A DNA stretch of 64,000 nt from Octopus bimaculoides (lineage: Eukaryota), in contig NC_069001.1 in NCBI RefSeq assembly GCF_001194135.2, positions 8,347,680 to 8,411,679 on the forward strand, written 5' to 3'. Both the position numbers and the translations under genes were made by a program. The notes under the pieces were generated by a model. That model was not told where the DNA came from and ran no database searches. It saw only the letters and a list, made by a program, of their open reading frames with translations. This document shows positions 1 to 64,000 of this stretch, one piece after another (the first letter of the stretch is position 1; each line of letters opens with the position of its first letter).

Positions 1-35
1 ATATATAAATGACATTTTTATGCATGTGTTCATGG

Positions 36-92
<57 letters not shown>

Positions 93-974
93 CATATGTA
101 TATATATCTGAATGATACACATGTGCACAAACACACACATAAAAATGCCGTTTATCTAATCTGTGAGTAATTGAAATATCTACATTACTTGGCAAACTAA
201 TAGTAGCCAGTCTTGATTTATGTTTTAATAAAAAAAAAAAGAGAAGCCAAACAGTATCCCTCTTAGTAAATTTCCTGCAACGTTCTTAAGATAACTACAG
301 TTGGTGTGAGACAGGAAGCTGGAGAAGTGGGTATGGGCATTAATGTTAATCTGGAGTATGTTGGATGCTGTTTTATGCAGTGAGCTATCTTTCTCATATT
401 GATGCTGATGTGAACTAATGGTTAGAAGGTTCTAGTAACAGTGATTGCTGAGAGAATTATTATTATCATTATTATTATTACTTTTTCTACATCAAGGGGT
501 TCATTTAACATCAGCTTGTATGTGTTTTCTTTATTTGCCTTGTTACGATGTTGAAGACTGGGTGTTAGAATTTGCATGTACCAAATTAGTCGTTAAGCAC
601 ATTGTGTTAGTTAATTCCCTGTAGTTTAGCAACATTGTTTTTAAAAAATGGTCTGTTTGGTTATTGCACTAACTAGGATAATTTCTTTTTTCTTTTCTGT
701 CAGAAGATATTTCATGCGGGAGATATAAAATATTTCAGCCAATCTCTGTATATGTGTGCATATGTGTGTGTGCATGCCTACTTTCTCATCAGTCTTGTTA
801 AATAGCCCTTCTCTACTAAGTTATACTCAGTTATATGGCAAACCCCATGTTTCAAAGAGAGTAGACCAAACAAGACATTGCATCAACATTTTTAGCCATG
901 TTCAACCATCTTTATTGTAAGAAGTATTGGTTCTAGCACTTAGGACTGAGACCATTTATTCTAACACCTAGATA

Positions 975-1190
975 TTAACCCTTTAGCATTTAAACTGGCC
1001 ATATCGAGCCCAAATATTCTACCTATTAAATGTTCAAACCAGCCAGACCCAGCCTCTTACACCTACCCTATGATGTCATTCTGTAAAAAATATTGTTACA
1101 TCATTGAAATTTTATAGCTGCATGATAATACATGATGAAAACAAAATAATATAAATGAATAAGTGTTACATTAGACAAGACAATAAGCTG
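975..1190. mobile_element. Same piggyBac-like MITE family, right end degenerate
   Basis: ttaaccctttagcatttaaactggccatatc...cccaaatattctacct matches the start of 45065. Confidence 0.65.
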
Positions 1191-1299
1191 CTGGTTGTGG
1201 AATATTTGGGTAGTACTGTGAGCAAGTCAAAGAACTTTGTTAATTATCTCAATTATTGCTCATACATACTTAAGCATTTTGCTCTCTGCAGAGTATAGG

Positions 1300-1620
1300 G
1301 TGGTTGATGACTTTTCTCCACATTTCTCGACTTTGGACTGTCATCTCCCAGGTCTTGTTGATTTTGAATTGTCATCTATATTTCTGTAATTTGAATTTTT
1401 TCTAGGTAGGGTTGTTGGCTGTGCACAAATCCATTTTTACCTCTGCTATGTGGTGGTCCATATCAGTTTGGCCTCTGTTCTGTGGCCTGTTCAGCATGGT
1501 GGCCCCCACCAGGAGCTTGCATTCCACCAGCATAGTCTTCAGGGTCATTGAGGCACATGAGCCACTATACTGCAGCAAGGACTGGGTGGTGTGGTGGCAC
1601 TGATTACTCTGGTCCCTATT
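1300..1620 (-). mobile_element. Possible RTE-clade LINE 5' region remnant
   Basis: Minus strand ctcatgtgcctcaatgaccctgaagactatgctggtgg...gctcctggt...gccaacaaccctacct resembles RTE 5' ends as I recall them; no ORF. Confidence 0.3.
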
Positions 1621-2387
1621 TTAAGGTATAGTGAGATAAGGTGTATAATGGTTGAGTGTCTCATGAATCTGATAGAGAAAGGACATTATAGAGGCAGTGT
1701 TGGTATGTGGTTGGACATGTTAGGCAGTAGTAAGGTGCATAATAAATACAACAGTTTTAGTAGTAGGGATGTAGGAGTGTTACAGTGGGAGGATGTACAT
1801 GTTCAGTAGAGAGATAATCATGCAGTAGAAAAACAGTACTGAGATATGCTATGTGTGCAGTGTGACAGTGGTGTAGGAGACAGAGAGAGAATGGTGCAGT
1901 AGTGGAGTGTATCAGAGGTGCAAAGTGACAGTGTAAGGCAATAGTGGGGTGTCACAGGTATAGTGTGATAATAATGGTAGTAGTAGTAGTAGTTGTTGTA
2001 GAGAGGCAGTTGTAGGATGTGGTATTAGTGTAGTGGAGGTAGTATTGTATTGAATGGTGCAGTAGAGAGAAGTAAGCAAGAAGGCCACCATTTTGAAGTA
2101 GACAAATTAATTAATGAAGAGGAAGCTAATTGAATTCGATAGCTTAGTGTTGCAAAATTTTTGCTTTGTTTAATTAACGACTTCCAGGTGCATTTTATAG
2201 ACTTTTGTTAAACCTTCATGTATATGCAATGAGAATCGAATATTATGATTCTACTCTCACTACATACACGTGTGCACTGTCTTTGACACGAAATTGGTCA
2301 TATTATGAAAGGACGGCACCTGATAAAAGTTTGGAAGGATAGGTTAATGGTTCATCTGTTTGAACTTTGTAGAAGAAAAGAAAGAAC

Positions 2388-2525
2388 GCAGGTATGGCTG
2401 TGTGATTAAGAAGCTTGCTTTGCAACTATATGGCTTTAAGAGTTCGATTCCACTGTACTGCTCCTTGGGCCAGTGCCTTCTATCATATCCTCAGGTTGAT
2501 TAAACCTCATGAGTGAAATTTTGTA
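2388..2525 (+). mobile_element. tRNA-headed, CORE-like SINE; related copies at about 20030-20200, 54735-54900 (+) and 18250-18390, 47180-47280 (-)
   Basis: Shared ggctgtgtg.ttaagaagcttgctt...ttcgattccactg...ccttgggc.agtg.cttcta...ccttgtgagtg. Confidence 0.55.
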
Positions 2526-3720
2526 AACCCTATGGTCAATGAGTTAACACTTTCACAGATGCTGCTGTTGTTTGTAAGCCCTGTTGTCAGTAATTAACTC
2601 TTTCCCGGTTCACAACTTTTGGCAGCTCTAGATAAAGGTGACTACTATGTAGAGCTCCATTCTGATAGTTGCAGATACCACCTTGTCACAGCTATTATTA
2701 CACACAGCTCTATTCTGATAGACTGTAATACTACCCCAATCCCTATTGGGTTTTCAGTGATTAACCCTTTCATGATCCATAGTTAATTGGTTACCAGTCA
2801 GTTAAGGTATCTTACAACATTGGACAATGGAGTATCAATAGATAGCAAATATGTCAAGTTGATAGAATGTTTTCCTTCTTTTAATGTCTGTTTTCCATGC
2901 TGGTTTGGACTGAACAGTTTGACAGGAGCCAGAGGACTGTATCAAGCCCCAATGTCTGCTGTGCATTGGTTTCTTTTGGATACTGAACAAGGAATTAGCA
3001 TTCAATAAGGTACTGAATAATGGAGTACCTGCCTATAGGGTACTGAAGTAGCTTATCTATCAATAGGGTACTAAACAATGGGTTGCCAGTCAATCATCTG
3101 AGAGGTTGGAAGTACATATCCTGTCACTGGTGCTTTGTTGTGTATATGACTAAGATATTTGGCTGTAAATAGGCTCTACAACATAAGAACAGTGACAATA
3201 TGTGTGTTTATCTGAGTTCATCTGCTTCTGTGGAGGTTGTAGCATGCTGAGCTCAATTCTTGCTGAGTTCTACTTGTGCTGTGTGTGGTTGTAGGAACTA
3301 AAAGAGGTTAGGGCTCTATTGGTCTAATGTAGAAGCTCATAGGAGATTGATCGACCAATAATGGATACTGCTGGCCATGAGAAGTCTAAAATATCTGACA
3401 GTAAGATCTTGGATGCCTCATTTCTGTCTAAATTTCCAAGCAGTAAATCTGTGGTTCAATGGTCAAGATTAAGTTAGATTGTTTGGAGAGGGGAAATGAG
3501 GAAGAGCCAAGTGAAGAAATATTTCTCTGATATTCACCTCTTAGAAAATGAGAAAATCTTGTGAATCAAGGTTTTTATGGAAAATATTTTTGTGAGACAA
3601 GGATTACTGTGTTTAATCTTGTTCCATTCACATGTATTAGGCTGATTAACAGGGAATGATGGATGACTCATTAGTAGAATGCTTAACTAAATCAGGGATA
3701 ATTAAAAACTGGTTCTTAGT

Positions 3721-3969
3721 TCAAATCGTACTGGAGTTAAGCTGTTTGTATCTTTCACTAATGTTGTTGTTGTGGAGGTGTATGTGTGCTTTTATTTGGG
3801 GTTGGTGGATGGGGGTTCCAGGTTGGTTGCACTTCAGCAGACTTACAGCAGAAAGGCAGACATTCCAGCTAAACAACCACTGATCCAAAATCTTGGATGT
3901 AAGTATACATGTAAAGTGGCTTGCTTTTGCAAAATTTCCTTGTATGATTTGGAATTTAGCTGTAGCCAT
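3721..3969 (-). mobile_element. Possible decayed non-LTR retrotransposon APE endonuclease fragment
   Basis: ORF text IIQGNFA...CNQPGTPIHQP..AHIHL echoes the GDFNA / N.G.PTH / IDL endonuclease motifs, heavily degenerate. Confidence 0.35.
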
Positions 3970-4096
3970 CCTTCATATCTGAATTCCGAGCCTGTCTGTC
4001 TAAACCATGTTGAACCAATTTTGAAAGACAATCATATGGTTTCTTAATGAAGAATTGAGTGTAAAATGAAGTAGGTAATACATCTATCTGTCTGTC

Positions 4097-4143
<47 letters not shown>

Positions 4144-6713
4144 GCTCCAAAAGGTAAATCTCTGTCCAAACTATTTTTGATTTAGCACTACTTTGCTGGT
4201 CCTTGAGTGCTTTTCAGTGGTATACCTAACATAGTATCTGGTCTATCCTCACTTCCTAGTCCTTGATTGCTTTGAGGTAGAATGCCTGGCATGCCACCCA
4301 GTTTAACACAGCTACATAGTGCTTAGGTGTGTTGGATGGTAGGTTTAATGTCACTCAGTTTAACACTGCTACCTTGTCTTGGGTGTCTTATAACATGTTG
4401 CATGAATTAGCATCTTAGGTGTCTTTAGTAGAGTTCACCCTGTTGTAAGCTGTCAAGCCAGATCCACAATTTCCTTCCCCCCTGTATTCAAATCTCTTAC
4501 AAACATTACACTGACACTTCAATCTCTCTAATCTGTGAAGGCCTACAAAATGTCAAGCGCATTACCCTCTTCCTTTCCCAATGAATTAGATCCTGCATAT
4601 GGTCCCTGATTTATCTACTTAGTCTCTTCAATCTTCTCACATCTATCAAGATCATATTGGATATTATTTTACAGATCTGCGCCATTCAGTCAGCCAGTAC
4701 TTTTGGTTTCTTTAGTGTTGAGCAGATGTATGACAAAATTTCTTCAGGCATGGCAGCTAGCTTTTTATATTTCTCTGCAAGCAGAATTGAACTCAGTGCA
4801 GTAAACCAACAAAATAGCAGTCAATTTTATACAGTATTGCTACTGATTTAAAGCAGCTATTGCTACTGGTTTGAACCAGCTACGAGAAAGAAAAACCCTG
4901 TCTCACTGAGATCACATGCTACTGTTTAAGAGAAAAAGGACACAGTGGATAATATAGTTCTGGATACACTATGTCTGAATAAAAATATGGTTAGATAGTC
5001 TTTGATCATATATCTGCTGAATTAGAGTTGATTAGGGGCTAAACAATGATAAAGAAGGATACATTAGATTATGTAGTACTAGATATGCCTGAATGAAGGA
5101 CATGTTGATCATAGCTAAAATGTCTTTTATCATATGTTTACTGGAATAGGGCTGACTTTGGACTGAACATTGCACTATATCTGTAATGAACCCACTTCTA
5201 CCTATTCATCAACCTAGAAATAGCAACCAAATCTTCCTTCAAACAAGCTTATTGTTTAAAAAAAGCAAAAAAAAAAAAAAAAAANNNNNNNNNNAAAAAA
5301 AGTCACATCAGATAATGTGGTCTAATATGTGGTCTCTCTAAATAAAGATCATGAGTGGAATGTCCCTGGTCATACATCTGTTAGATTAATGGCAATCTGA
5401 GGCTAAGTAATACCAACTATTTAGTTTCATACTATAGTTGACTTGTAAGCAGTTAGAATCTTGGCCTCATCATGTACCAAGTTACACTTTTATACTGCAT
5501 GACATTGGATTTGAGATCTTTTTTAAGTGAAATTTGCAATAAAAGTTACAGGGCTAACTTGTTCAACCCCTTCTCCCTGCATAGATTTCACCTCTCCTTT
5601 TTTTTCTTTCTTTTTTCTATATAATTTCTTTTTTTTTTTGCTTTTAACTGTTAAGGAATCCCTACATAATTCATTGTAATCCCTATTTGAGCAGTGAGGT
5701 AAAATTAATGAGCCTCAGGAGCTTCGATTCCTCCTTTTCATTAGAGAAAACCAGAGCAAAAATAATCCTCTTCTCCTTCCCCTTACTCTTGACTCTTCAA
5801 CATTGATTCTCTTTTATTCATTCATTTGTTTTCATCAACCACTTAACTCTCTTCTCTCTCTTACTTTCTCTCTCTCTCTCTTTATTTTCCTTTTTTCTCT
5901 CCTTTCTCCTGTTCTCTTTAAAACCAAATGTAATGTTTTCTAATTCCTTTCTCCATCTGACAACCTGCCCTCCACCCGCCCCATTCTTGTTAATCTGTTC
6001 TTCGTCATCCTCCTCAATCTCCTTACACCCATACCAAATTTAATTATCTCCTTATCCATCTCTCCTTTCTTTTCTTTCTCTGTCTCTTTACTTTCCTCCC
6101 TCCTCCCTTTATCCCTCAATCCCTGTTTCTACTCCCATTCTTCTTTATTTAAACTCTTTTTTTACTTTCTTTTTTATATTTCTATTTAATTCAGAAGAAA
6201 CCATTGAATTTTTTTAGCTTCCAAATTTTCCTCTCCCACATTTTTATTTATCTCTCTTTTTTTTTTTAAGGTAAAATTTGCCCCACTAGAATTTTTCTAG
6301 GTTGTTCTCTAGTACGATAGAAATATTTCAAAATTTTTTCTTTGAAAAAAGTCATATGAAAACCATTTAAATGCTTTTGCTCTCTATTTGAGTATATTTG
6401 TGTGTGTGTGTGATAATTTGTAAGTAGTTACATAAACAAAAATGAGAATATTTAATATGTTGGGTAGATTGAATATATTCATTATAATAGTGTAGATAAT
6501 ATTACTTTTCTTTGGTTTCAAGTTTTTTACTAAGTTGACCTTTCTTCAAATGGATGTGAATTGACTTGATGATTTCTTTTCTCAAATAATGATTTTATTT
6601 AAGTGTTCTCCATCTCGGGTACCATGTTATTAATTTCTGTTGAGGTATATGCATGGTAAAATGTGTCAGTAGAAGAGGATGTTGAATAACAGGTCTGGAC
6701 ACACACTTGAACA

Positions 6714-6753
<40 letters not shown>

Positions 6754-7826
6754 TATGCATGCATGTATACATGTGATGTTTGTATTATGATACATATAGG
6801 TTGTTTTGCACCACAGTGTGAGAGTTTCAAAGATTGAATGTGCTAATCCTAATATAGTGTTTGATATGTGGCATTGATTTCAGTGGGGTCAGAAGCCTGT
6901 GGATGTGAAAGTGTGAAATGTAAAATATGAAAAGTGAAAGTTCAGTATATTGTAAAATTTTTGTTTTTGGTTTCTGTTATGCAATTGAAGAAATCAGCTT
7001 GGAGGAATTTGTTGATATGTCTGCATTTGGTGAACATTTCAGGTCTTGAGGTCATTTAAAATAAACACACACACAGATACACACAAAACCTTACCATGAC
7101 ATGGGTACAAATATTGAAATCATTAGTGTATGGTTTATTTTGGTTTAGCTTATCCCAAAAGACGTGCAGTTTGTTAATTTTCTTGTCTTTTAGTTTCCTT
7201 AAAGAGCTTGAAAGGTCTGTGGCATCACTCTTTGCTATGTTTCATATATTTGAAGCATGGTCATTATAGTGGTTTTTGAAATTGCCCAGTATTATCTTTA
7301 GGAGAATAGATTGCTGCTTTTCTTTCATTTCTGTTTGAGGGAAGGGGGCATAACTTTATTTTTGCATATGCACCCTGTATTATTTTTTGGAGAATTTATA
7401 AATTATTTAGATATTTTTAATGTTGGTTTTGCAGCTGTAACTGATTTTCATTGTGTTATGATCGAATAACTTCTGGTTCATGTGCTTTAATGAAAACTGT
7501 GTGCAAATGAGGGCTAAAATAATTTTTTCCTATTTTGATTTTGACATTTTGATGTACATACACACGCATATACGCACACACAATAGTAAGGGCATGATGG
7601 ATAGTGCCTATCACCTTAGAAGATCCTTCTAAAGTGAACATCTGTAGATCAATGTCTGATGCATGTGTGCGTGTGTGTGTATTGATATATATATAGATAA
7701 ATTGTGTGTATCTGATATCCTGTTAATTGCCATACATTAAATATTGTCTGTCTTCTTGATCTCCTATTGTTCTCCTCCCACCTCCTTTGTCTCTTCTCTT
7801 CCCTCTCTGTATTATGACATCTATGG

Positions 7827-7833
7827 TACTAAC
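7827..7833 (+). promoter_or_regulatory. Perfect TACTAAC branch-point consensus upstream of acidic exon A
   Basis: Exact TACTAAC after a pyrimidine-rich stretch; downstream AGs at 7850-51, 7877-78 and 7898-99. Confidence 0.45.
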
Positions 7834-7899
7834 TAAACCTGGCTTGTTTAGAAATGTCTATTCGCTGCCCCTTGTCAGCTGTTGTTTGGCTTTTTCCAG

Positions 7900-8002
7900 T
7901 GACTTACCAGATGACCACGAAGTGTATAACAAAGAAACACAAGATGATAATCAGCAGATATATGAGGATTTGTGCTCGCTTAAACGCAAATCCACTTCAC
8001 AG
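7900..8002 (+). CDS. vav: Vav acidic-region exon, copy A: (S)[34 protein letters not shown]
   Basis: ttttccag acceptor, CAG|gtaaaa donor, 103 nt, phase 2 in and 0 out; contains IYEDL as around Vav1 Y174. Confidence 0.88.
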
Positions 8003-10448
8003 GTAAAAAAAAAAAAAAAAAAAAAAAGGAAATAATAATAATTGTTGTGCCAAATCAGTCAGTCACTGAAGTGTTTTTTTTTTGTTTTTTATTATTTTTT
8101 TTGGGCCTTGAAGCATGTTTGTTATTAATTCAGTTGTCTTTCTTTTTTTCTTTTCTTTGTTTAAACAAATATTTAATATTTCTTGCTTTCTATGTACAAA
8201 TGTATGTGTGTGTGTGTATATATATATATATATTACATGTATATATGCAAATGCATGCACATATGCATAAGCCCACACCAATATGTATATATATATATAT
8301 ATGTATATATATAGGTATGCATATCTTTATATACATACTCTTTTATAGCCCCTTTCTGATTTAATTTAATTTTCTTTTATGTTATTTTTCTTAATCTTAG
8401 AAGAATTTATATTATTTTGGAAGAAATGTTTTTAATTTATTTCTCTTCCAAGTACAAATATTTTCAAATGTAATGTTATTTCATTGGAATTTAGTATTTT
8501 CTTTTCTTTTCTTCTATTTTTTTTTGTAATTTTCTAAGGGGGGAATGTGTTTTTTTTGTTTGTTCTCTTTCTAATTGAATTTTAATTTCTTACTGAAAAT
8601 GTCTAAGTAGCTTCCAACTTGTATATGGTGTTACTTGTATCCAATCATGTTGCTAAACTTTAATACAGGTAGGTTAGAATGAGTTAACAACAAAATGGAT
8701 TTATCAGGAAAAAAAAAATCTCTATTACATAAAATAAACTAAATAATGTTCTGCTTAAATAATGTAGCATGTGGTTTTAACAGTGTACTTATTCTGATAA
8801 CTGATTTTCCTCATGGTTTATCTTTATCTAGAATGATTTTATGTGATATACAAATATTGCCTTTTTTTTTTAATTTTTTTTTTAATATATAAGATATTTT
8901 CAGAATATTTTCATTTCATTTTTCTTTTTATAAAAGGTATCAATTCTGATAATATATGGATAATCTCTCTCTTTTTCTCTCTCTCAATGATAATATCTAG
9001 TAACATTCCATCTGTCTATAAACCCTTGGTCATACCCTCTCATCTTTAACATATCTTGTGTGTGTGTATATATACATACATGTATACTTAAGTGTGAATG
9101 AGGAAGTACTCTATACCAAAATGTAGTTATATTAAAGAAAAGAAGAAAAAGAAAGAAACAAAGGTGACAAGCTGGCAGAATCATTACTGCACCGGACAAA
9201 AAGCTCAGCAGTATTTCTTCCAGTTCTCTACATTCACAGCTCAAATGCTGTTGTGGTTTACTTTGTGTTTCATCCTTTCAGGGTTGATAAAATAAAATGC
9301 TAGTTGAGCACTTGAGTTTGATGTAATCATTTGGTGCCCTTTCCCCAAATTCCAGGCCTTGTGCATATACTAGAAAGAATTGTTAACTGGGAGCTAAAAT
9401 GTCACTTATAGAAAAAAAGAGAAGCAACAAACTCAGAGTAGCGATTTCTAATAAATGATTCCCCCCCCCCCCNNNNNNNNNNNNNNNNNNGTGATATACA
9501 CCCTTCTCTGTATTAGTGCTCTATTCTATATAATCAAATGTAATTGAAGATCAAGGCCCAAGAAAAGAAAAGGGAAAAAAGGTGGTATTTTAGATTGGTG
9601 TGAGTAGATGAGCCTTTCATTAGACTTGGCAATCTGTTATATCTTCTCTGATGAAAAACTTGAGCCCCAAATGTTACACATTTCCTTTCAGCATAGTCCC
9701 CATGGCAATGAAATGTAACTCATTTTCTGTTTCTTACTTTATGGCATTATCACCCTATCTCCTCATTCCAAATGTATCATATTAGCTATGGTCTCATTTG
9801 TTTCACTCTAAAACATCTCAGAAACAAACAAAACAGATGCACACACATGCAATATGTTCTAAGTTCTGTATTATACAAATTCCTCAGTATTTTCCAAACC
9901 TAATCTGAATTCGGTTATTGTTACCATTCTTCCAACTAAAGAATTTTTATAAATATAGTCATTATGTTTCTAATTTGCTGAAATGTCTTAAGTACTTTGT
10001 CATGTTTGTAGCAATTCAAATTTCCAGAATTATGAATCCTATTATTTGCTTTTATTAGTTTTCACTCTAAATAGTTTTCTGTTCAGGGTTCTTGTGTTCC
10101 TATTTATAGCTGCTGGCTCAGTTTAAGGGATGGCCTCTTTCTCCTCAGAAATGTTAAGCACTTTGGAAATGAAAGTTATGAAAATGTGTAACAATTCAGA
10201 TCAAAGGTAGATGATGAAAGTCATCAACAGTAGAATACATATGACATGGAATTAAGTTTTCATTATAGATGTGTAGCTAAGAAGCTTGTTTTGTAACCAC
10301 AGGGCTTCAGAATTAGAGGATCTGTACAAAGATTTGGGGCAAGACATCTATCCATACAGGTGATACTGCTGTTTACAACAGACATGACATAACAACAGTC
10401 ATAGTCAAGTTGTTTCCATGACTGACACCTTAGAATCTGTGTGTGTGT

Positions 10449-10479
<31 letters not shown>

Positions 10480-11526
10480 GTATTGATGAATGAATAAAGA
10501 ATTATTGTGATTAAACTGAGACGAAGTCAGTTCTTTCGCCGATGCAGCCAGTCTTTGGAACAAGAGCCCTGAGAAGGGATTGATCTTAGACTGTTTGGGT
10601 TGAAAGGTCATGATCTGTGTATGTGTTGTGTCAGAGACCCTTTGATAAATGCTTCAAACTACTGATGTATTTTCAAATCTCTTCCTTCTCACCATGTCAG
10701 CTGTTCAGTTTTGTTTAGTAGACACCCTCAGTAAATGTTTGCTAGTGTTGATACATAACCTGTATTACTAAGGTGAAAGCAAACTAATTATGGAGGGCAC
10801 ATGTCAAGAGGCCATTTAATGTCCTCTACCTCACAGTAATTAGGTGTGAGCCCTACAATCACAAGTACCTTGTATTTTGTCTAATTATCTTTGACTGTGA
10901 GCTTCTTTGTTCAGTTTATAATTGATAGGTGAGTTCTTTAGCCCACTGATTTACAAGTTCATCACTGAAGTTCTTGTGTAGAAGAAGAAGAGGTGGTCAC
11001 ATTGTATGCATTTGGATTGGGCTATGTTGGGGACTGGTATCTGGGTTTCTGGCTGGGAGGAGCAGAAGGTATTGTAGTAGTGATACAAGAGACATAGAGA
11101 GGACACTGCTCATTGATGAGCTAGTGCTTGTTACATGTTGATGGGTGATGGTCCCGCCTATTAGTTAGATGAACTGCCACACCTTGATGTAGTCGAATGT
11201 TACCTTATCAGACATGCACATATATAGAAAAGCATACACACATAAATATATAACACTTCATGCAAATAGATATACACACTTTGCATATACATGTAGATAT
11301 ATACACCTTGCATGCATGCATACACGCACACAAATTCATATGCACACATGCACATCTACAATTACTTTTCACAACCTTCATCCAGTATAAACATGACCAA
11401 AGATATTCCTAGGCTCAGAGGAAGGACAAGCATTCATATGCCACTTGTTCAAACATTCAATTGCACACACACACACGCACACGCACACGCACACTCACTC
11501 ACTCACTCACTCACTCACTCACTCAC

Positions 11527-11580
<54 letters not shown>

Positions 11581-14500
11581 GCTGGGAGAGTAACTCAATC
11601 CATTGCCATCTCTATTCAGCCATGTACTATGAATAGATGGATTCACACCACCCCATTCTCACAGTTTAGTAGTGGAGGTCCTGCATAGTTTGTGGCTACA
11701 GTTCTTCCTCTGTGTAATTCCACCCCACCCTCCTCCAGATAATAGATAAGAAAGATACATATACACTACCAATGCAGTATGTTAAGGGTTCATATATATT
11801 ATTCTGGTTATTTTAGACATGAGCGTGGTTGTTTGGTTAACAAGTTCACTTTGTAACTGTTATTTTGGATTCCATCCCATTGTTTTGCACTTTTAGCAAG
11901 TATAGTGTAACCCAGTGCTTTTCAAACTATCTGATGTGGCATACCGGCAGTTTTTTTTTTCCCAATGTGCCAGGGACCAGTAATATTTCTTAGTAATATT
12001 AATTTGTACTGGAAACAAAATATATAATGACTATAATAAAAGTTGATAATTCTTTTATCTTATATTTATTTTGCAAACAAATAATACAATAATACATAAG
12101 CATTTTATAATGTTTCTTTCTTTTCTGGAAACTTGCCGCATACCGGCAGCTGATGGCTCGCAGAGTAGCACTTGTCTCCTTGTATATATGTGAGGCTACA
12201 TTATTCATTGTTACATTCTGTATTTAAGATTATAGGGTGTAATATAAGAGAGATTTGGCTGCAATTTCTTGCAGGTTGTGCAACTGCATAGACTTTCAAT
12301 CACTGATTCATGTTCTGTGAGTGTATTTTTTTTTTATGTATGATACCTGACTTGTGTCTGGATAGATGATATACTAGAGATGAAAAGGAAGTATTCAAAT
12401 ATCAGAGTTGCTTCTAGATGTCCGATGTGCCACTGTTCAAGGCAAATTACTATGCTAGGCTGAGAACAGGTTCCATATTTACTTTGTTGTTGAGTGACGA
12501 ACACAGTTATTCAACCGTAGAAATAATAGCTCTGATAATGCATAAATGTCTTAAATTTCATCTCTTATCATCATGGAAACTGCCATGTAATTTTAATGCT
12601 AAAACATGCATGCACATGCACACACACATACACGCACACATGCACACAAAATTCAAGCAAGTGATTGGATTTGGAAACTCATGCTATGTTCTAGAAGTTC
12701 ATTTTTTAGACTAATTGTTGCTACCATCCTGTCAATTTGTTCACAAATGGCAACAAATCATTCTTATGTTATTTCTTATAATGAAGCTCTGTCATTTCTA
12801 TGCCTGCATCATTGACATTGATCTTTAACAATATAATCACTGTCACGACAAGCTAATGGGACAGGCTGTTCATGGTAATTTCAAGTCCTAGAAGGAACAT
12901 CTTCACAATTTTTGGGGTTGCAAGATATATCTGTCAAATCTCCCTTAAATTGCATTATTGTCTAGAAAAAGAAATGCACATTGGATAATGTAGTCTTAAT
13001 TTTGGTGGCAGTTCTAATTCTGTCATATAGTTTAACACAACCACTTGGCTCTCATGTGCCTTCAGCAGTGTCTGTCTGCTCTGTTGCAAGTATGTGAGTC
13101 AAGTCTCCCAACTTCCCCACAGTCTTAGATGCTTTTCAAAATTGAGACGGAGGATTGCTTTTCTCTTTTGATTGAGCCATAAAAAAAATATCATAAAAAA
13201 AGAAGATATATTATGGGATTGTCATGGCTGGAACGCCTTTGATCGTAGGTCTATTGCAGTTTGAAGAACTTGAGAGTAAACAATAACAACAACAACAACA
13301 ACAACACCATAATTGAAATCAGTCGTGCCACGAACACCACTACGATCACCTTCATATGTCTGTTGGATTAGGACTGGACTGGACTGGACGGAGGGGAAGG
13401 TGGCAGTGTGGGGGGGGGGGAGACTAAACTATAACAACAACAACTATACAATTTCTCTTGAGCATTTACATTCGTTTTTTTGTTGTTGTTTTATTTTGTC
13501 TTTTATTTTTGTTTTTACTCTTGTTATTTAGTAATTTATCACAAGTTTTTGTCTTCAGCCTCCTACAACCACTACCACAATCTGACCATTGTCCACAAAC
13601 CTATCTGCTACTATACATAGAATTAATATGTTCACCCTTCCTTTCCAGTCTTGCCCTTCACCTCAGTCTGATGTTACTACCACCACCACCACCTTGCACC
13701 ACCTCTGTTCCTCCTCCCCCTTATTTTTTAATTTTATTTTTTCCCTTTTTTTTAAAGAAATTTATTTCCAGTGATTTGTTTGCTGTTTTTCTTTTTATAT
13801 TTTTTTTATTTCATTATTTTTTTTCTTTCCATTTGCTGTTTTTTTAATTTTTAATTTGATAATTTTTTTGTTTTATTTTGTTTGATCAATGTTGTCTTTT
13901 CATTTCATTTTATTTTATTTTATTTTAGTTTGTATTCTTGATTTCTAATTTTATATTTTTTATTTTTTGCTGTTTTTTGTTGTTGTTGTTGCTGCTGTTG
14001 TTTTGATAGTAGGTGTTTGTTTGTTGTTAGTTGTTGTAATCCATATAAGCTTTGTTGTTGTCGTTGTTGTTGTATATAGTGAGAATGACTTGGATGATAA
14101 CCAGGATTTATATGATGTCGTGTACGACGGCGAGGAAGATGAACAGATATATGAACACTTGTGTATTCGACATCAAAGATTCTCCACAGTAAGTCAGCAC
14201 AGAAAAGATTTCCTTCTCTCACATTACCCCTCCATGTCCCACCCCTTCCTGTTCAGATACCTTCAGACAGCTGCTGGTCCCCACCCCACAATCTACAACC
14301 TTTTAAAATTATATTAAATTTAACCATCATATGTAGTACAGTGTCACATATAACAAATGCATTGTTTCAAGCAATATGGGTCCAAAAGTGACACCGTCTT
14401 ATGGCAGAATGCCTCCTACAACATTGTGTCACATACAGCATAATGACTTGTCGGTTGGCACGTAAAACACCCACTACACTCTCGGAGTGGTTGGCGTTAG

Positions 14501-17500
14501 GAAGGGCATCCAACTGTAGAAACTCTGCCAAATCAGTTGGAGCCTGGTGTTGCCTCCTGGTCCACCAGTCGTCAGTCAAATCATGCAACCCATGCTAGCA
14601 TGGAAAGCAGACGTTAAACGCCGATGATGATGATGACTTGTGTCACATGACTCAGTATGACATAACATGACAGTATGACATGTAACATGGTGTCACATAC
14701 TTTATGGTTTTACATAATGGATGGTGTTACATGTGACATGGTGGTTTTTAACCATGGTGTCACACAGATATGACACAAGACACTATATCACATACAGCAT
14801 GGTTTTACATATAAACATTGTGTTGTTCATATATATATAAATATATATATATGTATGTATGTATAACATGGTGCCATCAACAAGTATCACATCTCTCGGA
14901 ACTGTAGATCAGACCAAACTGTTGAAATAGGTCAGGTGAAACTGGAACTTGTACTTTGTTCTCTCATTCAGTTTACCTCAGTGGGTCCATAGATGATAAA
15001 CAGATATGACATTGAAAGGATCATCTCATCTCCTACACCAAGACACTGCAGGCAACACAGGACATTTTACATCATACACATTCTTTGGTGAACGATAGTT
15101 TTTTTATCAACGAGATTGTCATGTAACCCCAGGTCAATCCTGATCGAGCAATTGTGATCAACCTTGCCTTGTTTTTAGAGGCGTGCTTTATCCAATGTAT
15201 GCATTACTTATTTTTAAAATGATAGTGTGCAATTTGAGGGAGATTTAGTTGCTGTGTCTAACAGGTTGCACTACTAAATAGAATCCCCTTCATGGATTTA
15301 TATTCATGGGAGTTTTTAGTGTTAGCTCTGTGTGTGTTTGTGTGTATGTATGTGTGTGTGTGTGTGTATCTTATCCCTCCCTCTCTTAAATAATATGGTA
15401 GAATATCAATGCTGATGTTGTATCATCCTGGAAACTTAATATGTCATGGTTTGCATGTATTCATTCACATTCATGCCCCCTCACCAGTGTTGCCGATCAC
15501 TTCCTTTTCTTAGTAAGCATGTTCTGCTTGGTGTTAAACAAGAAATTGTATGGTTTCCTTTATGTTTGTTATTTTTTTTATTGTTTTTTTTAAAATTTAT
15601 TTTTTTTTCCTCAATGTATATCCCAGATCTATTGTTTGCCACCTGCCCTTCTACCTTACCTGACCGATCTGACTATACCACCAATCTTGCAGCCACTTCT
15701 CCAGACTAAATCAAACTGTTGCTGATATTTTAGTAGTGTTGTTAAGGCAGCGAACTGGTAGAATCGTTAGCTTGCTGGTCAAAATGCTTAGCAGCATTTC
15801 GTTTGTATTTACATTCTGAGTTCAAATTCTGCTGAGGTTTGATTTTGCCTTTCACCCTTTTGGGGGTTGATAAAATAAGTACCAGTTGAGCACTAGGTTA
15901 ATGAAATTTACTTAACTCCCTCCCCCCAGTCTTTCTGGTCTTGTGCCAAAATTTGAAGCCAATATTTTAGCAGTGTTGTTATTTTTTTATTTTATTTATT
16001 TTTTTTTTACCAAAATCTCTCATCTTTATCATTTTTGCTGTTCATTCAAGTGCTCAAAACCCTCCTACTGTTCCTTTCTGTTCCTAAGAGGTAAACCTCC
16101 TGTAGAAGCTCTACAATCTCCTTGTATCCATTTGATTATTTCATCACACACAGTCCCTAATGCACCAGTTATCACAGGTACAACTTTTACAGATCTGATG
16201 TGTAATCTCAAATTCTAAGGGGTTGCAGTTTTTCATCTTTTCATCTGTTTTCTTCACCATCCTAGTATCAAATGGACTGGATGGATCAGTCAGATTACAA
16301 ATCCAATTTTCCTTGTCTATTACTGTATTATTATTATTATTATTATTATTATGGCAGTGAGCTGGCAGAATTAGTAGCGCATTGGACAATGTGCTTAGCA
16401 GCATTTCTTCTGGCTCCTTACACTCTGAATCCAAGTTCTACCAAGAGCAACTTTGATCCTTTTGAGATCAATAAAATAAGTACTAGTTGAACACTGAAGT
16501 CAATGAAATTGATTAATCCCTTTCCATAAAAATTGCTGGCGTTGTGCCAAAATTAGAATTATTATTATTTTTATGACTACCCTTTTCTGATAGATTGCCA
16601 AAAATGTTAGAGCATCAGGTAAAATATTTTGCAGTATTTCTTCTGGGTCTTCATGTTCTGATTTTAAATTCTGTTGAGGTCAACTTTTTGCTTTTCACCC
16701 GTCTGGGTTTGATAAAGTACTGGAATAGATTTAATTGACTTTGCCCACCTCTATACCACCCAATTTGAGTACTTGTTATTATTAACGTAGAGGTTGATGG
16801 GTTGGCAGAATGATTTGAGCATTGCATAAAATGCCTCTGGTTATTTCTTCCAGCTTTTAGTTATGAGTTCAAAACCACACCAAGGTTATCCATGCCTTTC
16901 ATCTTTTCGGGGTTGACAAAATTAAATACCAATGAAATACTGGGCTGAAGGTATTGACTAACCACCTGCTTCCCCTAAATTGCAAACCTTGTGGCTATGC
17001 TAGAGAGTTTCAATCTCACTGTGTTTGAGGTGATTTTGTAACTGCCAAGACTCAATAAAATAAAGTATCCCTCTGGTTTCTGAGGCCTGTATATTTTTAT
17101 TGTATGTGTGTGTGTGTGTGCGTATATATAATTAACTATCTCTTCTTCCCTAAATTGTATGACCCTCTGCTAATGTTATAGATCTTCATTATTATTATTA
17201 TTATTATTATTGTTTATTGTTATCATCATCATCACCACCACCATAATTACATTATGTTATTATTATTAAACTAGAAACAATTATTATTATGGAAACTTTT
17301 TCTTGATATCTGCTCTATTTACACATCCACTGGATGCTACCTAAACACCTGAGGTAGATAACAGATATGATGTTCTTATTACATTGGATGATTATATGAT
17401 GTTGAGAAGTGCTAGGATTGCATGAATTAAAAAAAAAAAAAAAATCTACACGAGTACTCAAAAATTCTATTAACTAATGTTAATTTAGAGAAACATTAGA

Positions 17501-18213
17501 GCTATGTTTCTCAAAAGTACTGCTATAAATTTTACAGAAATCTGTATTAATATTTGAGCATCTTGGAGACTTGTAATTCATGTTATTATTATTCACAAAT
17601 ATGATAAATAACACAAGGTAAGCATTAGTTTCTATATACAACTTCCTAAATGAATTGCATCAGTAATTTCTTTGATCTCCAGTATACCACTAAGTCAAAA
17701 CAACTGAGAATCACTGTATCAGTGCTAAATACCTTACTCTACATTGTTCTATACCTCTACATTCTGCCACAGTCTCCTTTAACTCTTTCCCCATTATACC
17801 ATTGGGGTACCGTTAAATAATTTTTCTTCATGCAGTGCGTATCTTGAGGAGTAAAAAGCTGTATGGCAGTTTACATTCCTCTCAAAACTATACTACCTCT
17901 CAAAAAACAAAAAAGAGTTTACTTTAGCACAGAAGGCTAATTGAACACCTGTCAGCTTGTCGGCATTGCCTCAGCTTACAGCTGCAGGTTATATTTTTTT
18001 AAATATTTCTTTGTATCTTGCATTTTGTGAATGATAGCAAGGTTGGTTATGTAGTTCCAACTTGTGATATTTATGATGTCAAGAGTGATAAAGGAGAACC
18101 TGTTTTACATGGGTAGAAAAAATACCCCAAGGTATTTGAAAACACTAGATTTACTGTCATTTTTTACCAATATACTACCCCCCCCCACCCACACACACAC
18201 ACCCACCCACACA

Positions 18214-18249
<36 letters not shown>

Positions 18250-19214
18250 GAGCTTCTGTTAAGTTTCTGTACACCGATTTTCGCTCATGAAGCATAGTTC
18301 AACCCAAGGCAAGAAAACACTTGCCTAAGTACTGTGCTATGGGATTGAACCTCTGGACCATGTATTTGCAAAGAGAACTTCTTAACAATATAACCATACT
18401 CATAATAATACAAGGTGTTCCTACTTTTGTTACAGAGACAGTGCATTTAATGCTAGTGTCAAGGACACAAACCCATCACCACCTGGCTGCTTGTCTCATC
18501 TATCCACTGAGCCATCCCCATTTTCAGATTAGGTTTAATATATTATCTTATATTATCTCTAATATATTAATTTTATGTTATATAATTGATACATATTTGT
18601 AATCAACTTCAACTGGCCTGTTTTTTACACACACATACACACACATATAGTGTGCTTATAAATATGAAAAATGTGATTTTATTGAATATGAAGTAAATCA
18701 AGATTACTGTGGTAAAATATAGACACATATTACTATTTATATTACATGTGTGATATTTTATATGTGATATTACTCATATTACATGTGTCATGTTACATAC
18801 ATGACATATGTGATATTAATGATATAAGACATGCAATTTTATTTGTATTACATATAGATTTTTTTTTTTTTGCTTGTACTGCAAATTGATAATTAAATTA
18901 ATCTTAGATTAATTGGTAGAACTTGTTCAAAACCCTAACAGAGACATTTGATCAATGGTGGTCAAACTGTAGTTATTCTTGCTTTTTATTCAGACATTGC
19001 CTCTAGGACTACAGTATCCAAAGTGTCCTTCAGTCATATCTATGGAAACAGCTTGACCGAATGGTTAAGAGTGGATGTGGCATGGACAAATGGTTAAGTT
19101 GTTAGCTTTGTAATTACCAGGTCCTGTGTTCGATCTGACTGGTTGATGTCTTGGGCAAGAATCTTATTGAATGGATTACACCTGTGATTCAAAGATACAG
19201 CCTTGTCACACATG

Positions 19215-19245
<31 letters not shown>

Positions 19246-19277
19246 CCCCCCCTCTCTCTCTCTTTTTCTCTCTCTCT

Positions 19278-19349
<72 letters not shown>

Positions 19350-22300
19350 CTGAATTTAGATCTGTCAAACATTTGGAGATGTCATGCTAGCTGTTTTTGG
19401 TTTTAAAGTCCCTAACAGCTCCCATACCAGACCAGTTTATAATTAGCCAACAAGGAAGATTCAACCTGCTAGAAATAGTCAAATCACCCTCATTGCACAT
19501 TGCTATCAAAAAGGACACATAGGATTATGCTCAGGATATCCATTAAAAAAAAAAGACAACTGGAATGTCTTTGGCCATATGTCTATTTGATTAGGATTGA
19601 CTTGTGGTTAACCCTTCAACATTTAAACTGGCCATATCTGGTCAAAATATTCTGTTTTGTGTCCAAACTGGCCAGACCTGGTTTCTCTACTATATCATTC
19701 TAAAACATTAAGTTACTGAATAAATAAGCATTACATTTGACAAAATAATGTAAATGCCAAAGGGTTAAACAACAACACCTTACTAAGAATAAGATGTAGC
19801 AATGGAAAAAGGAAGTCATACATAATTTTAGGATGAAATTTCTATGACTGATGGAGAACACAGTGGAAATTTAAAAAAAAGGAAAATTCTAAGGAACAGT
19901 CCAGATAGTACTTGCTAGCAGTTCAATATCATTTTTACTAAAAACTTAAAAATATAGCATTACTTGTATAGGCATCAATACTTCAATTTAGTAATAAATT
20001 CCTTGTTAGAATCCTGTTCAGAACTATAGCATGACCAAATGGTTCAGAAGTTTGCTTAGCAGTTGAGGTTCTTGTCTGATGCCCTTGTGTGGCATCTTGG
20101 GGGTAAGAATGTCATTTAACATAGTCTCAGGTTGATTCAAACCTTATGAGTGAAAATGGGTAGACAGAAACTGTTTGGGAGCCTGTTGAATGGATTGTAC
20201 CTGAAATTTAAGGATCCAGTTTTGTTACACTGTTGTACAAATCCTGCCTTAGAATTATGTCAAGGGTACATGTGTGTGTGTGTAGTGCTTAGTTACTTAC
20301 ATACTTATATAAATGAGCCTGGCAGTTCAGTTGATCAAACAACTGAAAGCTCATTGTTGAAACCAATGGAAATCGATTCCTATATACATATTTCAAGAAT
20401 AAGACACCAGGTAATGACAAGAGATAAAGCTGATTATTAATATGAAAACATTTTCATCCCTTAAGATATAGTTAATAGTTCCAAATATTTTATCAAATTT
20501 TATTAATAACATTTAAAAATGATTTGAAATGTTTATTTGTTTTTTTATTTTATTCTATTTTAGTCTGACTTTGATGATGATGATGATGATGAGGAAGATG
20601 ATGATAATTTATAATAATGATAAATTCCCTGTAAAATGAAATTGGTATTTATGAAATGTGTTGTAGCCATTTTACGATAGTTAATCTGTCTTATAGCTTC
20701 TTTCTGCTTACTTACAGACGGGAATGCCACCTCCAACCACAAAACGGGACCACTGCCTCAAAGAGTTGGTTGACACAGAGAAAAATTATGTTGAAGCCCT
20801 ATTAATGATTGTGAATGTAAGTAATTTATTCTTTCAGTGACCCAGTATTAAGTTGAAAAGGAGCAGGGCCCCACCTCCCTGCCTTCCATTCACATAGAGT
20901 AGAAGGAAGAGAATACATCCCTTTCTTTTTTTTCTTGAATGGTTGAGTCAGGAGGTGAGGATCAGTGTCATCAGCACTGACCCTTTCTTCCTGGCTTAAC
21001 CATTGAAATCAATTTGGCTGATGTTCAGTTTGAGCCCCTGTGAGTTGATCTCTGAATGTCTAACCAACCATTCTTCCTTCCTTCTTTATTTCTCCTTTTT
21101 CTTTCTTTTTCTCTTTTCTTTCCTTTTTGTAAGATAGTCTGGACGAAAGGGTAAGTACTCATGACTTATGTCAGCTTTTCCCAGACTGTTGAAATTGCTA
21201 CATGTTGAGTTGAAACATGTGCGCCTCATTCCCCACTTTACATATTTCATTTGTTACACAGTAGAGGTCAGGTGGTCAAGTGGATAAGACCTAAGTGCAA
21301 CCTCTTTATGGGTGATAAATTCAAATATACTGGTGCTAGTAGTGTTTATCTGAGTAGAACACTCTGTGTTAGATCTCAAGTCGAGGGATGAAAATATTGG
21401 AACAGTATCAATGTGGTAAGAATGTCCAGCTTCAACACACAGTTCACTTATTGTCTTGGTTAAACTATTTTGCCAAATGAAATCACTCAAATTCACTCTG
21501 ATACACTGTCTGTGTCCAGAATAAGACACTTGATATTAGTTGGAGATCAAGTTGATGGAAACATAGTGTATATATACATATTTCTTTTTAAAAAATGCTT
21601 CACCTCTAAAAAGTATGTTAACAGTCTGAAACATTATAGTTTTTTTTTTCCACATCTTTTCAGCATTTTAGTAAACCTCTTCGAAATGTTTTACCTTCAC
21701 AAGAGCGAGAAATTATATTCAAGCACATAGAAGTAAGAGTGATCTTTATATTTTTTCGCCCCAACTAAATTTTTGTTCCAGCATTTTGTATCTTGTATCT
21801 ATGTTTTAACATTTCTATTTCTTTCTCCTTATTCAGCCTCTTTTGGAAGTTCACCAGGCCTTTCACAGTGAACTCTTGAAAGCCTGCTCGAAAGGTGTAC
21901 CTAAAATTAGTGAGGTATTCATTAAACATAAACCTAAATTTCTCATTTATGGGGACTTTTGTTCCAACTTGCCCCAGGCACAAGACCTCATTGATGAAGC
22001 ATGCAAGCGTAGTGAATTAGTGAGAAATTCCATTGAAGTAAGTTTCTTGATTTGCTTTTTAAATCTTTTTTATTTGTTGTTTGTTCCACAGTTCCCTATT
22101 CATCTTTCATTAGTTCAGAAAAACTCTCTTTTGAACTACCAAAATATCTTTGATATTTGATCATGGTTCTGGAAACATTTGCTAAACTAGCAGAAAAATT
22201 GCTCTCAGGGCAGCTTTCTGCTAGGCACTTGATAATATTTTCACATTTGATTTTCAATTCTAATAATTTTTATGATATTTTATGTCTAATTATTTCTTTG

Positions 22301-25300
22301 TATAATAGTGCTCACTTGCTTAGTAAATATTGCTTTCATTGTATCACAGTCATAATCTCTCTTTTTTACTGAGAATACTGAGATTTGTTGAGATGTTTGT
22401 GGGAGAAGGTTAGAAATCACAAAATCCTAGACAGATGGTCATGCAAAACAATGTGTATGTGGAAATTTGAAATATGTTGAGACAACCAGATGCGAGTCTA
22501 TTGGCACTATAAGTATTAGGGAGTAATACTACAAAACTGAATATCAACCATGAATTTCCCCCTGTACACAATTATAATAGTAACATTAGCAACATGTTGG
22601 TTCTCTAGTTTGACACCAGCCATTAAACATGTATTTTTGTTTGATAAACAATGTTTCAAATCCCCGTTATAATTACTGATAATATATTTACTGCTATTTT
22701 GATTCTGTTGTTTCTATTTTATCACTGATCATTGATTAAATTCGTTTTTTTTTTTTTTGTTTTTTTTTTGCTTTTATCTAACTCTTTTCTTTCTCTCTCC
22801 ATAATCTTCTTTCACACTTCAAGGAGTGTCAGACAAGAGCAAATGATGGAAAATTTCGTCTCCGAGACCTTCTCTCTGTGCCGATGCAGCGTGTCCTCAA
22901 ATATCATCTGTTACTGAAGGTATGATGAGCAATACATACTCCTTAAACAATCTATATCTTCATATTCTCTTCATATTGTATATATATAATTGTACACACA
23001 CACACATTCATTCAAAGACTGGAAAAGTTTGTATATTTTTAATTCTATATTACACGCGCTTCATTATAGTATTGGAAATACATTACAAATATAAAAATTA
23101 TTATTTATCATAATAATGATATAAATATGATAATAGTTGTATACATGTTAACTACATTGATGAGGACAGCTTGGATTATAACCCCTTCCGTCTCTCTCTC
23201 TCTCTTGCTCTCTCTGTCACGCATGCACACACACACACACTTACTTTGTCTTTATTTTTATTTCTTTTAAATATTCTCTCTCTGCAGGAATTAATTAAAC
23301 AAACAGATAAAACGGATGATGATCGGAAGAATCTAGAAATAGCTTTAGAAGCTATGCAGGTCAGTCTCTTATAAATTTTCTAAAATACAAGCATCATTAC
23401 TCAGTGTCTTTGATGATGTTATGTCTGCATTTGAATGCGTTTGATTGTGCTATACTGTACGTGTGCACTGTGGATGCTAGCAGGGGTATGTGGTAAAGAA
23501 GTTAGCTCTGAAATCCTGAGGCTTTGGGTTTCATAATCTAGGATCTCGTGATCACATACTGTAATTCAAAGAGCTAGCTTCATCACACACTGTGACAAAG
23601 CATTAAGGATACATAGACCTGTGGAATACTCAGCCACATGCATTACAATTCATTGACCAAGCAGTTGAGTTTGAGAACTGGAATATTCCTTGTTGAAACC
23701 TAATGGAAATCCATTAAATATTGTGGTCTTTGTGTGTGTGTGTTTTGCTGTCAATGTATCTGTTTTGCTGTGAGTATATTTGTTGTTGGTGTGAGTCGTG
23801 TATATAGAATGAAATAAAATGCAAAAAGAGTATCAAACTCAAATACTTTGTTCCTACCCCAAATACACACACAAATTCATAGAATCTAAATTCTTTACTG
23901 CCAGATATTGATAACCTGAAAGATCCAATTTTTTTTTTTTTTAAATCTCTTTGTCTAAAGGCTTTGTCCAACATGTTAGAGCTTTCTTCACACAAAAGCA
24001 TGTAAACTTACTGAAATTTATATCTTATCACCAGCAATTTATATCTTATCACCACTGCTAGCTTTCTTGGATTTGGGTCTTTTATTTGCATGTGCGCATG
24101 CGCACACATACTCACACACACATACACACATTTATAATTATTGAGTAAGTCTCTCTCTCTCTCTGTTTCAGGATTTATCATTATATGTAAATGAAGTGAA
24201 GCGTGACAATGAAGCTGTTGACCTTATTGAAGAAATTCAAAACAGGTAGGACTCCTCTCCATCGTTGTTGCTGATATTAGTGTGGTGGTGGTAGTATTAT
24301 TAGTAGTGTCAGTGGGGGAAATGGTTGTGGTTATGGTAGAAACGGTAAGTTTGTGTGATTGTTATGTCAGTGGTTGGGTGGCTATACTGCTACTTCTAAA
24401 ATTATTACACCATCATCATCATGTAATAATTTAATATTCGTTTTCCATGCTGGCATGGGTTGGATGTTTTGACAGAAGCTAGCAAGCTGGAGAGCTGCAC
24501 CAGACTCCAACTGGCCGTTTTGGCACAGTTTCTACAGCTGGATGCCCTTCCTAATGCCAACCACTTTACAAGGTGTACTGGGTGCTTTTTACATGGCACC
24601 AGCAAGTAAAAATTCAAATTTTGTATTAGAAGCAACTCCATAATGTAAACTTTATCAACATTACATACTTAATGTATGTGTTTTGTTAAAAACTTGTAGC
24701 TGTTGTATTTTGTCAAAGAGACTAGTTATATATACTTCTGGTTGGCTTTGCAGATGTGTTTTGGGAGTGGAGTGAACATACAGCACCAACAAGCAGCAAA
24801 AACTGCAATATTATCTGTTCTTTCTTTTTCACTTCCAAGACAATTCTGTTTTGCCTAGCCTTGAAATATACTGTGTTTTTCTCACACTATATATCCTTCG
24901 AGTGGATAAATCTTTCGCCTTTACTATATATCTTTAAAGAGATTTTTGTAGCTACAAGCATTAAGCAACACACATACATTAAATTTGTGATATTGATAAT
25001 TAAATAATGTTGTGGTGCTAACAAGTGTGCATTTGGATTCTCTTGCACCATATCCCAGCTAACAGCAAATGTTAGTATAGGATAATGGTATTGAATGACA
25101 ATAATAATACATTGATGCCAGTGTATGATGAAACCTGCATGAGATAACATTAATGGCATGTGATGACACTAGTGTGTATTATGAATTATTTATTTTTAAA
25201 ATTACTTAATCAGAGGTAGAAGGGCAGTGGTCATGACTCCTTTCAGGGCCTCCTCTTTTCATGACCATTTTCAGGGTCTCTTATACTGATAGGTGGAGAG

Positions 25301-26547
25301 GCAGACTGGAGACTGGGTCTGAATGCTAGCAATGGAATAGACTTCACTAAAAGCACCCAAGGACCACATACTCAGTAGTATTAAACCATGTAGTGGATTA
25401 AATCTACTGACTTGATTTGATGACAGCATTAAATGATGTCATCATCGTCAGCAGCAACTAATAAATGATGTATGATATTAAAGACATTGGTGGTCTTAGG
25501 CTGAAAATATTAATAGCATGATTTTAATGTGATGATGATGATGATGAGAGCTGTGCCATAGTAGTTAAAGTAGGAGTGGTTAGTGTGCTGCTATGGCCTT
25601 CACAGTATTTTGTGTGTTTGGCTCATGATCAGAAGGATGTGTGTTCAGTTTCTTGACTGGGCATTGCATTGTGTAATTTCATGTTGATTCAGCCTACTCA
25701 ACTGTAATGAGTGCCAGTGGGATACTGGTGCAGCTCTCTCTTCTCTCTCTCTCCCTCTCTCTCTCTCTCCTCCTCCTCCAACTGTCACATCCTGGATGTT
25801 TCACTGAGTCAATGTTGAGAAATTTGAAGCAATTAGCAAAAGCATGATACATGTTACCAAGCCATACTTGCTCAAGAGCGATGATGGTTGGCTGTAATTT
25901 AGCGTGTCAGTAATAATGATAACATGATAGTAGTGATGGCTGTGTGTTATTTTCGAATTAAGCAGCTCTGTTTTTATATAACATGATTTCATTTTTGTTT
26001 TGTTTCTCTTTGCAGTATTGTTGATTTACAGATGGTGAGTATATCCTCTACTATCATTCTCTTTATTTACCCCATTTGTTTACCCTTTATCTATCCTGTC
26101 TCCTTTATTCAAAGGGACCTATTTATAATCATTTTCATAAGAGTCATATGGTTACTTGTGTCTTGGTGAAGGCAACCCATTTAGAAGCGAGGATACAACC
26201 CAAAGCCTTGTATCACAGAATATGAATGATGGTTTCTCTGATGTTGACAATATTTTATATATATATACTTCATTTCCTACATATGTTTATGCTTGTTTCG
26301 ATGGTAATGCTGTATATATATACATATAAATGTAAATGCTTTCCCAAATACAGTTGCATTTTATTTTTGAAACTCTGATGAAGCTATAGGGTGATACATA
26401 AGCACTAAATGATGAGCGCATTGCATCGTATAGCAGAAACAGCTATAAGCTAATGGAGCCCACAACACAATTTTTACACTCTTGTCATTTAAATTTTTTA
26501 TTACTGCTCTCTCTCCTTCTCTCTCTCCACACACACACACACACACG

Positions 26548-26597
<50 letters not shown>

Positions 26598-29500
26598 AAG
26601 AGGAAGAAAAAGGAAAGATAGAAACAAAACTCATCCCATTCATAAAAGCATGGGTAAATTTGATATGAAATAACGGAGATAATGATGATAAAAATGATGT
26701 GGTGGTGATAATGGCAATGGTTGTGATGGTGACCATGGTCATGATGATGATGATAATGATTGTGATGATGATAATAATGGTGGTCTTGATGATAGTTGTG
26801 GTGGCTGTAATTATGATTATGTTGATGATGGTCATGATGGTCATGATGATGGTGCTTCCCATGATTCAGAAATGATTAGTCAGCAATTATATAAACTGGT
26901 TTACTTCACTACATCATCATGTCAACAGAAATAATGTTAATACCAACTTCCCACGCAGACAGTATCCCAATGCATACATAATTCATTCAGAAACAATCAA
27001 GACATGAGTCAGTGAATGAGCACCGATATGGTCACTGGACCTACTAGAAATAGCAGCCAAATCCCCCTCATATCTCATCCTACTATTTTTCAAGAAAAGT
27101 TAAGTTGGATAATGTGTCCTAAAAAAACAATGATCATGGCTGGAATGGCCTTTGATCATGTGCCTGCTCAATCAGGGCTCACCTGGGGTTATCACAACGC
27201 ATATATACTACAAAACACACATAATCATTACATGATGGATCCCTTATTAGTTACAGGTGTGAACATTTAGCTGTTCAATCAACTGGCTTATCTATTTATG
27301 AAATGAGTGTGCAAATGGATGAGTATTCCTAAGACACATGTGTCCACAATATAATTCTCAATTTACATTAGCATCACGCAATATTTGACATGGATGGACT
27401 TTTGTATTACAGATAAAGTTCATTCAATTGTCTTCGATATAGTCTCTGTATACACAGTTTCCCTCACAAGGCTTGGACCAGCCTGAGGCAATGATGTACT
27501 CTTGAGTATATGAAGTCACTACTGATATGTATGTATTTTTTCATCAGTGACCATTATCATTGTCTTGCAGCCCCCTAATATTTCCCTGAAGGATTATGGC
27601 CGTTTACAGAAAGATGGTGATTTGAAAGTGAGATGTCATTCTGATAACCGAGCACGACCAAGGTAAGTAACTAAAGAACTTCTCTTCCCATTTAAAAGAA
27701 TCTTTTGAATGGTTCTGCTGGAACGGGGTTGTTTGCAAATGTTGTGTAGCCCCAGATCATTCTTGATCAGGCAAACCCATGTTCACTGTTCCAACTCTGA
27801 CCATTTTCTCTTTCATTAAGAACATGGTGCATCTAGGATTATATTATGCATTGTATCCCATCCTGGTTATTGTTATTTAGCTTCAGGATAGTTCATTTCA
27901 TGTGGAGGCGCAATGGCCCAGTGGTTAGGGCAGCGGACTCGTGATTGTAGGATCGCGGTTTCGATTCCCAGACCGGGCGTTGTGAGTGTTTATTGAGCGA
28001 AAACACCTATGAGATCTTGAAATCTTGAAGCTATGAGATAATGCAGGATTAATTCAAAACGATGTGAATGAATTAACATTATATTTGACTTAGTAATCTG
28101 AATGCTAATGTGTTAATTTTTATTTCTAATCCCTTTGAGACGATATTTTCTGAGCAAGATTTAAATTTTAGTAAAATGTTTTTTTTTTCCTTCATTTCCT
28201 TTCTAGATATATTTTTCTTTTTGACAAAGTGATGCTTATGTGTAAATCACGGGTAAGTGAATTATTCTAAAATCTTTTATTCTTTTTATTCTACATACAT
28301 GTACGTAGTAAAAAAATACAAAAAATATGTTTTAGATATATTATAGCACTGTTCTCCGATTTCTCATTTGCTGCCGATATTGAACATTCTTGCTGAAGTT
28401 TATGTATTATTTTTCTTAATTTATGATATTTCTCATTACTAGATATTGTATGTGCGCCAATTTGAGAGAGAAAAGGCTTCATAGTGAGATGCAAACTGTG
28501 TATATATCACTTGATGAGTAACCATGTTGCCAATTACAATACAGAACACCTCTCTATTTATGTCTCTGTCTCTCCCTTTCTCTATCTACTCAGTTCCCAT
28601 CCACACTTTTCTCTCATGACATCCTCTTCTTTTTGCCTATCTCCCTCATATGTTATTTATGTTCACTTCTATTAAGTAACCTCCTTCACTTATTATTGCC
28701 ATGATTATCTTTGTTTGCATTTGTTGTTTTATGATACATTCTTTTCTACAGAAATGCGTTGAAACAATAGAACCATTGTCAGCAATTACATTGTTAAAAT
28801 AAACCTCTCTCTCTTTCTCCCCACACCCATCTCTCCATCCATATAAATATCCACTTATAATTACTGAAAAGCGATAGATGCAAGCTTCAAGTCCTCCCAG
28901 TGGGCAAGTTGTCTTGTTTTCTGTCACAAATTGTTATGTTTCACAAAATTAAAATCTTCGTATTTATTAATGTTATTAAACAATATTGGAAAACGTTTTG
29001 GTTTTAATGCAGAAGAAAATGTCCTTCAAGTGGCAGGAATTTAGTTTGAGCTTGAGGAATTATTCCAAGATGTCTAGAAGTTTCTAATTAATTTTTGATT
29101 TTAATACATCAAGTTTTCTCTCATTCATTTATTTAACTTTTTTTACATTATTTTTTTGTTAACTATCAGTTCATCAGTGTTCATCCATTCAGTTTTCAAG
29201 ACATGTCTACATGTTCAAAAGTTCACCTATCCTTCTGCAACAACCTTGTCTTTTTCACTACTGTTTCTCCATCACCTTCTTTTTTTAGATTGAGATTAAT
29301 CTATTTGAAGATGTCATGTCTCAGTTCATTTCAGTATAATTCCCTTCAGTTCAGCCAAGCTCACTTCACTTGCTTGAGCTCAATCCTCTACAGTTCAGTT
29401 GAGCTATGCCCAAATCAATACAGTTAACTCAAGCTCCAATCCACTACAGTTTAGTTGGGCTCAGTTCAATACAGTTCCATTGAATTTGGTTCAGTACAAG

Positions 29501-30296
29501 TAATTTTATTCAATTCTCTTTGATACACTGTGATTTAGTTCTCTTTGATATTGTCATTGTAGTCTTCACAAATGCAGTAGACTGTCATTTTTAAACAAAG
29601 TTGTAATAATTTTTGATTCATTTCAGAGTGGTAAAACAGATATTATTACATGTGATACTATTCACCTCTCTCTCAAATTATAATAGAATAGCACATGATA
29701 ATACACATATAGTGGGACGATAGTATGTATAATGATACAAAATTACATTAATAATGTGATAATATATATATATAACAATGTATGGTAAATACACTTACTA
29801 TACAAACACCTTATATAATGATATAAATCCTTTTAATAACTGGTAACAACATCTAATATTATTTACAGAATACTTTAACAATATATTAATATACGTATAA
29901 TAACAATACATAATAATAATAAATCATAATACAAAATGTGACCTATAAGCAGCTATTCTTTGTAAGGACATGCATCAAATTTAGCATAATCACGTATGTT
30001 TTTTGTAATCTCTTCAACATAAGCCATATATTCTAATTATTGAAATAGATGGATGATATTAAAATAAAATTAAAGCGTTGTTACTTTTCTTGAAGGCCGT
30101 TTTTGTATTTTTAGATAGATCTGGAAATGGCACCCTAGGTGTGTATGGGTACTGCAAGTATTCTAGGTCTGCTCAATTTTTTTTACATTTCTAGTCTTCT
30201 TCTCATATTCTTAGATGCATTTAGTTAGAAATTTCTTTCCCTGTAGAATGTAGCTAGCATTAGTATGGTTAGATGTGTGTATACTTACATAAATCT

Positions 30297-30335
<39 letters not shown>

Positions 30336-30525
30336 AAATTCTAATATTTGTCATATAAAGCTAACAAGATTATATGTATCCAAACTAAGGTTTCATTCAA
30401 TCAGTTGTTTGGTCAGTTGGACACATCAGTGGATTAAGAAGATAAAGATAATGGATATTATGTAATCCTGTTTATATTTTTTATCTTATATATGGCATTG
30501 TGTGTGTGTGTATAATATATATATG

Positions 30526-30561
<36 letters not shown>

Positions 30562-30705
30562 CATGCACACATACCCATCTGCATACACACAAATCTATAT
30601 ATCATTTCTGCCACAATCATAGCAACTCAGTAATCAAATTTTCACTCCTTCCTTCATGTGATAAATGTGGTAGATAATGATGATACACATACACACACAC
30701 ACACG

Positions 30706-30756
<51 letters not shown>

Positions 30757-33556
30757 ACACACACACGCACATATATACACACTTTGACTTCCATTTTGTT
30801 AGTTTACTAAGATGTGTTGTCAGCCAATTGTTCTGTTGGTCTGCCCACAAAGATGCACCTCATCAATATGATGTCTGTAGTCGCCACAGAGGATGTGTTC
30901 AATAAAGCCTTGACTATTGTTCATTGCACAAAACCTCCCTCTTGTCTACTGAATCACAGTAGTGCCACTAAAAGAGCAGCCATTTGCACTCAGCTACACA
31001 TAGTAGCAATTCTAGTCAATGTTCTCACTTCAGTTCATATGTACTGTAAACACACATCTTTTTATCCTAGTTTTTCATACATATGCATATTTGTAGTATT
31101 GTTATTGATAATAGTAATAATAATAATAAAAATAATGATGATAATAATAATAGGTATTAAAGTATTTTATTGTACATCTATGATCTTGTCATTGACAATT
31201 CTACTTTACTGAGTGTCTACATGTATATGTGTGTATGTGTATGTAATTATATATATATGTGCATATATACATATATGTATCATCATCCTCATAATTTTAT
31301 GTCCACTTTCTATGCCAGCATGGGTTGGGTGGGTTACTATGATTTAAGTCACACATATTCAGGGTTGCTACACATGTAGACAGGCCAGAGGATCACATCT
31401 TTCATGAGTATGATTATTTAAAAAAAAAGTACTGGTTTGAATTATTCAACCATAACTCTTCAAGGTGGTACTACAACATCGTCATAGTTTAATGACGAAA
31501 ACAAGTAAAGGATGAAAAAAAAAATCTGCAAAAAAAAAAAAAGAACTTTCTTGTGCTTCATTATTGCAAGACATGATGGCCCTATGGCCCATTGTCAAAT
31601 CTGACTTTTTGATAATGCTTGAGGTCAGTTACTGTAGTTATTTGACCCCAAGTTTGTTCTGATTGAGTAGAAAGTCTAGATGGTTATATGATTGGAATAC
31701 TTTTGATTGTAGATCTGTTTTATCAAGGAAGACTGAGGAGGCTAGACAACATTTATAGTTTTCTGTGACGTAATATATGAGTCCTTACAGGAAATATCTA
31801 TTGTTTTATCAACATGCATCAAAAGTATATTAAAGAACATGATCACCCTTACTTTAAAAATATAACTTCCCAGTTAACTATGGCTTCTCATTCTAGGACT
31901 ACCTGCACCCTCAAATGTAAATATGTGATGTAAATATATGAATTTACACTGTAAAGATGAGGTGTAGATATAAATATTGTAAATACACACTGTAAAAATG
32001 AGATGTGGATATATAAAGATTGTAAATATACGTTGTTAAAATATGCAGATATACAAATATTCTAAATATATGCTGTTGAAAGACATGTAGATATAAGTAT
32101 TGTCAATATGCACAATAAAAATGAAATGTGGATATAAGTATTGTAAATATACACTATATGAATGAGGTGTAAATATAGTAAATGTACATCAAATGATAAA
32201 CTGTCAGTATAAGTATTGTAAATATATACACTAAAGATGAGGTGTGGATATATAAATATTGTAGATATATCTTCTAAGGATGTGAATATGCTTACAAAAG
32301 GTGAGACATAAATGTTGTAAATAAACACTGTAAAGATTAAGTTTAGATATATTGTATATATGCAATCTAAAAATTAGGTTAGTAGTGTGGATAATTATAA
32401 TCTTATTTACAGGAAATGGTAATCTTTCTTGTATTAGAATTAATGCTAAAAGGAAAATTAATAATTAGAGAAAGAAAGAAATGAAAAAATACCAAACTAT
32501 TCAAGTCTTGATTTCTAATCTGCAAAGAACCTCTTGAGAGCTGGTCATTATCTCCAGTTTATGGCATCAATGAGAATTATAAATCTCTCCAGGATTAGCT
32601 GTCAGTCTCTTACTAGCAACATTCTCTGATGTTCCAATATCTATTCCATTCTAACAGCTAGATGAACAGAGGCTGTGTAGAATAAAGTACTCTACCAGAA
32701 ACACAAGGAAATACCTGCATTTGATTTAAGTTCTTTCTTTATGTTGAGGTAATTCAATATCTATTCCATTTGGCTCACATTATTTTAGCTTGTACTAAGA
32801 AGAAATGCTAAGAAAATCTTTTTAAATGAATTTGGGTAAATTTATTACCAAATTCTGATTGGTAATAAATTCTGATGAAATGTTTGAAACATCTGTTGAA
32901 ATATATTTTGAAGATCACCTGAATATTTTAAGCAAATAATGTGGTTGATTGCTTGATCTGCTAGAAATATCAGCCAAATCCCTCTCACATTTCCCATACC
33001 ATCTTGAAAAAGGAAGGATATATTGTCTATCAGTTCTCTACCCTTAATGTATGAGAGAAAGCCAGGGTAGTCATAGCTGAGGTGCTTTTTATCATGGTCC
33101 TGCTTTGTCTGAGCTTACCAGAGACAGACTAAACAACAACATACACAATCATCAAATATTTTCCTCTCAACATTGAACAGCAGTAATCCTTGGATAGTTA
33201 AGAAATTTCACTTCATTAGTTCCATATTTTGATCTCAATTGAGCTGGAAGTGAAGTTTATCCTCTGTTGTTTCAATCTTAAATTGGTCATTGTGTCTATT
33301 TGTCTGTTTATTCCTTTATCTACCTTTCTATCTAAAAGTTAGTTGTTTCTCTACATAGATCTGCCTATTTCTCTATATCTCTATTTTGAACTAGGTGTTT
33401 GTAGTTATACCCATGTATCTTGCTAGCTATATTTCTGTTTGTTTATGTCTATTTGCCTTTATATTTATATTTCTGGTTCTGTATCTGTATCTCTATTAAG
33501 CAAATATAACCTAGTTATCATCACCAGACACACATGCATGTGCATGTGTGTGTATA

Positions 33557-33602
<46 letters not shown>

Positions 33603-33847
33603 AAACCATTAAAATATTTTCTGTNNNNNNNNNNATATAGCCTAGTTCCTTTTCTTGAGTTTTGCCTCACCAGCTGGGCCAATAATTTATGCTGAAATGA
33701 TATTATTAATATAGAATCTCTCTCTCTTTCTCTCTCTGGCTTCAGTCCTTCTTCCTTTCCTTTATGTAACAAATTTTGTCCCTACTTAGCTGTTTTAAGG
33801 ATCTTTATAATGTAGCTCTTACATTCACTGTACTTTCACACTTTGGC

Positions 33848-33891
<44 letters not shown>

Positions 33892-36625
33892 AAACCATTA
33901 AAATATTTTCTGTACAATAGAAATATCACCAATTTATTGCACATAGATTTTAACAATGAAATCTATGTGGACCTCCAATCTGGGCTTATATGGACCCTGG
34001 TTGAGAACCTCTGTTGTATATCCTAGTTCTTATATATGCTATTTCTTTATATATATCCTAGTTCTGACCACTCATATAGCACTTTTGATGCTATATAATT
34101 TAGTATTTTCTCATATTTGTTTGTAAACTTATTGAGCTTTTTGTTTCCTGTTGATTCTAAAAATGTTAAAACTATTTACCCTGGTAGTTGTCCCTCAAAG
34201 CAATAAGATTATATATGCTTGTAATTGTTATCCACTAAATCCATTTTAAGACTATGATATATCCTGTTAACTCTTACTCACTATAGCAATGTTAAGACTG
34301 TACACCCTACTAATTGATGCCCATTAAAGCAATGTCAATATTTATTTGCCTTAGTTCGTATTGACCCAATATTATTTATTTTAGTTGTTGTCCCAAGACT
34401 GTATACCCAAGTTGTAACCCCATTAGCTAATGAATTTGATATTATTTAGCTAAATCAAAGAATCTCTAAGTAATTTATTGCACTCCTCCCTAACTCAACA
34501 ATTATTCTTTGGGTTGGGGTGCATTTCCCTTTGTTTCTGGTGCAAATAGTATTTATTTTGAATGGTTGAATACTTTCATTCTTAGATGTGATAAACTGAT
34601 GCTTAGTATATCTCTACATCTTCAAAAGCACTATGCATACAAACTACAGTGCACTTGTATGTGTACACACTACACTCTCTCACAAGCATATTCATACACG
34701 CATCACTTATACACATATGCACATACATGTATGCACACATTGACCTATAAACATTTAAGCTGAACATCAACCATATCAATGTCAAAGTTTGTTGGTCTTA
34801 TCTCTCTTCTGACTAATATATTAAAGAGAACAAAAAAAATCATATTCTCTTTTTTATAATTAAATTCTTGTTTTCTCTCGCTCATTAAACAAAAATTTAA
34901 TTTTCTATTCTTTCCTTTTGTTTAAAACTATTCTTTGTTGTTTGACTTGGTTTCAAACACTAATTATGGAAAAAACAAAAAAACCCTCAAAAAAAAAAAA
35001 AAAAAAAAAAAAGAAAGCCAAGAAGGTGATTGATATTTTCTTCAGTCCATCCATTAAAAAGTTAGCAATGATGACAAAGATGACACTGATGCTGATAACA
35101 ATGGTTTGATATCTTCAGTTGCGAACATACGAGTAAGAAATGATACTGTTTAGTAAAACTGTATCTGAAAAATCTCGTGATGTAGAACTTCAAATTACCT
35201 CACCACCTCCAACACCACCACTGTGTGAGAGTGTATGTGTATGATTATATATATGTGTGTATGTATGAATATCCCACCACTATCTAAATATTATAATGAT
35301 ATTGTCTTCTCTGTCATTCTGTAAAATGTCAACTTTATAGCCATGTAATTTTATGTTCTGTATTTTACTTCACTTTAAAATATATTATACCACACATGTC
35401 TCCAAAGTATCATATTGACCAGAATTTTTATGGCTAAATACAAACTGTCTCCTTTATAACCTTGACTCTGCTGACCACTTGTTTGTGTGTTCTTGTAGCA
35501 ATGTAACCCTGGAGATTGAATGACCAGTTGAATGTGATCGTTGTTGCTTAACTCTGGCTCAGCCCAAATCCAGCAGATATATAATCAAAAGCAATCCAGC
35601 TGTGGTTATCCTGTCTTTTGAGGTGTATATCTAAGACCACACCTAATGTTTACTTCATTTTCTAAGGCAACAGAATATAATTTTAGAAGACTATTTCTAT
35701 CAGATGGAATGACCATATAAAGTTATCACATCAGCTGTGAGCATTTGAATGTGGTTGTGTATTAGAGTACTGGTCAGAAATGTTTTCTAGCTAAACTGTT
35801 TCTGAGGTTTTTGTTTCATGGGGGCTTCAGGAAGAGAGTAGGGGTCATGAAATATTCCTGTATTGACTGACTCCTAGTAACTGATGTTTCCTGTGCAACA
35901 ATGGTTATTTATCATAGGAATGCAAAAGTTCAGCTTCTCTAACTTGAAAGCTACCAACTCACTTCCCTATTTTGTCTCTAGTTTCTTCAGTTTGGTGTCC
36001 AAATCTCTTCACCTCATCTTTCATCTTGTGGATGGAACACAATTTGGGTAGATAAAATGGTGGCTGGATTCAAGCAAAGACTACCCTAAAACAGAAAAAA
36101 AAAAAATTGAACGGCATGTTTTCTTTTAAATTTTATTTATTTGTGTTGTTCATTTGTTTGTTTCTTTTCTTTTTTTCATGATGAATTTTGTTTTGTTTTA
36201 ATTTTGTCTTTTTTATATTTTCGCCTCCTGTTACACCAGATTGTGGATAAACTCTTTTGGGTAAGGCCAACTGAATGACCGATTCTCTGGATGTGTTTTC
36301 AATCAGCTGTCCCTTTCGATATGCTCCCCCATCCCCGTCCCTTAATCCACCACTCCCAATGTGTCGCCGCTGCCGTTGCCGCCCCGCTCCTGGTCCCTGG
36401 ACCAGTGCCCACTGACATGTCTCGCCATAACTTTTTTTTTTTTCAGACCCTTAATTCTTTTACCCCTCCATTCTGATACTAACACTACTACTACTACTAC
36501 TACTGCTGCTGCTACTATTACTACTATTACTACTACTACTATTGCTGCTGCTGTATTGACCACTATTACTACTACTACTACTACTACAGTGCCTGGATTT
36601 TGTGCACATTTTATTATCATTATTG

Positions 36626-36674
<49 letters not shown>

Positions 36675-38414
36675 GCTTGTTGGTGCTCACTAATGAGTGT
36701 GGTGTCCATGTAATTGCTACCTTCCTCCAATTATGCTGCTTGTTTTATTGTTTTAATTATTAAATTGTTTTAATTATCCTAACCGCCTCTTTCCTTTCTT
36801 CTCCACATATCTTATTACACAAGCATCTCTGTCTTTTGCTTTCTATCTCTCTCTCTCTCTCATCCCCTGTCAATCTCTCTCTCCCCCCACACACATGCAT
36901 ACACACATATAATGTCTTTTTCTATTCTGTGTGTACACACATACATGCATGCATTCACTTCTAAGACAACTAATATAAATGAGGAGACATATTATGTGTG
37001 TGTGTGTGTGTATGTATAGATTTATTGGAGTAAACAGGAAAATTAGAATGCCATGCAAACGAATATATTTTCTCTATTTAGCTGTAAAGTTACATAAGTA
37101 ACTCAAAGGGCAGTAGTTTCATGCATTGCCCATATAAACTAGTCTTAGAAGGGCAATGCAGACCTGGTGCTAAAGATCAACAAATGGTTGAATTTTCATG
37201 ACCAGGAAGATGACGAAAAAAAATACATGAACTATATACTAATCTTTGGAGAATGTGTAGAGATTTCAGTAAATTCTCCTGTAGAGTTTTGAAGGTTCTG
37301 TATAAAATGAGATCTCTGTACTTGACCCCAAATAGTTATAATCATAAATCCAACGTGATATGCTTGTAAGCGGAGCTATTCTTTAATTTATACACACCAA
37401 TATAGTCTCTCTCTCTCTCGTGCTATAAGAATTTAGAGAATTTGAGAACATGAAAGAATTCATTTTAGGAATTACTTTTTGGGGTTATTATTTATAACTT
37501 TACATGCGTTGAAATTCGTTATTCCAAAAAAGTAAATATGTTTATATATATGTCACATGATTGACCAGATTATCGGTTGACAACTGATGCTGGTGTGTTT
37601 ACGTCCCCATAACTTAGCGGTTCGGCAAAAGAGACCGATAGAATAAGTACTAGGCTTACAAAGAATAAGTCCTGGGGTCGATTTGCTCGACTAAAGGCGG
37701 TGCTCCTGCATGGCCACAGTCAAATGACTGAAACAAGTAAAAGAGTAAAAGAGTTAGAAGGAAAAAAAAGTATCATGAACATGATATTCGTTTAATGCTT
37801 GAGAAGTTGAAATGGAGTATTTTAAATGTTTTGGATAATAGATCTTTACAAAATGGTTACAATTATAAGTTATCGAATATTGCCTAAAATGTGGCACCCC
37901 AGCATAGATACAATCCATTGACTAAAACCAGTGAAAAAATAAAGGTTATAACACACACACATCATTATTCTTCAGTCATGGAAGCCCAAGACTAGGGCAA
38001 AACTCATTTTAGACTGTTAACTTTGGATATAATAAACATAACTATTCACTTGATACAGCAAATTGAAATCTTTATCAGAAGAGGTTTTGCATTATGTAAA
38101 ATAGATTTTAATGTACTTTAGTACTCTTACATTACAATACATAATATAAAGCAATGCGTGCGTGTGTGTATGTATGTATGTATGCACGCAGTAGTGCACT
38201 CACTAACATCATAGACCACACCCCAAAAAAAGCCATTTTACTAATTGGCAAAGACACACACACATCAACACAACAACCACTGCCATATAATCACGTGCTG
38301 TCTCTTCTCTCTATCTGCTCCTGGTATCACCACCACACATAACTATTTCTCTCTGCATAATTATATATATGAATATATATATATATATGATTTGTGTGTA
38401 TTTGTATATATATA

Positions 38415-38462
<48 letters not shown>

Positions 38463-38606
38463 CATATNNNNNNNNNNNNNNNNNNNNNNNNNNNNNNNNN
38501 NNNNNNNNNNNNNNNNNNNNNNNNNNNNNNNNNNNNNNNNNNNNNNNNNNNNNNNNNNNNNNNNNNNNNNNNNNNNNNNNNNNNNNNNNNNNNNNNNNNN
38601 NNNNNN

Positions 38607-38655
<49 letters not shown>

Positions 38656-39213
38656 TTGCATATATTACATATATATGTGTGCACGTGTGTGTTCCTACAC
38701 ACTCTTTTGTCTCATTCATTCTCTCTTGCTCACTTCACATGTAACTTCTCTCTCTCTCTCTTTCTATCCTCTCCTCCTCCACCTCCTCCTCCTCATCTAT
38801 CTGATGTAAAGTCTGCACTGAAAAAGTGTATGACTGGAGGTTGGTGGGCGGGGCTACCCTGCTTTACTATTACTGCTGCTACTATTCGTGTTGTTGTCCC
38901 TTGAACATCCCAGGCATGTCAAAATCCACTCCACCCCATGCTAGTTATTTCACCTTCCCTCCACCCTCATTATATTCCTTGTTTTGTTGTTGCTGTTGTT
39001 GTTATTATTGTTTGTTTATTTTGTATTGCTTTGCCTATATTGATCACTCACACCCTGCAAACATTTTGCCTGTCCTAGTACACCCATGCACCCTGCCACA
39101 CTTAGCCACACAAAAGCACACACATCTTGATGTAAGTGCACATTCTACTTGCACATGTATACATGCGGGATACACACTCAAACTTTCTGAACCTTTCTCC
39201 TTTCCATCCTTTG

Positions 39214-39250
<37 letters not shown>

Positions 39251-39430
39251 AACACTGGTTCATGTCAATATTTTGTATGTCACAAAAAAAAAAAAAAAAT
39301 CTCATAGATGAAATGACAGTTTGCAGCCATAGCCAACCAACATGTGGGTAGCAGATCAATGAGCTTGATATACTTCTGGAATCCAAACAGAATTGTTCCA
39401 AATGTAGCTGTATTGAACTCATTACATATT

Positions 39431-39466
<36 letters not shown>

Positions 39467-39729
39467 AGAGAGAGAGAGAGAGAGAGAGAAAGGAATTTAG
39501 GATATAAGTAGATGTCTACCAAGGCTCAGTTCTGAAATCCCTCTTATTCCAAAACAGAGGAGTTTAGGACCAGTTGCCCATGGAGACTACGATGTACTGA
39601 TGACGTGGTCCTGCAGAATAGACATCATTTGTAGAAGATTTGCTCTACCAATTTGTGCAATTTGAATGACTTAAGTCAGTTTATGGTTGCTCTTGCTTTG
39701 ATTTTGGGACAACCCTTCTATATGTATGG

Positions 39730-39773
<44 letters not shown>

Positions 39774-40097
39774 ATTTCCACACACATGTATGCTGAGGTT
39801 TCAATATAGTCACAGGATGAATGTAATCATATATGTGGTAGGAACATCAAACATTCTGTGAACCACACAAAGCCACGAGTTACTTTTAGTGGAGTTCACT
39901 TGGGCAATGGGCATTTAGAGCATTATGTCTTCTCTCCCTTGCCCCTCCGCAGACATTTGTCTGCGAACTTTCTGGTTGGTCAACAGCCACACCAGTATCA
40001 CCAATCAGCGAAGGAGACAGGCCTACGAAAGTCAAGAAAACTGCCATCCTCTCTGTTGACTGAATCTCTCTCCCTCTCTTGCACTCACACATGCACG

Positions 40098-40132
<35 letters not shown>

Positions 40133-40518
40133 ACACACACACTCACATACATACACACATATGCAGACTTTCGTAGACTCACACCAGGAACAAAAGGAAA
40201 ATGTGAATAAAGGAAAACATTTCATTTACATTATGTCTTGTTGGTTAGTTGCTACTGCTGTTGTTTTTTGGGTTATTGATTATTGTTGTTGTTGTTGGTT
40301 GATGGTAGGTGTTGTTTTTGTTGTTGTTGTCAGTATATTACAACCAAAGGTCTGCTTCTAACCCTTTTATCTTATATATATATATATATATATNNNNNNN
40401 NNNNNNNNNNNNNNNNNNNNNNNNNNNNNNNNNNNNNNNNNNNNNNNNNNNNNNNNNNNNNNNNNNNNNNNNNNNNNNNNNNNNNNNNNNNNNNNNNNNN
40501 NNNNNNNNNNNNNNNTAT

Positions 40519-40550
<32 letters not shown>

Positions 40551-43483
40551 GTATAAATTTCCATGCATGCTTCAGTTGATTCACCTGTGTGTTGTGCATG
40601 CTGTTTGTTGTCTTGCTGAATGCTGATTCTTGGTTCAAATCCCTGTTGTTCTTAATTCTATTATTATTTTGTTTACACATACCTTTGTTGGTTCCCGTTT
40701 TCACTTGATTTGATTTTGGTTTATTAGCTTTTTTGTTTATTTATTGATTTATGTTTATTTTTGATTTTCCACTTTAAAGATACATTAAGATATTAAGATT
40801 ATATTTACTACAAACCCCCTCACCCTCTCTCTCCTTCTTCACCATTGATGATGTTTAGACCCAATGCCCTTGTGCACATGCATGCACATGCACTAACATG
40901 CACCTTTGTTTCATCATCACTACACATCTGTTAATCAACTCTCTCTTTATCCCTCTCCTCTTCCTGCTCCTCCAGCCTTAAGCTTCCATATATCGACATC
41001 ATTCATATGCAGCCTAGGAGCTTAACTTTCAACCCATTTGATCCTTAATCCTGTGTTATCTTCTTGAAAACTCTACCTGTGAATTAAGTCTTAGACCTTA
41101 ATGAGTTAACTCTATGTACCAATCTGCATCTTTCTCTACATCAATGACTTACCTCCTGTAACTTCTAACACCACGTAATCATATGGAATTGATATTCTAC
41201 TTCAACCCCTTAATTTTCCATTCACAGGCACTATGCATTTGAAACTTAAATGCTTCACTCTTGTACAGGGAATATAAGAACAGTGATATTGAAAACTTCC
41301 TTCACTAGGAACATATTGAAAGCGTTTCTTTCATCAACACAAGAATATTCTTCTTGTTATGGCCATAGTGTGGTGGTGAAAAGATTGGTGGGAGAGCAAT
41401 GTGAATTCTTCTTTGTCCCATTCATGTAGCCAATTTTGAGAAAGAGCGGGGAGAGGCAGAAAGAAGAGGAGTAACTAATTCTGAAAAGATGAAAGGGCAG
41501 AAATGGCCTAGGCAAGATTGGAACTCAGATTTGTGTGCAGCAGAGAGCCTGAATAAATACTACCAGGCATTTGCGCCAATGCTTTTAACAGCATAGCAAT
41601 TTACTGCCACTGCACAAAGACAGAGTAAATATCAAGGAAACAGTTATGTATCGTACTCGATCTACTGCAAGTAACACACAGCTAAACCTTTTAAACTCAA
41701 TAAATGCTAAGTCTCACAAGCTCTATTGCTCTCTCATAATCCCCCCCCCCCCCNNNNNNNNNNNNNNNCCCCACACACACACACAAGGTGCACACACGCA
41801 ACACACACACACACACTCAATCATCATCATTTAACATCTGTGTTTCATGTTGCCATGGGTTAGGCTGCATCAGTGGGACCTGACTAGCCTGATGGCTGTG
41901 TTGGTCTCCAGTGTCTGCTTTGGCATGGTTTCTACAGCTGGATAACCTTCTTAACTCCTACCATTTTACAGAGTGTACTGAGTGCTTTTCTCAAGTCATC
42001 AGCACCTGTGGGATCACCAAGTAACTCTCATTAGACAAGAACTCTTTACAGAGTGGGGATGCGGTATTGAGGAAGGTGGCTTTGTGCCAGGTGTAGAGAA
42101 ACTAAGGTTGGAAAGGAAAGGGTCTTACTGTAGATGAGATGCATAGGTAATCTAGGAGAAAAGAGAGATGTGTAAAATATTGCCAAAACTTCATTGCAAA
42201 GGCTCAGACACTTCTTTAGGATCAGGAAATACTTCAGCTTTGATCATTTGCTGAATCCTAATAGAACCTATGTATGTCTTGAATTGGAGTATTGCTCATA
42301 TATTTAGTACAATGCTGCTTCTTTACATGTGTCTTTGAAGATATCCAAAAGAAAGCCATCTTCAACAACTAGCTCACAAATGCCTCATTTTTTTCTTTCT
42401 ACTTCTATCATGGCTATAACTGTCATTGCTCTTTAGAAGAAGCTGACAGCATATCTCCTCCTCTCCCTCCTTTATCCAGCCTGTTTGTACATGCTATCTT
42501 CCCTTCACATGTCACTCTCACTGTGCTTTATCTCCCAGATCTTCTACAGATCTCTTGGCCTCTGCAAATCCTTCCTTGCCTAGTTTTTTTTTTGTTACAG
42601 GCACCAATCTATGTTGAAGATGTCCAAACTGAATATAAACCACATAATTCACACCAGCTTGGAAGGACCTGCAGAAATCATAGAAACTCCCCTTTTTTCT
42701 TAACCAGCAGGCATAGAACTACTGATATCATTAATCAATAGTTCTGCTCAACCAGGGTTGTAGTAGCCTTATAAATATTAAGAATTTGTATATCGAGCTT
42801 TATTTTTCTCACCACTATAAAAATAGGGTGACATTTATGTTGTGGCAAGCAAGTACAGCTTCCAATTCCCAGAAGTAGCTGTCTCCCTCTTGAAGAGTAA
42901 GATAAGTGGGGAGAGAGAGAGATAGAGAACACTACTGCTGTTTAGTGTGTTTTATGAAAGGTGAGCATGAGCAGCAAAACTGATACAACTAAATGGGCTT
43001 ATTCTAATTACGTGACTATGAAAAGCTGGCAAGTAGCTAAGAGAGGGTACTGTTGATATATTTAAGCTGTCAGATGTTTATATCTTTTAGATGTGTGGGG
43101 TTTTCCCTTGACTTTTCCAAGGTATCTCTCGTTCTCATTGGGAACTTTTTCTTAGTGGCATTTTAATGTTATCTGTTGTTTTTTTTTGATTTTCACCTTT
43201 TTCATTACTTGAGATAACATAAGTCTATAGTTTTTATTATTTGTCTTCATATTCTCCCCCAACATCTCTGGCTTTTGTGGCCAATATAAGGGATGAAATA
43301 CTTGGCGGTATTTCATGCATTGTCATGTTCTGAGTTCAAATTCCACCGAGGTCAATTTTGCAATTTTGCCTTTCATCCTTTTGGGGTCTATTAAATAAGT
43401 ACCAGTTACATACTGGGGTCGATGTAATCAACATAATCCCTTCCCCCAAATTTCAGGCCTTGAATCTACAGTAGAAAGGATTA

Positions 43484-43520
<37 letters not shown>

Positions 43521-46500
43521 TTTATTTTTGCAAAACCCTTTGTATATCGTCTTGGTTGTCTTTTAATGTTTTGATTTATATTAGCCCTTGTGGCCAATAA
43601 AAGAATGAATTATTATTATTATTATTATCATTATTGTTATTATTATTATTACTGTGTTGTCCTGCATCTTGCATGCAAATCTGTTTTTATTTTTTATTCC
43701 ACTTCTTTTGTTGCGAATTTTATTTCTGTAACAGTCACTGTATGGTTAGTCTAAGTAACCTTCTGGAATGTACTATTGCTACTACCTTTTCCTTGTCTCA
43801 CAGTTTTTGTTTTCTTTCTTTCTTTCTTTTGTTTCTTTGCATTCAAACCTTACCTTTGTTTCCTTTGTTTCAATATTCATGTTTGTTTCTTTTGTTTTTG
43901 TTTCTATGATTTCAACCATTTAGCTTAGTTCTTGTTTTAAATACCACAGTTTCTTGTAAGTTTAACATCATTATCACCATCACCACTGTCACCACCTCAA
44001 CCCTCTTCCTCTTCATCATCATCATCATCACAGTGAAGTGACAGAATCATTAGAACATCAAACAAAATGCCTTGTAGTGTTTCTCCTGGTTCCTTACTTT
44101 CTGAGTTCATAAATCCTGTTCAGGCCTACTTCACCCTTCACCCCTCTGTGTGTTGGCACTCCGTCGCTTACGACGTCGAGGGTTCCAGTTGATCTGATCA
44201 CGGGAACAACCTGCTCGTGAAATTAACGTGCAAGTGGCTGGAGCACTCCACAGACACATGTACCCTTAAGGTAGTTCTCGGGGATATTCAGCGTGACACA
44301 GTGTGACAAGGCTGGCCCTTTGAATTACAGGCACAACAGAAACAAGAAGTAAGAGTGAGAGAAAGTTGTGGTGAAAGAGTACAGCAGGGTTCGCCACCAT
44401 CCCCTGCCGGAGCCTCATGGAGCTTTAGGTGTTTTTCGCTCAATAAACACTCACAATGCCCGGTTTGGGAATCAAAACTGCGATCCTATGACCATGCGTC
44501 CGCTGCCGTAACCACTGGGCCATTGCACCTCCACCATCCCTCTGTAGTCATTAAAATAAGATACCAACCAAGTACTGGGGTTGACGAAATTTGAAACCAT
44601 TATTATTATTATTATTATCTCAAATTAGCACAAGGCCACAAGCAATATATAAGAAAAGGATATAATGAATGGACAGGGCTCCAATATATGACCCGTACTT
44701 CTTTTATTGATTTATGATTTTCAAGTTAGAGACATCATTTTAACTTGAAACTTATAGCAGTCAAATTAATATGGCATGTGCACAGTGCAGCCTCTATATG
44801 GTCATTGGTCTGCTAGAAACAGCAGTGAAATCCCTATTGAATCATGTCCTGCTATTTTGAAATGAGACAGACACATTAGGTGATGATAGTCATAGATATG
44901 CAATGCCCAACAAATATGAGATGCTCATCAGTTTACTCCCGCTTTGATGATGATGATGATGATGATGAATTATCATTTGGTTGTTTTTGTTGTTCTATTT
45001 ATTGGGTAGTATATTATTTCATACTTTGTTTTACCCTCATTCCACCTCTTTGTGCACTTCTTTCTTAACCCTTTAGCATTTAAACCGACAATACCCAGCC
45101 CAAATATTCTACCTGTTTTATATTCAAACCAGCCTGATCCAGTCTCTTGCACCTGCCTTGCCATGTTATTCTGAAAGTAAACAATAACATCATTGAAACC
45201 CCAAAGCCACAAGATACTACTTGATTAGTTCAAAACAATATGAATAAATAAGTATACATTTGACAGAGTAATCTGAATGCTAAAGGGTTAATCTCCACTC
45301 TCTCATCTTTCCCTCTCACTTACTACACCTCTCTCTCTCTGTCTCTTTCTTTCATTATTTGGTTCCATCTTATATGTATGTGTATGTGTGTGTATGTGTG
45401 TGTGTCAAAGATAGAATTGCCTGTTGTCCATTTCAGCTTTCCTGTCATATATTTCACTTGTCTGCCTTTTTTTTTCTGGCTCTGTACCCCACATGTTACC
45501 TGTCACAGTGTTAATATGGTGCTTTAGCTCTCCATGTTCCCCTCATGAAGTCTGCCACACTCTTAGATTTTTACACACATTCTAAGCGCATAACAATTTG
45601 CTATTACTTCCCTTGGTCACATGATTAAATCACAATAAAATCAACATTTGTCATTACAATATCCTCTTTATACATATTCCATGTCAAACTTTACATTTCT
45701 TTCTTCCTGCCATCGGTACACAGATTCTCTGACTATTTGCCATTCACTAGGAGCTCCCTTCTAACCCTTAGTAAATCACATTAGCTTGCTTATTAAAATA
45801 TTTCACGACTTTTCCTTTAAGAAAATGCTTCTCATTATAACCAAGTCCTCTACCATCCTCAATATCTGCTTCTAGCTTCTGATAAACCATTGAACCATAT
45901 CCCCCATCTCCTTATTACTATCATACATGACCTTAATAGAGGAGCTTCTCTGTGGTCGTCTGACCTGCTAGAAATAGTAGCCCAATCTCCCTCAAACGAC
46001 ATCCTCCCATCTTAAAAAGTGAAAGGGTACACTTGATAATGTAGTCCTAGATGTGCTGTATCTGAAGAAAAAAAAAAAAAAAAGAGACGGAATAATCACC
46101 ACTGGAACATCTTTAGTTGCAGATCTGCTGTTTCAGGTATCACCCAGAGCTACACAGCAATAACAACATCAACAGCTAAAACTTGCCACAACTAATCTCT
46201 GTCTTCATCAGAGGTTTTTGTTTCCTCTTCTCCCAATTCCTATAGAAACTTCACTACCTAACATCTGCCCGAGGGTATACTTATTACCTACTATCCGCAT
46301 GTAGGTATTTTTGTTACTTGACATCTACATGTAGGTGTATTCTCATTGCCTGACAGCCTCCTGTAAGTATTTTCATTGTCTGACATTCGCACATAGGAAT
46401 TCTCATTGTCTGACAGCCATATTCTATCTCCAGTCAATAGCTAACATGTCTATGAAGAAACTGTTGGTATTAATGAGCGACTAATGCTTTTCTGCACAGA

Positions 46501-49393
46501 GATCCATCTTTTAACCACCTTTTAATTCACTGGAGTGTTGAGGAAACCCCTTTCTGTCATTCATCATGGGTGTTTTTGTGTGTGTTTTCAGGGAGAAGCA
46601 TATAGTTATAAAGAAGCTATTGCTCTTGGTGAATACCGAATTGATGAACAAGTCCCTAGTCGGGATCAACAGAGGAAGCCTGATAAGGTATGTAATGTAA
46701 TGATATGTTTGTCCTCTGTATGTCAACTTTAAGCTTTATATTGAAAGTTTACATATATGTGAAATAATGAGCTGTATAGTATATTGTTTAATTAATTTTG
46801 ATTGCTTCTTGCCATATGATCATCATTTCTTTCTAAACAGAGTATTTATAAGGTACGTATGTGTCCAAATGAAGAAATATATATAACACAAGTATAGAGG
46901 GTCTGAAGAGAGTTAAAGGGCACTTAAAATCATAATAGCCAACTTCCTGATCGTGTATTGTCGTAATCTAGATTCTAACTCAAAGTAATCATCACAACAT
47001 TGTCTTGTATATTTACATTTGCATATACGAGATTACATCATATACTGAGATATTCTTTGCCTGGATGTATTTGCACTGAAGACAGGCAATGAGAGCTACC
47101 ACTTGTCTGACAGGACACTTATTTGTAACTATTGTGGGAAGCATAAACAAAGAAGCAAGAACACTTCCGCACACACACACATGACAGACTTCTTTTAGTT
47201 TTTGTCTACCAAATCCATTGAAAAGGTCTTTGGTCAGCCTGAGGCTGTTGTAGAAGGCATTTGCTTAAAATTCCACTTGATGTGTATTGTATAATTGTAT
47301 GATTATTATTGGTTGATACTTCAATCATCACCACCTTCTGGTGTAACAGATTATTTATGAAATTTCTGTGCATCTAAATCAGAGAGTGTTTTGTGAATCT
47401 GAAGAGAGTCTAATGAGATTTAAAAAATCATAACAAGCCACATCTTAATTACATTTTTTCTTGCATTTAAGTTTTATTTAGATCAATCATCATTTAACAA
47501 CTTGAATATATTTATATACTCATGATATTTTATGTCTTTTACTGTATAGTGTATGATATAATTAATATCAGTTGATATTTATCAAACCATCACCACACTT
47601 TATATAACAAAGTCTTTAACATATCTATCATCATCATCATCATCATCGTTTAACGTCCGCTTTCCATGCTAGCATGGGTTGGACGATTTGACTGAGGACT
47701 GGTGAAACCGGATGGCAACACCAGGCTCCAGTCTGATTTGGCAGAGTTTCTACAGCTGGATGCCCTTCCTAACGCCAACCACTCAGAGAGTTACATTTAA
47801 TATTTATGAAGTGTTTATATACTAGATCATGCAGCAGGTATTGTGGGTTTGAAGAGTGTGCATGGAGATATGAAATCATAACAGTTCAATCCCTTAATAT
47901 GATCTCATTTAATCTTTGGTTTTATCCCAGAATAATCTTCTCAACAATATTATATATCCAATACTGGTTTAGGACATGAGTCTCAAAAGAATTAAATGGT
48001 TTTTATGTTTTCAATTTTTGTAATACCTTCTGGTATAATTTTTTAACAAGCTTTATATTGTTTAGGGCTTCATCAAGTCTAAATCAAGTACTGTGTGGTA
48101 ATGAACATATATATATTTCATGCTGTATGCAGTGATGAATGATAAAATGATGTTTTCAGTTGAAACTGTGCTAGCTATAGAATAAAGAATATCTGAAATC
48201 CTAGGGAGTTAAGTTTTGGTATAGAATGGTGCTCTTATAAGACGATTTCTAGGAAGGAGATTGCTAGATATAATCAGGGTTGATTGTAGGTGTAATGAAA
48301 GAGAAGAAATAAGATAGTCAGATGAGACTTTAGGGAGTGTAAAATTGAGGCTTCATATTGAACTGTAAAGAGGTTAGACCTCCAAAAATATGGATGACTT
48401 GTGTTTGAAGAAATAATCTTTAGATATCACTGACAAACAAACACCACGTCAATGTTATTGATTCTGTTAATTTAATTATTTACTCATTAATCTGTTTTAT
48501 TAATGAGACTATCAGTGCATTAAATTATGTACTTTCAATTTTAGCATATCCTTCAGGCAATTAGGTTTGAGTTATGTGAAAGAAGGTGTGGCCTTTGTGT
48601 ATGTGTGTTTAATAATTATTTAGATAAAATGTAAATAAATGGATCATATACAAGTTTGGGTCTCCAACCAGGTCTTTCACAATATCCTTAAAGCCAGGAA
48701 CTTCTCAGCACCCCCTTGTATACTGGTGAAAGTTTTAAACAAGTAAAAAAAAAAAACCCTACAAAAAGTCATGAGCACTACCTTTCCACCTCTAACTGAA
48801 TCATTAAAGAAAAAAAAAAGAGAAAGAGAGAAAGAACAACCTATTTCACTTTAGGTATTCAAGGGCCAGGTGAATGTATTAAATCATGTGGCAGATTAAT
48901 AATACATCCAAGAGCAGATTACATTTACCACCCAACCACTTAGATTTGTATGGCTTCTTATTTACCCTAATTGACTTGAAAGCCTTGGCTCACTTCAAGG
49001 CTATAGTAGAAGACATACAAGATGCCACTCAACAGTATCAAACCTTCTGCTTCTTTATGACAGTTAAGGCATGATTTAAGGAAGATTTGTCTGTTATTTT
49101 TAGCAGGCTGAGTAACTACATAGACACACACACACTCTCTCTTTCTCTCTCTCTCTCTCCAACTGGCGTAACTCTGCTGTTTCAGATTTGAAGTGGTGCT
49201 ATCTAAAGTTGCAATAATCCAATTGATAGGGATCAGATAGTCTGTCAGAACACCTGTTCTGGTGGCTGCGGAGGTAGATGGTCATTGATGTGTTCAAAAA
49301 GGGTCATTTAAAGTGGAGTGGAGATAGTTTATTGAAGGGAATAATGGGAAAATGGAAGAAATACTCTCTCTTCCTCTCTCTCTATGTATGTAT

Positions 49394-49432
<39 letters not shown>

Positions 49433-49640
49433 TTTATCTGCTACACCTGCTGAGAACATCAGTTCTAACTAATGAGTAGTTGTTTACAATCTTGTTATAA
49501 TTTTATTTTTGGCATAACTGTGCATATATGTAAATCGATGTATAATTTGTTCTGTTTGTGTGTGTGTGTGTAATTTTCACTGATTATGTGTCTGTGTGGT
49601 TCACTCTCTGTCTCTCTCTTAATACATGTTTGCACGCACG

Positions 49641-49675
<35 letters not shown>

Positions 49676-50899
49676 ATTTCAGGTAGTCTTTACAAAACCA
49701 CTAGTTGGATTTATTTGAGATATTTTTGTGTGTGTGCATGTGCATATATATATGTACCTGCACACACACACACACACACACACACACCCACATGCTTATT
49801 CATGTATAGATTTAAAAATACATATATGCATACAACAAATGCACAGACATATACAGACATATACTGAGAGAGAGAGAGAGAGAGAGTTGAGGAGCAGAGT
49901 TTGTTGAGTACAAAGTTTATTTGTTGATATTAGACTTCATGGAAATGTATATAATCTTTTATATCTTAATTTCAGTCTGCCAAAGTCACTGTTTATCAAA
50001 GTCTATTCCTATCCCNNNNNNNNNNNNNNNNNNNNNNNNNNNNNNNNNNNNNNNNNNNNNNNNNNNNNNNNNNNNNNNNNNNNNNNNNNNNNNNNNNNNN
50101 NNNNNNNNNNNNNNNNNNNNNNAAAAAAAAAAAAAAAAAAAAAAAACTAACACTGCACAAAATGCTATACCATTTCTCTTTACAGTGGAACTTTTCCTTC
50201 ACGATGGTGCAGAAAAATCAAGAGCTAGCTTATACTTTCTTTGCTAAAACCGATGACATGCGTAGTAAATGGATTGAAGCAATTTTACTGTCACTGTGAG
50301 TTCAAACTGCTACTGCTGTTCCTCCGTTTCCCTAATGGTTTAATTTTCTTTTCCTTTTTTTAAAAAACTTTAATAATTACTGACCTGGAGAGAATAAATG
50401 TGTGCGTGTATACGTTTGTGTGTGTGTGTGTATGATGATAGACTCTCACATTGGTTTTGCCATGTTGAGGATCCAACAACCTATTCAGTTTGTTTAGCTT
50501 GGATGTTCAAGTCAGGTATAACAGTTTTAGTCCCTGGATAATTCCAGATCCCAGATTTCTGGCTCTGCATAAGAAATGCTCTGCCCTCATCAGTGGAATA
50601 CACTCAGATAGCTCATAAATACAAATATACATATATATTTATATTTATGTGTTATCTGAGAGTATTCCATTGATGAAGGCAGACCCATCAAGCCAAGTGA
50701 AATCGTAGTTGTGGCCGATGCTGGTGTCGCATAACTGGCACCCATTACACTCTCAGAGCAGTTAACATTAGGAAGGGCATCCATCCATAGAGATCATGCC
50801 AAATCAGACTGGAGTCTGGTACAGCCCCTCAGCTTGCCAGCCCTGGTCAAACAGTCCAACCCATGTCAGCAATGACAACAGACATTAAATGATGATAAG

Positions 50900-50939
<40 letters not shown>

Positions 50940-53642
50940 ACTTGGAGCTGGTGAGACCATAGTCTAAATGGGGTCTCAGTACAGGTTTTGGAATGAGTGA
51001 ATGTTTTTAGGCCTCCATTGATCAATTCAAGTCATGTGGTTGTTTTTTCTATGATAGCTCCATCAGTTATTTTATTGTTAAGTTCATGTGGAGGAGCAGA
51101 CAGGATGCTGGCATCATTTGTCAGCATTCAACAGTATAGTATTTCAGTGACAACATTTATCACATTAGGTGGTAACTGATTTGAAAGTGTTAGGTTGCAT
51201 CTAAGTTTGCATGACTGACATGAATTTTAGTAGGTTGTGATAGCTACAGGCAGCAGAGATTATATAGTCTGTCATTGCATGTGGGCCAGCTAGGTCTTGA
51301 CTGCTGTACTGGCCTATTCAGGTTATCAGCAGCCGAGTCAATGACATCTAATTGTCTGGGGACTCCGCTAGAGTATCAGTCACCCAAATGATAAGAAATT
51401 CATATCTTGTCACTGATGCCGTCTTCTGTCTTTGGCTAAGACACTGAAATTTCTATAGGTGAGGATGGAGTGTATGAAGAGGTGACACAAAGACCTGCAC
51501 ATGTATTAGGTGTCATGTGTATATGGATGTCTATCTGCAAGTATGCATGAGTGGTTGGATGGATGGATGGATGGATGTGTGTGTGTGTGTGTGTTTGCAC
51601 GCATGCAAATGAATGCATGCATGCATGGATGGGTCTTTATAAGAATATATGTACATATGTATGTACATATGCTTAGATGACACTTACTATGTAACAGAGA
51701 CTAAGCCATTGAGGTCAATAAAAATAAACCCAGTAAAGATAGAAAAGATGAAACCAGTGTCTGAGATATTGCTCCATTGAGAGTTTGTAGCATTCTATAA
51801 GACAATCCATTTTTAAAAAATTTTTTGTCAATTGCAGTGATAATGTTCAACCAGCTGCAGGATCTAGCTATGTGATGCATACTTTTAGTAAACCTAAAGA
51901 ATGTGATGTGTGCGGTAAATTGTTGAGGTAAGTAATGAACCTCCTAACTTTAACCCTCAATTACCCATCAACTGTTCAAACAATTTTTGTCTTTATATAG
52001 TCATGCCTGGAATACTTTCAGTCACAGATCCTTTTCAATGACAGTTGACCCGATATTAAAATTTGTCATGCAATATCAAGTATTGGTAATTTTGGTGAAT
52101 TCTTCTAAATTGTTCTTTGAAATTCTCATTACAGAGGTGTGTTTTTCCAGGGTTACCAGTGTCAAGGTAAGTCCTAATTAAACTGTATTTTTGAACATTT
52201 TTACACTTTGTTTCTTTAATGCTCTTCTTTGCATCGGTGTGGTTGCCAACCATAAGTAGGTCTGGGGGTGTATGTGATAGTTAACTCTGGGTAAACAGTG
52301 TCACTTATGAAAACACAGGTTCAGTACTGAGGGAAAATTGAAAACACAATTTCTTTGTTGATGTTAGAGACCAACCACCTGCATTTTACCATGTATGTAT
52401 GTGTGTATTGCATGACCCAAGATTCATAGTCTTACAATAAAAAGACATGAGACAAAGGTTGTTCTCTTAATGACTTATGGCCTTTTGGTTGTGAGCCATG
52501 TTCTCTAAAGAGAATCATGACCCCAAAAATGATCTTTAGAACAAGACTAGGTATATACTATTATGTAGAATGAATTCTGTTGTTGTCATTAAAAATATTG
52601 TTTCAGTGAAATATTCATGTGAACCTCTATTTCTCTGTTTAGAAACAAAAAAAGCTGTTCACAAAGAATGTATTGGGAAAGAAAAGAATGGTAAGTTATT
52701 AAGTTTTCAAATCTCTGTCTCTCTCTGTACTTTATGTTAATATTATATCAATGTCATTTGAAAATAGTTAAGCATTATTTTGGAATTGAAAAGTATGTTA
52801 AATATCTGATTATTGTTGAAATAAAGGAATGTTCATTCCATACCAAATGTAATATATTCAGCTTAGCCTCACAAGACCCTGTGTTAGTGTTGTTATTTTA
52901 TTCAGCAATGTATGTGTTTTAAGGAAAGACGTGATCTGTGTATGTGTGTGTGTGTGAGGGATTGTTGTGTGTATGTGCTTGTTTTATTTTAACCATGATA
53001 TATTTGAACCCACACTTGTGTAATCGAAAAATGTTGAACAGATACATAAGTTGATGTGACCCTATGGTGGACGTGCAGTAGATAGTGATAGCAGGACGTT
53101 TGTAGTGTGGCTTTACCAACAAGATGTTTGTGCCACTTGATATCAAAAGACTATATTATCTCAGAATAATGTTTTGAGACAGAAAGAATGGAAACTTTTT
53201 TTTAATTGCTTGTTGGAAATCTGAGATATGTCTAGGAGTCAAGACGGAATGGTTAGAAAAGAATGAACTAAGAACAGTTACAGTGGATTGTAATCATATC
53301 TCGATCCAGGAATCAAACTCATTACCTCATGATTGTGAGCCCGACGCTCTAACCACCGAGCCACGTGCCTTCACAAATATACAATATTAGTATTGTGATT
53401 ATAGTGTATTGTAAAATATACAGCCAAAAGATTGGGTGTATATATAATACTGTAAATACACACTTTGAATATATATTTAGTAATCTCATTACCAACAGCA
53501 TATTTCAGGCATTTAAATTTAGACATTTTCCATTTTTTCACTGACAATAATTTTGTTCTATGCTTAAATATATCCATTCTTTTATTTCCTTTCAGTGCCT
53601 CCAATACCTCCAAGAACTAGTAAGTATCTTGTTTTGCCTTCC

Positions 53643-53675
<33 letters not shown>

Positions 53676-56600
53676 ATACATATATATATATAATGTAATG
53701 TCCATGTGTATGTTTATGTCTATATACATGTATGTTGTTTGTGTATACATGTTTGTATGCATATGTATACATGTATATATATATCTGCACATGTGTGTAT
53801 TGTTGGTACTACACATTGCTATGGTTTCACTTGTACCAGATTCTTGGCAATATCATTTGTTAATTATTTTTGTTTTTGGCATCTTTAAATTTCATTTATA
53901 GCAGTGTGGGTTGAAAGCATGGTATTGATTATTTATTTGCTCTGTTAGAATGTCTAAGAGACTTTTGTAGACAAGTATCAGTTGTCTAAAAATGACCGAT
54001 TCTATTACTGTGTACTCAATTTGCTGAACTGTTTTGCCTTTTACAGGTCATGTTCGCTCATTAGAAGAATATTTAGGAATCCCTGCACCTCCAAATGAAC
54101 GGACCGCTTTAAAATTCCAAAGTGACACAGTTATTGAGCTTCTACAGAAATCAGATGAATGGTGTCGGGTAAGTATATTTGTTCATACCTGTGTCTGAGT
54201 GAGTAGAAATAACAGTGACAGTACCAATGTGTGAGTAGCTATAGCATTGCTGATGTTACTGTTACATTAGCTGGTGTGGTTGTATCATGGCAGATGTGAC
54301 TGAAAATGCACTCCTGGTGTGACTTCAACATTGCAGGTGGGAATGTAACATTGATAGGTCCATAATCACAGATGTATAGGGATTTATTCATTTTGACAGT
54401 TACGTTTTGAAGACAACCCACCTCTCTAGATGGTGTATACCTGCATCTGTGTGTTTGTGTATGTGTTTGAATATATGTATATGTGTGATTGTGTGTGTGT
54501 GTGTTGTCATTAATGAAATATTTATTCCATTCCAGGGTCGGTTACGTGGAGATGAAGGATGGTTTCCAGCTCGGTCAGTTTCAGATGTTTCAAGTCGGGT
54601 ACGTATGTCTGTCTGTCTGTCTATATGTCTCTACATAATACTGCAGGACGGTGGTTGTGATGGTGTAAATAGTTGCTGTTCTGTACTGGGTAAGAGTTGG
54701 ACAGTATAGTTCACATTACTATATTCCTATGACCACAAGCATGGCTGGATTGTTAAAAAGCTTGCCTTGCAATCGTGAAGAATGGGATTCAATTCCACTG
54801 TGTGGTGTCTTGAATAAATGTCTTCTACCATAACCTTGGATTGAGTCCAGTCTTGTGGGTAAAATTAAGTAGATAGAAACCTTGTGGATGAACTGTATCT
54901 GATATTAAAATAATCCATCCTTGTTATTCTTAGTGACATATTGGTTCTCTCTGAAAATTAAGTTAAAGGTGTGTATGTATGTGTGTGTGGATAACTTAAC
55001 TCCTTTCATTAAAATACAAAGTGGATTGTACTTGTCTTCAAGAGCCAGCCTTGTCACTTTCTCAGTTATGCCACCTCCCCCAAGGGCAGCTTGGGGGAGG
55101 TGGGAATGAGTCGATTACATCGATCCCAGTGTTCAACTGGTACTTATTTTATCGACCCCAAAAGGATGAAAGGCAGAATTTAAACTCAGAATGCAAAGAC
55201 AGACAAAATGCCGCTAAGCATTTTGCCTGGTGTTCTAACAATTCTGCCTGCTCGCCACCTTTAAATAATAATAATAATAGTTTCAAATGTGGGCACAAAT
55301 CCAGCCATTTTAAGGAAGGGAGACATTGACCCCAGTGCTTGCCTGGTACTTACTTTATTGGTTGTGGAAAAGTTGACCTCAGTAGAATAAGCTAGGAAAA
55401 AAATACCATTAAGCATTTTGTCTAATGCTCAAATGGTTCTGCCAGTTCACTACCTCTGTAGTAGTTGTAGTCATAGTAGTGGCAGTAGTAGTAGTGAGGA
55501 TGATAATAATGGTAATTTAAGATACATTTAATATCTTCAGACTAAATTTTTCGGTGGAATGTAAACATGTAACTTCATTCTTCTGCTCACAGGGACGTAT
55601 AGTAATCATTATATTTAAATGGAATAGCAATTGCTATTTAAGCCATGTAGCCTGACTACATTAAATTTATCTTACATTTTCTAATACATGTTGTTTGTAC
55701 ATGAATATTTGATAATAATGATAATGTGTTAATATTTATGATCAACTTCTGCAACTAAATGACTCAGTTTCTCTAAGTGCAACTACTGTCGTATGCTGAT
55801 GTTTTTCACAAGGGAAAGCTTTGGTAATGTTTCTGTTTCCAGTCTAGAACAGCATGTTATGAGAAAGCATTTCCACAGAAAGCAACAGAGAAAGCTCATC
55901 CTACAAAATTTCTCAATGGAATTAATCCCTCATCACAAGTGAAGAACTTAGCATCCTATCCTTGGTATGTATAACACACATGCATATGTGTGTGTGTGTG
56001 TTTGCCTCTAAACCTCTTGTATAAACCTTGTCTATCAATTCCTTTTTCAGGACCATCATCGAAAGACTTCATACACTGAACATAAGCTGAATGGCCACCA
56101 TCATGCTATTACTAATACTACAGAGCATGGCAACAATCTACCTAAGTTTGACACCTCTATGTTAACAAAATACCCTTGGTATGTACTCTCACTCCTCACA
56201 CAATCACTGCAGGCTCACTAGAATATTTCAGTATTCCCATGAGAACATTTCGAACATACAGGCTAAAACTAGAATATTCTAACATTCCCCACTAGAATAG
56301 TTAAATATTTCCCAGTGCAGTATTCCATAATTTGTTATTAGGATATTTCAGCATTTTCCATGAGAATTTCCAATATTGCCCACTGGAAGATTACATTTCA
56401 ACATTCTCCAATAAAATATTCCAACATAACATCTAGAATATCTCAGTATTACAACAGTCCTATATTCCCTATTAGAATATTCCAATATTCTCACAAGCAG
56501 TATTCAACACTGCCCTCATCTTTAGAAACTCTTTAGATTTTATTTTTAAAATGTTCAATTCAATTCAATTTGATCATAATTACAAAAATACAATTAATCA

Positions 56601-58804
56601 ACTGGTGAGACTGTAACATCTGACATCTTGACTGTCTTTCCAAGAATTTCCATAGATATCTAAGCTATTTCTATTAACTAATTCCTTTAATAATATTCAA
56701 AGTCTCATAAACTCACCCAGCACAGCACTTTGTCACAATTCTTCTCTTTCTTCTTTACTTAGTACTTATTTTCTTGATTTCATAGCGGGTGGAAGACAAA
56801 ATCAATGTGAACTCGAAAGGATGTGATGAAGATGGAATAAAATAACACAGGTTATTTTTGTTTGGCAGATCTGTTCTTCTACATCTCACACCCCTGCACA
56901 CACACTCGTATAGTGGACTTATGGTAGAAGACACTGACCCAGTGCCGTAGTTTTATATTTAGAGCAAAAGTTTGCTTTTGACTCAACTCATTTACAAAAT
57001 ATCTGTGTGGTGGTTCATATTCATCCATCTATATTTCACAAATGACATCATGTTTTCTGTTATCTAACTGCAACAAAATGGCTTGTAATTTTAAAATAAA
57101 TTTCTCCAGTGACATATTCACACTTCCATCAATCACTGTAGAGTTATTTTGGGGAATTGTAAATGTCTGTACACTGTTATCATATTTACATTTTGTAAGT
57201 ATATTTTTCTCAATAAAATGAGATATATTGAACACTTTCACTATACATCTCTGTAGGACTAGATTTTTTTATACAGTAAGATAGAAAAGCGGAGGTTTTG
57301 ATTTACTACATTGGACAAATCCAGTGCTATGTTGAGGCCCTCATTCCTCTTTTGATAAAGCTGATACCTCAGAATTACTCTTTTCAAAAGCGGAATATAT
57401 TGGTTTGCTGAAAGGAAGACAAAAAACTTCATTAGAGATGTTTAGTAATGACACCTGATAAATCGGTAGGGAGAGAGAGAAGGGAAAATGGGTGGTGGGT
57501 GGGCAGAATAGTGAAGAACAAAGGTACAAAGGTGGGGCATATTGTAGTACATTAATCTTATTCATGACCATGATTGTTGTTGCAATAAATTGTTTTGTAA
57601 CTGGGATTATCACTACACAAATATTTTCTATAAACATGGCTCTCATCACAGTAATTGCTTCCATAACCTCTTCTATTACTATAACTATCACAAGTGTATC
57701 CTCTTCTATAACCATTGCTATCACTACATTAATCACTAAAATAACTTATAACAGTTACTATCACTGCAACAACCTCTTCTGTAGCCCTGGTCTATCTTTA
57801 CAATATCTTCTTTAACCATAACTATCCACTTCATTAACCTCTTTGGTAATGATGGTTTTCACTTCAGTAACATGTTCTGTAACCTGGGCTATTAACTATA
57901 TTAACTTCTTTAACCATGATTATCACTAAATTAACATCTATAATCATGGCTATTGCTATTTTAAATTCTTCTATAACAAAGCTATCACTACATCAGCCTT
58001 GTCTATAACTGTGCTTATCATTTTCTAACTTCTTCAGTAACCATGACTATCATTGCAGTTAAATCTTCTATAACCATCACTATCGCTAAAGTAACCTTTT
58101 CAACATCAATTGCTATTAATATATTAACACTTCTCTGATAGTGACTATCCATATATCCATCCGTAACTGTGCGTATCAGTTCAACTTCCCTCACCTTCAG
58201 AAACCATAGCTACCAGTTCCTCAAACTTCACTTCAATCAACTTTATTCAGACGTATAACCTTCCTACTAGTTGTTACCTTCCAGTGACCCTGCAACCCTT
58301 GTGTTCCTTTCTATTTCACTTCTGATTCTCACTTAACCTCCAACTTCATCTTCTTTTTCCTGTTACACCGTACTATTGTTGTTTTTGATGTTGTTGTTGT
58401 TGTTGTTATTAAGTACCATCAATTAGCAGAATCAGTGGAGCGATAGACAAAATGCTTTTGTGTTAGATCTCTTTACATTTATTTTGAGTTTAAATCCCAT
58501 TGAGATCAGCTTGCCCATGATTGGAAATTTATCTACTGATTGGAAATGTATCATTCCAGTGATAATATAATTTCTAACATGGACACAGAGTTAGAAATTT
58601 GGAGGTGAGGTGGTCTTGTCAATTTTATCAACTATGCTACTTTTGTTTTAGCTACCCTAGAGGAATGAGATGCGAAGTTGACTCTGGTTGGATTTGAACC
58701 AAGAATCTAAAGAGCCATAACCAATATATCACAAGACATTTTGTCAATGATCTAACAATACTACCAATCCACTACTATAGTAATGGTGATAATAATAATT
58801 GCTG

Positions 58805-58841
<37 letters not shown>

Positions 58842-58851
58842 NNNNNNNNNN

Positions 58852-58888
<37 letters not shown>

Positions 58889-61191
58889 GTGTGTGTGTAT
58901 CATTATTATTATTATTATTATTATTAAGGCAGTTAACTGGCAGAATCGTTAGCATGCTGGCCGAAATACTTAGCGGCATTTTGTCTGTTGCTATGTTCTG
59001 GGTTTAAATTCCACTGAGGTCGACTTTGCCTTTCATCTTTTCAGGGTCGATAAAGTAAGTACCAGTTGAACACTGGGGTTGATGAAACTGACTCATCCTC
59101 TCCTCCGAAATTGCTGCCCTTGTGGCAAAATTTGGAACCATTATTATTATTGTTATTATTGAGTTGTAGTAGTAGTATGTGAATGGCATGGCAGAAACTG
59201 TAACGAAGTTTGTACTAATGGCTCATTTTACAGAATTTAGTGATGTTCCTTTTTCATTTGGAGATCCAAGCCACCAAAATCACCTTTTTATTCTTCTGGG
59301 TTCGATAAAAATACCAATCAAGTGTTAGTGTTTGGTGCTAATTTAATTGACTAATCCAGCTGTAAATTTGTTAACTTGTGCCTATGTTATGAATTTATTA
59401 TTATATGTAGTATAGTAGTAGTAGTATTTGTATAAGTAGTAAAATGGCATGGCAGATGTTTAGTACTAATGCATATTTGCAAATGATTCTGTTCAAATGA
59501 AGCTAAACTCCATGCTGCTGCTCCTGCTACTGTAGAACTGAACTAATAATACTAGCAAAGGACTTCTCTTCAGTCCGTGCTAGTGTCTTCCCATCTTTGA
59601 TGATCATTACCATCACCCTTGTTGACATAGCCATCATCATCATTGTCATCGCCATCATTTGTCATCATCAAGTTTATTGTTTGTTGCTTACTATAAACAG
59701 CTGCTGGAAATCACAGTTGTGCGCAGCTGGTAGACTTTGTCTAGCATCCAAAATGGCTGATGTTCCGAGGAAGAAGATTTGGGGCAAAGTGGGTAATTTC
59801 AAGTAAAAGAGGTTGGATACAACGAGGTGGTAAAAGGTAGAGGTGAGTGAGTTGGGAGGATGTGCCAGTGTGGAAGAGGTATGAGATCAGCCAGTTTTGT
59901 GAAGTAGAAGCCACTATAGCAGTGATAGAAAAGATGGAGAAGAGACAGTCTGCCCGTAGATCAGAGGTTAGAGTGTGTCCATTGCTGATGGAATGCCAAA
60001 CAGCTGCATAGCCCTTCTCTCGATGTAGTCTGGGATGTGTGTAGCAGCTGCACTATCCCACATTTGTAGCAGCTGCTCTATTCCATTATAGGCCTCACTT
60101 GAGCCCCGTAGAAGTTCAGCTGTTGTTTGGGGCTGAAATACCTTCTGATCCTGAAGAGAAGTGCTAGTCTTTGAGATGTGATCTTGGCTATGTTAGGGAT
60201 GTGTTTTTGCCAGGAGAGATCCTTGGTGATAGTGGGGACCATCATCTGGAGTAACTGTCAGGGTTCCAACCGAGAGCCACTCTTATTTAGTGGGATAGGG
60301 GTGCAGTGGTGTTTGAGATGAGGTTGGCATAGCCTCACTGGAGGATGCTCTCATGGTCTCTGCTTATGGAATCAGTGCAGTCTGGCAATTGAAGTCTAGG
60401 CTGTGTATAGATGATACTTGGTTAGGGAAAGATAAGGAGGAATGAAGGGTGATGTATTTTGTACATATATACTTACATACATGAATGTGCTTTTTGTATA
60501 TATATGTATGTGTATACATATGTGTGTATATGTGTGTTATATAGACACACACACACATCAGAAAAAGGGATGATAAAGGAATAAATGATTATCTTAATGA
60601 ACTTCATTAGCTTACAGCCGTTTCTGTTATGAGATGTAGGGGACTCATAGCTGAGTACTTGAATAACATCCTATAGCTTCATCAGAGCCTCAAATATGAA
60701 GTGCAATCTATATTGGAAAAACGAATTACATTTATCCTCAAATAAACTGCCTTTCATATATGAGGCTCTGATGAAACTATAAGATGTTATTCAGGAAGGG
60801 TTGTGGGGGTAGAGTCCTCAGGTACCTCTTTCCAGAAGCAACTGTCATTAGACTTTCCAGTTGGATTCCCAAGTGTGACTGACTGAGACTATGGCTATTA
60901 TCGAACCACCTCATTCTCGGGCTACCCCTTACGTCTCCCGCTGGTTTGGCTTGGCTTGAAGAATCCATTTTGCAATTCTTTCCTGCTACAGCTGCAGGCC
61001 GACCTATTCTTTATGTGTGAATTTGATGGATGGAAACTGCAAGAAGCCTGTTGAGTGTGTGCATGCATGAATATTGATATTCCATGCTTGTTGCCATGTG
61101 AGTGAAACGACAAAGATTTTGACAGTTTTTGTTGATATTATGACTGGTTGTTTTGTGTTTCCAAAGACCTGAAATAGAAAATCATATACTC

Positions 61192-61229
<38 letters not shown>

Positions 61230-61652
61230 GACAGGTAAATGTTGGTAACAGGAAGAATGACTTGCTGTAAAAATTCTGCTTCAAATAAGTACCCCTCTAA
61301 CCCATGCTGGCATGAAAAATATAGACTTTAAGCAAATGAATGATTAGAGTCATGTTTTTCTAGCAGGTGACTACCTCTGAGACCATGCTTTGAAACTGAA
61401 GTAATTACATTATGAAAAACTAGTCTAGTCATAGAATCTTAATTCATTTCATGGGGTGCAGGAATTTTCTTCATACAGCTGCAACCTGGTTCTTGAGTTG
61501 CCATGGAAGTCTGTCAGTGGCTATGTCTTTTACATGTGTGTGTATGCATTTATATATACACACACAGAGATTGCACATACTTACATACATACATAAATAT
61601 ATATATATATCTATATATGTGTGAGTGTATGTTTAAGTACATATAAATACGA

Positions 61653-61693
<41 letters not shown>

Positions 61694-63419
61694 TTGTTTA
61701 ATCCCTTGCCACTCTGATACCACAGACTTGTGAATAAAGGTGATTGGTTTGTGACCATGTTGTCTCTTATTGGAAGGGAATTTGGCTGCTATTTCTGTTT
61801 GTTCAAGCACCACATTGAGGCTTTCTAGTTGTCTCAGGGTCAATGTTTATGTTACTATGTTAACTGAAATTGTAACTGTTTACTCACTTTAGTCTCCCCT
61901 AACTCCTCCTTCATCCAGGTATGTAGGACCAATGGAACGTGACTGTGCCACCAAGAAGCTAGAAGGTCATGCCAGTGGCACATACATGATTAGAGAGAGT
62001 CAGAACCCAACACGAGCAGGAGAGTTATCTCTTAGTATATGGTAAGTACTGAAGTTGTTGTTAAGCTGTGGTTTAGTCATATGTGTGTGTGTGTACGTGT
62101 GTGTATTTTGTGACTCTCACTTTATAAGTAAATACTGTCCCGAGTCCTAGGACTCGTAGGGATGGTTACTGAGTTTCCTTGATGTATAAGTGATCGAGAG
62201 CCCTGCATTACTCCTGAACAGGAAGGATGGTAGGCAGTTTCAGAATTACCAATTTACAGTGTGTGAACTGGAGCAACATGAAATGAAGTGTTTTGCTCAA
62301 GAATACAATGTATTACTCAGTTTGGGAACCAAAACTGTGAGCTTGCTATCATGCATGCAACGTCCTAATGTGTAGGCCGTGTTCTTTCACATCCTCACTA
62401 TATGGTGTATGTGTCATTCTTGTTAGGCTATGGGCTGATGTTATGTATCATCATGTTACTCAGAACAGCGTGCATTGTTGTTGACTAATGGGGGATGTTT
62501 ATGTAGTAACCTCCCTCAGAATGCTGTTTTGTTGTTGTTGGCTATCAATTGATGATGTGCTTATGTGATGGTGTCACTCTGTATACACAGTTTATTGTTG
62601 TTTTTTTGTTAGGCTATAGGTTGGTGATGGGTATGTGTGATGTTGTCACTTACTGTATATTTCGATAGTATGTATTATTGCTGTTGTTGTTGCTGCACCA
62701 TGACCTGATCATGTGTATAAGGCTATCATTCAATGCATAGTATTGTATTGTCATTGCTGTTAAATTATAGGGGTTGTATCTGTATATTTGTGTATGTTTT
62801 ACTTATGAAGCTATAAGTTGGAGGAAATGTTTGTGTGTGTGCGCGAGAAAGGAAGTGTGTGTGGATGTGTGTTACATATCTGTTACATGTTAATGTGTGT
62901 AAAAAAATGCATGAGTTAATTTGTAATTGGAGATTGAGCTTGTGCCTATGTGAGTGTATTGCCATGGCAATACACATCCATTTGGTGTGTTGACAAGAAC
63001 AGCATGCCATGTGATAATGATGTCACAGTTACACAGCACTCGTGTATATTTTGTTCTGACAACATCATACACATGTTGTGTGTTAGGGCAACACAGCTAT
63101 GCAATGTGCTGTTCTAACAACACCTAGTCATTTGATGTGCTGTCATCACTACAGCCACAACTGCTATGTCCTGGCAATACAGTCATGTATGTTATCAGGA
63201 GAACACAGATGTGTGGTCACTTCCTTTTAACAACAGTGCATGCCTGTTCTGATGACAATACAATGTGTGTTTGTACGTGAGTGTTATCATGCTAACACTT
63301 TAATATTCATCTTTTTTTGTCCTTATAGTTTTGACAGTACAGTTCGTCATATAAAAGTGAATAAAACGTCAGATGGAGATTTTTTCTTGGCCGACATCAA
63401 ATTTTTCCACTCACTCCCA
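7900..63419 (+). CDS. vav: Vav-family guanine nucleotide exchange factor, partial multi-exon gene (acidic-DH-PH-C1-SH3-SH2); 5' and 3' ends outside window
   Basis: 22 GT-AG exons with consistent phases. They translate to Vav hallmarks: IYEDL acidic motif, DH ([12 protein letters not shown]; [18 protein letters not shown]; YVNEVKRD), PH ([13 protein letters not shown]; [10 protein letters not shown]), C1 ([18 protein letters not shown]; HKEC), SH3 with PAPP insert, SH2 (WYVGPMER; YMIRES; VRHIKV). Confidence 0.96.
10960..11190 (-). mobile_element. Decayed CR1/L2-type LINE 3' fragment
   Basis: Minus strand [24 protein letters not shown] resembles the LAHRR..SL.LFY.YY motif. Confidence 0.6.
11460..11578. 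repeat. Compound (CA)n-(CACT)n-(CT)n microsatellite
   Basis: Seen directly. Confidence 0.9.
11913..12174. mobile_element. hAT/Charlie-like non-autonomous element
   Basis: Starts cagtgcttttcaaact, has internal repeated cataccggcag, degenerate ...agcact end. Confidence 0.4.
14080..14188 (+). CDS. vav: Vav acidic-region exon, copy B: (S)[36 protein letters not shown]
   Basis: tatatag acceptor, gtaagt donor, 109 nt, phase 2 in and 0 out; DLYD...IYEHL parallels Vav1 DLYD...IYEDL. Confidence 0.88.
14452..14636 (+). mobile_element. Retroposon 3' end with (GAT)n tail; other copies 24411-24604 (-), 41819-42000 (-), 47632-47790 (-), 50690-50898 (+)
   Basis: Shared ggttggcgttaggaagggcatccagctgtagaaact...aacccatgctagcatggaaa...gatgatgat. 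Confidence 0.75.
15742..17008 (+). mobile_element. Cluster of four same-orientation SINE copies (ggcagaatcgttag... ctttcatcctttcggggtcgataaaataagtacc family)
   Basis: Copies at about 15742-15965, 16352-16570, 16590-16782 and 16790-17008 share the head, central ctttca..ggggttgataa block and ATT-rich tails. Confidence 0.75.
19215..19346. repeat. (CT)n microsatellite; many further (CA)n, (TA)n, (GA)n, (ATT)n tracts occur throughout
   Basis: Seen directly. Confidence 0.9.
19608..19768. mobile_element. Same piggyBac-like MITE family, internally deleted copy
   Basis: ttaacccttcaacatttaaactggccatatc ... aatgccaaagggttaa. Confidence 0.7.
20718..20816 (+). CDS. vav: Vav exon, DH start: [33 protein letters not shown]
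   Basis: cttacag / gtaagt, 99 nt, phase 0-0, DH CR1 motif. Confidence 0.95.
21664..21732 (+). CDS. vav: Vav DH exon: [23 protein letters not shown]
   Basis: cttttcag / gtaaga, 69 nt, phase 0-0. Confidence 0.92.
21837..22037 (+). CDS. vav: Vav DH exon: [10 protein letters not shown]...[14 protein letters not shown]...VRNSIE
   Basis: attcag / gtaagt, 201 nt; overlaps ORF 21843..22160. Confidence 0.95.
22824..22919 (+). CDS. vav: Vav DH exon: [32 protein letters not shown]
   Basis: cttcaag (AAG-type acceptor) / gtatga, 96 nt, DH CR3 motif. Confidence 0.95.
23288..23359 (+). CDS. vav: Vav DH exon: [24 protein letters not shown]
   Basis: tctgcag / gtcagt, 72 nt, phase 0-0. Confidence 0.93.
24172..24245 (+). 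CDS. vav: Vav DH end exon: [24 protein letters not shown](S)
   Basis: gtttcag / gtagga, 74 nt, phase 0-2; YVNEVKRD motif. Confidence 0.94.
26016..26034 (+). CDS. vav: Vav 19-nt microexon in DH-PH linker: (S)IVDLQM
   Basis: Long pyrimidine tract with ttgcag acceptor, gtgagt donor; phase 2-0 is what is needed to join exons 24172-24245 and 27571-27662. Confidence 0.85.
26685..26865. repeat. Degenerate (GAT/GGT)n trinucleotide tract
   Basis: Seen directly; source of ORF 26485..26862. Confidence 0.8.
27571..27662 (+). CDS. vav: Vav PH exon: [30 protein letters not shown](R)
   Basis: cttgcag / gtaagt, 92 nt, phase 0-2; YGR..DG.LK motif. Confidence 0.94.
27903..28009 (+). mobile_element. tRNA-derived SINE 5' portion (truncated)
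   Basis: Box A tggcccagtgg, box B-like gtttcgattcc; continues as the same body as 44150-44534. Confidence 0.75.
28207..28252 (+). CDS. vav: Vav PH exon: (R)[15 protein letters not shown]
   Basis: tttctag / gtaagt, 46 nt, phase 2-0. Confidence 0.94.
31945..32350. repeat. Degenerate minisatellite, about 40-bp unit (acactgtaaagatgaggtgtagatataaatattgtaaat), roughly 10 units
   Basis: Recurrent tgt(a/g)gatataa.tattgtaaatat blocks. Confidence 0.7.
36240..36260 (+). CDS. vav: Candidate alternative 21-nt microexon in PH domain: IVDKLFW
   Basis: About 60-nt pyrimidine tract ending caccag, gtaagg donor, frame-preserving in a phase-0 intron, no stop. Prediction only. Confidence 0.5.
36480..36675. repeat. 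Compound (ACT)n/(GCT)n/(ATT)n microsatellite
   Basis: Seen directly. Confidence 0.9.
37576..37755 (+). mobile_element. SINE-like repeat body and tail; second partial copy at 63846-63944
   Basis: ttgacaac(t/c)gatgctggtgtg...cttagcgg..ggcaaaaga...agaataagtactaggcttacaaagaataagtcctgg at both sites; taaaagag tail. Confidence 0.7.
41120..41200 (+). mobile_element. Possible decayed LINE RT fragment; similar fragment on the minus strand near 49200-49310
   Basis: Reads [21 protein letters not shown], like LF..YINDL...YADD. Confidence 0.4.
44150..44534 (-). mobile_element. tRNA-derived SINE, apparently full length, inserted in another SINE
   Basis: Reverse-complement head with Pol III box A (tggcccagtgg) and box B-like sequence, matching 27903-28009; 11-bp flanking repeat cacccctctgt / catccctctgt. 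Confidence 0.8.
45065..45291. mobile_element. piggyBac-like MITE, complete, flanked by TTAA
   Basis: ttaa|CCCTTTAGCATT ... AATGCTAAAGGG|ttaa: perfect terminal inverted repeat with TTAA on both sides; related copies elsewhere in the window. Confidence 0.8.
45938..46175 (+). mobile_element. Dispersed repeat family (ctgctagaaatagcagccaaatctccctcaaa...); copies near 27040, 32935, 44780 (+) and 15110-15290, 27735-27900, 35500-35720, 61700-61830 (-)
   Basis: Same blocks recur by eye in both orientations; class not determined. Confidence 0.6.
46592..46687 (+). CDS. vav: Vav PH exon: [32 protein letters not shown]
   Basis: gttttcag / gtatgt, 96 nt, phase 0-0; overlaps ORF 46535..46732. Confidence 0.92.
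46841..46852 (+). CDS. vav: Candidate alternative 12-nt microexon in PH domain: SIYK
   Basis: atttctttctaaacag acceptor, AAG|gtacgt donor (same hexamer as the donor at 54599), frame-preserving in a phase-0 intron. Confidence 0.55.
50186..50295 (+). CDS. vav: Vav PH end exon: [36 protein letters not shown](L)
   Basis: ctttacag / gtgagt, 110 nt, phase 0-2. Confidence 0.94.
51838..51927 (+). CDS. vav: Vav C1 exon: [29 protein letters not shown](R)
   Basis: attgcag / gtaagt, 90 nt, phase 2-2. Confidence 0.93.
52135..52166 (+). CDS. vav: Vav C1 exon: (R)[10 protein letters not shown](E)
   Basis: attacag / gtaagt, 32 nt, phase 2-1; G.F.QGY.C motif. Confidence 0.92.
52643..52690 (+). CDS. vav: Vav C1 exon: (E)[15 protein letters not shown]
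   Basis: ctgtttag / gtaagt, 48 nt, phase 1-1; HKEC motif. Confidence 0.9.
53596..53619 (+). CDS. vav: Vav 24-nt symmetric microexon: (V)PPIPPRT
   Basis: cctttcag / gtaagt, phase 1-1, proline-rich. Confidence 0.75.
54047..54168 (+). CDS. vav: Vav N-SH3 exon: [40 protein letters not shown]
   Basis: ttttacag / gtaagt, 122 nt, phase 1-0; G.PAPP insert typical of the Vav nSH3. Confidence 0.92.
54536..54598 (+). CDS. vav: Vav N-SH3 exon: [21 protein letters not shown]
   Basis: attccag / gtacgt, 63 nt; SH3 GWFP motif. Confidence 0.92.
56051..56178 (+). CDS. vav: Vav SH3-SH2 linker exon: [42 protein letters not shown](W)
   Basis: ctttttcag / gtatgt, 128 nt, phase 0-2; the final TG plus the G of the next exon gives the SH2-opening Trp. 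Confidence 0.88.
56217..56512. repeat. Degenerate tandem repeat (ctagaatattccaacattccc-like, about 20 bp) just after exon 56051-56178
   Basis: Repeated gaatatt / cattcc blocks. Confidence 0.55.
57600..58200. repeat. Degenerate tandem repeat (ctataaccatgactatcactacattaacttctt-like, about 33 bp)
   Basis: Repeated ctataacc / ctatcact; explains low-complexity ORFs 57341..57736 and 57492..57815. Confidence 0.6.
58925..59160 (+). mobile_element. Well-preserved SINE of the same family; weaker copies at about 58410-58720 and 59170-59400 (+), 55095-55262 and 55320-55460 (-), 43290-43480 (+), 44040-44610 (+, split)
   Basis: aggcagttaactggcagaatcgttagc...ctttgcctttcatcttttcagggtcgataaagtaagtaccagttgaacactgggg...aaaatttggaaccattattatt. 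Confidence 0.75.
59790..60360 (-). mobile_element. Decayed CR1/L2-type LINE, reverse transcriptase C-terminal region
   Basis: Minus strand reads [51 protein letters not shown], matching the CR1/L2 DLSW..HI...LY...VRP.LEY pattern, with stops and frameshifts. Confidence 0.75.
60661..60792. mobile_element. Foldback/MITE-like element with 45-bp inverted arms; partial second copy at 26327-26397
   Basis: Arms 60661-60705 and 60748-60792 match at 40 of 45 positions by hand; one arm plus spacer recurs at 26327. Confidence 0.65.
61919..62041 (+). CDS. vav: Vav SH2 exon: (W)[40 protein letters not shown]
   Basis: catccag / gtaagt, 123 nt, phase 2-2; FLVRES-like YMIRES. Confidence 0.94.
63329..63419 (+). 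CDS. vav: Vav SH2 exon: (C)[30 protein letters not shown]
   Basis: ccttatag / gtaagt, 91 nt, phase 2-0; overlaps ORF 63240..63839. Confidence 0.93.
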
Positions 63420-63472
63420 GTAAGTATGGCCATTTGCTCCTCTCTTTATTTTTCTCAATTTTTTTCTTTTCA

Positions 63473-63766
63473 NNNNNNNNNNNNNNNNNNNNNNNNNNNN
63501 NNNNNNNNNNNNNNNNNNNNNNNNNNNNNNNNNNNNNNNNNNNNNNNNNNNNNNNNNNNNNNNNNNNNNNNNNNNNNNNNNNNNNNNNNNNNNNNNNNNN
63601 NNNNNNNNNNNNNNNNNNNNNNNNNNNNNNNNNNNNNNNNNNNNNNNNNNNNNNNNNNNNNNNNNNNNNNNNNNNNNNNNNNNNNNNNNNNNNNNNNNNN
63701 NNNNNNNNNNNNNNNNNNNNNNNNNNNNNNNNNNNNNNNNNNNNNNNNNNNNNNNNNNNNNNNNNN
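63473..63766. other. Assembly gap (N run); others near 5285, 9473, 33625, 38468, 40394, 41754, 50015, 58842
   Basis: N characters, mostly next to (TA)n or homopolymer runs. Confidence 0.95.
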
Positions 63767-63799
<33 letters not shown>

Positions 63800-64000
63800 G
63801 TATGTGTGTGTGTTTGTGTGTCTGTGTTTGTCCCCTTAGCATTGCTTGACAACCGATGCTGGTGTGCTTATGTCCCTGTCACTTAGCGGTTTGGCAAAAG
63901 ATACTGACAGAATAAGTACTAGGCTTACAAAGAATAAGTCCTGGAGGACAAACACATATGCATATATACATAAACACACACACACAGTCTCCCCTTTTCT

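What the first reader, a model, noticed from the sequence alone, without database searches (positions are those of the whole stretch)
46841..46852. 12-nt microexon candidate (SIYK) at the PH position where vertebrate VAV2 has a short alternative insert
Seen: tttctttctaaacag|AGTATTTATAAG|gtacgt, 153 nt after the KPDK exon, frame-neutral, with TGC motifs upstream; it gives ...KPDK-SIYK-WNFSF. From memory (needs verifying): human VAV2 has [15 protein letters not shown], with the insert reported as a neural microexon. Inference: an ancient or convergent neural microexon at the same intron position, here adding a tyrosine.
Basis: partly seen in the sequence, partly recalled or inferred. Interest (0 to 1): 0.7.

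Follow-up and report, generated by a model that had tools for sequence, protein, structure and literature searches.

The report
Predicted 12-nt VAV microexon, unverified
A 12-base stretch with good splice signals sits in the same intron of a mollusc VAV gene where fish and mammal VAV2 carry a brain-specific 15-base mini-exon, so it is a credible but still unproven mini-exon that most likely arose independently.

Summary
The sequence is as described. AGTATTTATAAG (46841-46852) follows tttctttctaaacag and precedes gtacgt. It lies 153 nt after the ...RKPDK exon, in a phase-0 intron, and would read KPDK-SIYK-WNFSF.

It is the best in-frame pseudo-exon in the 3.5-kb intron by a wide margin. A candidate this good arises by chance in about 3-9% of introns of this size. 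It also has two TGC motifs (-38, -31) and a 59-nt AG-free zone upstream.

Seal VAV2 has [10 protein letters not shown] and trout has [14 protein letters not shown]. The trout gene shows the 15-nt microexon in exactly the same phase-0 K|W intron.

Three mollusc sequences (two transcripts and one gene model) carry a different 15-nt insert there (STQRG, GLQRG, RLERG). Scallop, oyster and annelid isoforms carry none. SIYK resembles neither type of insert and lies in one unit of a locally triplicated intronic repeat.

No cephalopod sequence or RNA data could be reached, so inclusion and neural specificity are untested.

Verdict: a plausible lineage-specific cassette microexon (about 0.55) at a recurrent site. 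It is more likely convergent than ancient.

A much better supported, deeply conserved 21-nt microexon (IVDKLFW, 36240-36260) was found nearby.

The parts
46592..46687 (+). Upstream constitutive PH-domain exon ([32 protein letters not shown]). It ends in phase 0.
   Evidence: tblastn of mollusc VAV proteins; boundaries read (ttttcag|GGAGAA ... GATAAG|gtatgt).
46780..46838 (+). 59-nt AG-free zone upstream of the candidate acceptor. It contains two TGC motifs (46803-46805, 46810-46812), TTGAT/TTAAT branch-point-like motifs and the pyrimidine run tttctttct.
   Evidence: Only 5.5% of AGs in the window have 58 nt or more AG-free upstream. Two or more TGC in -45..-8 occur at 8% of AG sites.
46839..46840 (+). 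Candidate acceptor AG (aaacAG|A).
   Evidence: acceptor score 2.9, within the range of real exons of the gene (-1.95 to 12).
46841..46852 (+). Candidate 12-nt cassette microexon AGT ATT TAT AAG = Ser-Ile-Tyr-Lys.
   Evidence: It is the top-scoring in-frame candidate in the intron (8.27 against 3.93).
46853..46858 (+). Candidate donor GTACGT (AAG|GTACGT; 8 of 9 matches to MAG|GTRAGT).
   Evidence: score 5.4; real exons score 2.7-7.6.
46760..48260 (+). Three degenerate copies of an intronic repeat unit of about 480 nt (starts near 46760, 47270, 47730). The candidate lies in unit 1. Unit 2 has AACAG|ATTATTTATGAA|atttct (no donor). Unit 3 has no acceptor.
   Evidence: the repeat finder; alignment A2, 63% mean column identity. 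No other copy elsewhere in the window.
50016..50122 (.). Assembly gap (107 N) in the same intron, 64 nt upstream of the next exon. It could hide sequence, including another microexon.
50186..50295 (+). Downstream constitutive PH-domain exon ([36 protein letters not shown]...).

Best explanation
The 12 nt at 46841-46852 are a lineage-specific, alternatively spliced cassette microexon of a mollusc (probably cephalopod) VAV-family Rho/Rac exchange factor.

Proposed mechanism:
- The phase-0 intron that splits the beta5-beta6 loop of the PH domain (K|W) is old. It is shared with bivalve and gastropod VAV and with vertebrate VAV2.
- In this lineage, one unit of a locally triplicated intronic repeat has an acceptor and a strong donor 12 nt apart.
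- The exon is too short for ordinary exon definition. Inclusion is therefore expected to need help at the weak, distal-branch-point 3' splice site. The most likely helper is the neuronal eMIC-domain isoform of Srrm234, acting through the UGC motifs at -38 and -31, as for other bilaterian neural microexons.
- Inclusion lengthens a flexible surface loop of the PH domain by Ser-Ile-Tyr-Lys, without disturbing the fold.
- By analogy with the zebrafish vav2 microexon at the same site, this would tune exchange-factor output.

Shown: the sequence, the frame, the splice-signal quality relative to background, the identity of the intron position with VAV2, and the location in a loop.

Inferred: that the exon is spliced at all, that inclusion is neuronal, that it depends on the eMIC domain, and any effect on activity.
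For: Sequence and frame.

Splice signals:
- The candidate is the top in-frame candidate in the intron, 8.27 against 3.93.
- 3% of shuffles match it.
- The minus-strand background is 0.05-0.09 per intron of this size.

The same scan recovers true small exons at similar scores:
- the 19-nt constitutive exon (window 26016, and its orthologues in L003, L004 and L002);
- the conserved beta3-beta4 microexon in the window (36240, score 9.7) and Elysia (L004 18061, score 9.6). The scallop copy (L003 18888) fell below the threshold.

Upstream features: a 59-nt AG-free zone (seen at 5.5% of AG sites) and two TGC motifs (8%). These are the features reported for eMIC-dependent exons in flies and mammals (PMC8797185).

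The same K|W phase-0 intron carries:
- a 15-nt neural microexon in vertebrate VAV2 (L022; PMC12626424);
- a 15-nt insert in three mollusc sequences: two transcripts (L001, L021) and one gene model (P0002).

An AlphaFold model of P0016 puts this site in a low-confidence beta5-beta6 loop.
Against: - No transcript, junction read or annotated isoform containing SIYK could be retrieved. Nor could any with the skip form from this species. The reachable protein index appears to lack proteins over about 500 aa.
- No cephalopod orthologue was available, so conservation of the 12-mer is unknown.
- The exon has no similarity in length or sequence to the mollusc xx[QE]RG or the vertebrate S[HS]GKM inserts.
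- It sits in a repeated, apparently fast-evolving piece of intron.
- The acceptor is weak (2.9). The TGC motifs are further from the acceptor than in trout (-14, -10).
- The weight matrix is generic and the threshold was set after the fact. About half of plus-strand hits at this score in the annotated scallop locus are not known exons.
- A 107-N gap in the intron could hide the real orthologue of the mollusc insert.
Confidence: 0.55

Rival explanations
1. Chance pseudo-exon. The AG...GT pair is a fortuitous product of an AT-rich, locally duplicated intronic repeat and is never, or only negligibly, spliced into VAV mRNA.
For: - A candidate this good is expected in roughly 3-9% of introns of this size. 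About half a hit per strand is expected in a 64-kb window that was scanned as a whole.
- The segment is one of three decayed repeat copies. Unit 2 also shows the long AG-free stretch upstream of its AACAG, so the AG-free zone is partly a property of the repeat.
- There is no similarity to the inserts seen in other molluscs.
- Bivalve and annelid isoform sets have nothing at this site.
Against: - It is the only such candidate in the very intron that carries a microexon in vertebrate VAV2 and in some molluscs.
- Its score matches verified microexons of the same gene.
- The TGC motifs are specific to unit 1 of the repeat.
- The minus strand of the window has no equivalent hit.
Confidence: 0.35
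2. Ancient orthologous microexon. SIYK descends from a single bilaterian neural microexon in the K|W intron, the same one that gave vertebrate S[HS]GKM and mollusc xx[QE]RG. It was shortened by one codon and has diverged.
For: - The intron position and phase are identical in trout VAV2, scallop, Elysia and this window.
- Three of the five inserts seen or predicted here (SHGKM, SSGKM, STQRG, GLQRG, RLERG) share with SIYK a loose S-x-x-[K/R] start.
- The eMIC machinery dates to the bilaterian ancestor (PMC8797185).
Against: - Length differs (12 against 15 nt), and there is no significant sequence similarity.
- The insert is absent from the listed scallop RefSeq isoforms, from oyster models and from Owenia isoforms. 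The scallop intron is only 290 nt.
- By contrast, the neighbouring 21-nt microexon is clearly conserved over the same distances (IVDKLFW, MVDKFLW, MVDKLLW). A constrained ancestral exon would therefore be expected to remain recognisable.
- Even between flies and mammals, only 4 eMIC exons share a position, and most of those are judged convergent (PMC8797185).
Confidence: 0.07
3. A real splice site but not a coding cassette. The acceptor and donor act as a decoy, a recursive-splicing intermediate or part of a longer poison exon. They would affect splicing kinetics or mRNA level rather than add SIYK to the protein.
For: A strong donor only 12 nt after an acceptor is the arrangement seen at recursive-splice exons (general knowledge). 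The site lies only 153 nt from the upstream exon.
Against: - The intron is only 3.5 kb, which is short for recursive splicing.
- The segment is exactly frame-preserving and stop-free, which a decoy does not need.
- No alternative downstream donor scores well.
Confidence: 0.03

Closest known systems
Vertebrate VAV2 15-nt neural microexon (S[HS]GKM), Srrm3/4-dependent (PMC12626424)
   Same: - Same gene family and same PH-domain loop.
- Exactly the same phase-0 intron between ...KK and W... (trout L022).
- Frame-preserving and very short.
- UGC motifs and a long AG-free zone upstream.
   Different: - 15 nt, not 12, with no sequence similarity beyond a leading Ser and a Lys at position 4.
- The trout UGC motifs hug the acceptor (-14, -10) and the AG-free zone is 109 nt, against -38/-31 and 59 nt here.
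- Inclusion, neural regulation and a threefold gain in SRF-reporter activity are shown experimentally for zebrafish. Nothing is shown here.
Mollusc VAV 15-nt insert xx[QE]RG (transcripts L001 STQRG and L021 RLERG; Batillaria gene model P0002 GLQRG)
   Same: Same intron position in a mollusc VAV orthologue. The insert is seen spliced into RNA-derived contigs.
   Different: The length and sequence differ (AGCACGCAGAGAGGG and AGACTGGAGCGTGGG against AGTATTTATAAG). No xx[QE]RG-coding segment with splice sites exists in the assembled part of the window's intron.
Lophotrochozoan VAV 21-nt beta3-beta4 microexon ([IM][VM]DK[LF][LIF]W), present in this window at 36240-36260
   Same: Same gene and domain. 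It is a short frame-preserving cassette in a PH loop, alternative in scallop and Owenia isoforms, and it has a similar splice-score total (9.7).
   Different: That exon is conserved in sequence across molluscs, an annelid and a bryozoan. It has no TGC within 150 nt upstream and has a 145-nt AG-free zone. SIYK has no known orthologue.
Cytohesin-1/GRP1 3-nt microexon in the PH domain (diglycine/triglycine variants; PMC6314551)
   Same: A microexon that alters a PH-domain loop of a small-GTPase exchange factor and thereby changes its behaviour (abstract seen).
   Different: It is in a different gene family and, from memory, a different loop (beta1-beta2). It adds a single Gly, with a documented switch in phosphoinositide specificity. 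No lipid-binding role is known for the VAV beta5-beta6 loop.

Membership tests
VAV-family guanine nucleotide exchange factor (host gene) | Acidic region, DH, PH, C1, SH3 and SH2 domains in order on one strand. | tested here: met
   tblastn of mollusc and vertebrate VAV proteins places these exons in order on the + strand. The spliced DH-PH-C1 matches VAV1 structures 2VRW, 3BJI and 3KY9 at E = 1e-55.
Cassette microexon (3-27 nt) | Length 3-27 nt, canonical AG/GT boundaries, frame-preserving and stop-free. | tested here: met
   12 nt, cag|...|gtacgt, in a phase-0 intron, reading SIYK.
Cassette microexon (3-27 nt) | Observed inclusion and skipping in mRNA. | not testable with these tools
   No transcript or protein of this species covering the junction could be retrieved. 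No RNA-seq access.
eMIC (Srrm234/SRRM3/4)-dependent neural microexon | UGC motifs close upstream of the 3' splice site, a long AG-exclusion zone and a pyrimidine tract. | tested here: met
   TGC at -38 and -31; nearest AG at -63; tttctttct tract. The feature list is from PMC8797185. The motifs are more distal than in trout VAV2 (-14, -10).
eMIC (Srrm234/SRRM3/4)-dependent neural microexon | Neural-enriched inclusion, and loss of inclusion without the eMIC regulator. | not testable with these tools
   Needs tissue RNA-seq or perturbation.
Orthologue of the vertebrate VAV2 microexon | Same intron position and phase. | tested here: met
   Trout L022: exon ends GTGAAGAAG|gt, the microexon is at 17922-17936, and the next exon starts TGGTCC. 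Window: GATAAG|gt ... ag|TGGAAC.
Orthologue of the vertebrate VAV2 microexon | Same length and recognisable sequence similarity. | tested here: not met
   12 against 15 nt; SIYK against SHGKM/SSGKM.
Orthologue of the vertebrate VAV2 microexon | Presence in intervening lineages. | tested here: not met
   No insert in scallop RefSeq isoforms, oyster models or Owenia isoforms. The scallop intron is 290 nt, with no annotated microexon and no candidate as strong as SIYK. Sampling is limited to annotated isoforms.
Orthologue of the mollusc xx[QE]RG 15-nt insert | Same intron plus sequence and length similarity. | tested here: not met
   Same intron, but a different length and sequence. No [QE][RK]G-coding candidate with splice sites is in the assembled intron. 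The 107-N gap leaves a loophole.

The most novel reading that the evidence does not exclude
The K|W intron in the beta5-beta6 loop of the VAV PH domain is a bilaterian-wide microexon site. On this reading, vertebrate VAV2 S[HS]GKM, the mollusc xx[QE]RG insert and this SIYK are descendants of one ancestral neural microexon, or else repeated independent captures by the same eMIC machinery at one structural hotspot.

With the conserved 21-nt beta3-beta4 microexon and a possible beta1-beta2 insert, this would mean that neurons retune VAV by rewriting several loops of its PH domain.
Probability: 0.1. Interest if true: 0.75.

Novelty: new member of a known kind. Interest (0 to 1): 0.42.

Why it matters
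Few neural microexons share a position between vertebrates and protostomes. Only four are shared between flies and mammals, and most of those are judged convergent (PMC8797185).

The VAV2 microexon is one of the few with a measured effect: about threefold higher reporter activity, and a neurite-length defect when it is deleted in zebrafish (PMC12626424).

A mollusc microexon in the same intron would be a natural test of two things. One is whether certain protein loops are recurrent targets of the microexon machinery. The other is whether cephalopod nervous systems tune Rho/Rac signalling in the same way as vertebrates.

As it stands, the finding is a prediction from splice signals and position, not a demonstrated exon.

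Tried and rejected
1. Looking for this species' or any cephalopod's VAV protein or transcript:
- A 73-aa query with SIYK found nothing.
- A 281-aa DH-PH-C1 query found only relatives at 46% identity or less, all under 500 aa.
- A profile search found no cephalopod.
- The representative library gave bivalve, gastropod and annelid proteins at up to 63% identity over the full DH-PH-C1 query (65.6% over part of it).
- A scan of metagenome contigs found no cephalopod DNA.

2. Looking for an orthologue of the mollusc xx[QE]RG insert in the window's intron: none.

3. The runner-up candidate VFKGQ (48855-48869, 15 nt) was rejected for its weak acceptor; total score 3.93.

4. Genomic context of the gastropod insert:
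- Nucella P0005 is not on record.
- The Lymnaea locus stops one exon short.
- The Elysia K|W intron has no good candidate, but it has a 97-N gap.

5. Interspersed repeat or transposon origin: blastn found no other copy in the window, only the local threefold repeat.

6. A tRNA-like stretch in the intron at 27664-28206 was not called by ARAGORN.

7. Literature on cephalopod microexons: no relevant paper in the library.
Full report
THE OBSERVATION

The window carries, on the + strand, most of a VAV-family exchange-factor gene, from the acidic region to the SH2 domain. The PH-domain exon GEAYSYK...RKPDK occupies 46592-46687 and ends on a full codon. The next coding exon, [10 protein letters not shown]..., starts at 50186.

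In the 3498-nt intron between them, 153 nt from the upstream exon, the sequence reads catcatttctttctaaacag|AGTATTTATAAG|gtacgt. Every factual element of the finding is correct: coordinates, distance, frame neutrality, the reading KPDK-SIYK-WNFSF, and TGC motifs upstream (at -38 and -31).

IS IT MORE THAN CHANCE?

I scored acceptors and donors with a crude generic weight matrix against the window's base composition.

- The candidate scores 2.9 + 5.4 = 8.27. This is inside the range of the gene's real exons: acceptors -1.95 to 12, donors 2.7 to 7.6.
- Among all in-frame, stop-free AG...GT segments of 3-33 nt in the intron, it is first by a wide margin. The next best scores 3.93.
- Dinucleotide-preserving shuffles of the intron produce an equal or better candidate in 3% of 1000 trials.
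- As an empirical control I used the minus strands of the window and of three related loci (189 kb). They give about 0.05-0.09 such candidates per 3.3 kb.
- In the whole window, on both strands, only four segments reach the score: a 3-nt one, a piece of a real SH3 exon, a 21-nt microexon that proved to be deeply conserved (below), and SIYK.

The same scan independently recovered known small exons.

- It found a 19-nt constitutive exon in four species: window 26016-26034, Argopecten L003 13984, Elysia L004 11531 and Lymnaea L002 31445.
- It found the 18- and 21-nt beta3-beta4 microexon in Elysia and in the window. The scallop copy fell below the threshold.
- In the annotated scallop locus, roughly half of the plus-strand hits at this threshold are real exons or parts of them.

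Two further features point the same way.

- The nearest AG upstream of the acceptor is 63 nt away. Only 5.5% of AG sites in the window have such a long AG-free stretch.
- There are two TGC motifs in -45..-8, which is true of 8% of AG sites.

Long AG-exclusion zones, UGC motifs near the acceptor and pyrimidine tracts are the reported signature of eMIC-dependent microexons in flies and mammals (PMC8797185).

Caveats:

- The threshold was chosen after seeing the candidate.
- The AG-free stretch is partly a property of the repeat described next.

A COMPLICATION: THE CANDIDATE LIES IN A LOCAL REPEAT

The stretch 46760-48260 consists of three decayed copies of a unit of about 480 nt.

- Unit 1 carries AACAG|AGTATTTATAAG|GTACGT.
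- Unit 2 carries AACAG|ATTATTTATGAA|ATTTCT, with no donor.
- Unit 3 has no acceptor at the corresponding position.

No other copy exists elsewhere in the window. The candidate is therefore not an island of obviously constrained sequence. If real, it looks like an exon born from duplicated intronic sequence. The two TGC motifs are specific to unit 1.

CHECKING THE REMEMBERED VAV2 PARALLEL

The recollection is right.

- A seal VAV2-like protein reads ...[12 protein letters not shown] and then runs on through a gtgagc donor (P0030).
- A trout fragment reads ...[22 protein letters not shown] (P0210).
- Skip forms read ...KDIKK|WSYGF (P0014, P0017, P0043 and others).
- The zebrafish vav2 microexon is 15 nt and neural. 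Its inclusion raises SRF-reporter activity about threefold, and its deletion shortens neurites (PMC12626424).

I fetched the trout genomic locus, L022.

- The upstream exon ends GTG AAG AAG|gtaggc, in phase 0.
- The microexon TCCAGTGGAAAAATG lies 349 nt downstream of it and 350 nt upstream of TGG TCC TAT....
- It has TGC at -14, -10, -52 and -68, and no AG for 109 nt upstream.

In the protein alignment, the K|W junction of VAV2 is the same column as KPDK|WNFSF. The intron position and phase are therefore identical.

WHAT OTHER INVERTEBRATES SHOW

The K|W phase-0 intron is also present in the scallop Argopecten irradians (L003 26620-26909, only 290 nt) and in the sea slug Elysia marginata (L004 23499-24681).

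Three mollusc-type sequences carry a 5-residue insert exactly there.

- A metatranscriptome contig has ...KKQEK-STQRG-WNFPF, insert AGCACGCAGAGAGGG (L001).
- A second has ...KRSEK-RLERG-WNFPF, insert AGACTGGAGCGTGGG (L021).
- The Batillaria gene model has ...KKGEK-GLQRG-WNYPF (P0002).

So a 15-nt microexon with the motif xx[QE]RG exists at this site in some molluscs, probably gastropods. In contrast, the following have no insert at this site:

- the listed RefSeq isoforms of three scallop species, which do annotate other 15-27-nt cassettes;
- oyster models;
- four Owenia (annelid) isoforms;
- the Nucella, Elysia, Tegillarca and Mya models.

The Elysia and scallop introns contain no candidate as good as SIYK. 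The assembled part of the window's intron contains no xx[QE]RG-coding segment. A 107-N gap at 50016-50122 leaves a loophole.

SIYK resembles neither known insert, apart from a loose S-x-x-[K/R] pattern.

No cephalopod sequence of any kind could be reached. Conservation within cephalopods and actual inclusion in RNA therefore remain untested.

WHERE THE INSERT WOULD SIT

The spliced DH-PH-C1 of the window aligns end to end with the VAV1 crystal structures, E about 1e-55. The junction corresponds to ...DNKK|WSHMF in VAV1.

An AlphaFold model of the microexon-containing transcript product P0016 gives a normal PH sandwich. The site falls in the beta5-beta6 loop, which is predicted with pLDDT below 50. 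The 7-residue IVDKLIW insert falls in the beta3-beta4 loop.

Four extra residues here should be tolerated. They would change the length and chemistry of a surface loop, adding a Tyr and a Lys.

From memory, not tested here: the beta1-beta2, beta3-beta4 and beta5-beta6 loops line the open, ligand-facing end of PH domains. A 3-nt microexon in the cytohesin PH domain switches lipid specificity (PMC6314551).

MOST LIKELY EXPLANATION

I rate at about 0.55 that this is a genuine, lineage-specific cassette microexon. Its inclusion probably depends on neuronal eMIC-type activity acting on a weak acceptor with a distal branch point.

Given real splicing, independent origin at a recurrent site is much more likely than descent from the vertebrate or gastropod exon, for three reasons.

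- Lengths and sequences differ.
- Intermediate lineages lack the insert.
- The neighbouring 21-nt microexon shows what real conservation over these distances looks like.

The main rival, at about 0.35, is a fortuitous pseudo-exon in a repeated AT-rich intron. Common ancestry (about 0.07) and a non-coding decoy or recursive site (about 0.03) are minor.

NOVELTY AND VALUE

This is a predicted new member of a known kind: a neural-type microexon in a GEF.

Its interest lies in the shared position with the functionally characterised VAV2 microexon. It also lies in the wider pattern found on the way: lophotrochozoan VAV has short alternative inserts in several PH-domain loops. Without RNA evidence, the score stays moderate.

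Noticed in passing
window 36240-36260 (+): ATTGTGGATAAACTCTTTTGG (IVDKLFW) is a 21-nt microexon with acceptor cctcctgttacaccag| and donor |gtaagg. It lies in the 18.3-kb intron between exons ...[13 protein letters not shown] (28207-28252) and GEAYSYK... (46592).

The same 7-residue insert occurs at the same junction in scallops (MVDKFLW, alternative in RefSeq isoforms), the annelid Owenia (MVDKLLW, alternative), the bryozoan Bugula (IMDFLLW), two metatranscriptome contigs (IVDKLIW, IVDKLLW) and Elysia (MDKFWG, 18 nt).

Even the donor flank gtaaggc is shared with scallop. Trout VAV2 has no intron at this junction.
   Followed up: yes
window 26016-26034 (+): A 19-nt constitutive exon, TATTGTTGATTTACAGATG, reads (S)IVDLQM and joins ...EEIQN (exon ending at 24245) to [11 protein letters not shown] (exon starting at 27571).

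Orthologous 19-nt exons are in Argopecten (L003 13984), Elysia (L004 11531) and Lymnaea (L002 31445). Its omission appears to have split the Lymnaea gene model in two.
   Followed up: partly
window 7900-8002 and 14080-14188 (+): There are two alternative versions of the acidic, tyrosine-rich autoinhibitory exon: [25 protein letters not shown]... (103 nt) and [28 protein letters not shown]... (109 nt). Both are 3n+1 long, so including both would shift the frame, which implies they are mutually exclusive.

Argopecten RefSeq isoform X4 against X1 shows the same pair (DHDMPHDLEHTDTGQDEKIYDDLC against ENDLDDNEEIYDKVYQDDDEEIYEDLC). One version has fewer regulatory tyrosines.
   Followed up: partly
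Batillaria protein P0002 (junction equivalent to window 27662|28207): The Batillaria model has an extra FDHRGGEK between ...SRVRNR and RHIFLFDKV, in the beta1-beta2 loop of the PH domain. This would be a third possible microexon site in the same domain. No matching segment was found in the window's 544-nt intron with simple peptide patterns.
   Followed up: partly
window 27880-27990 (+), inside the intron 27663-28206: A tRNA-like or SINE-like stretch (ggaggcgcaatggcccagtggttagggcagcggactcgtgattgtaggatcgcggtttcgattcccagaccggg). ARAGORN does not call it a tRNA. It is probably a tRNA-derived repeat.
   Followed up: partly
window 5285, 9473, 33625, 38468, 40394, 41754, 50016, 58842, 63473: Nine assembly gaps (runs of 10-294 N). 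Those at 33625, 38468, 40394 and 41754 lie in the 18.3-kb intron, and the one at 50016-50122 lies in the intron under study. Small exons could be missing from the assembly.
   Followed up: no
Argopecten L003; proteins P0189-P0195: Scallop VAV isoforms also differ by a 15-nt cassette (GAGAS, after ...CIGKERER) and a 27-nt segment (EPCKEPRKP) in the C1-SH3 linker. Short alternative inserts are therefore frequent in this gene. I did not look for counterparts in the window.
   Followed up: no
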